In this document: piece by piece, positions 1 to 64,000 of the stretch
Layout of the letters: each line of letters starts with the position of its first letter
Position numbering within the stretch: position 1 is the first letter of the stretch
Assembly: GCF_006345805.1 (NCBI RefSeq)
Contig: NC_043005.1
Coordinates: 103,416,001-103,480,000 of the forward strand
Direction of reading: 5' to 3'
Source of the DNA: Octopus sinensis
Lineage: Eukaryota
DNA length: 64,000 nt
Translations under genes and position numbers: made by a program
Notes under the pieces: generated by a model
The model's database searches: none
The model's input: the letters and a program-made list of their open reading frames with translations, nothing else
Told to the model about the DNA's origin: nothing

Positions 1-2059
1 TGCATAAAAATGCATTCGTATAGAAACCTATACACACATATGCATACAAATATAAATACACATACACGCACTCATCATGTACATATACATACTTCTATCT
101 ATTTGCGTGTTTCTGAATATGTGTGTACTCATTTTTACAGTCCACTAAAATATATACATAAAGGAGATTTGGTGTTAAAAGGTAAAAGAAGAAATATTAT
201 CGTTTGCTAACATTTTTGAGCGGTGATTGTTGTGCTTTTTTCAGGTTCCTGAAATATTCTACAACACAAACATAAAGAATGAAGCTAGAAACCCACAATG
301 GATAGGCATAATTTTTAATCTAAAGCAGGCTCTATTTTCTAACAAATGATACTTTGATAAGACATCAACATCAAACATTCTGCGAAATCATATCAATTTC
401 TCTTCTTTCTTCTCCCAAGACAAAGCAGAAAACCAAAAATCCTAAGGATAAAAAGAATTTAATATGTTGGCAAAGAAAAGTGTCTGTTTCATGATGAAGC
501 GTACATGTCACAAAGATAGAGAGCAGAAGCAAAGAAAAACAAAAGAATTTTTTCTCATTTCGCCAAAGCACATACTACCACTAAGACTCAAAGTAAAATA
601 AAACAACATTTTGTTATATTCCTTTCAGAATGATAAAATGAACGAATCCTTATCTGAGTCATGCGCAACTTTTGTCTTGCAATTTATATACGTCACGTGC
701 AATACTGTATTCGATTTTGACACTGGAAGCCATGTTTTTATGCAGGACTTTTTGGCGATTTATTACCGATATTTTCCGGTCGATTCTCAGTCGTTATTAA
801 ATATATAATCGAAGTAGGATATAAATCATACATCACCAAGCACAGTAGAAACAGCTTTATTGCTGCAGCAGCTGTTCTAATAGGCTTTTTCCACTCACTT
901 TTTCTGCTACAAACTGCGGCACATTAGATGTTCAACTAGAAACTGCGGAAGACCATACATTATTTCAGAACGCAGTACACATTAAGGTACAAACAGCGGT
1001 ATACTAAATATTATTACCAAAGAACGACATCACACATTTCACGGCAAACAGCTTCCCACCACACTGTCAATTAGCACACCACATATTCGGTTAGAACGTG
1101 TGAAACACCACACAATATGCGAGAGTGTGGTACCCATTGCGATAACATGAGGAACAGCAACAAATCATACAAACAACCGCAAAATGCGGTACACTTCTAG
1201 ATCAAGCAGAAACAGTGGAAGATAAAATATTTATGGGGAAATAACGGGATTCACACTTTGAAGCACACCGTGCATTACACTACAGATCTGGTAACAAATT
1301 ACAGTTAGCTACATACACCATTTTTGAACAATATAGATATTAAACCATGAAGATTATCGAATTCTTTATTTGAATATTGATAATCCTTGTCCTTTTTCTT
1401 TTCATTTTTAGATTGTTCTCACTTTTTAGCTCTCCAGTTTGTTAGTAGAGAAGATATAATGCTCTTCTCAATAGTATTAGCATGTATAGAGCTTACTTCG
1501 CATAACGCCATTCAATATAAACTACTTTTCTGTTATTCTCCATTAATACACTAGACTAAAACAGCTTTAACTCTCTTGTCGCACACATAGCATTGCTATA
1601 TGCTTAAGAAGATATATTCGTAATTATATGGTTTGGGGTTCAATACAATTACGCAGCACCTTAAACAATTGTTTTATTTACAATATTTTCAGGATGCTCA
1701 TAGTATTGTTAGAGAAATATTCAACGAAAAATCGAAGAAAGTTTGTCGGGAAGATCGTTCACGTTCGTTTATTCTTCGGTTTGTACATTTAATCTATCGT
1801 CCACTTCAATGCATCTATCAGGTTCTTCGGTGCTTTTAGTTGTGTCCAGTATCTGTTACGAATTTATGCCAGGTTTGCATTTTGAAGCGAACAAACTTAC
1901 TTTAAATCATATATCGAAGTTACTGGAAAGATTAGAGGGCGCTGCATGTCTCAGAAACTTAAAGCAATTGTTTGCAGGGAAAAAGACCAAACTGCATATT
2001 AAACAAAGTCAAAATAGAAGCAATTAAGAAACTAACTTTGTAAAAATACCCAAGAACAT

Positions 2060-2190
2060 CTGCTGCTGCTGCTGCTGTTGCTACTGCTGCTGCTGTTGCT
2101 ACTGCTGCTGCTGTTGCTACTGCTGCTGCTGTTGCTACTGCTGCTGCTGTTGCTACTGCTGCTGCTGTTGCTACTGCTGCTGCTGCTGCT
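2060..2190. repeat. (CTG)n-derived minisatellite, 18-bp unit CTGCTGCTGCTGTTGCTA
   Basis: About 6 near-perfect 18-bp units flanked by pure (CTG)n. Confidence 0.9.
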
Positions 2191-3682
2191 GGGGAACCTA
2201 ATAGTAAAGTGGGCGTTTTAATTGATTAAAATTGCATTTTCATTGATGAGAACAGTCCTTCTGTAAATTAATTAATTTGATAGCATTTTGATAAATGAAG
2301 GTAACGTTTCACTTTGTCAGAAAATCTTACAGATATTGTCGTCTTCGATTGCTATTAATGTAGAAAATTGGTCCATAACATTTTAACTACATAACAACAT
2401 GCAAATATCAATATATTTCATTGACTGTCACATACGTCGCGCGATTCTTCAGCATGTGGAGAGCTTGAAGAATTAAATAATTATATTATAATATTTATAC
2501 GGAATTGAATTTCCTCTGGAAAATATAGCAACTGATAATTGTGATAGAGGAAATTCCTAATTCGATGGAACGGGAGTGCTGTAGGTGTGCTATGATAGTG
2601 ACATACCAGTAAGTTGAGTTTGATGGCTAGTATGGTGTCATTAAGTGTGGCAAATGATTGCATTGCTGTTGTGGTCTGTGTGAAACGATAAGTAGTGATG
2701 TACCGAGATGGTTGGGTAAATAAGTGTTTCTATGAAGAGAAAATAGAAGTAAAATAAGAAGACCAAGAGATGAGCACTCAATTGAATGGATTCGAATAAA
2801 TATCGGTATTGTGGCATTGAAAGTGGTCAGACTTTAATTGATTAAGAGTATGGGTAAACATGATTAAGTCTTTGAATAAGTACATGAATAAATATAAATA
2901 TAAATGAATAATTTCTAAATAACAGTTGCAGTTGTAGGTTGTCCGGTTAATGGATTTATCCACTCGCTTGTTAGTAAATAAAGACAACTGCGTGGATATT
3001 GGTCTGCATTTGTATGTGTGGCGTCGGGTGGGTGATGGTGATGGCAGCAGTGGTGGTGCCGGCGGCGACATTGGTTATGGTGGTGATGGTAATGATGGTA
3101 GTGGTGTGTGTGTGTGTGTGAGTGCGTGTTATTGTTCTGATGAAAAAAGGTTGTCGGTTAATTGTCCTAGCGTAAGTGACTGGGGCATGTTTTAGAATGG
3201 CTGTAAATGTACTGAAACGCATTGGTCTCATGTATAAGATAAATGGACAAGCCACATGCATATAATCCTATTTACTTACCAACACACAAGAGCTTACTTG
3301 TTTGTATGCATGAGTTTCATATATACATGCATACATACACACATATTATTATTATTATGGCTGCTCACTCGTTATCGAGTATGGCCATTGCACGAAGCTT
3401 AACTGTTACTGGTGCTGTAATCGAATGTGACTTTTTAGCCCAGCTAAAGATCTACAATGTCTTGTACAGAATTGGCAACTAAAACATTTACCGGTAATAG
3501 CCGGCTGTAGTTGTAACTGGGCTTCATGTACCTTTGCATGTCGTTTAAGTCCTCCTGCTGAATTACACTCTCGGCATGAGTTTCATATATACATGCATAC
3601 ATTCACACATATCAATGTATTCGTGTATCTCACGGCGTGTGTGGGATGCTTTAAACCTTTATACACACACGCACACACATAG

Positions 3683-3900
3683 ATTGTTTTCTACTCTAGG
3701 CACAAGGCCTGAAAATTTTGGTGTGCGGGGAGGCAGTCGATTACATCGACTTCAATACGCAACTGTTACTTAATTTATCGACCCCTAAAAAATGAAAGGC
3801 AAAGTCGACCTCGGCAGAATTTGAACTCAGAACGTAGCGGCATGCCTAATACTGCTAAGCATTTCGCCCGGCGTGCTAACGATTCTGCCAGCTCGCCGCC
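3683..3900 (-). mobile_element. tRNA-derived SINE, family A (MetaSINE-like central core), alternative 3' tail
   Basis: Minus strand starts GGCGGCGAGCTGGCAGAATCGTTAGCACGCCGGGCG, has B-box-like GAGTTCAAATTC and core GTCGACTTTGCCTTTCAT..GGGGTCGATAAATTAAGTA shared with other copies in the window. Confidence 0.85.
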
Positions 3901-4029
3901 TTTACACACATATAGATTGATATATATGTGTGTGTGTGTGTGTGTATTCGTGTGTGTGTGAGTGTGTGTGAGTGTGTGTGTGTGTCAGAGTGTGTGTGTG
4001 TGTGTGAATACTTACATGCATACATGCAC

Positions 4030-4428
4030 GTACTCTTTTATGCGCTTTAGTCATTTGAGTGCGGCCATGCTGGAACACCGCCTCTATTCGAAGAAATCGA
4101 CTCCACGACTTAACTTTTGTAAGCCTAGTACTTTTTCCATTGGTTTATTTTGCCGAACCGCTAAGTTTCAGGAACATAAACACACCAACTTCGGTTTTCA
4201 AGTGATGGTGGATGGGGACAATCACAGACAAAGACGCAAAAACACACAAATATATATATATATACATATATACACGACGGGCTTCTTTCAGTTTCCGTCT
4301 ACCAAATCCTCTCACACAGCTTTGGTCGACTCGAAGCTATAGTAGGAAACATTTGCCCAAGTTGTCACGCAGTGGGACTGAACACGGAACCATGTGGCTG
4401 GGAAGCACGCTTCTTACCACACAGCCAC
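4030..4428 (-). mobile_element. tRNA-derived SINE, family B (CORE-like, internal microsatellite)
   Basis: Head TGGCTGTGTGGTAAGAAGC..GTTCAGTCCCACTGCGTG..TTGGGCAAATG; homologous to 35286-35662 and 41771-42067. Confidence 0.85.
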
Positions 4429-4599
4429 AAATATTTACACACACCAACAGGCATACGTAGACAAGCCTGTATGTATGAATATCTAGACACATACACTCCC
4501 GCTTGCCAGCGTATATATCAAGACATTCACACATATATTTACGTGTGCATATTAATCTTTGTGTGTGTCCTTGTGTATGTGTAAGTTTTTGTATATACG

Positions 4600-4991
4600 A
4601 ATTTCAAATTTTGGCTCTGGGCCAACAATTTTAGGAGAGGGGTAATTCGATTGCATCGACTCCGGTGTTCAATTGCTACTAACATTATCGAACCCAAAAG
4701 GATGAGGCAAAGTCGACCTCAGCGGAATTTGAACTCAGAACGTAAAGACAGACGAAATACCTATTTCTTTACTACTCACAAGAGGCTAAACACAGAGAGG
4801 ACAAACAAGGACAGGCAAAGGGATTAAGTCGATTACATCAACCCCAGTGCGTAACTGGTACTTAACTTATCGACCCCGAGAGGATGAAAGGCAAAGCCGA
4901 CCTCGGCGGAATTTGAACTCAGAACGTAGCGGCAGCCGAAATACCGCTAAGCATTTCGTCCGGCGTGCTAACGATTCTGCCAGCTCGCTGC
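4600..4991 (-). mobile_element. Family A SINE, head-to-tail dimer
   Basis: Two core copies joined at AAAGAAATAGGTATTTCGTC (minus strand, about 4760). Confidence 0.85.
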
Positions 4992-5312
4992 TTTTGTTTC
5001 TCTATCTATTCATGTGTGTATGAAAGCGCGCAACTACACACATTCCTATACATTTATAACTATAAATGCAGCTAAACATACATGAACACATATATATGGC
5101 CTTGTGGCTAAGAATTTCGCTTAACCACTTGGTTTCGGGTTCGTACTCATTGCGCGTTATATTGGCAAATACATCTTTTTTACTACAGTGCGGTCTGCTC
5201 TGACTAATACGTTGTCAGCAGAATTTTATAGTCGCAAACAATTCATAGGCTTGTCGCACACGCGCGCGCGCGTGTATGTCTGTGTGTGTGTGTGATATTT
5301 ATGTACGTTTTG

Positions 5313-5741
5313 GGGATCTATTTGGTTTGAACGGCAGTTTTTAACATCATTTCTAGGTAACTAAAAAATTTTAAACTTCGTATACTGGTAGAATGTTTAT
5401 AAAACATCCTTTTCTCTTGGCTTTATTGAGAAAATTCTATAGTTTGTAAGATATTTGTTGTTGTTTTTTTCTTCAATTTCTGAAATTTCAAACAATCAAT
5501 GACGTCTATTGAGTTAAAAAGCATTATGTGTCGTATGAATATGTCCCTCGTTTAAGAAATAGATTGGGTTTATTTACATTTGTGAAGAAAAAAATATACC
5601 CTTCCCCCCACCCCTAACCTTAACTAACCCTAACCCTAAAACAGATAGAAATGCAATAGATCGATACTAGGGTCATAATTATGGGTGAAAATTTCATATG
5701 ACACCGCTAGAAAAAACTGCCGTTCAAACCGAAAAGATCCC
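5313..5741. mobile_element. MITE with about 30-bp TIRs and internal CCCTAA-like repeats
   Basis: GGGATCTATTTGGTTTGAACGGCAGTTTTT at left, AAAAAACTGCCGTTCAAACCGAAAAGATCCC at right; near-duplicated flanks (c/g)GTTTTG. Confidence 0.85.
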
Positions 5742-6325
5742 GGTTTTGTTTTCACACAACACGGCTAGTTGAAACAAACTAGTTGTTACATTATGTATTG
5801 CGTCAATGTGTCATATTAGCCAATCAGTAAAACGGATCAATAAAATAAACTATTCTGATCACTACAATTTGCTGAAAACTTGGCTTTCCTTGCTATCCAC
5901 GTAACAGGTGGATATTTTAACCTGAATTATCAATCTAATGTTCTTTCATCCTAGCATTCAATTCAGGCAATAACTCACCGATTGCCTCGTTATGTTACCT
6001 GTTCAGAGGCTTTCTATGTCCAGGGTTATGAAGACTTGTATATTCGCCATTCCAATGCATCGCCAAAAGCATCACTCATCCCCTGCTCACTACATTGCAT
6101 CATGAGAGTGACCACAAATTAGCGGTCGACATCACAACGGATATCATTTAATGTGGCTTTCATATTTCTCCATGTTTTTCTATTCCAAATATTGTGGAAA
6201 TTACTATGTTTAGGAATGTCTTGTACAACCTGGGCTTGTACGGGACACAACTTCCATAATGAGTTATCAGCTTTGAAGGTAACATATACTTTCTTCCTCT
6301 ATACTAAAAAGAGTTATATACCACA

Positions 6326-6720
6326 CTAGCAGTATCGCCCGGCGTTGCTCGGGTTTGTAAGGGAATTAACTATATAAGCATTTTTAGAGATATAAAGTAT
6401 GACAGCCATCTCAATATGGCTAACCACAAAGGGGGGGGTGTTACTGTAGCTTTTTACGTTCTGAGACTTAATAATAAATTTTTAGAGAGTTACTTCCCTT
6501 ATATATGCCAAAAATGCATTAAAAATGGGACAAAATGATGGTAATTTTTTTTTAAATCGTAGACTCATCTTAGATGCGCGTTAATACCCAGAAGGGCTCG
6601 ATAGGAATCACGACTATAAGATACCCGGTTTTGGTTAAACTGCACCGCAAAATGTGGGAGTAGTTAGGAATCTAAATCGTAGAAGACAGACAGCACACAA
6701 CCTCACTTTTATATATAAAG
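6326..6720 (-). mobile_element. Non-autonomous Helitron-like element
   Basis: Minus-strand 3' end CCCGAGCAACGCCGGG hairpin followed by CGATACTGCTAG|T; 5' end CTTTATATATATAAAAG; homolog at 41059-41384. Confidence 0.75.
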
Positions 6721-6905
6721 CCATCTGCGAGGAATGCCTCAATGTTCTTCTTGGAGAGTAAAAAGAAACAAACTCGCAAGCCTGACACTTTTCAGTTAGA
6801 TTCCCGTTTTCGTCACATGACGATTCCATGCATCCGCCCTCAGCAAGGAATGAATATTGTCAAGATTGCTATATTTGAAAAGGAAGTTGTAAATAACGGG
6901 GACCT

Positions 6906-7297
6906 GGTGGAAGCACTCCGTCGGTTACGACGATGAGGGTTCCGGTTGACCCCAACCAACGGAACAGCCTGCTCGTGAAATTAACGTGTAAGTGGCTGAG
7001 CACTCCACAGACACGTGCACCCTTAAAGTAGTTCTCGGGGATATTCAGCGTGACACAGAGAGTGACAAGGCCGGCCCCTTGAAATACGGGTACAACAGAA
7101 ACAGGAAGTAAGAGTGAGTGAGAGAAAGTTGTGGTGAAAGAGTACAGCAGGGATCACCACCATCCCCTGCTGGAGCCTCGTGGAGCTTTTAGGTGTTTTC
7201 GCTCAATAAACACTCACAACGCCCGGTCTGGGAATCGAAACCCTGATCCTATGACTGCGAGTCCGCTGCCCTAACCATTGGGCCATTGCGCCTCCAC
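6906..7297 (-). mobile_element. tRNA-derived SINE, family C, full length with TSD
   Basis: Head GTGGAGGCGCAATGGCCCAATGGTTAGGGCAGCGG..GGTTTCGATTCCC; 11-bp TSD AACGGGGACCT at 6895-6905 and 7298-7308; near-identical copy at 31450-31843. Confidence 0.9.
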
Positions 7298-7812
7298 AAC
7301 GGGGACCTAACATGCATTTGAAACATATTCTTTGAGAAAGAACGAGTGTACCTGTGAATGTTATAGATGTCGTTGTTGTTTTTCCGTCAACTGTCCTCTC
7401 TCTAATGTTAATTTATTTGCTGAAATATTTCTGGGGTTTTTTCTGTTTAAATTTTCTACAATTACATGAGCCCTATTTTCAATATCATGTCGGCTTTGGT
7501 TTTTTACTGCTTAGCAGATGTTTTTTAATGATCATTAGTATTCTGTCAAATGGGGGAGTTTCCCGGGTAATACGACACAGTTATTGATTTCAAATTTTCA
7601 TGTAAAAAGAAATAAGGATTATTTGGGAAAGACGCCATTTATTATCACATTCTAGCGCGTTGTATACTTCCATGTAGTTCAATAAAACTCTCTGTAAAAA
7701 TAAAAGATAAATAAAAATTATTTCTTTCGCTTATATTTGAAATTATTTAGAATTATCAAGGTAAATTTAGTCAATAGCAACAACAACGATAATAATAATA
7801 ATAATAATAATA

Positions 7813-8369
7813 AATGCCCTGCTGCAGTACCAGGCAGTGGCTCTCATGGCTTCTGATCTTCACTGATTGGAAGTGCTATCATGTACATTGTTTTGTCTTG
7901 GTATAAAAGATGGGCTACAGCAAATATTCTGCTCAATACCACAGATTTGCTTGTCAGTTGTTTGACCTTAACCAGTTGAGCATGTCCCTTGGTGGCTGAC
8001 GATATGTGCATCTCTGATCACGAGCAGAAGTAGTGGGGGAGCATCATAGCCATGTGTTGAGAGGGATTCTTTGGGGTTTGAATAATTCACCTCTGGAAAC
8101 ATGGGTGGTTCTTTCAACATCCTTAAACAACCCTTATTCAGGGACCTTTTGAGCGGGATGGGCTACTCAACCTGAAGAAAATTCTAACTGGGCTCCACCT
8201 GCAAGGCCATGTGCTGTTTATCTTGATATGAGATCACCATGTCGCGCACATATGGTTGTGATTCATGTGCCTGGTGTACCCTTATCAGACGGGTAGTCAT
8301 GATGGGTATATTGGGCTTCGTATATTTTACCCCAGTGTCACTTTGATGGCATGCACTGCTCTCTCACTC

Positions 8370-8370
<1 letters not shown>
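7813..8370 (+). mobile_element. (AAT)n-embedded retroposon, longest copy of a family with three copies here
   Basis: Flanked on both sides by (AAT)n; its 3' part recurs at 47120-47405 (+) and 49471-49603 (-). Confidence 0.75.
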
Positions 8371-8444
<74 letters not shown>

Positions 8445-8640
8445 CTTTCCTTCTTAATTAGAATTGATCGGAGAGAAACCAAAATATTTGAAACTTTCAC
8501 TGGGTATTATATAGCAACAAATGATAACGTGGAGTTAAAAAACACCCTTTTTGTGAAAACGGGTAAAAATGGTATTAATATTAAATGTACATATACAGGA
8601 GCGTACCCACAGATATATATATGCACAAGCACGTGTATAA

Positions 8641-8677
<37 letters not shown>

Positions 8678-9243
8678 CATGTTTGGTAGTACACAGAATA
8701 GTATATTGTTAATGATACTAAATTTAGTCAGAAGAAATAAAGAAATTGCTCCTCAGTTTTGATATAAAAAGTAAAGAAAGTTTTCAGGTTTTCTATGGAA
8801 TGAAATGAAATAACGTGAAATATTTGCGTTATTGCATTTAAGAATTTTCGGTCAAGCGAATGAGAATAGTTTGCTTGTACTGAAGGAGGAAATTCGATTT
8901 CTTTTATGTATCAGAAAAGTAGGCTTGTATGACGGTTGTGAGTGTGGGGTGTAAACTGAATAGCGAGAAACAATTACGTGATGTTCTAGGGCGAACAATG
9001 CTAACGGTGTCGAGGGACGTGCTGATCTTGTTTTCAGTATACTGCGTTCTCTCACATGTCCATGAGAAGGAGATCATGTAATCAGAGATGACTGGCGCCA
9101 CTGGTAAGTTAATCTGGTCAAATGAACAAATACATACAGGCATATTCATATATAGTTAAACAGAGAGCGAGAGAGAGAGATACAAATACACACACATATA
9201 TATGTATGTATCTACCAATCTCTTACTCTCTATCCACATACAT

Positions 9244-9309
<66 letters not shown>

Positions 9310-9799
9310 GTGTGTGTGTGTGTGTGTGTGTTTGTATATATGTGCCTATATATATATACGTACATACACACACAACACACACATATTCATACACATACAA
9401 ATTCACATCAGAAAAACTTCTTAATCTTTTTCTAAAGTTTTAAAACGAATGCAAATTACAATTACTCTTATTTGAATATGTCTGAATCACTTGGTTACTC
9501 GAGATGAAGTGGGAGAATTGTGGTGCTGACAACGTATATTGAGTAGAAACAGATACTCATGAACGCCCTCCTATGTCCGCACAATGAGACTCTAGTTTTT
9601 CTTAGTAGCGTGTCATATCTGGAGTGTTATTGATTCTTGAGATTATCTCCCTTTCTCATAGGGATCTATTCTTATTTGGTGTTTGGTAATCGGGACATTA
9701 CCTCTAGGAGCAGGGATCAAATTAAATAATCATAAATGTGGGGGGAGGGGTGCTTGCAGGAATTATTCGATTATCCACTGCGCATACATATGCATAAAT

Positions 9800-10085
9800 A
9801 GAAGCCACCAGGGCCAGCTTGAAGAACTACTATAGAAACCATATTGCATCATTTTCCAACAGTTGCAAGAGACAACGCACGTCACACTCAGACCTTATAT
9901 GGGAGCTGAAAAAGAAATAAATAAATAGCAACATTGCCTGGTGGTTTTACGGAGTACGAAACCGTATCATGCACATTCTAAAGTATGTAACCTCTGCCTG
10001 GATGTGAATCCCGAGGTAATATTATGTAAGGATAAAATAATTAACAAATACTCCGAGGCTATCCTCAAGTGCAATCATATACTGA
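9800..10085 (+). pseudogene. Penelope-like element GIY-YIG endonuclease C-terminal remnant
   Basis: Frameshifted peptides LKNYYRNHIASFS, IWELK, KPYHAHSKVCNLCL and INKYSEAILKCNH match the PLE pattern FKxRYxNHxxSF..IWxLK..PY..CNLCLxEK..LNKRSE..KCRH. Confidence 0.7.
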
Positions 10086-11075
10086 AGAGTTCATTTCCAG
10101 AATTTAGAAAACATGCATCTAATGTTCAAAGTAATATTGATATTTTATTGTCTCAGAAATGTACTTTAGAATGAGTTGACGACTTTTAGTAACATGTCAG
10201 TACTGTTGTTTACAAGTAATGTAATGATTTTAATAATTTGGAAGTCCCGATTATATTCCTGTAATGATTATAATAATGTGAACGTGCCAATAATAATCAA
10301 ATGATGCTCATACATTTGTTGCTTGAAAGTGTGTTTAAATATTCTCGTACAATTACTGTACGTTTAAAGAAATACACATTGGCAAGCAACAAACATTTAG
10401 TAAAGTATAAGGAATGTAGGGAAATAAAAAAAAATCATTGATTTAACGTAACGATAAAAAACGAGAAGTATTGCCAATAGTTTGCATGTATGTAAGTATA
10501 TGCGTGTATGTATATATGTGGGCTTTGCAGATGTGTATGTATGTAGGGTGTATGTAGAGTTGGAAAATAAAAGAAGTAAATATATAGAAAAGACAGTCTG
10601 TATATATATATATATATATATATACGTATAGATATATAAATCTGTATATATATGTATTTGCCCATAACAGGGTGTATATGTTGGTTTATACGTGTGTGAA
10701 TGAACATCAATATGTGTAAATGGGTAAAGGGGAATAAATTTCTTCATATAAGATAAGAATCTTATTGACTATCAAAAGGCTTTCTTCGGAACGAAAATAA
10801 ATGAAATTAAGTTTTCCAAGTGGACTAAGGGACATGCATACATCGTGATCGCAATGGGTCACGTGGTGGAGACAATAAAGATAAATGATGTTTATAGTCC
10901 ATGCCCTAGGACAAAATGAAATAAATAAAAAGAGACAGGCTTAGAATAAAATAAAAAGACAGGATATTAGTTTTGATGTATGTTTATACATTTATTTGAG
11001 GTTTTTCTTTTGCTTCCATTAAAGAATCTACTCTGTTTTAAAAGTTGTATTTCTGTTTTCACTGCCACTATATAT

Positions 11076-11124
<49 letters not shown>

Positions 11125-11132
11125 GATATATA

Positions 11133-11185
<53 letters not shown>

Positions 11186-11354
11186 AATTGAGATAGGGGT
11201 TGTAAATGCAACCCTCCATGGGATAACATATATCCAATATACTGCTAGTGAAGTACCCAACAAAGTTAATACATAAATGTTAAGGATTGCGATGCAATTA
11301 ATTCATTTACTGTATTATATGGGCAAAGGTAAAATGATTTACCACAAATTCATA

Positions 11355-11542
11355 ATACAAAATAAGAAAATGGAGAAATACATCTAAATTAAATATCAAT
11401 TACCAGATAATACACTGATTTGTTCTGCTTTTTTATGTTTAACCCCACAGTCTCTTATGTGGTGGTTTAATAAAGTATGTGATTGAGTATTATCTGGTAA
11501 TTGATATTTGATTTAGATGTGTTTCTCTATTTTCTTTATCTG

Positions 11543-11545
<3 letters not shown>
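11355..11545. repeat. Fold-back, arms of about 58 bp around a spacer of about 73 nt
   Basis: 11355-11413 is the reverse complement of 11487-11545 with few mismatches. Confidence 0.9.
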
Positions 11546-11593
<48 letters not shown>

Positions 11594-13057
11594 CAGGGTA
11601 CTCTTTTACCTCCTTTTACTCGAGCAAATCGACCCCAGGACTTATATATATATATTGCTATTTATTGGTATCCATAACTTGTGTTGACTTGAATCCATGA
11701 GCTACTCGGTAAAAAGAGGAAGTTGATTAAGCAAAGGCATATAAAAGAAATGAAATTGAACGTGATCAAGCACTGGTTTAAAGCAACGTACCTGATGAAG
11801 TGCCGACAAACAGCTGCTACTGGATCATGTTTATTTATGCGACTATTCATAAGGTAATTTATGTAAAATCAGCAACTTGAAGCGGTTGATACTGCACAGA
11901 AACAATTGTTGTAATTTGTAATTAAAGCCTGTTTATTCTATCTTCCTGTTGTATAAATTCACACACACACACACACGTACGCACACATACACAAACATAT
12001 ATATAAACATATATACATATATATCTGCGTGTGTATGTATATAAGTATATACATCTTGTATGTATGTACACACACACGCACGGACACATATATATACATA
12101 CACACTTACACACATATATATTCATGCATATATGTATACATTTGTGTGTGTGTGTGTGTGGTGAGGTGGGGTGTTACTGAATAGAACACATTTTTCATTT
12201 GGAATATTTTGATATAACACATAACCATTAATTGTAGACACAAAATAATATTTCATTTATTCTCCAATGTTGTATGTTATCAAATAAGAAGAAAAATGTT
12301 AGCTTGAGCCAATAAAACTTCTGAAACATTATTGATTTGTTGCTGTTGTTGTAAAGGTAATGTTGTTTCTGTTCTTATTCTTGTTCTTCCTGGTGGTGGC
12401 GGTTGTTTCGATGTTGATGGCCACGGCCATAGTAGTAATGGCGTCTGGGATAACAGTAGTCCTTTTGTAATACGATATTCGATATATTCATCGCCATCGG
12501 CGTCGTCGTCATCATCATCATCAGTATCATTATCATTTTAATTTTGCCATTCTATTCCTTGTTTGCGATATATGTCTGTTTCTTTTGTGCTTTTTCTATT
12601 AGTTTTTTTGTTTTTTGTTTCACCTTATTTATCTATACTTTGAAAGAAACGCGACTAAAGGCCTTCTAGTTTCTTCATATACTCAACCTCATAGATTTTT
12701 ATCCTTTCTCCTAGTGAACCCCTCCACCTTTATACAATTTCGTGAATCGTCGACACACTCCCTAACCAAGCTCAGGTGCCGAAATCTCCTCTTTATGTTC
12801 ATATAATATCGTCATTCAATTTGTGCTTTATTTCCATTTACGCATTTATATATTCCAAATCTTTTCCAATACATTTTATCGTATCGTTATCTTGCCTAAC
12901 ACCCTAATACCAATAAATTCACACGTGCGCGCACACACACGTACGTAGACATACAAGCATATATACATATATATATACATATATGTAAAAAAACACACAC
13001 ATATATATACATACACACAAATACATACATGTATCTATCTACCAATATATATATATA

Positions 13058-13098
<41 letters not shown>

Positions 13099-13145
13099 TG
13101 TGTGTATGTATATATGTTTATATACACACAACATATGTGTATATA

Positions 13146-14610
13146 CGACGTGCATTCCAGAAGGTTTGAGAGTTTTATATATGAAGCAATCATAATTTCC
13201 TAAGTTATTGTGATTTTAGAATATCATTATTATACATATAGTATGGTGGCCAATATTTTTTTCAGACTAGAGAAATCGGATGTGACACCACATTAATCTC
13301 ACCCTAATAAACACCGCTTGTTACAGCTCCCTAGTTTGTAGAATTTAGTCGGGACAATTTGAAGCTTGCTAAGCAATAAGCTTTTGTTCTAAACTGGCAG
13401 AAAACGATACAGAACCTTATGAAATGCTCCATACACCTTATGGATAAACTTGTGCGAATCGGTCATCTGCTTTTCGCTGGCACAAGAGGTTCAAGGATAG
13501 TAGAGAAAAGATGAGAGATATTGAGAGGAGTGACATGGTCAGGGGCCGCAGAACATCAGAGTGGGTTGAGAAAATTCGGAATTTTCTGGATGGAAACTAT
13601 CGAGTGCTTATAAAGACAAAACGCATACAGTTTGACGATGATGTGGAAATTGTTCGCTGAACGGTTCAAGGATAGCAGAGAAAAGATGAGGGACGATGAG
13701 TGGAGTGGCATGGTGAAGGGCCGCAGAATATCATCGTGGATTGGAAAAACTCGGAATTTTCTGGATGGTAACTGTCGAATGTCTATAAAGACAACAAGCA
13801 TGCAGTTTGACGATGATGCGGCAATTGTACTCGGAATTATTGACGAAGATCTGAGCATGTGTAAAATGTGTACAAAGTTTTGTTCCCAGTCTGGTCATTG
13901 ACGAACAAAAGGAAAGGAGCGTCTGTAACTGCAGGGAGATTGTTGAGTTAATTACCTCCAACCCAAGAGTAAATGAGTCTACGATGACGTATGACGAAAG
14001 CTGGACCAACTGTTGTGATCCAGTGACCAAGAGACTGAGTACTCAATGGAGGTATCTTGTCTCCTCGCGGCTTAAGAAAGCCAGGCAAGCACCTTCACCT
14101 GGAAGCTCATGTTATCCTCTTTTTCAACAGTAAGGACATCATCTACATGCTCTGGTGTCCTTCTGACCAGATGATGAACAAAGAGTATTTTGTGGAGCTT
14201 TTGAAGAAATTTAGGAAAAAGTCACATCACAAAAGCCAAAGTTCTTCTACTCGGGTCGATGGCACCAAGACGAGGTAATGCAGCAACAGTCCACAATTCT
14301 ATTCTGCTAAACAAATACTTGACAGAGATGGGCATCAAAACTATCCGTCATCCTCCCTTGAGTCCAGATCTCGTTTCCTGTGACTTTTGGTTACTCTCCA
14401 AGCTGAAAGAAAATTTGGGTACTGAAGACTTTGTTAAGATGAAGACGGTTGTGTCAAAGGCCTTTGACACCTTCAGTTTCGCGGACGTCCACGGAATCTT
14501 CATGAAGTGGCCGAAGCTCTACAGCAAGCACATTGAAATGAGAGAATCCTACTTTGAAAGTTGTTAAAGTTTTGTACTTCTTTGAAATAAAGAAGTTTCT
14601 GGAATGCAAT
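13146..14610 (+). pseudogene. Tc1/mariner transposon with decayed transposase
   Basis: TIR remnants TGCATTCCAGAA / TTCTGGAATGCA; motifs WHKRFKD, TYDESW..DP, WHQD..NA, HPPLSPDLVSCDFWLLSKLKENL; many stops and frameshifts. Confidence 0.9.
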
Positions 14611-14652
14611 TCACTTTCTTACGTCATTGTAAAGTTGTTTTGTCATGAGTTA

Positions 14653-14866
14653 CTTATTTCTTTATAGACCACAAGGGGCTAAACATAGAGGGGACAAACA
14701 AGGACAGACAAAGAGATTAAGTTGATTAGATCGACCCCAGTGCGTAACTGATACCTAATTTATCGACCCCGAAAGGCTGAGTGGCAAAGTCGACCTCGGC
14801 TGAGGTAGACAAAATACCGCTAGGCATTTCGCCCGGCGTGCTAAAGTTTCTGCTAGCTCGCTGCCC
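14653..14866 (-). mobile_element. Family A SINE monomer with internal deletion and TSD
   Basis: 14-bp TSD TTTGTCATGAGTTA at 14639-14652 and 14867-14880. Confidence 0.9.
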
Positions 14867-16713
14867 TTTGTCATGAGTTATTGCATGTAAAAATATGCCC
14901 TGGTGGCAAAATATAACGAAAATTATTATTGATTGGTAGAATCGTTATAACAGCAGAGATATACTTGCTTTATTTGTTCTGTCTTCACATTCTGGGTTCA
15001 AATCTCGTCAACTTTATCTTCCTTTCTTTCGGATTCGATAAAATAGAGTATCACTCAAGTTGATAGAATCGACGAAACCACTGCTTTCAAAACAGCTGTC
15101 TTCAGATAAAAAGAGCTCTCGTTTTTGTTGCTGCTGGTTTTTGTATTTGACTTAAGGAAATATGCTGCTCTGAAGAATTTGGATATTTACTAAGCATAAA
15201 TAAAGGAAACAATGTCTTCTTTATAAATATTTTCATGAGAAAATTTTGCGGCATATCCCTTCCATTTCGGAAGAGAAGAAAGCCTTGTATTTATACGTTC
15301 TCAGTACAAATGTGCTGTGGTTATATTCAACTACTTTTAACTAGATTGACAACACACCCACCCACGAGAATTTTCATGAAATACATAACTGAAAGTTGAG
15401 ATACAACAAAGACTATGATAATGGCCGTTAGTGTCATTTTTCTTTTCGGGGTACTATCAGTTGCACCACTGGAAAACACGAATAAAACTGCTTTGTCCTT
15501 TCTCCCAAGAGACTATGAAGAATCTAAAAACCCGAAAGTGGAGTAATGAGTAATGGAAAACCGACCATTTCTCAGTGGCACCACTTCGCTGTTATACAAT
15601 GAGGCGGATGTAAGAGAAACAACAGAAGATTGATAGGTTGTTGGGGACATCTCGAAAGAGAAAAATAAGAACACAAGTGGAAAGCAGCTTAGTGACGTTG
15701 AAAAGTTTTTGTTTTTCAATTAAAAAGTTACAATTTTTGTCATTTTTATTTTGCCGGCCATTTTTGAGGCAGAATTTAATTGATAGAAAAAGTCAATGCT
15801 TATCTTGGTGCGTTGTCAGAATAACCACGTATTTATATTAAACGCAAACAGTATCGTTGCCTTTCTATTCTTTTCTGTTTGTGATAAAAACAAATGTGTA
15901 AATAATCATGCTTAATTCGCGACCTGGTATCATCAATTCTTGGCCATTTTATTTCATTCACATCAATAATGTACCTGGGAAAGGCATGAACATTAAAACA
16001 TCTCGGTCTTCCTCCTTTACATTTAAAATTGTGACAATGTAATTAATTTCTCCTTATTTTTGAATCCCAGATATCAGCGTGAGTGTATATGAATGTATGT
16101 TACAGTGGTATGAATGCGCAATGCCTACTTATTGAATTTAGTTTGCAGAATACTGATCTGTTAAATATGCTCGTGGAACGTAAAATAGGGGACTGTCTGA
16201 ATTGGCAGACTTCACTAGGTTGCATGTTTGAAGAATGATCCTTCGGCAGATAAAGGGCTCTTTACATGACCTAAAATCAATTCAAGCCAGTACTGCATGT
16301 GCCAGGTGCGCAGACGAAAATTGGAAGGCAAGAACAGAAGCCTGCGGAATTGCGGAATAACCTAGAGGCTGCTTTCTCTGTTTTTGTTTGTTTGTGTGGG
16401 TTTTCTTTGTATTCGTATTTGTCTGTGTATGTATTGTGCTTATGCGTGTGCCATGTATATATATATATATATATACATACATACATACATACATACATAC
16501 ATACATACATACATACATACTACATACATCACATATATATAATATAATAATATATATATATATAATTAATATATATATAATATATATATATCTTGACTAC
16601 CGAGTAATGTAACATATTGTATAGATAAATTTCCTCTATTTACATAATATGAGGTCTCTTTCTTTCTTTTGTTATCTTACCGTTTTATCAATATATATAT
16701 ATATATATATAAT

Positions 16714-17262
16714 GTACTGATCAATAGTATCTGGACTGGTGCTATATAAACAAAACTACAACACGTACGAATTTGTTATTTAATCTCCTTCAAAGTTCTC
16801 CCCTTCGAAAGCCACACACTTAATCCTTCGCTGTTTCCATTGATGGAATCATTGCTGGAAATCGTTTTCTGGGATAAACAGCAGCTGCTTCGTCACATTC
16901 ACTTTGATTTCCTCGGTGTCGAATTTGATTTTTGGAAAAAAATAAAACTTGCAGTGGGGTGAGATCCGGAGAATACAGTGGATTTTACACCTGGGGAAAG
17001 CTGTACCTAGCCAAAAACTGCTGCACAAATTGCGCTGAATGGGCAGGTGCGTTGTCAGCTGAAAGCAATTTTGGCACAAACTTGGTAGACATGCGTCTCG
17101 TACACAAATCTTCAGTGATAATGGACTGAACTGAACTGTAACTAATCTGCACGTCTTCTGATAAACCGTAGATGATGATTCGATGATTTCCCCTCACAGC
17201 TACACGCACATCTGTGGTATTTTTCTCAGTTCTTTGGTTGCGTGTCTCTCAGAACATTCGTC
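16714..17262 (-). pseudogene. Internally deleted mariner transposase remnant
   Basis: SVQSIITEDL..KFVPKLLS fused directly to DNAPAHSAQFVQQFLA; YSPDLTP motif; TIR-like end near 16714. Confidence 0.85.
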
Positions 17263-17507
17263 GACTAATTTAATTTGATAAATAAATAAATTGAGTTAAA
17301 TAACAATATACATTAACAAAATAAATTAAATTGAATTAAATACAAAAATAGAAAGAAGAGAAAAAGTAAGTAGATATTAACAAATAAATAAAATAAATAA
17401 AAGTAAATTAAACGAACGAGTATAAACAGGGGATACTGATAATGCAGGCACATTCCCACACGCACACTCTTACTAAACATAGACATACCCGGGGATACAC
17501 GCATGCG

Positions 17508-17551
17508 AACCAGTGATGAGGTCACAGAAGTGTGACGAAAGAACTCTGGCT
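17508..17551 (+). ncRNA. Degenerate minimal type-I hammerhead ribozyme motif
   Basis: CCA-gTGATGA-gGTCACA gaag TGTGAC-GAAA-GAAC-TC-TGG; perfect 6-bp stem II; C3 mutated to G. Confidence 0.7.
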
Positions 17552-17670
17552 GAAATACAATTAATATAAAATAAAGCTGAAGCAAGTGAACACCAAATAT
17601 ATAGTGCGTGTTTTTATTGGCTAAACTGGCAACATGACCATCCCCAAATACAACAATATATATATACATA

Positions 17671-17770
<100 letters not shown>

Positions 17771-17799
17771 CATGTAATGTGTGTATGTGTATATATATA

Positions 17800-17975
17800 T
17801 TACTTTATATATTATTTTTCATTCCCTCTCTCTATTTCCTCTTATTCCCTTCTATCGAAGAGTGTAGGCTCGAAACATAAAAGATTTTTCCATTTTTCCC
17901 GAGCGTTAAACTAATACACTTGCTTGTTGTTCCTACACCGGTCTCCGTCTTTTGTTTTTCTATAAATCTGAACTA
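17800..17975 (+). mobile_element. Penelope-like terminal-repeat fragment with degenerate HHR-like motif at about 17848-17884
   Basis: CTATCGA-AGAGT gtag GCTC-GAAAC-ATA-AAAGA; related fragments in reverse orientation at 40841-41053. Confidence 0.55.
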
Positions 17976-19339
17976 CATATGTATATACACAGTGCTGCCT
18001 AAATTAACCATTATATATATAACAGCCATACAAACCAATTAAAATATATGAACTTGAAAGAATGAACACCACTTACATACGGTAATTTTTCATGTTACAT
18101 GAATGAGAAAAAAGAATCATGTTTTTTTTTTGTATGGGCTTAATAGTTTGTAAATTCGATGACATTTGAATTCAGAACAAACACGGGTGAAATGTGGCCC
18201 TACGCACTAACGATTCTGCCAGCACGCCATCTTACATTATCAGTAACATATTACGAATAGCTTTAATATTTTCCAATGTACTACGCTATATCTGTGTAAA
18301 TTCCCATTTTATGCAATATAGCATTTTTATACGATATACCATTTCGCTAAATATTTGGTGTTGTGCCAAGCTTAGAAATCATTATTGTGATTATTTCGAC
18401 TGTGAAAAATGGAGCTGGTAAATATATATGCATATCATGTATGTATGTATGTATGTATGTATGTATGTATGTATGTATGTATGCATGCATGTATGTATGT
18501 ACGTATCATAATTCTGCTTTTGCCATTTTCTTTTCTTTCCCATTTTCATATTGGTTATTATTATTATTGTTGTTGTTTAACCTGTTTAAGACTTTTACTT
18601 CAGATTCACTTCAAGAATTGTTTTCGCAAATTTCTGTCAGTATTTTTCAGTCTATTCTCCATTGTTATTTCTTCATCGCAACCCCAACAAACTTACGTCA
18701 ATTCGTGCTTTGTTTAGGTTTTTTTTTCTCCTTTTTTTTTATCTTTTGCTATTTGTTTCTTCTTAATTCCATTATTCAACTCTTCACATACTGTTTATTA
18801 TACTGTACTTTTTATAATTTTTACTTTTTCAATCTCTGCTAATTTGCTAACTTTCCATACTGTTCGTGTATTTGTCTACAACAATCAAACTTTGGTACGC
18901 TGCCAAAATTGTTAGAGGTAAGAGAAAAAAAAATCAAGCAAAATTTTTAATGGATGTATGAAACAACAAAATATATGCTACTGAAAATAAAATAAATAGA
19001 ATATTGTTGAAATAAAATAATATTGAATATATTAGATAATTGTTACATCGGTAATTTTTTGTCACTAAAAACAATGTTTTTACAATTGAATACTAACGGA
19101 ATCTGCAGACTTGTTTAGGAAACTGGTTTAATGATCTACACATAAGCGATGGAAAAAATAGGCTGCCGTCAAACAAATGTAAGCTATAAGCATCCGAGAT
19201 TATAAATCTTAAAGATGAGAAACAAAACTCCTACCATTAAAAAATATAAAAACCAATTAAAATATATGAAATAACTAACAATATTCACTTATAGTAATTG
19301 TTTCATAAACCGGAAGAATATATGTGATTAGTAATTAAC

Positions 19340-19417
19340 GAACTCAGAACGTAAAAATGGTGGAAATGCCGCTATGCCTTTTGCTCGGCGTGCTAACGAT
19401 TTAGCCAGCTCGCCACC
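19340..19417 (-). mobile_element. Family A SINE head fragment
   Basis: GAACTCAGAACG..GCGTGCTAACGATTTAGCCAGCTCGCCACC on the plus strand. Confidence 0.7.
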
Positions 19418-19509
19418 TCAATAATGATAATATAGGTTCCAGATTTTGGCATAAGGCTAACGAAGATCGATCAGGGTAAGTCGATTACATCAACCCAAGT
19501 TGCTGGAAA

Positions 19510-19665
19510 ACCCTTTCTTCACTTTTTGTTTTTTCTCTCTTTCTTCCTCTCATTTTCTCTTCGTGTTCTGAATTTCACCGATCTCCTCTTTCTTATCATA
19601 CACATATCTCCTCCATCCATCTATCCACAAATACTACCCATAGATTCTCAAATTTTCATTCACAC
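19510..19665 (+). repeat. Partial copy of the pyrimidine-rich element at 21130-21918
   Basis: Matches about 21480-21680, e.g. CATATCTCCTCCATCCATCTATCCACAAATACTACC. Confidence 0.8.
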
Positions 19666-19823
19666 GGAGACTTATGTATACATATATGTACATAAACACA
19701 CTCGTATACATTTGTATATACTTATATAGGCACGCTCACATACTACACATGCAAATATTATATGTATATACATATATATATTATATATGTATATACATAT
19801 ATATATGTATATGTACTATATAC

Positions 19824-19890
<67 letters not shown>

Positions 19891-20155
19891 CAAGAAATAA
19901 TATTTGTCTCTTTATAGAAACAAAAGGATTTATAGGACTGAAAAAGAAATGCTCAAATCTAATTGAGACGAAGATCAAGATTTGAAACCGATGAGGTTGA
20001 ATTTCTGTTAACTACAGCCACCTGAGTGTTTAGCAATAGCTATTTTTTCTTTTCTTTTGTTTTCTTTTTTGTTCTTTTCAGAAAATTTGGACTTTTAAAT
20101 TATATCAGCCTTTCATAATAAAAAATTGAGCTGTGAGTGTTTCCTGTTTCCTGTT

Positions 20156-20237
20156 TATCCTGATGATGGGGTCATCGCCGTGATGCCCTTTAGTTCAAAT
20201 AAACTGTGGCGATGAGCTCCCAAAATGGCCATAGATA
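20156..20237 (+). ncRNA. Decayed type-I hammerhead ribozyme motif
   Basis: TATC-CTGATGA-stem II (TCATCGCC/GGCGATGA, GGG/CCC)-aAAA-tGGCCa-TA-GATA. Confidence 0.7.
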
Positions 20238-21129
20238 TATGTGAATGTTAAATTTGACCTGTGAAGTTTGCTCATTATGAACTTTTGGACGTTCTTGTGT
20301 GAGGGGATTAAGAAACTTTTTTCAAGATGTATGTGAATTTGACCTGTATTTGTATGAGGGAAGTAAACGACTTATTTCATATATATTTTTTCAAATATTA
20401 AAAACTTTTTTAGTCGGTGGACATTTGTTTTATTTTTATTTATTTTTATTTTTATTTATGTCATATTTGTCTATTAGGCTTTTTGTTAGATTTTGAATTT
20501 TTAACTGTTTATATATTTAACTTTTTGTTAGGCCGTTCTATTTGTATTTTATTCGATTATATATTTTTACCGTCTGTGATTTTATGTATATGTATATTTT
20601 TTCTGTGTTTGGGAACTATGGAGACTTTTATATATGAATAAATGTTTTAAGGGTGGTGTTGTATATAAAGTCGTTGATCCAAATTTAAAGCTTGCTCTAA
20701 ACCAATAGTTCTTTATATATATATATACATATATATATACATATATATATACATATATATATATATATACTATATATAATATAATATATATATATATATA
20801 CATACATACATACACCCACACACAAATACATACATAAAATACATGTACACACATTTACTCACACAGGCATCCGCTTGTGTGTCCATATATGTAGTATTAA
20901 ATTATTGTAATCCTTAGAGAAAGATAGAAATTAAAGATTAAAAATGAAAATAGAAATAAGTAGGATTGTTCGTGATTACCTACGGGGTGTTGTAGATATA
21001 TATATATATATATACTATGTTGTTATTGTGTATATGTGTATGTGTATGTATAGGCGTATGTATATGCCTATATATATGTGCGTGTGTATATATGTATGTA
21101 TACATATTCGCACATAATTATGTATGTGA

Positions 21130-21918
21130 GTGCATACGTACGTATGTCATTATACCTTCTTACCTCTTCTCTGATTCCTACCTATCACTAACCTGTCACA
21201 TACGTCTATTTATAGTAATTTGACATCCTTGTGTTCTTCCCTCCACCTGATATTTTACTACCAAAACTACTACTCACTTCAGCATCACTCCACCCATACC
21301 TTTTCTCTACCCATCCCTTAATGCAGGTCTGTCATATCATCCCTCATCCCTACTCACATATCTCACATTCTTTTACTTCTTACCTTCTCATCTCTTCCTA
21401 TCCCTCTTCCACTCCTCTCCCATCATCCAATCACTTTAACTTGGCCACAAACTACCACTTCTTTTCTCACTTCTTTTACCCTTTCTTCCCTTTCTTCACT
21501 ACCCTCACTTTTTGTTTTCTCTCTCCCTTTTTCTTTTTTTTTCTTTTTTCTCTCTTTCTTCCTCTAATTTTCTCTTCCTGTTCTGAATTTGACCGATCTC
21601 CTCTTCCTTATCATAAACATATCTCCTCCATCCATCTATCCACAAATACTACCAATATATTCTCAAATTTTCATTCATACAACAAAACATATCTATTTAT
21701 ATCTTATTTCTATTTTCATTCTAATATTTCTCCCTAAATACGCTATCTCCTCCTTTTTTCATAATAATTCGAATTCAAATATTTCCTCAATTCAACCTTC
21801 TCACACCGTCTCTGATGAAAGGTTATCCATAATATCCCAGAAACAGCTGTAAGGTTATTTTCTTATAAATGTCCTGAAAACTCCTCACAGCCTTGGATTT
21901 GTTATCTCATTCTCCCTT
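21130..21918 (+). mobile_element. Pyrimidine-rich Penelope-like non-autonomous element ending in an HHR motif
   Basis: CT-rich body partly repeated at 19510; HHR motif at 21808-21855; flanked by microsatellites. Confidence 0.55.
21808..21855 (+). ncRNA. Minimal type-I hammerhead ribozyme motif with partly decayed stem II
   Basis: GTCT-CTGATGA-aaGGtTAT ccata ATAtCCca-GAAA-C AGCT G-TA-AGGT; palindromic stem III ACAGCTGT. Confidence 0.7.
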
Positions 21919-21951
21919 GTGTGTGTGTGTGTGTGTGCGTATGCGTGTGTG

Positions 21952-22005
<54 letters not shown>

Positions 22006-22380
22006 TGTGTGTGCGTGTGCTTATGCGTGTGTATACATTTTTGTATACATATGTAGACACCGTGTATATTTAAATGCCGATTATTTTCCAGTAGTAAGCT
22101 GACGAAGCACGTTCACTGCCTGTGGCCACCTGATGTCATCCACGCTATTTACACAATTCTCGCTGGATCTGCCTCCGGTGGTCTTCCGTGTTCGCTGAGT
22201 AAATATCAAACAACAGAGACGGAAAATAGAATTTACGAGAAAATATAGTTTATCGTAGATTCCAATTCCTTTCTCTATCATTTGTTATTTGCATACATTT
22301 ATACGTGTGGACGGATATGTGCCGCAGCGTGGTTTTCTATGGTTACATTGATGCAAAAACATCCACGTTTAAGTGGGAGC

Positions 22381-22432
<52 letters not shown>

Positions 22433-22455
22433 TGTGTGTGTGTGTGTGTGTGTGT

Positions 22456-22765
22456 GTGGAGGCGCAATGGCCCAATGGTTACGGCAGCGGAGTCGCGATC
22501 GTAAGATCGCTGTTTCGATTCCCAGACTGGGCGTTGTGAGTGTTTATTGAGCGAAAACAACTTAAAGCTTCACCAGGCTCCGGCAGGGCGTGGTGGTGAT
22601 CCCTGCTGTACCCTTTCGCCACAACTTTATCTCGCTCTCTCTTCTGTTGGCCCGCCCGCTTAGCCAGCGTGGTGGCGTCATTCGAAGGCTAAGACAATGC
22701 GAAGCGCATTGTGACCAGCGATGTGTAGCAACATCTGATAGCCTGGTCGGTCACGTGACCACGTG
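22456..22765 (+). mobile_element. Family C SINE head with an alternative 3' tail
   Basis: First 190 bp or so match the 6906/31450 copies; tail GCTTAGCCAGCG..GGTCGGTCACGTGA differs. Confidence 0.85.
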
Positions 22766-23768
22766 ATATATATATATATTCAAACACATATGGTCAGACA
22801 CATACACAGACAGGCATACAAAAAGTCGAGAATCAAATGCCACCAATACACGCTTTTCAACAGACTAACTTCCAAGTGAGAAATGAAGTTGCAATGATTC
22901 TGCTAGTACTATCTCTTTTTGATTTATCGGTAACTAAACGCATTTGATAGTAATTGACATATAAAAATAAGACTGTTAGAAGAGGTTTAGGGCCTCAACT
23001 TTAAACGAGCAATTTGAATCCCACTCGTTGCTATTTTACTTCCTTCTCTATAACTATGCGTAAGAATTCGAAATCCGAAAGTCTTTTTTGCCTCCTTGAC
23101 AATTTATTACATAGAATTATGTAATGAAATCAATATAGCGTGGTAGCTACATCAAGCTTAAGCAATTGTAGTAGAATTGTACAGATACGAGAAGCATTTC
23201 AATATGAATTATGCATAAGTTAGCTCTAGTTGTAAAACGAATATAAGTAATTTAATAAATACGAATAGAAATAACTGTTCTCCTAGGGATTAGCTCTTCA
23301 CCCTACTGTAACTGCCAAGAATATTAGTATATCTCTAATAAAAAATGTATGTGTGTAACTGTAACTCTGTGTGTTTATATTTATTGGTGGTCAGAAACTG
23401 AATACGTGGAAACGTGTAAGAAAAGAAAAATCAAATGTAAGAATTAGAAATGTAACTGAAAACAGAAACGGTGACAGGATACGCTGCTGCACAAAGAGAA
23501 ATACAGATAAAGGAATAGAAAAGTGATAAAGATGGAACAAGTAATACTACGGATGCAATTAACAGACTTCATAATGAGAAGACAACTCAATTTATCCCAT
23601 AACACAGACGACATAACATGTAATCAACATGTAAGAAATCTCCTTGCTATTTCTGTATGTCTGCTGTTTATGGTATGTCGTACTTGTAATTTCGTCTCGT
23701 TATTAGATCTCTATTACAGCTGGCATAAATGTAAACATAAAAATGCACACACACACACACACACACAC

Positions 23769-23808
<40 letters not shown>

Positions 23809-24892
23809 CGAGAAAGATAGATAGATAGACTTATTATGTAGATACAGATATAGATGTATACATACATATATACATATATATGTATGTATAAGTATACATG
23901 TATGTATATATTTATGTTATGTTATATATATATATAAAACATATAATATATATATATTATATATGTATGAGTGTGTGTATATGTATGTATATATAAATAT
24001 TCAAATAAATATTTTGTTGTTGATTGGAAGTGTGAAGTGAAAACTTATATAGTGTATACACACATACGCGCATGACCACATACACATATATTTAGAAATA
24101 CATATATATATATTTTTACTTATATACGTATATGTACATGTTTACATGTACGCACATATATGTATGTGTACCTATGTATCTACACACAAACACATATATA
24201 TATACATTTAAACAGATATACATACATATATATACATATAAATATAAATACGTATAATATATATATATATATAAGCTGATTATGTATGTGCCTGTATGTA
24301 TGCGTGTGCATTTGTATGTTTGTGTGGTTGGTGAGGGTTGATTCTTTGTATTATTTGCTGCTCAATATAGTTTGCAACTTCAAACGTCTGACGGGATGAA
24401 AATCTCTGCTAAATACAGGCTTAGTTATTTATCAACAACACTAACGCAGCCATTATAATCACCATGATTACGATATTTCTATACAACACACCTTGGTAGT
24501 TTACACTTCCTTTCATATATAACTTTATTCCTTATATAAGTACGCATACATACATTCATACATACATATGTACCTATATATATATATTATATATATATAG
24601 TGTGCAGATATACCAATATTCGTATATACATATAAGCATATATATAAGTATGTGTGTGTATGTTTATGTATATTTGTATATATTTTCATTGAATAGAATC
24701 AAATTCTATTGAGATAAATATTTTGTTGGTAGTGTTGTTGTCGTTATTGTTGTTCCATCGATAAGTATTTTAGAGGTAAATAACATAAAAGAGATGTCTA
24801 CCTTTGAGGTAATTCTGTCTTATGATAGATGTGAAGGCTGAGAAGCTTGCAACGGTCGCTCGCTGATGCTCTACTTATAATTATTATTATCG

Positions 24893-24946
<54 letters not shown>

Positions 24947-25072
24947 TTATTACTACTACTACTATTATTATATTATGGTGGGGAGGCAAAGCAAATATAA
25001 TCACGAAGAAATAAAAATAAAACATTGAAAATAAAACCCTTTTCACTTTATGTTTACACAAGACAAAGCCGA

Positions 25073-25129
<57 letters not shown>

Positions 25130-25383
25130 CATTATTATCATCATCATCATTACTTAGTGGGTTACTTCGATTAAATCGATCACATTTCCTTATGATGTTT
25201 TCATTATGGTATATGTTAAGGATTTCTTTGAAAAACGTATAAACAAAAAAAGCTATCTTCTGAAATATGAAATTGTAAATTGTACACTATGCCGCACTAT
25301 GATTTCGATCGTCGCTCCCTGTCCATCATATCAAAAATATTTACAGTCCGGCGTTGATGAAATTACTGACATACATACACACA

Positions 25384-25422
<39 letters not shown>

Positions 25423-25452
25423 CATACATATATACATACGCATATATATATA

Positions 25453-25560
25453 TGAGGGGCGTGTGAAAAGTTTTGAACCTTGAAGTTTTGTACCTTCATC
25501 AGAAGTCATGTACCATGTTTTTCACTTTTTTTAGGTTCAAGACTTTTCCCACAACCCTCG
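25453..25560. mobile_element. Mariner-type MITE, about 108 bp, TA-flanked
   Basis: TA|TGAGGGGCGTGTGAAAAGTTTTGAACCT at left, AGGTTCAAGACTTTTCCCACAACCCTCG|TA at right. Confidence 0.75.
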
Positions 25561-25849
25561 TATGTGTGTGTGTGCGCGTGTGTGTGTGTGCGCGTGTGTG
25601 TGTGTGCGCGTGCGTGTGTGTGTGCGCGTGTGGTGCGCGTGTGTGTGTGTGCGCGTGTGTGTGCGCGTGTGTGTGTGTGCGCGTGTGTGTGTGCGCGTGC
25701 GCGCGCTTGTCTGTATGTATGTATGCATATATATACGCGCTAACAATGTTTCGTTTCTACACTCTTTTCCCTATTACTAAATAAATTGAAGTCTATAGAC
25801 TTTAGCTATCATCGTATAATATACGGATGCAATACCCTCTGTTCTTAAA

Positions 25850-25946
25850 GATTTCCCCTAAAGATGTTGTATATACGGATGTTATACCTTTGTTCTTAAA
25901 GAACAAAGGTATCGCATCCGTATATACAACATCTTTTGGGGAAATC
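25850..25946. repeat. Near-perfect hairpin (arms of about 47 bp) preceded by a direct partial copy
   Basis: GATTTCCCCTAAAGATGTTGTATATACGGATG..GTTCT versus its reverse complement; 25819-25851 repeats part of the arm. Confidence 0.9.
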
Positions 25947-26090
25947 CTGTGTTGGGATTTCATTAGTATCTGAATATCCTCTGTATTTCTCTGGCGAAAT
26001 ATTACTCATCTGTGCAATATTATAAAACACTTGAGTACATCGGTTGGCTTGATGTATTTTGCTTGTGATATATTTTAGCATTCAGTAAAA

Positions 26091-40303: not shown

Positions 40304-40768
40304 TATATCCTCGTTTGTTATGCACTCTCAGCCCAACTGTGCCGGGGAACGAAGCTGGCGTGTAATGCTTCTGATCATAAATATGCTCAACTAGAACTGG
40401 CTTCAAGGGAAACGACAACAACTATAACAAAAGGTATGTATTTCGAAGAGCACAGAAAGATTATAAGTCCAAATCGATTCTTGCAAGATTTTATTCCACA
40501 ATGTAAACAAAAGAAATGAGTTATTTTAAGACATTAAGTTCGGTATTATATCAAATTCTGATAACTCAGTGAGATAAATAACACAGTGAGATAAAGGTTA
40601 TATTATATTTACCATTAAAGCCTTATATTTTATTGAAAAAGAAAACAAAATGATGTAATATCTATGTATTTACTGAGATTATTAGTAACGCCCAATGAAA
40701 GAGGAAGTTTCAACATGGCAATTCGGCATACAAGAATTACTAGTCATTTCTTATTCAAGTCCTATACC

Positions 40769-40840
<72 letters not shown>

Positions 40841-40842
<2 letters not shown>

Positions 40843-41053
40843 CGGTAAGGTTTACGAAAATAAACAAAAGACGAAGGCAGGTTTACGACAGAAAGATACA
40901 CAGAAAAGAAACAATGAGAGAAAAAAATTGCGTGTAGGGGCTAATGATCCAACATGGCGTATATATATAGGGGGAGAATTCACGAAAGAAACAAAAGACG
41001 AAGACAGGTGGTGTACAAAACAAACAGATGTATTAGAATAACGCTCAGGAATT
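40841..41053 (-). mobile_element. Two Penelope-like terminal fragments, same family as 17800-17975
   Basis: AAACAAAAGACGAAG(G/A)CAGGT occurs twice; reverse-complement similarity to about 17895-17970. Confidence 0.6.
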
Positions 41054-41058
41054 AAAAA

Positions 41059-41384
41059 GGTGCAGTTTAACCAAAACCGGGTATCTTATAGTCGTGATTC
41101 ATATCGAGCCCTTCTGGGTATTAGCGCGCGTCTACGATGAGTCTACGATTTAAAAGATAATTTACCATAATTTTTTTCCATTTTAATGCATGTTTTTGCT
41201 ATTGTATAAGGGAAGTAACTCTCTAAAAATGTCTACGATGAGTCAACGATTTTTAAAAAAATTTACCATCATTTTTATTCCATTTTTAATGCATTTTTTT
41301 GCTATTTTTTTGCTATAACTCTCTAAAAATGCTTATATAGTTATTTCCCTTACAAACCCGAGCAACGCCGGGCGATACTGCTAG
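41059..41384 (+). mobile_element. 5'-truncated Helitron-like element
   Basis: Ends in CCCGAGCAACGCCGGG hairpin plus CGATACTGCTAG|T; homologous to 6326-6720; has an internal sub-duplication. Confidence 0.75.
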
Positions 41385-41770
41385 TATCTACTAATAAGCA
41401 TCATTCATTCTAAAATGTTGTCGTTCCTTTGTTTCTAACGAAAGCCATTTTACTATAGATGGATTATTAAAAACACAATATATAAGAAACATAAATATAT
41501 TGTAATTACGATGACGGAAAAATTAAAACCATTTCGAAATCTTCAGTTCACACATTTTCAAATACATTTTAGCTGTCAGTTACTATTCACTTGTAAAATA
41601 TTGCTTACTTGTACTTTTATTTTTCGGTAAACTCTTGTTTGCATATTGCTGTATACTTTATTAAAACTATTCTGTAGTGAAACATGGTTTATATTGGATT
41701 GGAAACATCGCGAAAACTAAATGAGTTATAAAGCAATAACAGCTCCATTCGTTTCATGTTTATTATAATT

Positions 41771-42067
41771 ACTCTTTTACTCTTTTACTTGTTTCAGTCA
41801 TTTGACTGCGGCCATGCTGGAGCACCGCCTTTAGTCAAGCAAATCGACCCCGGGACTTATTCTTTGTAAGCCCAGTACTTATTCTATCGGTCTCTTTTGC
41901 CGAACCGCAGACTTCTTTCAGTTTCCGTCTACCAAATCCACTCACAAGGCATTGGTCGGCCCGGGGCTATAGCAGAAGACACTTGCCCAAGATGCCATGC
42001 AATGGGACTGAACCCGGAACCATGTGGTTGGTTAGCAAGCTTCTTACCACACAGCCACTCCTGCGCC
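41771..42067 (-). mobile_element. Family B SINE with the central part deleted
   Basis: Head (reverse complement of CACAGCCACTCCTGCGCC), TCTTGGGCAAGTGTCTTC core and tail all present. Confidence 0.88.
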
Positions 42068-42117
42068 TATAATTGTTATATTTATTATTACTAATAATAA
42101 TAATTATATTATTATTA

Positions 42118-42393
42118 GTGGTGATGTGGTGGTGTGGTGGTGGTGGTGGTGGTAGTAGTAGTAGTGGTAGTGGTTGTGATAGTAGTAGTAGTAGTAGTAG
42201 CAGCAGCAGCAGTAGTAGTATTGGTGGAAGTAGTGGTGTTGGAGGGGGAGGTGGCGGCGGCGGTGGTTGTAGTAGTAGTAGTGGTAGTAGTAGTAGTAGT
42301 GGTAGTAGTAGTAGTAGTAGTAGTAGTAGCAGCAGCAGCAGCAGTAGTAGTAGTGGTGAAGGTAGTGGTGGTGGCGGGGCGGCGGCGGTGGTT

Positions 42394-42425
<32 letters not shown>

Positions 42426-42430
42426 TGTGC
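42118..42430. repeat. Compound (GGT)/(AGT)/(AGC) trinucleotide repeat
   Basis: Seen directly; explains the poly-S/G/V ORFs. Confidence 0.9.
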
Positions 42431-42879
42431 GGTGGATTTGCAGTAACAATGGAGACAACCGGGAGAAATTCGTTGCCGTATTTGTTGTTAATCTTTACTT
42501 TCTGAGCTCAAATCCTGCGGACATCATCTTTACCCTTTTTACCTCCCCGGGGCCTGTGCCTAAATTTGACTGGCCCTGCGGCTAAGTTAATGATGCACTG
42601 AGGAAGATTATTGGTTCGAAAATACCTAGTTACTGTTTGGATCGAGTTCCTCATTAACAGGTTGGTTGCTGATAGGTGGATCCTTCTAATTTATGATGTT
42701 GAATTTCTGAGAATACATTTGATGCAGCAGTTTGCAAGCCAAGCCGTTTCTGTCACACACGACGGTTAATTCCTGTACATACATATCTGCATGGATACAT
42801 AAGTACACGTATATTTACATACATACATACATACATAAATACATACATACATACATACATAAATACATACATACATACA

Positions 42880-42913
<34 letters not shown>

Positions 42914-42924
42914 CATACATACAT

Positions 42925-43370
42925 GATGTGATGGCCGTCCACTCGTGACCGAGGAAGACCATTGCCGACCTTCAGGAACATTGTGCGCTCTAGGACTAAC
43001 TTATATTTTGCCTTTGCGGCTCCGTTGGTGGCTAATGAGCCCTGCTCTTGACAAACATACACAACTGCAAACATTGCAGACCAAGCTTTCCCCATTTACT
43101 ATACGAGCCGTGCACTTTCGCGCAGCTCGCTTAAGTTCTTCATGCTGGATACGTGCTCTCTCAAAAGTGTCGATCCCCTCCTTAACCTGCTTCCTCCATC
43201 TGTGGCGATGACAGGCATTGTTCTCCCAGTCAGAGTCCTGCATATCAAAGGCCTTTAACGAGGACTTGACACAGTCCTTAAATCGCAGCCTTGGTTTCTG
43301 CCGGAGTCTCCTTCCATTCACAAGTTCTCCATAGAGCATCTGCTTAGGAATCCTTCTATCCTCCATTCTA
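42925..43370 (-). pseudogene. RTE-clade LINE 3' fragment
   Basis: RMEDRRIPKQMLYGEL..PRLRFKDCVK..CNVCS..SRAGLISHQR with C-terminal zinc finger; inserted in (TACA)n. Confidence 0.9.
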
Positions 43371-43467
43371 ATAATACATACATACAAATACATACACGCA
43401 ACAGATTCTCTATCATCATCAAGTAACAGTTCTTATATTTAGTGGTGAAACTTGCTACCGACTTGAC

Positions 43468-43773
43468 CAGAGGTTCTCAAACATTTGGGCCCCCCATGGT
43501 CACATTATGCCCTCAGCACCCCCACCCCTATTTTTACGTATAAATATATATTTTATAATTTAGTAATTTATGTATGCTATGAATCATTTGATATTTAATA
43601 TAATATTATATAATTTGTATACAATACTATAATAATATTGTAATAAATTCATAGCATCCCCCAATCCTTCCTCCCAGCACTTCCTTTTTCTCTACCGCAC
43701 CCTTAAGCACCAGCACCCACCTGTACCGTCTCAACGGCCACCGAGGGTGTAGCGCCCACTTTGAGAACCTATG
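43468..43773. mobile_element. hAT MITE
   Basis: TIRs CAGAGGTTCTCAAA and TTTGAGAACCTATG; degenerate 8-bp TSD GACTTGAC/GACGAGAC. Confidence 0.8.
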
Positions 43774-44106
43774 GACGAGACACTTATTCAAAAAAGTTAC
43801 CTTCCAGTTACCCTTTAAGTAGGTAAAAGATATATTACAGCTACAGACTTGGTTGCTATTACCAATACCTTGACGTCTATTACCTCAAAGATAATGATAC
43901 TTTATCGTTATAAACAGGGCCACTTTATTCAGCCCTTGATTTCTGATGCCTTATGGGGGATTTTACAGAAAGAGTTACGAAACTTTTTGAACACTTGTAT
44001 AACATATTTTTCTCGATATTTTGGTTACTATATACTTGCTTCTAATTTTGAAAAACATATTAATAGACACAATTACTTTTATTTATAAAGCTTTATTTCC
44101 TCCCAC

Positions 44107-44172
<66 letters not shown>

Positions 44173-45013
44173 TGCAATGTTGTCTTCATATTCTGGCATT
44201 CAAGAAGTATATTTTTCCCATCTATTCTGATCAACAACGTGCAGAATTAACTAAACACCATTTATAGACACGTGTCAAAAACCAATTAAACGACTCAGTT
44301 TTCAGTGACACGACAGGGCTAAACCTAATGACCATGATGTCGATAAAATCTACAGCTATTCCTGTGTTTTTTACTATTGTTACTTATTGATATTTTATTG
44401 CTTGTTCTTCATGCTACCGATCCTTTAGCACCGGTAATGGAGCGTGAAACTTTTGTCTTGTCACTTTGTGAACATTGACGAAACGAACATTACAATTATT
44501 GTTTTATTGAACTGAGTGAACAATGCATGTGCGACAATATGGGTTCGAGGTGTTTATATCTTTTGTATGTTGGAACAAATTCCTACAACAAATTATTCTG
44601 GCTAACTCACAGAGAATTTGCCGATATCGGCGAAACGTGGCAACATTTTTTTTAATAAGTCAGAGTTCACTTCCAATGCAAAAAGAATTTAAGCAATTGC
44701 TAGAGAAAAGAATAATTGTTACAACAACAGTAAAAAAAAGGGCAGAAAAATTAGGGGTGAGTGGACAAAATGTGAACAGTAGATAGATCAACACAATCTA
44801 AGAAGACCAGATTCTATGAATATACACAACTGGAAAATGATAAGATATACCAAAACAACAAACTTCTAGCGAATATATTTGGTCAAAGTAAATTGTAAAA
44901 AATGCTGAAATACCGACAAGAATATCTAATTTCATCAGAGAAAGAACATTTGGCTTCATTCCTGAAATTGACGAAATACCAAAGCGATGATTAAAATCTG
45001 TCAAAAAATACAA

Positions 45014-45076
<63 letters not shown>

Positions 45077-45089
45077 CGACAACAACAAG

Positions 45090-45205
45090 GGAAAACTAAG
45101 CTAAGAGCATTCGATTCCTTGGAAGAAAGCATCGAATGTATACGAAAACAAGGACGGAAAAACAGACAATGTTATACAAATAAAATACAATATAAATACA
45201 ATAAA
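45090..45205 (+). repeat. Fragment of an interspersed repeat; longer inverted copy at 49640-49950
   Basis: CTAAGAGCATT(C/A)GATTCCTTGGAAGAAAGCATCGAATG..AAAACAAGGACGGAAAAACAGAC shared. Confidence 0.8.
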
Positions 45206-45919
45206 AATAATAACAGGACTTAACAACAAGTGTCTTTCGACAACAACAACAGCAACAACAATACAAAAACAACAACAATAATAATAATTATCATAAATAG
45301 AAAAAGTAAATGAGGGTCAATTACCTAAATTCAATCAAAGAAACCCCCCAGAACCATATTCCTCAGACAACCAAAAATAATCTCTCTCTCTATCTCTTTC
45401 TTCCCCCCTCCCACAACATACAAAGGCGAACTTTCAGCCACCTTGTAGCAAATTCACTGGGAGTAGCACTTCTTACTCCACCTTCCTTTTTCTCGGCAAT
45501 TAGATCTTGTCGAAGTCGAAGAGTGGGGTCGTCGCGCTTGCCCATCAATAACCCTCTGCAAGGAGTGGCTGAGATACTGACTTTTCAATTGCTAGATCCC
45601 ATCAGCGGCAGCAGCTTCATTTGAGAGATGAGTTGCAAGAGAATATTCCAGAAGTATGACTAAACCTTTTCTCTGCCCAAAAGTCCCTGCACATGACATG
45701 GCCTCAGCGCATAACTACGCATCATAAGTCATGACATAACGTGTCTTCCATTCGTAGGATATCTGCAGCACTAACCAGTGAACTGTGTCATTTATAGAAA
45801 AATGTAGTCTTTCACTTCGTCAAATAAAAACAGGTCCAAGGCACCAAAGACTTGTAGTAAAAAGTAACTGAAGCAGTGTATATGTTCGTTACATCTGCTT
45901 GATTTTTCTGGATAGTTTC

Positions 45920-46110
45920 TTCTCAGCCCATTTGTAGGCGGGTAACTGCACGGATGATAATACGAACAAGTTGGCTTACTTTTAACCGCATCCGAGTATT
46001 TATCCACCTGGAGTTTCTGATCTGAAGCAAAATTTCAAGCACGTAACGAGCCTTCATCGCATAATTCACAACTCTAGCCGAGATGGTCTTGCTTCTTAAG
46101 GTGCCGGGTT
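45920..46110 (-). pseudogene. Possible LINE (RTE-like) AP-endonuclease N-terminal remnant
   Basis: RYVLEIL..RW and YPPTN resemble APE motifs RYxLxILxLSETRW and YAPTN; highly decayed. Confidence 0.35.
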
Positions 46111-46185
46111 GTAAATGCATTTATTTAATTAATGCATGCTGCTGTTCCCACCCTTTGTTCCTTTTGTATGGTAGCTGCATTACCA

Positions 46186-46603
46186 AAAGATGGCGAGCTG
46201 GCAGACACGTTAGCGCGCCGGGCGAAATGCTTACCGGTATTTCGTCTGTCATTACGTTCTGAGTTCAAATTCCGCCGAGGTCGACTTTGCCTTTCATCCT
46301 TTCGGGGTCGATAAATTAAGTACCAGTTACGCACTGGGGTCGATATAATCGACTTAATACCTATGTCTGTCCATGTTTGTCCTCTCTATGTTTAGCCCCT
46401 TGTGGGTAATAAAGAAATAGGTATTTCGTCTGCCGTTACGTTCTGAGTTCAAATTCCGCCAAGGTCGACTTTGCCTTTCATCCCTTCGTGGTCGATAAAT
46501 TAAGTACCAGTTACGCACAGGGATCGATGTAATCGACTTAATCCGCTCGTCTGTCCTTGTTTGTCTTCTCTCTGTGTAGCCCATTGTGGGTAGTAAAGAA
46601 ATA
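46186..46603 (+). mobile_element. Family A SINE dimer flanked by one TSD pair
   Basis: TSD GGTAGCTGCATT(A/G)CCA at 46170-46185 and 46604-46619. Confidence 0.9.
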
Positions 46604-47003
46604 GGTAGCTGCATTGCCATTAGAAACAGTACGTTGTTGGTGAGATGGTTATAGGCGGTACTGAAGTAGAGAAAAACGACCTATCATCTACGCGAAACAA
46701 TTGCATATAAACTTTTGGTAAAGTCCCCTATGGCTCACCAAATTACTGAACATACATCAATTTGACGACACCATGGTGAACATTAGTGTTAACCTTCAAA
46801 TTTTGGTTAACTCTGAATATTTCTACCAATGCTTTCCATTTAGCATTCTTATTGAGCTTCAGCATTGTCTAATTAACCTTGGGTATTTTTATACGTGTTC
46901 TCCACGATATAACCTAGATTTTGTTTTATGAAGTAAAACTTAGTGTATTTCTAAAATCATGGAAAGTAAACATGACAACAACAACAACAACAACAATAAC
47001 AAC

Positions 47004-47405
<402 letters not shown>

Positions 47406-47418
47406 ATAATAATAATAA

Positions 47419-47862
47419 AATCGATATAAACGTATCTGTCAAGACCTACCAAAAACTGAACAAATATAAAGATCTTGATATAGAAATCAGCAAAATGTGG
47501 AACCTGAAGACTAAAACAATACCTGTTGTCATAGGTGCCCTGGGAATGATAGCAAAAGGGGCTGATTGCTACCTAACTCAGATACCAGGAAGCCCAAATA
47601 TTGCAGAAATTCAAAAGATAGTGCTCATCGGAACAGCTCATATCCTACGCAAAATACTCTCTATGTAATCTCAAGTTTTAAACAAACATAATTTTCGTAT
47701 GGTTTCTTAAACATTCACTAGTACAACACTAAGTACAAAACCAAATATATGGCACACTAGGCATAACACCAGCATGAACTTCCATCTTGTTGTCTCTTGA
47801 GGTCTCTGGGTGAGACTTGGAGCCAGCATGTGCAAATGTAATGCAAAAGTCAAACATAGAAT
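47419..47862 (+). pseudogene. R4/Dong-like non-LTR retrotransposon 3' end (restriction-like endonuclease C-terminus plus 3' UTR)
   Basis: KTYQKLNKYKDLDIEISKMWNLKTKTIPVVIGALG..IQKIVLIGTAHILRKILSM*; flanked by (AAT)n. Confidence 0.85.
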
Positions 47863-49240
47863 AATAATAATAATAATGATGATGATGATGATGATGATGA
47901 TAATGAGGATAATGATAATAATAAGAATAAGTATAACAATAATATAGCTTACAAAAGGTTTTGTGTAGAATATAGTATGAGGATGGTTAGTCTCTTGTGG
48001 AACTTTGCCGAACAAATGTATAAAGAAATCAGAACCAGCCGTTGGTATATTATCAATAAAAGTCAGTGATGGCGTTTGTAATTTGATCGATATATCATGG
48101 CTAGCTGACAAGAATATATCTATAAGAGACATAAAAGACTGATCAAAGTAGAAATATCGATATATCAAAATTAAAAATAATATATTCAGTAATCTATTCA
48201 AACAACTATGATTTCTATTAATTATTGATTTCTTATATTATTGGTACAAGGGGATACATTTATTGAAGCGACTCAATTTATTAGTGGAAACCTGTCTAGA
48301 TGTTCGAAAGATGAAAGGTAAATTCCCACACCCTCTCCTATCGACAATATTTGAATTCATAATTTAAAGGGACGTAACTAAATAACACTAAGCATTTCAC
48401 ACAGTGTTCTACCACCACGTGCGCTGCAAGCAATGGCTTTCGTGCCATTCGATATTAGCAACGCAAATACCCTATGTAAGAAGCCTTATAATAATTTCAA
48501 GAAGCCGTTATATAAAACTTCCAAAAATTTCAAACGGAAACATTTTTTCTTATGAGAAATTTTATAAAAGTATGATTATTGTAAAGCGAATGGTGAAAGA
48601 GGAGAAATGCTGATTACGAACATCAAATATGATAGTGAGAAAATATCACAATGGAGTGTTCTATAAACTAAACACAAATATGGTAATCATATATATTATG
48701 GTGGGAGTTGTAATTTTTATCATCTATACCAGTAGAGGTTAAAAAGTGAATCAAGAGCCAAGAGTTTCGCGTATAACACATTAGGATTTATACTAGAACC
48801 ATTCTTCCATTCATTTCTATGCTGGAGATGACACATTTGATTTCAAATTTTGGCACAGAATTAGAGATTCAATAGAATACTGACCGCATCAACCGGACTT
48901 TACAACATTGCATATTTGTTATATGGATACATAAAAGATACAGTTTCCGGTACAGAACCAGCAACGGTCAACAAACTGAGGACTACCATTGAATGAAAAA
49001 GCGCACAATTTCGGAATGAAATGCTTTCAGATGTCTGCAATTCAATTGCTTCGCGTTATCAGCAGTGTCCGGACAAGAACTGTTATCAGTTGCAGAACAG
49101 CCGTTCTTAAAAGAAATTAAGTTATGCCTGTTGATTTTATAATCGTTCGATGTGAGAGTACACTTTGGTGGGACACCCGATATATAAATATGTGTGAGTG
49201 TTTATGTATATACAAACACACCAACCCGGCTACACACACA

Positions 49241-49312
<72 letters not shown>

Positions 49313-49470
49313 TGTGTGTGTGTGTGAACATGTGTATATAAATATATATTTATATATAATTTTTGTATGTCTGCCGTAAGGTTTCATTTCTACACATGCC
49401 AGCTGAATTCAATTCGTCCCCAGTCGACGAAAGACACCTGTTGTTATGTCCTGTTATTATTATTATTATT

Positions 49471-49603
49471 ATTGAGTGAGAGAGCAGTTAATGCCATCAA
49501 AGTGACACCGGGGTAAAATATACGAAGCCCAAAATACCCATCATGACTACCTGTCTGATAAGGGTGCACCAGGCACATGCATCACAACCGTCTGTGCGCG
49601 ACG
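49471..49603 (-). mobile_element. Short 3' fragment of the 7813 family in (ATT)n
   Basis: Reverse complement of about 8240-8372. Confidence 0.85.
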
Positions 49604-49639
49604 TAGTATTATTATTATAATTATTATTATTATTATTAT

Positions 49640-49950
49640 TTCATTGTATTTTGTATTTATATTTGTGTAACATCGTCTGTTTTTCCGTCCTTGTTTTCAT
49701 ATGCATTCGATGCTTTCTTCCAAGGAATCTAATGCTCTTAGATTAGTTTTTTCTTTGGGGCTGGCCAGATTGGAGCAATCTCAAGATTAATCAGCCGAAA
49801 TTGCGAGGATGATCTGGTTCTTGACTGAGGATACAAAACTTCGAATGACTCGTCCTTATTTATTTTTCTTTTTGTATCGTCCATCTGGATGTTTTGTTGT
49901 CGCTTTTTGTATCGCCTAGTTGCCCGGATGTTTTACGTTCTTGTCCCATT
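49640..49950 (-). repeat. Interspersed repeat, see 45090
   Basis: Reverse-complement match to 45090-45205. Confidence 0.75.
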
Positions 49951-49957
49951 CTGTAAT

Positions 49958-50275
49958 GAAGGCACGTGGTGGCTTTGTGGTTACGTTATTCAGCTCACGA
50001 TCGTAAAGTCGTGGGTTCAATTCCCGGAGATGCGTTGTGTCCTTGAGCAAGGCACTTTATTTCACATTGCTCCAGTTCACTCAGCTGGCAAAAATGAGTC
50101 GCACCTGTGTTTCAGAGGGCCGGCATTGTCCCATGCTGTGTCAACCTGAGAACTACGTCAAGGGTACACGTGTCTGTGGAATTCTGAACCACTTTCACGC
50201 CTTTATTTCTCGAGCAAGCTTTTCTGCTGATCGCCTCAACCAGAACCTCCGTCGTCGTAACCGACAGAGTGCCAG
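49958..50275 (+). mobile_element. Diverged SINE: tRNA head, CORE-like middle, family C tail
   Basis: GTGGGTTCAATTCCC B box; TGTGTCCTTGAGCAAGGCACTT; tail GAGAACTACG..GGGTACACGTGTCTGTGG..CGTCGTCGTAACCGAC shared with 6906. Confidence 0.8.
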
Positions 50276-51019
50276 TTTTATATGTATGTATGTGTGTGTA
50301 CGTATGTATGCGTATATAGATATATACATACACATATTATACGTAATCTTTCCAACCGAGGAGAATATGCTTCACTGAGTTGGTTAAATGTGCTTTTAAA
50401 GACCCTGATGGGGAGTTTTGTCTACTGATTGCACGTATATTTTCTTAGATGATTTAAGTGCTCCATCTGATTAATATTACGTGTGTGAGACCTGCATATG
50501 TGTTTATTTATCATCCGGGTATTTTGCACGTTATATTCTTTATTTTCATAATCTGCGTTTCTATGGCAACACAGGTGGTGGTGGTGGTGGTGATGGTGGT
50601 GGTGATAGTGGTCGAGGTTACGGCAACGGAAGTAGTGGAGGCGTCGTTGGTGGTGGCGGCGGCGACAATGATGTTGATGATGACGGCAATGACGATGGTG
50701 GTGATGGTGATGATGATTTTGCAGATAAAGCAGAGTAGGAGAAAAATAACAACAGTAACAAAAACAACAATAATAATAACAACAACAACAAAATAACAAC
50801 AACAACAACCACAACGCAGCAAGATTATGAACAAGAAGTAAAACACAAGAGCAGCAGCAACAACTAAAATAGATTCTACAACAACAATGAAAGGAAATAC
50901 CAGAACCGTCCTTCCATTCATTTTTATGTTGGAGATGACACTTCTTAGAATATCAGAGTCTAACAGCTGTCGCCAACAAATACGCGCTCATATACATACA
51001 AAGAGGCTCATACATACTA

Positions 51020-51068
<49 letters not shown>

Positions 51069-51153
51069 TAGACAAACATAAACACGTGTATATACATACA
51101 TTTATAAACTCGCACTCATATCTCTCTCATTCTCTCTCTCTATATGTGTGTGT

Positions 51154-51201
<48 letters not shown>

Positions 51202-51459
51202 GTATATATAGTTATATATACATATATCTCACATACATATGTGTGTATATATATATCTCTGTGTGTGCATATATATAATATATATATATATATACATATA
51301 TATACATATATATATATATCTTTATACATACATACATACCTATACATATGCATACATACACACATGCAATATATTCGCACGCATATAGACACTTATAGAC
51401 ACACACACAAACAAAACACATAACATACATACACTACATACAGGCGCACTTACACAAAA

Positions 51460-51479
<20 letters not shown>

Positions 51480-51537
<58 letters not shown>

Positions 51538-52028
51538 ACACGGAATGAAAAGGTTTTAAAGCAGCAGATTGTCGTCTGCTAGAAGAAGTAAACTAGGAAG
51601 ATGAATTCTTAGAAACTAGATCCGATGTGAAATGAAGAGTTTTCCTGACACAACCGACTGTTTAATAAGTGATTCCATCTATTGTTAACGTACCGTCCTA
51701 TCTCCGCCATCTTGCCACTTCATCAAGTCTCACTATTTTTTTTTTTGCTAAAATATTTACCGTCTTCTTCATATTTTATTATTAATACATCCTTGAATTT
51801 TGTTTTCTTTATTTTTAATATATTCACCTCTGTTTGTTTGGATTTTCGTTTGTTTATTTCTCTCAGCTTGGTTTCTTTTAGAATATTTTGTTTTATCTTT
51901 AGCTTTCTGGCTAACAACATTGTTCGCCATTTTCGCTTTCTTTCACTCCTTCTCACATATTTTGTCGCAGCCAACTCTTTCTCTTTATTTCTTTTTCTTT
52001 TCATTCACACATAATGTATATATATATG

Positions 52029-52062
<34 letters not shown>

Positions 52063-52117
52063 TATAATTTTATTTTATATATATCGTATTCAGTATATAT
52101 TGTCAAATTTTTTTACA

Positions 52118-52171
<54 letters not shown>

Positions 52172-52662
52172 ACACGGAATGAAAAGGTTTTAAAGCAGCA
52201 GATTGTCGTCTGCTAGAAGAAGTAAACTAGGAAGATGAATTCTTAGAAACTAGATCCGATGTGAAATGAAGAGTTTTCCTGACACAACCGACTGTTTAAT
52301 AAGTGATTCCATCTATTGTTAACGTACCGTCCTATCTCCGCCATCTTGCCACTTCATCAAGTCTCACTATTTTTTTTTTTGCTAAAATATTTACCGTCTT
52401 CTTCATATTTTATTATTAATACATCCTTGAATTTTGTTTTCTTTATTTTTAATATATTCACCTCTGTTTGTTTGGATTTTCGTTTGTTTATTTCTCTCAG
52501 CTTGGTTTCTTTTAGAATATTTTGTTTTATCTTTAGCTTTCTGGCTAACAACATTGTTCGCCATTTTCGCTTTCTTTCACTCCTTCTCACATATTTTGTC
52601 GCAGCCAACTCTTTCTCTTTATTTCTTTTTCTTTTCATTCACACATAATGTATATATATATG

Positions 52663-52702
<40 letters not shown>

Positions 52703-52748
52703 TTTATTTTATATATATCGTATTCAGTATATATTGTCAAATTTTTTT

Positions 52749-52750
<2 letters not shown>
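51480..52750. repeat. 634-bp near-identical tandem duplication joined in (CA)n
   Basis: Identical ORF triplets offset by 634 bp (51682 and 52316). Confidence 0.95.
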
Positions 52751-52835
<85 letters not shown>

Positions 52836-54188
52836 CCTATATACATACACATACTTATAAGCGTCTATGCTTGTGTGTGTTTGGTGCGTGTTTAAACATT
52901 ATAGCCGCGCGACAAACAAATAAATATGGATGCAGGCATTAATATATCTTGAATTTTTATGTTTGCATATATCTTTGTCTCTTATTCTTTAAAATTTTTA
53001 TCTAAAGCAGGATTTGATTTCTAAGCAGGACACCATCTCCATTTTGAAAATCCAGGAAAATCTTTCATATTTCCACTGTTCCACTTACAGAAGGAATTTT
53101 CAGAATACGTAGAAAAGTGGCTCTTTTTTTTCCTTGTTTCGGCCTTTTCAAGCGATTGCATTTATATACTTAGCAACATAATCAAGAGGGCCACTCATTA
53201 TGGACATAGATGTGAATTTTTATATTAGGTACAAAAGTCGTAGATTTGAAAGTAACTAACCAAAATTGTCTTAACCCTGAATTTTTAATGTAATGCTTAC
53301 TTCATTTAAGTATCTCACCTTTATGACAATATATGCTTTGTTGGAATGTAGAATGTTTTTTTTTCTCCTACGTTCTTCATTGAATTAGGTTCGCTCAGAA
53401 GCTCTGGAATCGCTTACATTTTGTTCCTTTCACTTTTGATCACCTGGCCGATTTGTTTGTGTTTGCAGTTTTTACTTATCAATCACTACATGAATGATTT
53501 TATATGACACTCTTTTCTTGGGATATAATCTACCAATAATTCTATTCCTAAGGTCACTTGCCGAAGATACCAGGATCTTCGATGTTTTGAATATTCTTTC
53601 TCGTGCAGTTAAGAATTCAAACTTCTAATATCAATATGCATAGAACAAATTCACTACCGGAATATGTTTTGTGAAAGGAAAACACCGACTTGCACATTTT
53701 TGAAATCTGGTATGATCTTCTTGGGTCACTACAATTATCTGATGCACTTGGGAATTTGAAGCATTCATTGTGTGAAATGGTAAATACAGATACCACTGAT
53801 GTTAATGTTCCCCCCACGTTCATCTACAAATCGATAACGAATCCATTAGCCAAGTACCAAGTATGTGGTTAACCACACCCACTGTACCTAATGACTAGAT
53901 AAAGGTCCATGGGATCAATATATCAGTTTCCTGAACGCTTACAACCAAATATAGCCTTTATTGAAATAGATTAGATGGATTAGAGATCATTGAGACAATG
54001 CTTTCCTGAAGGACAATATAGACTTTGTGAGGTATATTTGCCATCTCAATATGGCTAACCACTAAGGGTGGGTGTTACTGTAGCTTGTAGCCCCAAGAGA
54101 ACATCTCCAGCTGGCTATAGGCATACTTTCTGTGCCCTATCGGTATTTGCAAAGGGAAGTCATCCTTCCCTCGTCAACCTAAGTGATA

Positions 54189-54233
54189 CACACGGACTGC
54201 AGTTTCTGGGTATTGACCCGTCATCAGCGTACG
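54189..54233 (-). ncRNA. Minimal type-I hammerhead ribozyme with intact core
   Basis: Minus strand CGTACG-CTGATGA-cGGGT caat ACCCa-GAAA-CTGCAG-TC^CGTGTG. Confidence 0.85.
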
Positions 54234-54763
54234 ACAATCACCGGTTTTCGATGAAAGGAGTTCCCAATTCAAATATTTATATCCTTTTTCCAGTAACTTT
54301 TCGTCACTGATCTTGAAAAAGTGTATAGAAGCAATAATAAATCTCTGAACGAGGTATAAACAGATGCAGACAAATGAAAGAGATAAATAATAATGTACAT
54401 TCAGTTTACGAACACTTCAACTTTAATTCTATAGTACTCTTCACTTAGCATTATAGTTACCTGGTACTTCTACACTGGTAAGTTATTCTACTAATATTAC
54501 AATTAGGAAAGACTAAATTGAATACGGTTGAATTCCAACTAAGAGTTAAAAAAATAAAACTTAACTGAACTTACGAAAAATATTTTCTCTAATATGCTGC
54601 CGCTTCAATGCTATCATCAGTATTCAAATTTTCGAAAACAAGAAAATGGCTCATATAATACAGGTAAAATTCAATCTCAGAATATTCCCAGCGATTACAT
54701 CTAGTGCTGCGTGTGCGCACACGCGCATCCACGCACTCACACACACAAGTGTATATATATTCG

Positions 54764-55222
<459 letters not shown>

Positions 55223-55328
55223 TTCATTATTATTATCATTATTATTATTATTATATTATTATTATTATTTATATATATATATATATAATATATATATATA
55301 TATATAATATATATATATTATATATATA

Positions 55329-55369
<41 letters not shown>

Positions 55370-56416
55370 TTGATAGATGTGTGTCTGAGTGTGTGCACAA
55401 AATAGGGTTTCTCGACAATTTGAAGTATGTACTATGAAGCACATATGTATCTAATTTAAGCATTTATTACTTGAATATAAATCACTGCTGAGTTCATTTG
55501 TGTTTTTAAACATGATGAGAATTCAGTCGCTCAGTCAACTGTATTTGCCGTCTCGGAATTAGCGTGGAAATGGCTGGGTATTCCGAAGATAGGGTATGCG
55601 CTTAACTTAGGTAACAGGCAGAATCAGAGCGACTCAGGGTGCAACAAATCTGTACCTTTCAAATTTCAACTTCAGTTTATCCAGCGGGACTCTACACGTC
55701 CCCTCTACGCAATTTCCTTGAAAAGGATGTGTAAACACGAGGTTTTAGAAAATGTCAATAGCCTAATAGGCCACCTGGTGGGATTGAACCTTGGGCCGCT
55801 TCGTCTAAGTTCTTAGCCATTTGGCCATACTGCACATACACACACAGATATAAACATATACACATACATACATACACACAAATATATATAGGTATATGTA
55901 AATGTGTAGAGAGAGGACATTCATGTACCTGCATGTGTAAATATACGCATATGTGTTTGTGTGTATGAATGGGATATCAAATGCTAGTTAGATAAATAGA
56001 GACAACTGATTGACCTTATAGTAATGAGATATTCACTTCATATATGATTAGCTCTATTGATTGCAGTAAGTTGGAGATATCATATATGATGTCACAAACA
56101 CACACACATACATAAGCTCCATCATGACAACCATTGACAATGAAATATTATATTTGATGTCAGAACAACTACCGCCATCTCCCTTATCGCCGCTAACCCC
56201 CGCCCTCCCCGTCACCATCACCTTCACCATCACCACTACCATAATCATCACTAGTGCCACCAATATTTTTCACAATGATGTTAGCGGACATATTCAAGTG
56301 AAAATACCATTGAGCAGGCAGTCCAAATTTCGTTCTCTCATTACACACATGCTGTGTATACCTAAGTATACGCATACACACGCAAATAGTCACACACACA
56401 TGCATATGTGTGTTTG

Positions 56417-56509
<93 letters not shown>

Positions 56510-56734
56510 TTATTTATATATAGATTCATCGTAAAGAAAACTATTTGTGACTTTTATATATACATATAGATCTATATACACATATGTCCATACATTTACA
56601 TATCTATATACATATATTTACACATATATACATATATTTAAACACACACATATATGCATATACAACCAAATATACATTTGTATGTATCTATTTTACAATA
56701 TATGTGTAGGTGTGTGTGTAGTATGCAGAAAAAG

Positions 56735-56800
<66 letters not shown>

Positions 56801-56906
56801 TATATATATGCATATATGTACACGCACTCACGTATGTATACAAATATACATATGTATGTGTGTATATACTTATTTATATATATGCATGCAATGTATGTGC
56901 GTGTGA

Positions 56907-56966
<60 letters not shown>

Positions 56967-56977
56967 GGGAGAGAGAG

Positions 56978-57042
<65 letters not shown>

Positions 57043-57454
57043 TACATCATTTGGCACTAATACACACCAATATGCTCACACACACGCAGACACACACACA
57101 CATACGAATTATACACAGTTGAGTTTTGAGTATTTATATGCATCTCACTTTCTGTATCTCCTTGTGAGGGGCGGGCTAAAACACGCGGAGATTAAAGAAA
57201 GTTAATTTAACACTATTCTATCACGATATTTGAAATATATTTTCCCCCCACACTCAGTCACTTTAAATACACAACTGAAATTCCAGTTATTTATCTCTTT
57301 TAGACATCGCATGAATTTGCTCGTAACATTTTATTGATGTTACATACCTCTACTAACAATATCTATTTTAAGTTTGATGCCTAACTAATATAGGAGTGTT
57401 ACTGTATGATTCACTCGCCACACCATTTTGGGGGTGGTTATATTTTTTTAAAAT

Positions 57455-57582
57455 CTTGTATCTTTTATCTTTTACTTGTCTCAGTCATTAGATTGCGGCC
57501 ATGCTGGGGCACCGTTTTGAAGATTCTGTTATATATATAATATATATATTATATATATGTATATATATATGTATATGTATAT

Positions 57583-57615
<33 letters not shown>

Positions 57616-57619
57616 ATAT

Positions 57620-57676
<57 letters not shown>

Positions 57677-58145
57677 ATTACTTTTCATAATTATGAGTAT
57701 AATTATAATTAGGGTTCAGCAAAACAATTAAGTTTACCGTAAATGATCCTTTTAACATGCTGAACACTACTTGGTGGAATTATTAATTACTAATTAATTA
57801 ATTAATTTCACCCTTTATTATAAGTAAGATATATATATATATAATTGTCGAATGAGAATATACCCCAGTATATTTTATTGTGATTTTAAACCTGGTGTCT
57901 TTTGCCGAATCGAGAGCTTACAGGAACGATAACAAACCAACACTGGTTGTCAAGCGCTGGTGGGGGCTAGAGACACACAGACACAAACACGCGCATGTGA
58001 ATATATATATACGATGAACTTCTTTCAGTCGAAATAATCTCACAAGGCTTTGATCGGCCCAAGGCTATAGTGGAAGACACTTGCCCGAAGTGCTCCGTAC
58101 TGGGTTTGAACCCGGAACCAGGTGGCTGAGGAGCAAACTTCTTGC
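57455..58145 (-). mobile_element. Family B SINE interrupted by (TA)n and an AT-rich insert
   Basis: Tail at 57455-57520; body and head at 57890-58145. Confidence 0.7.
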
Positions 58146-58662
58146 CGATTTAATTCTTTTTTTTAATATTTTTGTAGATTGCAAACGTTTGATGCTTCTT
58201 TTATTTATCACCAATTAATATCACACTGGAGCTCCTTCGCTTTATTTTCATTTTTCACCTCGAGGCTAAAATTAATTAATTTTTAATTAAAAACTGAAAT
58301 AAAAGCAAGCCTCACCTTTCGTCCGTAAATGTTTCCAAGACTAGCGAATTATCTCGGAAAACGACGTTGAAGACACATGCTCTTTATTTCTCATTCTTGT
58401 TTCTTATTCTAAAACACTTTAGATCCTTCCTTTCTTTGAGTATTGTTCTTTCATCTGTACCCCGTCGAAAGAGTACTGTTTGTAGATACGTTTATATGTG
58501 CGAGTGTGTGTGTGTTTGTGTGTGTGTAGTCATGTAAACGTGTTTGTGCGTTTGTATATCTATATGTATGTGTACCTGTGTATGTATGAGTGTATGCACA
58601 TAATTTTACATATATCTCTTATTATTGCATTTATTGTCTCTATCTGTAATATTCTGTCTCAT

Positions 58663-58699
<37 letters not shown>

Positions 58700-58846
58700 A
58701 CTATATATTATATATATATATTATATATATATATATATTATACATGCATAATATATATATGTGTATATCTCTCTATCTATATCTCTCTTCTCTCTCTCTC
58801 TCTCTATCTATATATATATATATATATAATATATTATATATATATA

Positions 58847-59122
58847 TATTATATAGAGGGTACTATTATTCATAGGTACCGCACGCTAGGAGGGACCTTT
58901 GCAGTCAAAACTACTAAAGTAAAAAAAAATTTACCGAATGCAAAATTTCAAAGTAAATCATTTAAAAACAGAATTTAGTTACATATCACCTGTGATTTCG
59001 CAATCAATGCAGAATATGCATTCTATGCTCTTCAGTGCATACCTATACTCTTCAGTGCATACCTATACTCTTCAGTGCGGTACCTATGAATAATAGTACC
59101 CTCTATATAATATAAATAAATA
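58847..59122. mobile_element. Fold-back element with perfect 38-bp arms and an internal HHR
   Basis: 58847-58884 is the exact reverse complement of 59075-59112; 20-bp tandem repeat at 59028-59078. Confidence 0.88.
58980..59039 (-). ncRNA. Type-I hammerhead ribozyme with intact core
   Basis: Minus strand TGCA-CTGAAGA-GCA..TGC-GAAA-TCAC ag GTGA-TA^TGTA. Confidence 0.82.
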
Positions 59123-60056
59123 TTTTCAAAGTGGAAAAATTTACAGATTTTTTCTCTTACGAGGTTTTTCACGCTAACTACTGATAATTTCTTATAAAGA
59201 TTTTATTCTTAATTTTAAATATATATATATATGCTTATAGAGAAAGAAGTGTGAGTATGTATTTGTAAACATATATACACGTCTGTGGCTGTGCTTCTCT
59301 GTACGTGAGCGTGCACCGTTTTCCAGCGTGTATGTGGTAATAATCCATTATCTCACCATGTCTTAACAGATCCAAAGTGGCTGGCTGCGTTTATCGAAAA
59401 TTCGCATTGACAATATTGCCTACACTCTATTTCAAAATCAGATTAGGTTTGAAGAATTATTGAAAAGGCAAACAACAACAAAAAAGGAAGACAACAATAG
59501 CAGTACTAGAAGCAAATCGAGCATCTTAGGCCAATATGTAAATAATATGTATATAGCTACATATACATAATCTTGCTTCTTTATTTGATTGCTGTCCTTA
59601 TTCTAATCAACTGCTTCATCATTTTTGTCTACATTTTTCATATTTCCTCTCAGTAAATCAGTAAATTTGTCTTTTTGCTCGCTTTTGTTGTTTTCTTTTT
59701 CTTTCTTCTATTTTTCACTATGGGCACCATCCCACTAGATTGTTTGCTGAGTCGTCTTAAAATTTGTTGTCTATTTACTTTACCTTCTACCTTTAACGAT
59801 TCAAGAGTTTCGAGAAATTACTTCTTTGCTAACATCTTTTCCCGGCGTTATTTCGTGTCAATTTTAATCTTCAAAAACGTTGGATTTTATTACTTCAGAT
59901 TTTCGAGTGTTTTGGGTTATTTTTGTGATTTGTGGTGATGGGGGGTTTATCTATTTCATATTATCTATTTCATTAAATTTAAAGATTTAAGTCTATGTAA
60001 GTACGAATGAATACGTATACGGATATACGACATTACACTCACACGCACACATATGC

Positions 60057-60113
<57 letters not shown>

Positions 60114-60184
60114 AACCAAATAAAAAGATAAAGAAAATCTTTAACAGATCTTTAATGATGTTACAATTGTTTCTGTACAAACTA

Positions 60185-61255
60185 GACTCGCCTTCTATCA
60201 ACATGCGCTATCGCTTGGACGGCGGACTCTTCAATCTCGCACGCCTCCGTGCAATGACGCCGATCTCCGCTGTCTTAGTCCGTGAGATGCAGTATACCGA
60301 CTACAATACCACTCCGAGCCGGACCGCAGATGGCCTACAAAGGGCGGCCGATCTTTACGAACGCTTAGGGATGCAGGTAAACACATTAAAGACCAAGACA
60401 TTGATCCAAGCTGCACTAGGCTAGAACAGTCCACCCACAAACATTAGCATCGACGGCCAATCTCTAGAAGACGTTGAACACTTCGCCTACCTTGGGAATA
60501 TCCTTTCGAAGACCCCCACGTGTGAAAGGGACGTGGAGAACTGGATTGGGGCGGCCCACTCCGCCTTCGGGAGACTCAACCAACATGTATTCTTCAATCA
60601 CGCGCTGACCATTCAGACACAAGAATCATGGTCTTCCGTGCCATTGTCCTGTCAGCTCTACGCTTGTGTTACTTGGACGTTGTACTGCCGTGACTTGAAG
60701 CGCCTTGAATGCTTCCAGCAATCGAAGCTACGACAGATCCTCAGTATATATTGGGAAGATCACGTTACCAACAACGAGGCTCTTCACCGCGCCTCACAAC
60801 CAAGTGTTTCCGCTGGTTGGATCACGTCCAGCGCATAAAAACCTCTCATCTCCCAAGGATCATGCTCTACGGAGAACTTGCAATTGGAACAAGACCCAGA
60901 GGAGGTCCGAAATTCTGTTTTAACGACCAGGTCAAACGGACCTTGGCTCAAGCTAACATCCAGAAATCCTCATGGAAACAGATTGCCATGGATAGGCCAG
61001 CCTGGAGGACTGCTATACGCAATGGAACTATCTCCTTCGAGCAGAACAGACAGCAGAATGAGGAGGAAAAAAGCAGGAGAAGAAAGGAGAGTCTTCAACA
61101 TCCTCGACCTGCACTGACCATCCCGTGCAAGTTCTGCCCACGACTCTTTCACCACCGACTTGGACTCCAAAGTCACTTTCAGCACAAACATCAGCCGAGG
61201 AGACTGGGTGGAAACTGACGAACCCAATGCTCGGATACGGGCTGGAGTCGACCAT
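60185..61255 (+). pseudogene. RTE-clade LINE, RT through 3' end, frameshifted
   Basis: RYRLDGGLFNLARL..REMQYTD (decayed YADD), FAYLGNIL, RWLDHVQRI..LPRIMLYGEL..CKFCPR..GLQSH. Confidence 0.92.
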
Positions 61256-61260
61256 ATATA

Positions 61261-61430
61261 CGAGGAGATGCTGAAAATTTCTTGGTTTTAAGGGTGTAGC
61301 GAAAGTTTGTCCGGATGTCCAGCCTTTCGAGTTCTTTTACAGGGCTTAGAAAAACTGAAGGACCGCTGCAATAAGTGTGTGAATCTGAGAGAGGAATATT
61401 TTGAATAAAATTATAGTTAACTGATCCTTT
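61261..61430 (+). mobile_element. Mariner-derived non-autonomous element, truncated
   Basis: TA|CGAGGAGATGCTGAAAA TIR-like start; encodes GLEKLKDRCNKCVNLREEYFE*, a mariner C-terminus. Confidence 0.75.
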
Positions 61431-62480
61431 TGTTCAAATCTCCCTTTGAACTTCTCTACATTATGATCTGAAATGTAAGATCTTTTCTGTCCTGATGACA
61501 GAGGCTTGATTTATCCAATGTTCATTGCTTCCATTACAACCGCATATTGTGATGAAATATATCTACCAACGTTATGATGGATCTCCGAGGCTCCAGAAAC
61601 GGCTGTTTGACTTTTTTCCTCCTTTTAATTTTCTCTGTCATTTGTGCTCTGCCTATGTTGGATCTATTAATATAAATATCTATATATTCATATTTAAATA
61701 TACATCTTCTGAAAGTTTCCACCTTTTTCCTTTCTCTCGTTTCGCATCTACACATATATATATTTTTTGAATTTCACGCCCAAACTGTTATATTTGAGAT
61801 ATCTAATTTGTTTATTCGCACAATTGCCTCTATAAATATATGTGTGACTGTGTATATATTTGTGTGTGTGAGTGTGTGTGTAGAGAGAGAGAGTGTCTGT
61901 AGAGAGAGACAGGGACAGACAGGGAACCTTATAAATGATTGTGTAAACTAAATATATAATAAAATCAAAAGCTGAGCGAGACAAATAGTAAAGCAAAAGC
62001 GAAATTATCAGAAAAAAAAAGAAAATTGTGAAACATAGCGTCAGACATAAGAGTGATAGGCGAAAAGAATGTAAGGAAATGAAGCGAAAACAAATGCTCA
62101 CTTTCAACTATGTATGTGTGCGCATGAGTGTGCTAGTTTCGTTACGTGTGCGCGTATTTGGTGGTTGTTAATTAGGTGAAACAGTTATAGTGCACAGTTA
62201 TCAATTAGATACTTCTCACAATATCGACGCTTCCCGAAAACCTTTGACCTAGTATTGACGATAATATTCATGTAAACTTTTTTTTTTATTTAAGAATCAT
62301 TTCTCCACAGTGCACATATCACATCTTTTATTTCCATTTTGGTAAAGATTTGATTTTTCAATAATTTTCAATTTGATGTTGTAATGAGAAGCTCGCTTTG
62401 ACATCATTTCCAGGAAGCAGGCGACTGACAATCTCTCTCTCTCTCAGGAGGACAACCTGATCGTCTTGTGACAATGATAA

Positions 62481-62627
62481 ATATAGATGTTTTCGATCTA
62501 GTTTGGATTCTTTGCCATCAAATTTGAATTCTTTGCAATCAAATTTGATTGCAAAGTCTTCAAATTTGATGGCAGAGAATTCAAATTTAATGGCAAAAAA
62601 TCCAAACTAGATCGGAAACATCTATAT
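62481..62627. repeat. Palindromic fold-back built from 21-bp subrepeats
   Basis: TATAGATGTTTTCGATCTAGTTTGGATT at left, AATCCAAACTAGATCGGAAACATCTATA at right; internal unit ATTCTTTGC(C/A)ATCAAATTTGA. Confidence 0.9.
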
Positions 62628-63314
62628 ATGGAAGCTCGAGAGGTGTATCAAAGTGTGGGGAAATGCTCCCCACACGCACAAAAAAAGAAAACATGCAAGT
62701 GGATCCCCCTACTCTATACGAAGCAACAAATGAAGATGAAGATGTTGATGTTCCTACTGGTAGAAACCACATCCGTAATCTATCATAATAAAAAAGCTAT
62801 CCTTCCTTAGAAGAGTCGGATGTTTCTTTTGGATGCACAAGTTTCAAATAGGAGCTGAAAGTAGTTGGGTTTGTGGTCTGTGGGTTGTCTCGCTCCAATT
62901 AATGGTATAAACAGGCCTATCAGCATTTTCTCTTGCCATGGTAAGCACGTAATATATCTATAATTACTGGCTTCCTTAAAAATATGTCCGAACCAAGTGA
63001 ACATATCGTTTATAAGGACATTAAAATACTTAAGACAGTGTATAACATTCATGTCTTTCAAAAACACAGAACCGAAACAGGGTTCCGTTTGATGGACGTC
63101 ACGAGCCAAAATCATGGTAATGATAGTAGCAATGTACTTCATAAACACTACTTTTCCTTGAGATTCCTTGATCATAAGTACAATTAGGTTGTGCTATTCA
63201 TCCATAGTTTTCAAAGTAAATTAAATACGTAAAATATCAATCGATTATAAATGAGAACTGAACATAAATAATCTCATTTAAGCGTCGAGACTGAGATTGT
63301 TGAAATATTTCGTT

Positions 63315-64000
63315 TTAATTTTGGCATAAGACTAGCTGTTGTAAGGGGAGAGGGAGTGGATTACATCAATTTCAGTACTTGATTGGTACTTTATGTTGCC
63401 GATTCCAAACAGATGAAAGTCAAAGTTGATAACGGAGAAAAATGAACTCAGAACATAACGGCAGACGAAATACCTATTTCTTTACTACCCACAAGGAGCT
63501 AAACACAGAAAGGACAAACAAGGAACAGACAAACGGATTAAGTCGATTATATCGACCCCAGTGCGTAACTGGTACTTAATTATCGACCCCGAAAGGATGA
63601 AAGGCAAAGTCGACTCGGTGGAATGGAATTTGAACTTAGAACGTAAGGGCAGACGAAATCCTATTTCTTTACTACCCACAAGGAGCTAAACACAAGAAAG
63701 GACAAACAAGGACAGACAACGGATTAAGTCGATTATATCGACCCCAGTGCGTAACTGGTACTTAATTTATCGACCCCGAAAGGATGAAAGGCAAAGTCGA
63801 CCTCGGTGGAATTTGACTTAGAACGTAAGGGCAGACGAAATACCTATTTCTTTACTACCCACAAGGAGCTAAACACAGAAAGGACACAAACAGACAGACA
63901 AACGGATTAAGTCGATTATATCGACCCCAGTGCGTAACTGGTACTTATTTATCGACCCCGAAAGGATGAAAGGCAAAGTCGACCTCGGTGGATGGATTTG
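63315..64000 (-). mobile_element. Family A SINE tandem multimer, at least 3 units of about 185 bp, running off the window
   Basis: Repeated GACGAAATACCTATTTCTTTACTACCCACAAGG..AAAGGCAAAGTCGAC. Confidence 0.9.

What the first reader, a model, noticed from the sequence alone, without database searches (positions are those of the whole stretch)
54040..54255. Intact minimal GUC hammerhead in an otherwise anonymous stretch
Minus strand shows a 6-bp stem I (CGUACG/CGUGUG, two G-U), perfect CUGAUGA and GAAA, a 4-bp stem II (GGGU/ACCC with a C.A mismatch at the base) and the 8-nt palindrome ACUGCAGU before GUC. Predicted cleavage is between 54195 and 54194. This is the best candidate for dimer-dependent activity.
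Basis: partly seen in the sequence, partly recalled or inferred. Interest (0 to 1): 0.7.

Follow-up and report, generated by a model that had tools for sequence, protein, structure and literature searches.

The report
Solo retrozyme copy with hammerhead ribozyme
This is one stranded copy of a small, protein-less repeat with more than a thousand ribozyme-bearing copies in the genome; its predicted self-cutting RNA motif would likely work best in pairs, and its insertions carry the footprint of Penelope-type jumping genes, which likely spread it.

Summary
The hammerhead is real: every element is at the stated place, with the cut site at 54195/54194, and 0 of 300 shuffles match it. The stretch is not anonymous. 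It is a solo 338-bp copy (54363-54026, minus strand) of a 352-bp non-coding repeat with at least 1,112 ribozyme cores in the genome: a non-LTR retrozyme. The motif is a canonical metazoan type I hammerhead, not a 'minimal' one, and is closest in form to axolotl HHR_Amex2. Subfamilies change the helix III loop (TGCA, TCGA, CCGG, TCGG) but keep it self-complementary, which supports a paired active form. Published analogues suggest dimer-enhanced rather than dimer-dependent cleavage. This copy has no neighbouring partner and is probably inert. Insertions look Penelope-made: 99 of 108 end at one of two sites about 48 nt apart, 48 have an inverted arm, and 37 of 39 two-armed copies use opposite sites. 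5' ends do not pile up at the cut site (1 of 16). Intact Penelope ORFs exist in the genome, but none tested shares sequence with the repeat. The scan reported this kind of family, with the same footprint, before on other DNA of this genome.

The parts
54026..54363 (-). Solo copy of the 352-bp retrozyme unit (unit positions 1-338); no tail, no inverted arm, no target-site duplication found
   Evidence: differs from the majority letter of sister copies at 8 positions; best other copies 96% over 221 nt
54183..54241 (-). Type I hammerhead ribozyme motif including the upper stem I helix
54228..54233 (-). Stem I, 5' strand (CGUACG)
54189..54194 (-). Stem I, 3' strand (CGUGUG); T54190 is a private change that turns a G-C pair into G-U
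54221..54227 (-). Catalytic core CUGAUGA
54207..54220 (-). Helix II: C.A mismatch at the base (family-wide, 117 of 128), 4 bp, CAAU loop; first pair is G-C or A-U by subfamily
54196..54203 (-). Helix III / 8-nt palindrome ACUGCAGU (2 bp plus tetraloop as monomer; 8-bp duplex as dimer)
54194..54195 (-). Predicted cleavage site after GUC (unit position 166/167)
   Evidence: inferred from hammerhead numbering
54026..54030 (-). 3' end at the first of the family's two fixed end sites (unit 331-342), the predicted reverse-transcription start without the ~48-nt tail
   Evidence: PMC11167929

Best explanation
This is a solitary, 3'-anchored copy of a 352-bp non-coding repeat with a type I hammerhead motif (a non-LTR retrozyme), likely inserted by the reverse transcriptase-endonuclease of a Penelope-like element acting in trans. 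Shown: the family, its copy numbers, the two fixed 3' ends, inverted arms, short target duplications, microsatellite targets, stem covariation and self-complementary helix III loops. Inferred: transcripts spanning two units pair their 8-nt palindromes into a double hammerhead and cut after GUC; unit-length RNA may be ligated into circles. Inferred: the Penelope enzyme nicks AT-rich DNA and starts reverse transcription at one of two sites about 173 and 221 nt downstream of the cut site. It copies straight through the cut site, so the template is uncut or re-ligated. This copy started at the first site, stopped after 338 nt and, having no partner, is probably a dead or weakly active end product.
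For: Family: 50 matches among the 40 scored of 3,987 candidates; 1,112 loosely specified cores against 0 for the reversed control; 352-bp head-to-tail units. Penelope footprint in 108 de-duplicated insertions: 99 end at unit 330-343 (56) or 26-40 of the next unit (43); 48 have an inverted 5' arm; 37 of 38 two-armed copies with both ends classed use opposite sites (37 of 39 with the C30 array). Microsatellite flanks occur in 60 of 108 against 13% background; 9-14-bp duplications in 18 of 48 non-simple sites against 4 of 894. These match the pLTR, inverted-copy and one-sided-tail signature and the two RT start sites of the anole Penelope. Structure under selection: 94.5% of cells paired, 7 of 17 pairs with double changes, 0 of 500 shuffles as high, slid controls 60% or less. 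Helix II G-C (75 exact cores) against A-U (67). Loop III in the first 100 of 1,112 rows (hand count): TCGA 22, TGCA 15, CCGG 14, TCGG 12, 34 one step from these, 3 two steps. Intact RT + GIY-YIG ORFs of 775-781 aa are in the genome.
Against: No autonomous partner was identified. The unit shows no sequence similarity to the Penelope sequences tested: BLAST against 30 GIY-YIG loci and 10 larger stretches found only a retrozyme array and two unrelated neighbouring retrozyme insertions, and local alignments stayed within shuffle range. Only 150 of 5,029 GIY-YIG candidates were scored. The tail (about 42-51 nt) is longer than the published 30-40 nt. No cleavage or circle was observed. The monomer's lowest-energy fold (-11.9) is not the hammerhead (-7.1), and the dimer's lowest-energy fold (-34.1) keeps the palindrome duplex and helix II but not catalytic stem I (-31.1 for the double hammerhead). 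5' ends are not enriched at the cut site (1 of 16 events). Only 3 of 110 sampled loci hold same-strand cores at about unit spacing. Some apparent covariation lies at CpG sites and may be decay. 8 of 9 tested Xenopus retrozyme dimers did not cleave in vitro.
Confidence: 0.8

Rival explanations
1. The unit is the orphaned pseudo-LTR of an autonomous Penelope element, so the dispersed copies are 5'-truncated autonomous insertions and not an independent non-autonomous element.
For: Same end signature. One autonomous family here carries a type I hammerhead with a mismatch at the helix II base and a palindromic helix III in its 3' repeat. Xenopus retrozymes are homologous to pLTRs.
Against: In copies that extend 5' beyond unit position 1, the upstream sequence is the previous unit or host flank; no shared upstream sequence appears across loci. 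No tested Penelope locus shares sequence with the unit. The two cases beside Penelope ORFs (L117, L126) are separate insertions bounded by (TA)n.
Confidence: 0.12
2. The ribozyme of this family cleaves well as a monomer, like the coral and mussel retrozymes; the palindrome is incidental and this solo copy could cut any transcript that reads through it.
For: 2-bp helix III with a tetraloop and an extended stem I, as in invertebrate retrozymes that cleave as monomers at 0.8 and 0.1 per min. Most genomic copies are solo.
Against: The family-wide C.A at 10.1-11.1 resembles the weak U.U of HHR_Amex2. The two central loop bases switch between GC and CG; adjacent bases cannot pair within one hairpin, so their kept complementarity has meaning only in a dimer. 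Computed helix III pairing in the monomer is about 0.
Confidence: 0.25
3. The hammerhead is now a passenger: retrotransposition uses uncut read-through RNA, and cleavage is not needed for spread.
For: No pile-up of 5' ends at the cut site. Four copies share a U4-to-C core change together with other diagnostic letters, which suggests that a core-altered master was copied. In the anole Penelope, ribozyme mutants inserted normally in vitro and no reads ended at the cut site.
Against: Compensatory changes in helices I and II and repeated palindrome-preserving changes between subfamilies imply selection on the ribozyme fold during amplification. A re-ligated circle would also leave no 5' pile-up.
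Confidence: 0.25
4. The motif is a chance match or a degenerate fragment of satellite DNA.
For: No Rfam hammerhead hit; no unusual folding energy.
Against: 0 of 300 shuffles; more than 1,100 cores against 0 control; covariation.
Confidence: 0.01

Closest known systems
Metazoan non-LTR retrozymes, closest in form to axolotl HHR_Amex2 / Rtz_353 and the mussel 350-390-bp repeats (PMC7229834; passages and parts 2-3 of 6 read)
   Same: About 350-bp non-coding unit, 44% GC, one type I hammerhead per unit, 2-bp helix III with tetraloop, mismatch at the helix II base, dispersed and tandem copies, target duplications longer than 4 bp, Penelope elements in the same genome.
   Different: C.A instead of U.U at the helix II base; mostly solo or two-armed copies rather than long arrays; circle fold only modestly stable (z -1.86); circular RNA and cleavage not shown here.
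Retrozymes as non-autonomous Penelope derivatives (bioRxiv 10.64898/2026.07.22.740005; parts 1-3 of 5 read, supplements closed)
   Same: Co-occurrence with Penelope elements; monomers scattered across chromosomes.
   Different: That work rests on co-occurrence and pLTR homology in 35 genomes (vertebrates, three insects, one anthozoan). Here pLTR homology was not found; the link is the insertion footprint (two end sites, one-sided tail, inverted arms).
Penelope-like elements: anole PAc (PMC11167929; parts 1-2 of 4 read) and the general insertion structure (bioRxiv 10.1101/2021.04.23.441226; passages)
   Same: Two fixed 3' ends, tail on one end only, inverted 5'-truncated copy, partial tandems, AT-rich and microsatellite targets, hammerhead upstream of the start sites.
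   Different: No ORF; tail about 48 nt rather than 30-40 nt.
Minimal Penelope hammerheads, min-HHR (PMC4209133; parts 1-2 of 4 read)
   Same: Type I topology, palindromic 15.2-16.2 region, dimer model, a nucleotide after A9 that does not form a standard pair.
   Different: min-HHRs lack helix III, have a 7-8-bp helix II, a 4-5-bp helix I and a conserved G10.1-C11.1; this motif has the canonical 6/4/2 sizes and an extra A before G12.

Membership tests
Type I hammerhead ribozyme | Core CUGANGA, GAAA and NUH joined by three helices, stem I open | tested here: met
Type I hammerhead ribozyme | Structure conserved with compensatory changes | tested here: met
   (44 of 128 rows given, chosen to span subfamilies; core columns partly fixed by the search patterns)
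Type I hammerhead ribozyme | Standard pair at 10.1-11.1 (usually G-C) | tested here: not met
   C.A in 117 of 128; a tolerated variant by analogy with U.U in HHR_Amex2
Type I hammerhead ribozyme | Self-cleavage after C17 | not testable with these tools
   no assay; only assembled contigs of runs were available
Minimal Penelope hammerhead (min-HHR) | No helix III, long helix II, short helix I | tested here: not met
Non-LTR retrozyme | 150-450-bp non-coding unit with one type I hammerhead, GC below 50% | tested here: met
   352 bp, 44% GC; no frame of 110 aa or more in the window copy
Non-LTR retrozyme | Occurs as tandem repeats and dispersed monomers | tested here: met
   C30 array with five cores; further same-strand pairs at 344-358 bp; this copy is a monomer
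Non-LTR retrozyme | Target duplications longer than 4 bp | tested here: met
   18 of 48 non-simple sites, 9-14 bp; none at this copy
Non-LTR retrozyme | [quoted passage not shown] | tested here: inconclusive
   circle 64% paired, z -1.86; contigs cannot show circles or ends
Penelope-like element (non-autonomous) | One-sided tail, inverted 5'-truncated copy, partial tandems, microsatellite bias | tested here: met
Penelope-like element (non-autonomous) | Sequence shared with an autonomous partner | tested here: inconclusive
   none found in the loci tested; only 150 of 5,029 candidates scored
Penelope-like element (autonomous) | RT + GIY-YIG ORF between pLTRs | tested here: not met
   no ORF at the window copy; no shared upstream sequence across sister loci

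The most novel reading that the evidence does not exclude
The family is a protein-free, natural read-out of Penelope integration. A dimeric RT-endonuclease primes the two nicked target strands at two different fixed sites of one uncut or circular RNA, so two-armed insertions end at opposite sites (37 of 39). A dimer-gated hammerhead, whose palindrome has been rewritten several times without losing symmetry, cuts only multimers and spares the monomer circle that serves as template. The 352-nt RNA would then be a minimal in-trans substrate for Penelope enzymes with no detectable sequence homology to them.
Probability: 0.35. Interest if true: 0.65.

Novelty: new member of a known kind. Interest (0 to 1): 0.4.

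Why it matters
How animal non-LTR retrozymes are mobilised is still argued from co-occurrence and pLTR homology. This family gives a countable footprint (two end sites, opposite sites on the two arms, read-through of the cut site) that ties a retrozyme to Penelope-type integration, and it names exact priming positions for an in vitro test. The palindrome swaps are natural evidence for the double-hammerhead model. The single copy in this window is ordinary and probably inert. Three literature searches bore on prior description (hammerhead, retrozyme, octopus; hammerhead ribozyme, cephalopod, Penelope; retrozyme, Penelope, inverted, tail, non-autonomous); none listed a paper that by title describes this family. 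Supplements were not seen and repeat libraries were not available.

Tried and rejected
Rfam: no hammerhead among the 150 of 202 window matches shown or in the 601-nt region at E<=10; taken as model insensitivity. Second hammerhead in the window: 21812-21843 and 54584-54620 fit only the bare core pattern, and 59035 (minus) is a weak descriptor hit; rejected as partners. Expression: no RNA holder listed. Runs guessed as RNA gave contigs only; their depth is higher downstream of the cut site, but DNA runs show a similar skew towards the 3' part, so this was not used. The flank was uncovered in run X1, which is no evidence. No empty-site contig was seen. L117 and L126 as pLTRs of Penelope: rejected, both bounded by (TA)n. 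C30 array as a single rolling-circle event: not supported; the forward units are 98-100% alike and the reference unit has 8 letters rare in other copies, while the inverted arm is 93.8% alike, which fits later DNA-level amplification. The arm-against-arm identity test was uninformative because the alignments spanned the junctions. Lunse et al. 2016 was not held and is known only from a review passage and its reference list. A look-up of earlier findings by sequence and one near the place returned nothing.

Full report
Observation. The minus strand from 54241 to 54183 holds a complete type I hammerhead. Stem I pairs CGUACG (54233-54228) with CGUGUG (54194-54189). The core is CUGAUGA (54227-54221) and GAAA (54206-54203). 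Helix II is GGGU/ACCC with a CAAU loop above a C.A mismatch. Helix III is the 8-nt palindrome ACUGCAGU, and GUC ends at 54195. A full descriptor matches once in the window and in 0 of 300 shuffles. The bare core pattern is not above chance, Rfam has no hit, and folding energy is unremarkable.

What it belongs to. A search of the window's own genome (G000, 2.7 Gb; earlier scan notes call it an octopus, which I did not test) gave 50 matches from the 40 scored of 3,987 candidates, at 92-97% apart from the self match. Alignment of 30 loci defines a 352-bp unit, of which the window holds positions 1-338 (54363-54026). L027 has head-to-tail units. Core counts in the genome, each with 0 for the reversed control: 75 exact, 67 with the A-U helix II pair, 271 with loop TGCA, 219 with CCGG, 195 with TCGA and 1,112 with any loop. 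These patterns differ in strictness and give lower bounds. The unit is 44% GC and the window copy has no frame of 110 aa or more. This fits the metazoan non-LTR retrozymes of PMC7229834.

Is the ribozyme under selection? In 128 motif copies every predicted pair is kept in 112-127 rows, and the C.A mismatch is family-wide (117). On 44 of these rows, chosen to span subfamilies, 94.5% of cells pair and 7 of 17 pairs show double changes, above all 500 shuffles and all slid controls. Relatedness, CpG decay and pattern-fixed core columns inflate these figures. The clearest cases are helix II G-C/A-U (77 and 35 rows against 5 A.C and 8 G.U) and the stem I switch seen in the older subfamilies. Loop III in the first 100 of 1,112 rows, counted by hand, is TCGA 22, TGCA 15, CCGG 14 and TCGG 12; 34 rows are one step from these and 3 are two steps. 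A tree of 85 of 95 loci, built from sequence downstream of the ribozyme, nests the TGCA copies inside CCGG copies and needs several CCGG/TCGA changes (at least 3 for TCGA on starred branches; bootstrap unsettled). The central two bases switch between GC and CG. Adjacent bases cannot pair in one hairpin, so kept complementarity points to an intermolecular helix III. Computed energies agree: palindrome duplex -11.1 kcal/mol, monomer helix III pairing about 0, double hammerhead -31.1 against twice -7.1. In both monomer and dimer the lowest-energy fold is not the active one.

Dimer dependence. By the definitions in PMC4209133 this is the canonical metazoan form, not the min-HHR. Coral and mussel monomers cleave at 0.8 and 0.1 per min. 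Axolotl HHR_Amex2, with a 2-bp helix III and a mismatch at the helix II base, cleaves 22% in an hour alone and much better as a dimer. Dimer-enhanced is therefore the best inference. The window copy has no second family core in the window and a private C-to-T at 54190. Only 3 of 110 sampled loci carry same-strand cores at about unit spacing. This locus is a poor test case; natural tandem pairs are better.

How it spreads. Of 120 loci, 12 duplicates were dropped, leaving 108 insertions; they were selected by similarity or by exact core, so they are biased to well-kept copies. 56 end at unit 330-343 and 43 at 26-40 of the next unit, about 48 nt further on; 9 end elsewhere. 48 have an inverted arm at the 5' side. 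Of 38 with both ends classed, 24 have the tail on the inverted arm, 13 on the main arm, 1 on neither and 0 on both. The C30 array is a second 'neither', giving 37 of 39. Microsatellites flank 60 of 108 (background 395 of 3,011), and 9-14-bp duplications occur at 18 of 48 other sites (background 4 of 894). Penelope insertions are described with an inverted truncated copy, a 30-40-bp tail at one end and microsatellite bias. In the anole element the tail is the distance between two internal RT start sites. The genome has intact RT + GIY-YIG frames (the RVT_1 scores lie just under Pfam's cut-off), but none tested shares sequence with the unit.

Template. With a pattern anchored just downstream of the cut site (252 matches, first 100 listed; rows whose first base is C are excluded by the pattern), 81 rows read through the whole core and 2 have internal deletions. 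The other 17 rows (16 events) have a 5' junction within about 42 nt, and 1 event is at the cut site, about what chance gives. Cleaved linear RNA is thus not the usual template. Uncut multimers or re-ligated circles both fit, and copies longer than one unit exist. The one long array examined looks like later DNA-level amplification rather than one rolling event. Public runs offered only contigs, so expression, cut ends and circles remain untested.

Verdict. This is a new member of a known kind, a non-LTR retrozyme with a Penelope insertion footprint. Earlier notes of this scan describe a 352-bp family and the two-start-site pattern on other DNA of this genome; I had reached and counted these before the look-up. 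The single copy is ordinary. The family is a useful test bed for retrozyme mobilisation and for the double-hammerhead model. Interest 0.4.

Noticed in passing
window 6325-6646 (compare 41059-41385): A different repeat carries a 48-bp piece of the retrozyme's 3' region at 6405-6452 (94% to 54040-54086). The sister copy at 41059-41385 lacks it. In DNA runs this piece is far deeper than the ribozyme part, with loose ends running into that repeat, so the chimeric form seems highly amplified. One end has a hairpin and CTAG, a Helitron-like look (recalled, not tested).
   Followed up: partly
L126:2745-5069 (-) and L129:5120-5180 (+): A Penelope family (775-aa RT + GIY-YIG frame) has its own type I hammerhead in the 3' repeat, with a U.U at the helix II base and a 6-nt palindrome; unrelated in sequence to the retrozyme.
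   Followed up: partly
L121-L124, L127: A young Penelope family (97-99% identical copies, 781-aa frame; a 479-aa upstream frame with no Pfam match in two copies). No hammerhead was found in its 3' repeat by my descriptor; it ends in (TA)n.
   Followed up: partly
L095 (minus strand, position 175 from the far end) and L121:84 and 6019 (+): Other hammerhead-like motifs unrelated to this family: one with a perfect 14-bp stem I and a CCGACGA core, one duplicated in a 653-bp direct repeat flanking a Penelope copy.
   Followed up: no
G000:C2:34233904, C5:53148477, C7:29105563, C8:66892151: Four family copies share a U4-to-C change in the core plus C at position 7, which suggests a small subfamily amplified from a core-altered master.
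   Followed up: no
G000:C3:81270253; C8:95391370: Rare copies have C instead of A at 11.1, one with G at 10.1, giving the canonical G10.1-C11.1 pair.
   Followed up: no
window 39952-40303, 46236-46607, 63443-63992, 37056-37498, 13488-13828: Partial tandem repeats of 175-194 bp; the 182-185-bp ones belong to one abundant dispersed family; no hammerhead core found in them by the descriptor scan.
   Followed up: no
window 62482-62626 and 25854-25942: Long near-perfect hairpins, seen as sub-threshold microRNA-family hits in Rfam; probably MITE-like or fold-back repeats.
   Followed up: no
window 51480-52769: A 657-bp direct duplication at 99.5% identity; recent duplication or assembly artefact.
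   Followed up: no
window 60425-61215 (+), 43004-43432 (-), 14205-14564 (+): Open frames that look like decayed LINE (RTE-type) and mariner transposase pieces (resemblance recalled, not searched).
   Followed up: no

What the first reader, a model, noticed from the sequence alone, without database searches (positions are those of the whole stretch)
58847..59122. Ribozyme inside a fold-back: intact HHR in the loop of a perfect 38-bp inverted repeat
The minus strand has a full core: CUGAAGA, G-C-closed stem II with internal hairpin AGAAT/ATTCT, GAAA, stem III TCAC/GTGA and an AUA triplet, with predicted cleavage between 58984 and 58983. The inverted arm ends at a GCAC microhomology adjoining a CUGAAGA copy. 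The 20-mer containing CUGAAGA is present about 2.5 times in tandem. This looks like repeated template switching at the ribozyme 5' boundary (inference), as expected for the inverted pLTR tails of Penelope-like insertions.
Basis: partly seen in the sequence, partly recalled or inferred. Interest (0 to 1): 0.72.

Follow-up and report, generated by a model that had tools for sequence, protein, structure and literature searches.

The report
Back-to-back hammerhead retrozyme insertion
This fold-back is one ordinary, partly clipped copy of an abundant 495-base non-coding repeat that carries a predicted self-cutting RNA; its back-to-back copies nearly always end at two different fixed points, which likely records a Penelope-type jumping-gene enzyme copying the RNA once from each cut DNA strand.

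Summary
The inverted repeat (40 bp exact), hammerhead core, cut site 58984/58983 and 20-mer triplication are real. The stretch is two 5'-truncated pieces, head-to-head in (TA)n, of a dispersed ~495-nt end-to-start-closed repeat (647 exact stem-III hits versus 4 control). Across subfamilies the hammerhead covaries (10 of 21 pairs with double changes; 0 of 500 shuffles reach it). This copy is not intact: the junction removes two of six native stem I pairs. The ribozyme does not set the junction: 2 arm ends at its 5' edge versus 4.2 expected; arm overlaps vary widely, excluding a MITE. The informative feature is that head-to-head copies end one arm at an inner site and the other ~110 nt further out in 28 of 29 unbiased cases (P~2e-8), both arms sharing one haplotype. 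Autonomous Hydra-like Penelope elements here show the same rule with a ~118-nt spacing; Neptune-like ones ~33 nt. Verdict: new member of animal non-LTR retrozymes, likely inserted by two-site double priming by a Hydra-like enzyme. Cleavage, circular RNA and the driver are untested. This scan reported the same pattern earlier for other repeat families of this genome.

The parts
58809..58849 (.). (TA)n target, left flank; overlaps the ambiguous outer bases of the left arm
   Evidence: sequence
58845..59039 (-). Left arm: 5'-truncated piece of the repeat unit (unit positions 188 to ~383), ending at the inner fixed 3' site
   Evidence: alignment to unit L016:2141-2637, 92.6%
58845..58884 (.). Left copy of the 40-bp exact inverted repeat (the part of the unit present in both arms)
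58919..58957 (-). Cluster of 7 substitutions relative to the subfamily; variant found once in the genome
58978..59039 (-). Type I hammerhead motif: stem I 59039-59036 with 58983-58980 (4 of 6 native pairs left), core 59035-59029, long stem II 59028-59000, GAAA 58999-58996, stem III 58995-58986, UA 58985-58984
58983..58984 (-). Predicted cleavage site (after AUA)
   Evidence: sequence and hammerhead consensus; not assayed
59040..59074 (.). 35-nt templated junction insert built from alternating pieces of the right-arm start and the left-arm end (makes the 20-mer triplication and two extra CUGAAGA copies)
59075..59219 (+). Right arm: 5'-truncated piece of the unit (positions 342 to ~487), ending at the outer fixed 3' site
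   Evidence: 98.7% to the unit
59075..59114 (.). Right copy of the 40-bp inverted repeat; starts with the 4-nt junction microhomology
59115..59219 (+). Penelope-type 'tail': the ~105-113 nt between the two fixed 3' sites, present on this arm only
59220..59232 (.). (TA)n target, right flank
54817..55110 (.). Older head-to-head copy of a sister subfamily (78-81% to the unit), decayed hammerhead; both visible ends at the inner site

Best explanation
The stretch is a head-to-head pair of 5'-truncated pieces of a ~495-nt non-coding hammerhead repeat inserted in a TA microsatellite, likely made when a Penelope-like (probably Hydra-type) enzyme cut both target strands and primed each on the same uncut or circular RNA, one at an inner and one at an outer fixed start site. 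Shown: the unit, its end-to-start closure, the two fixed 3' ends, the one-arm-per-site pattern, shared haplotypes between arms, hammerhead covariation, the templated junction. Inferred: source copies are transcribed, the hammerhead (predicted to work best as a dimer) cuts multimers into monomers that may be ligated into circles; the enzyme recognises a conserved RNA fold that spans the inner site; both cDNAs run a variable distance, often through the cut site and round the unit; their ends are joined by microhomology, here after two rounds of slippage that built the 20-mers. The inverted repeat is simply the stretch copied by both cDNAs. This copy's own ribozyme is likely weakened or dead and has no role at this locus.
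For: Family: 647 exact stem-III matches vs 4 for the reversed pattern; 271 vs 0 for a subfamily-A 20-mer. Closure: wherever unit position 1 is preceded by family sequence it is position 493; no ORF attached among the fetched family loci L001-L060 and L091-L140; arrays up to 10 units in subfamily D. Unbiased set (96 of the 100 listed hits, 68 insertions, window left out): 35 single-arm copies end 21 inner / 14 outer; 29 classifiable head-to-head copies are inner+outer in 28, inner+inner in 1, outer+outer in 0, against 48% expected under free choice, P~2e-8. Same pattern in subfamily B 10 of 10 and C 5 of 6 (read), D 16 of 17. 51 of 60 arms that reach the cut site read through it; 16 of 93 arms exceed one unit. 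At 16 polymorphic sites opposite arms agree 182 of 199 times (126 expected), tandem units 160 of 167 (107 expected). Hammerhead: 93.5% of cells paired, 10 of 21 pairs with double changes, 0 of 500 shuffles; position 7 takes all four bases in 113 cores. A conserved helix with compensatory pairs spans the inner site (7 of 32 predicted pairs). Hydra-like autonomous elements (Hydra motifs) carry intact hammerheads, sit in (TA)n, have two 3' ends ~115-120 nt apart and are inner+outer in 5 of 5 TA-flanked head-to-head copies; Neptune-like ones have 25-36 nt (one 50); the unit has ~105-113 nt. In vitro a Penelope-like protein cuts and extends both strands and starts at two internal RNA sites that define the tail (PMC11167929).
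Against: No nucleotide homology between the unit and any of 30 GIY-YIG loci, 10 longer stretches or 50 Hydra-like loci, apart from whole family copies inserted nearby: the driver rests on spacing and architecture only, and the spacings are close, not equal. Exceptions to the rule: L198 (inner+inner, interrupted, no TA flank), L215 (outer+outer), window 54817-55110 (inner+inner); 3 of 32 head-to-head A copies have one end elsewhere and were left out of the test. Shared haplotypes and read-through fit an uncut homogeneous multimer as well as a circle; some tandem pairs disagree (L016, 2 of 5 sites); in array L242 all plus-arm units carry a 23-nt duplication that the minus arm lacks. Polymorphic sites are linked, so those counts are not independent. 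PMC11167929 saw no difference in start site between strands in vitro and no homology of start site to target, whereas both sites here are TA-rich. Rfam does not score the motif and the hammerhead fold is not the monomer minimum-energy fold even for intact copies. PMC3846280 explains head-to-head junctions by self-priming on an antisense template; 4 of 28 copies have near-palindromic junctions.
Confidence: 0.78

Rival explanations
1. Ribozyme-driven fold-back: reverse transcription stalls at the hammerhead's 5' boundary and switches template repeatedly, or the cDNA snaps back on itself, producing the inverted arm.
For: This junction and a few others (L004, L037, L109) lie at unit 186-190; the insert is built by repeated switching; self-priming was proposed for head-to-head Penelope junctions (PMC3846280, passages); 15 of 28 copies have one arm contained in the other.
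Against: 2 ends observed vs 4.2 expected at unit 180-198 in the unbiased set; neither arm is contained in the other here or in 13 of 28 copies; a snap-back gives no reason for the second arm to stop at the other fixed site in (TA)n.
Confidence: 0.07
2. The pieces are terminal-repeat fragments of an autonomous ORF-bearing Penelope-like family not yet found, rather than a self-standing closed unit.
For: Architecture (inverted 5'-truncated copy, tail, TA target, hammerhead) is that of autonomous elements (PMC8557442 passages); genome searches score only the best 39-40 DNA candidates, so rare ORF-linked copies can be missed.
Against: Every tandem junction seen runs from unit end to unit start in four subfamilies; no attached ORF; no homology to 90 autonomous-type loci.
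Confidence: 0.08
3. The inverted and tandem forms arose after insertion by DNA-level events (hairpin-mediated repair, unequal exchange) in unstable TA tracts.
For: Some loci are later duplications (L167, L171); the L242 array shares a private duplication on one arm only; shared haplotypes are expected from local copying.
Against: Does not explain fixed inner and outer ends, their one-per-arm pairing in four subfamilies and in autonomous Hydra-like elements, or non-nested arms.
Confidence: 0.05
4. A DNA-transposon MITE with 38-40 bp terminal inverted repeats.
For: A perfect inverted repeat in TA-rich sequence.
Against: Overlap length varies from -47 to 244 nt; the element runs 105 nt past the right 'TIR'; 36 of 68 copies have a single orientation; tandem closure and hammerhead covariation.
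Confidence: 0.01

Closest known systems
Animal non-LTR retrozymes (Cervera and de la Pena 2020, PMC7229834, passages and section 14; Li, Clavereau and Pollet 2026, bioRxiv 10.64898/2026.07.22.740005, parts 1-3 of 5)
   Same: Non-coding tandem-forming unit of a few hundred bases, low GC, one type I hammerhead per unit, no LTR/PBS/PPT, coexisting with autonomous Penelope-like elements.
   Different: Unit ~495 nt (reported RNAs 170-400 nt; vertebrate consensus 51-972 bp); mostly dispersed truncated monomers and head-to-head pairs; the word 'inverted' does not occur in PMC7229834; long 29-nt stem II in subfamilies A-C; circular RNA and cleavage not shown here; no sequence link to an autonomous terminal repeat found, unlike 24 of 57 Xenopus families.
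EN+ Penelope-like elements, Hydra clade (Craig et al. 2021, PMC8557442, passages and section 11)
   Same: Inverted 5'-truncated copy at the 5' end, tail present at one end only, (TA)n targeting, canonical hammerhead; the Hydra-like families of this genome show the same two-site rule at similar spacing.
   Different: No ORF; tail ~110 nt rather than the 30-40 bp given as typical; no nucleotide homology to the Hydra-like elements sampled.
Poseidon element PAc of the green anole (Frangieh et al. 2024, PMC11167929, parts 1-2 of 4)
   Same: Two internal reverse-transcription start sites 3' of the hammerhead cut site define the tail; both target strands cut and extended; uncut RNA is a template.
   Different: No strand preference of start site was seen in vitro and the start site lacks target homology; here each arm nearly always takes a different site and both sites are TA-rich.
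Canonical metazoan type I hammerheads (Cervera and de la Pena 2014, PMC4209133, passages)
   Same: 6-bp helix I, conserved core, palindromic helix III favouring dimers.
   Different: Helix III of 3-4 bp rather than 1-2; helix II extended in subfamilies A-C; A10.1-C11.1 mismatch in subfamily B.

Membership tests
Type I hammerhead ribozyme (family consensus) | Core CUGANGA / GAAA / NUH with three helices | tested here: met
   position 7 varies over all four bases
Type I hammerhead ribozyme (family consensus) | Covariation of helices I and II | tested here: met
   10 of 21 pairs with double changes, 0 of 500 shuffles, slid controls 16-43% paired; helix III invariant, so uninformative; 13 hand-picked related rows
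Type I hammerhead ribozyme (family consensus) | Match to an Rfam hammerhead model | tested here: not met
   no match at E<=10
Type I hammerhead ribozyme (this copy) | Complete helix I | tested here: not met
   4 of 6 native pairs remain; hammerhead fold 4.7-6.3 kcal/mol above the minimum vs 3.2 for an intact copy; dimer minimum-energy fold lacks helix I
Type I hammerhead ribozyme (this copy) | Mg2+-dependent self-cleavage | not testable with these tools
   needs an in vitro assay
Animal non-LTR retrozyme | Tandem repeat unit of a few hundred bases with one type I hammerhead each, at least two consecutive units | tested here: met
   family level: dimers in A and B, arrays of 7-10 units in D; this locus itself is less than one unit
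Animal non-LTR retrozyme | No protein coding | tested here: met
   no sense ORF attached; only a ~170-codon start-less antisense frame in some copies
Animal non-LTR retrozyme | Expressed as linear and circular monomer RNA | tested here: inconclusive
   only contigs of runs guessed to be RNA were available; they cannot show ends or circles
Animal non-LTR retrozyme | Sequence relation to the terminal repeat of an autonomous Penelope-like element | tested here: not met
   none among 90 sampled loci; sampling covers a small part of >5000 candidates; reported for only some published families
Penelope-type insertion | Inverted 5'-truncated copy and a tail at one end only | tested here: met
   28 of 29
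Penelope-type insertion | (TA)n / AT-rich target | tested here: met
   flanks
Autonomous Penelope-like element | RT plus GIY-YIG ORF | tested here: not met
MITE | Fixed-length terminal inverted repeats | tested here: not met
MITE | Fixed short target-site duplication | tested here: inconclusive
   not readable inside (TA)n

The most novel reading that the evidence does not exclude
Penelope-type integration assigns the two start sites to the two target strands: one enzyme dimer on one (circular) RNA primes one strand at the inner site and the other at the outer site, spaced by a folded RNA element, and the spacing is a clade fingerprint (about 110-120 nt for Hydra, about 33 nt for Neptune). This retrozyme would then parasitise Hydra by mimicking that RNA geometry without shared sequence, and the genome would record rolling-circle reverse transcription directly.
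Probability: 0.35. Interest if true: 0.62.

Novelty: new member of a known kind. Interest (0 to 1): 0.36.

Why it matters
The locus itself is ordinary: one clipped copy among hundreds. The family is useful because how Penelope-like elements make their inverted ends and tails is an acknowledged open question (PMC8557442, PMC11167929). A small template with two fixed start sites, a 28-of-29 one-site-per-arm rule and a candidate enzyme of matching spacing in the same genome makes a sharp in vitro test possible, and it links retrozymes to Penelope enzymes by insertion anatomy rather than by sequence kinship. My paper searches returned no description of a cephalopod retrozyme or a count of this rule; the library lacks most subscription papers, and supplements were not seen.

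Tried and rejected
Rfam scans: no hammerhead hit. Sequencing runs: no RNA holder listed; contigs of runs guessed to be RNA cover the unit but cannot show cleavage, strand or circles; an empty-site allele could not be read through the microsatellite flank, and a weak joint across the junction in one run (20 letters on one side) was not used. Autonomous partner by sequence: 30 GIY-YIG loci, 10 longer stretches, 50 Hydra-like loci: none; neighbours such as L015/L246, L011/L245, L289 are separate insertions in the same TA tract. Pfam did not recognise the Hydra-like ORF; it was typed by motifs. A stop at the hammerhead cut site: 8 ends vs 4.3 expected, P=0.07, not significant. One search used a mis-registered structure line and is void; one search is the corrected count. 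No host gene was identified in the window, so transcription of this copy is unknown. Look-ups of earlier findings by sequence and near this place gave nothing. Rows left out of the end statistics: the window copy, L210, L173, L186, L200 (one end at neither site), and second copies of the duplicated loci L167 and L171.

Full report
Observation. The inverted repeat is exact over 40 bp, 58845-58884 against 59075-59114. The minus strand holds CUGAAGA (59035-59029), a 29-nt stem II closed by G-C, GAAA, TCAC-AG-GTGA and UA, putting the predicted cut between 58984 and 58983. One such core is found in the window and none in 100 simulated windows. The 20-mer is present three times in register. Rfam reports no hammerhead here or in two other family copies.

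What it is. A search of the own genome (2.72 Gb; likely a cephalopod, an inference from composition, recall and earlier scan notes, not tested) returned 2153 candidates, 40 scored. Mapping to a full unit (L016:2141-2637) shows that the window holds a minus-strand piece, unit 188 to ~383 (59039 to 58845), and a plus-strand piece, unit 342 to ~487 (59075 to 59219), with 5' ends meeting in the middle and 3' ends in (TA)n. The inverted repeat is the part of the unit present in both pieces. The unit closes on itself: tandem junctions run from position 493 to position 1. An 18-letter stem III pattern has 647 exact matches against 4 for the reversed control. At least four subfamilies exist at about 95, 86, 77 and 73% identity to the reference, plus single members of two more (L120, L289). 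Subfamily D forms arrays of 7-10 units. No sense ORF is attached. A contig from a run with a different organism label joins the right end to the same unique flank with 18 substitutions in about 520 nt, so the insertion is likely older than that split; only the right junction was seen.

The ribozyme. In 113 cores collected by a pattern that fixes the core, position 7 is A 71, U 22, C 10, G 10 times. On 13 representatives, 93.5% of cells pair, 10 of 21 pairs change on both sides and no shuffle of 500 reaches this; slid controls give 16-43%. Stem I is GUUGCA/UGUAAC in A and B, GACUUG/CAAGUC in D. The covarying inner hairpin of stem II is AAUGCA/UGCAUU. Stem III is near-palindromic (fully so in B), and two intact copies fold as a double hammerhead at -39.0 against -33.4 kcal/mol for two monomers, as described for metazoan type I motifs (PMC4209133, passages). 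The window copy is cut inside stem I and keeps 4 native pairs; its hammerhead fold lies 4.7-6.3 kcal/mol above the minimum (3.2 for an intact copy), its dimer does not form stem I, and the fold of the whole fold-back lacks stems I and III. So the family ribozyme is well supported, this copy is probably weakened, and cleavage is untested.

The ends. To avoid choosing by ribozyme content I took a 20-letter pattern next to the inner end (271 hits), examined 96 of the 100 listed (68 insertions) and left out the window. 3' ends fall at two sites about 105-113 nt apart. Single-arm copies use inner 21, outer 14 times (one more ends elsewhere). Of 32 head-to-head copies, 28 are inner+outer, 1 inner+inner (interrupted, no TA flank), 0 outer+outer, 3 have one end elsewhere; 28 of 29 against 48% expected gives P about 2e-8. 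Loss of long palindromes cannot explain the lack of inner+inner, whose repeats would be no longer. B gives 10 of 10, C 5 of 6 (read; the exception is window 54817-55110), D 16 of 17 (exception L215); these sets were chosen by similarity, not at random. 5' ends are scattered: 2 at the ribozyme's 5' edge (4.2 expected), 8 near the cut site (4.3 expected, P=0.07), an excess at unit 133-162 (15 vs 5.6, post hoc); 51 of 60 arms pass the cut site and 16 of 93 exceed one unit. A ribozyme in one arm only, that is 'in the loop', is the commonest outcome, 16 of 29. Neither arm contains the other in the window or in 13 of 28 copies, which excludes snap-back for those. Arms of one insertion agree at polymorphic sites 182 of 199 times (126 expected), tandem units 160 of 167 (107 expected), counts that include two later duplications and linked sites: one template, circle or uniform multimer.

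The junction. The 35-nt insert 59040-59074 alternates pieces of the right-arm start and the left-arm end, closing on a 4-nt microhomology. Microhomologies, blunt joins and short inserts are common at other junctions.

The driver. The genome has thousands of GIY-YIG candidates; two long ORFs score RVT_1 and GIY-YIG and are called Neptune-like here from their zinc-finger linker (recalled label); their tails are 25-36 nt, one 50. A second group (6074 candidates) has no Pfam hit but shows the Hydra marks of PMC8557442 section 11: CxCX5C linker, C-terminal nuclease with CxxC and CxH, RWK and DKT motifs. These carry intact hammerheads, end in (TA)n at two sites 115-120 nt apart and are inner+outer in 5 of 5 TA-flanked head-to-head copies. 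I tested Hydra because earlier scan notes pointed to it. No nucleotide homology to the unit was found in any of 90 loci, so the assignment is inference. A conserved long-range helix with compensatory pairs encloses the inner site and is a candidate recognition element.

Mechanism. Shown: unit, closure, two fixed ends, one per arm, shared template, read-through, templated join. Inferred: transcription of multimers, hammerhead cleavage, circularisation, capture by a Hydra-like enzyme, double-strand cut in (TA)n, priming of each strand at a different site, joining of the cDNA ends. PMC11167929 (parts 1-2 of 4) shows two internal start sites defining the tail, extension of both strands and use of uncut RNA, but no strand preference. 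PMC3846280 (passages) favours self-priming on an antisense template; 4 of 28 near-palindromic junctions here leave room for a minor share.

Comparison and novelty. It works like, and at family level meets the sequence criteria of, animal non-LTR retrozymes (PMC7229834, passages and section 14; bioRxiv 10.64898/2026.07.22.740005, parts 1-3 of 5); circular RNA is not shown and a sequence link to an autonomous terminal repeat was not found. Inverted 5'-truncated copies and a tail at one end are known Penelope traits (PMC8557442, passages). Searches found no cephalopod retrozyme and no count of the one-site-per-arm rule; supplements (Craig et al. files S1-S2, the preprint's tables) were not seen and may list related families. 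Earlier scan notes describe the same pattern in other repeat families of this genome, and one (e1-10346800) may concern this family; they are unchecked and not independent support. Verdict: new member of a known kind, interest 0.36.

Noticed in passing
window 58919-58957: Seven substitutions against subfamily A cluster in 39 of 195 nt of the left arm (post hoc P about 3e-4), none elsewhere; the variant occurs once in the genome and several letters match subfamily B or D. Mosaic template, local mutagenesis or assembly error.
   Followed up: partly
window 54817-55110: Older head-to-head copy of subfamily C with decayed hammerhead; both visible ends are at the inner site, flanked by GA and ATT repeats, an exception to the end rule.
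   Followed up: partly
L242:1889-6998 and L243:1925-5469: Head-to-head arrays of 7-11 units of subfamily D that still end inner+outer; all plus-arm units of L242 share a 23-nt duplication absent from its minus arm.
   Followed up: partly
unit positions 133-162 (e.g. L016:2273-2302): Excess of 5' truncation points, 15 vs 5.6 expected, in and upstream of a U-rich tract; possible RT pause site.
   Followed up: no
L102:1457-1524, L120:1495-1562: Subfamily B and L120 replace the usual G10.1-C11.1 pair by A-C while keeping the rest of the core.
   Followed up: no
L281-L299: Young Hydra-like elements with intact hammerheads whose stem II is 45-60 nt long, Asn-rich ORF inserts, and no Pfam match.
   Followed up: partly
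L065, L085, L089 (3' of the ORF): Neptune-like elements carry a hammerhead-like motif with an altered first core strand and a ~35-nt tail.
   Followed up: no
L198:1363-1729 and L185:1466-1832: Two family copies are interrupted by inserts of the same length (367 nt); the one read looks like a tRNA-derived SINE.
   Followed up: no
window 43001-43432 (-) and 60425-61218 (+): Decayed reverse-transcriptase C-terminal fragments that look like RTE-type LINEs (recalled label).
   Followed up: no
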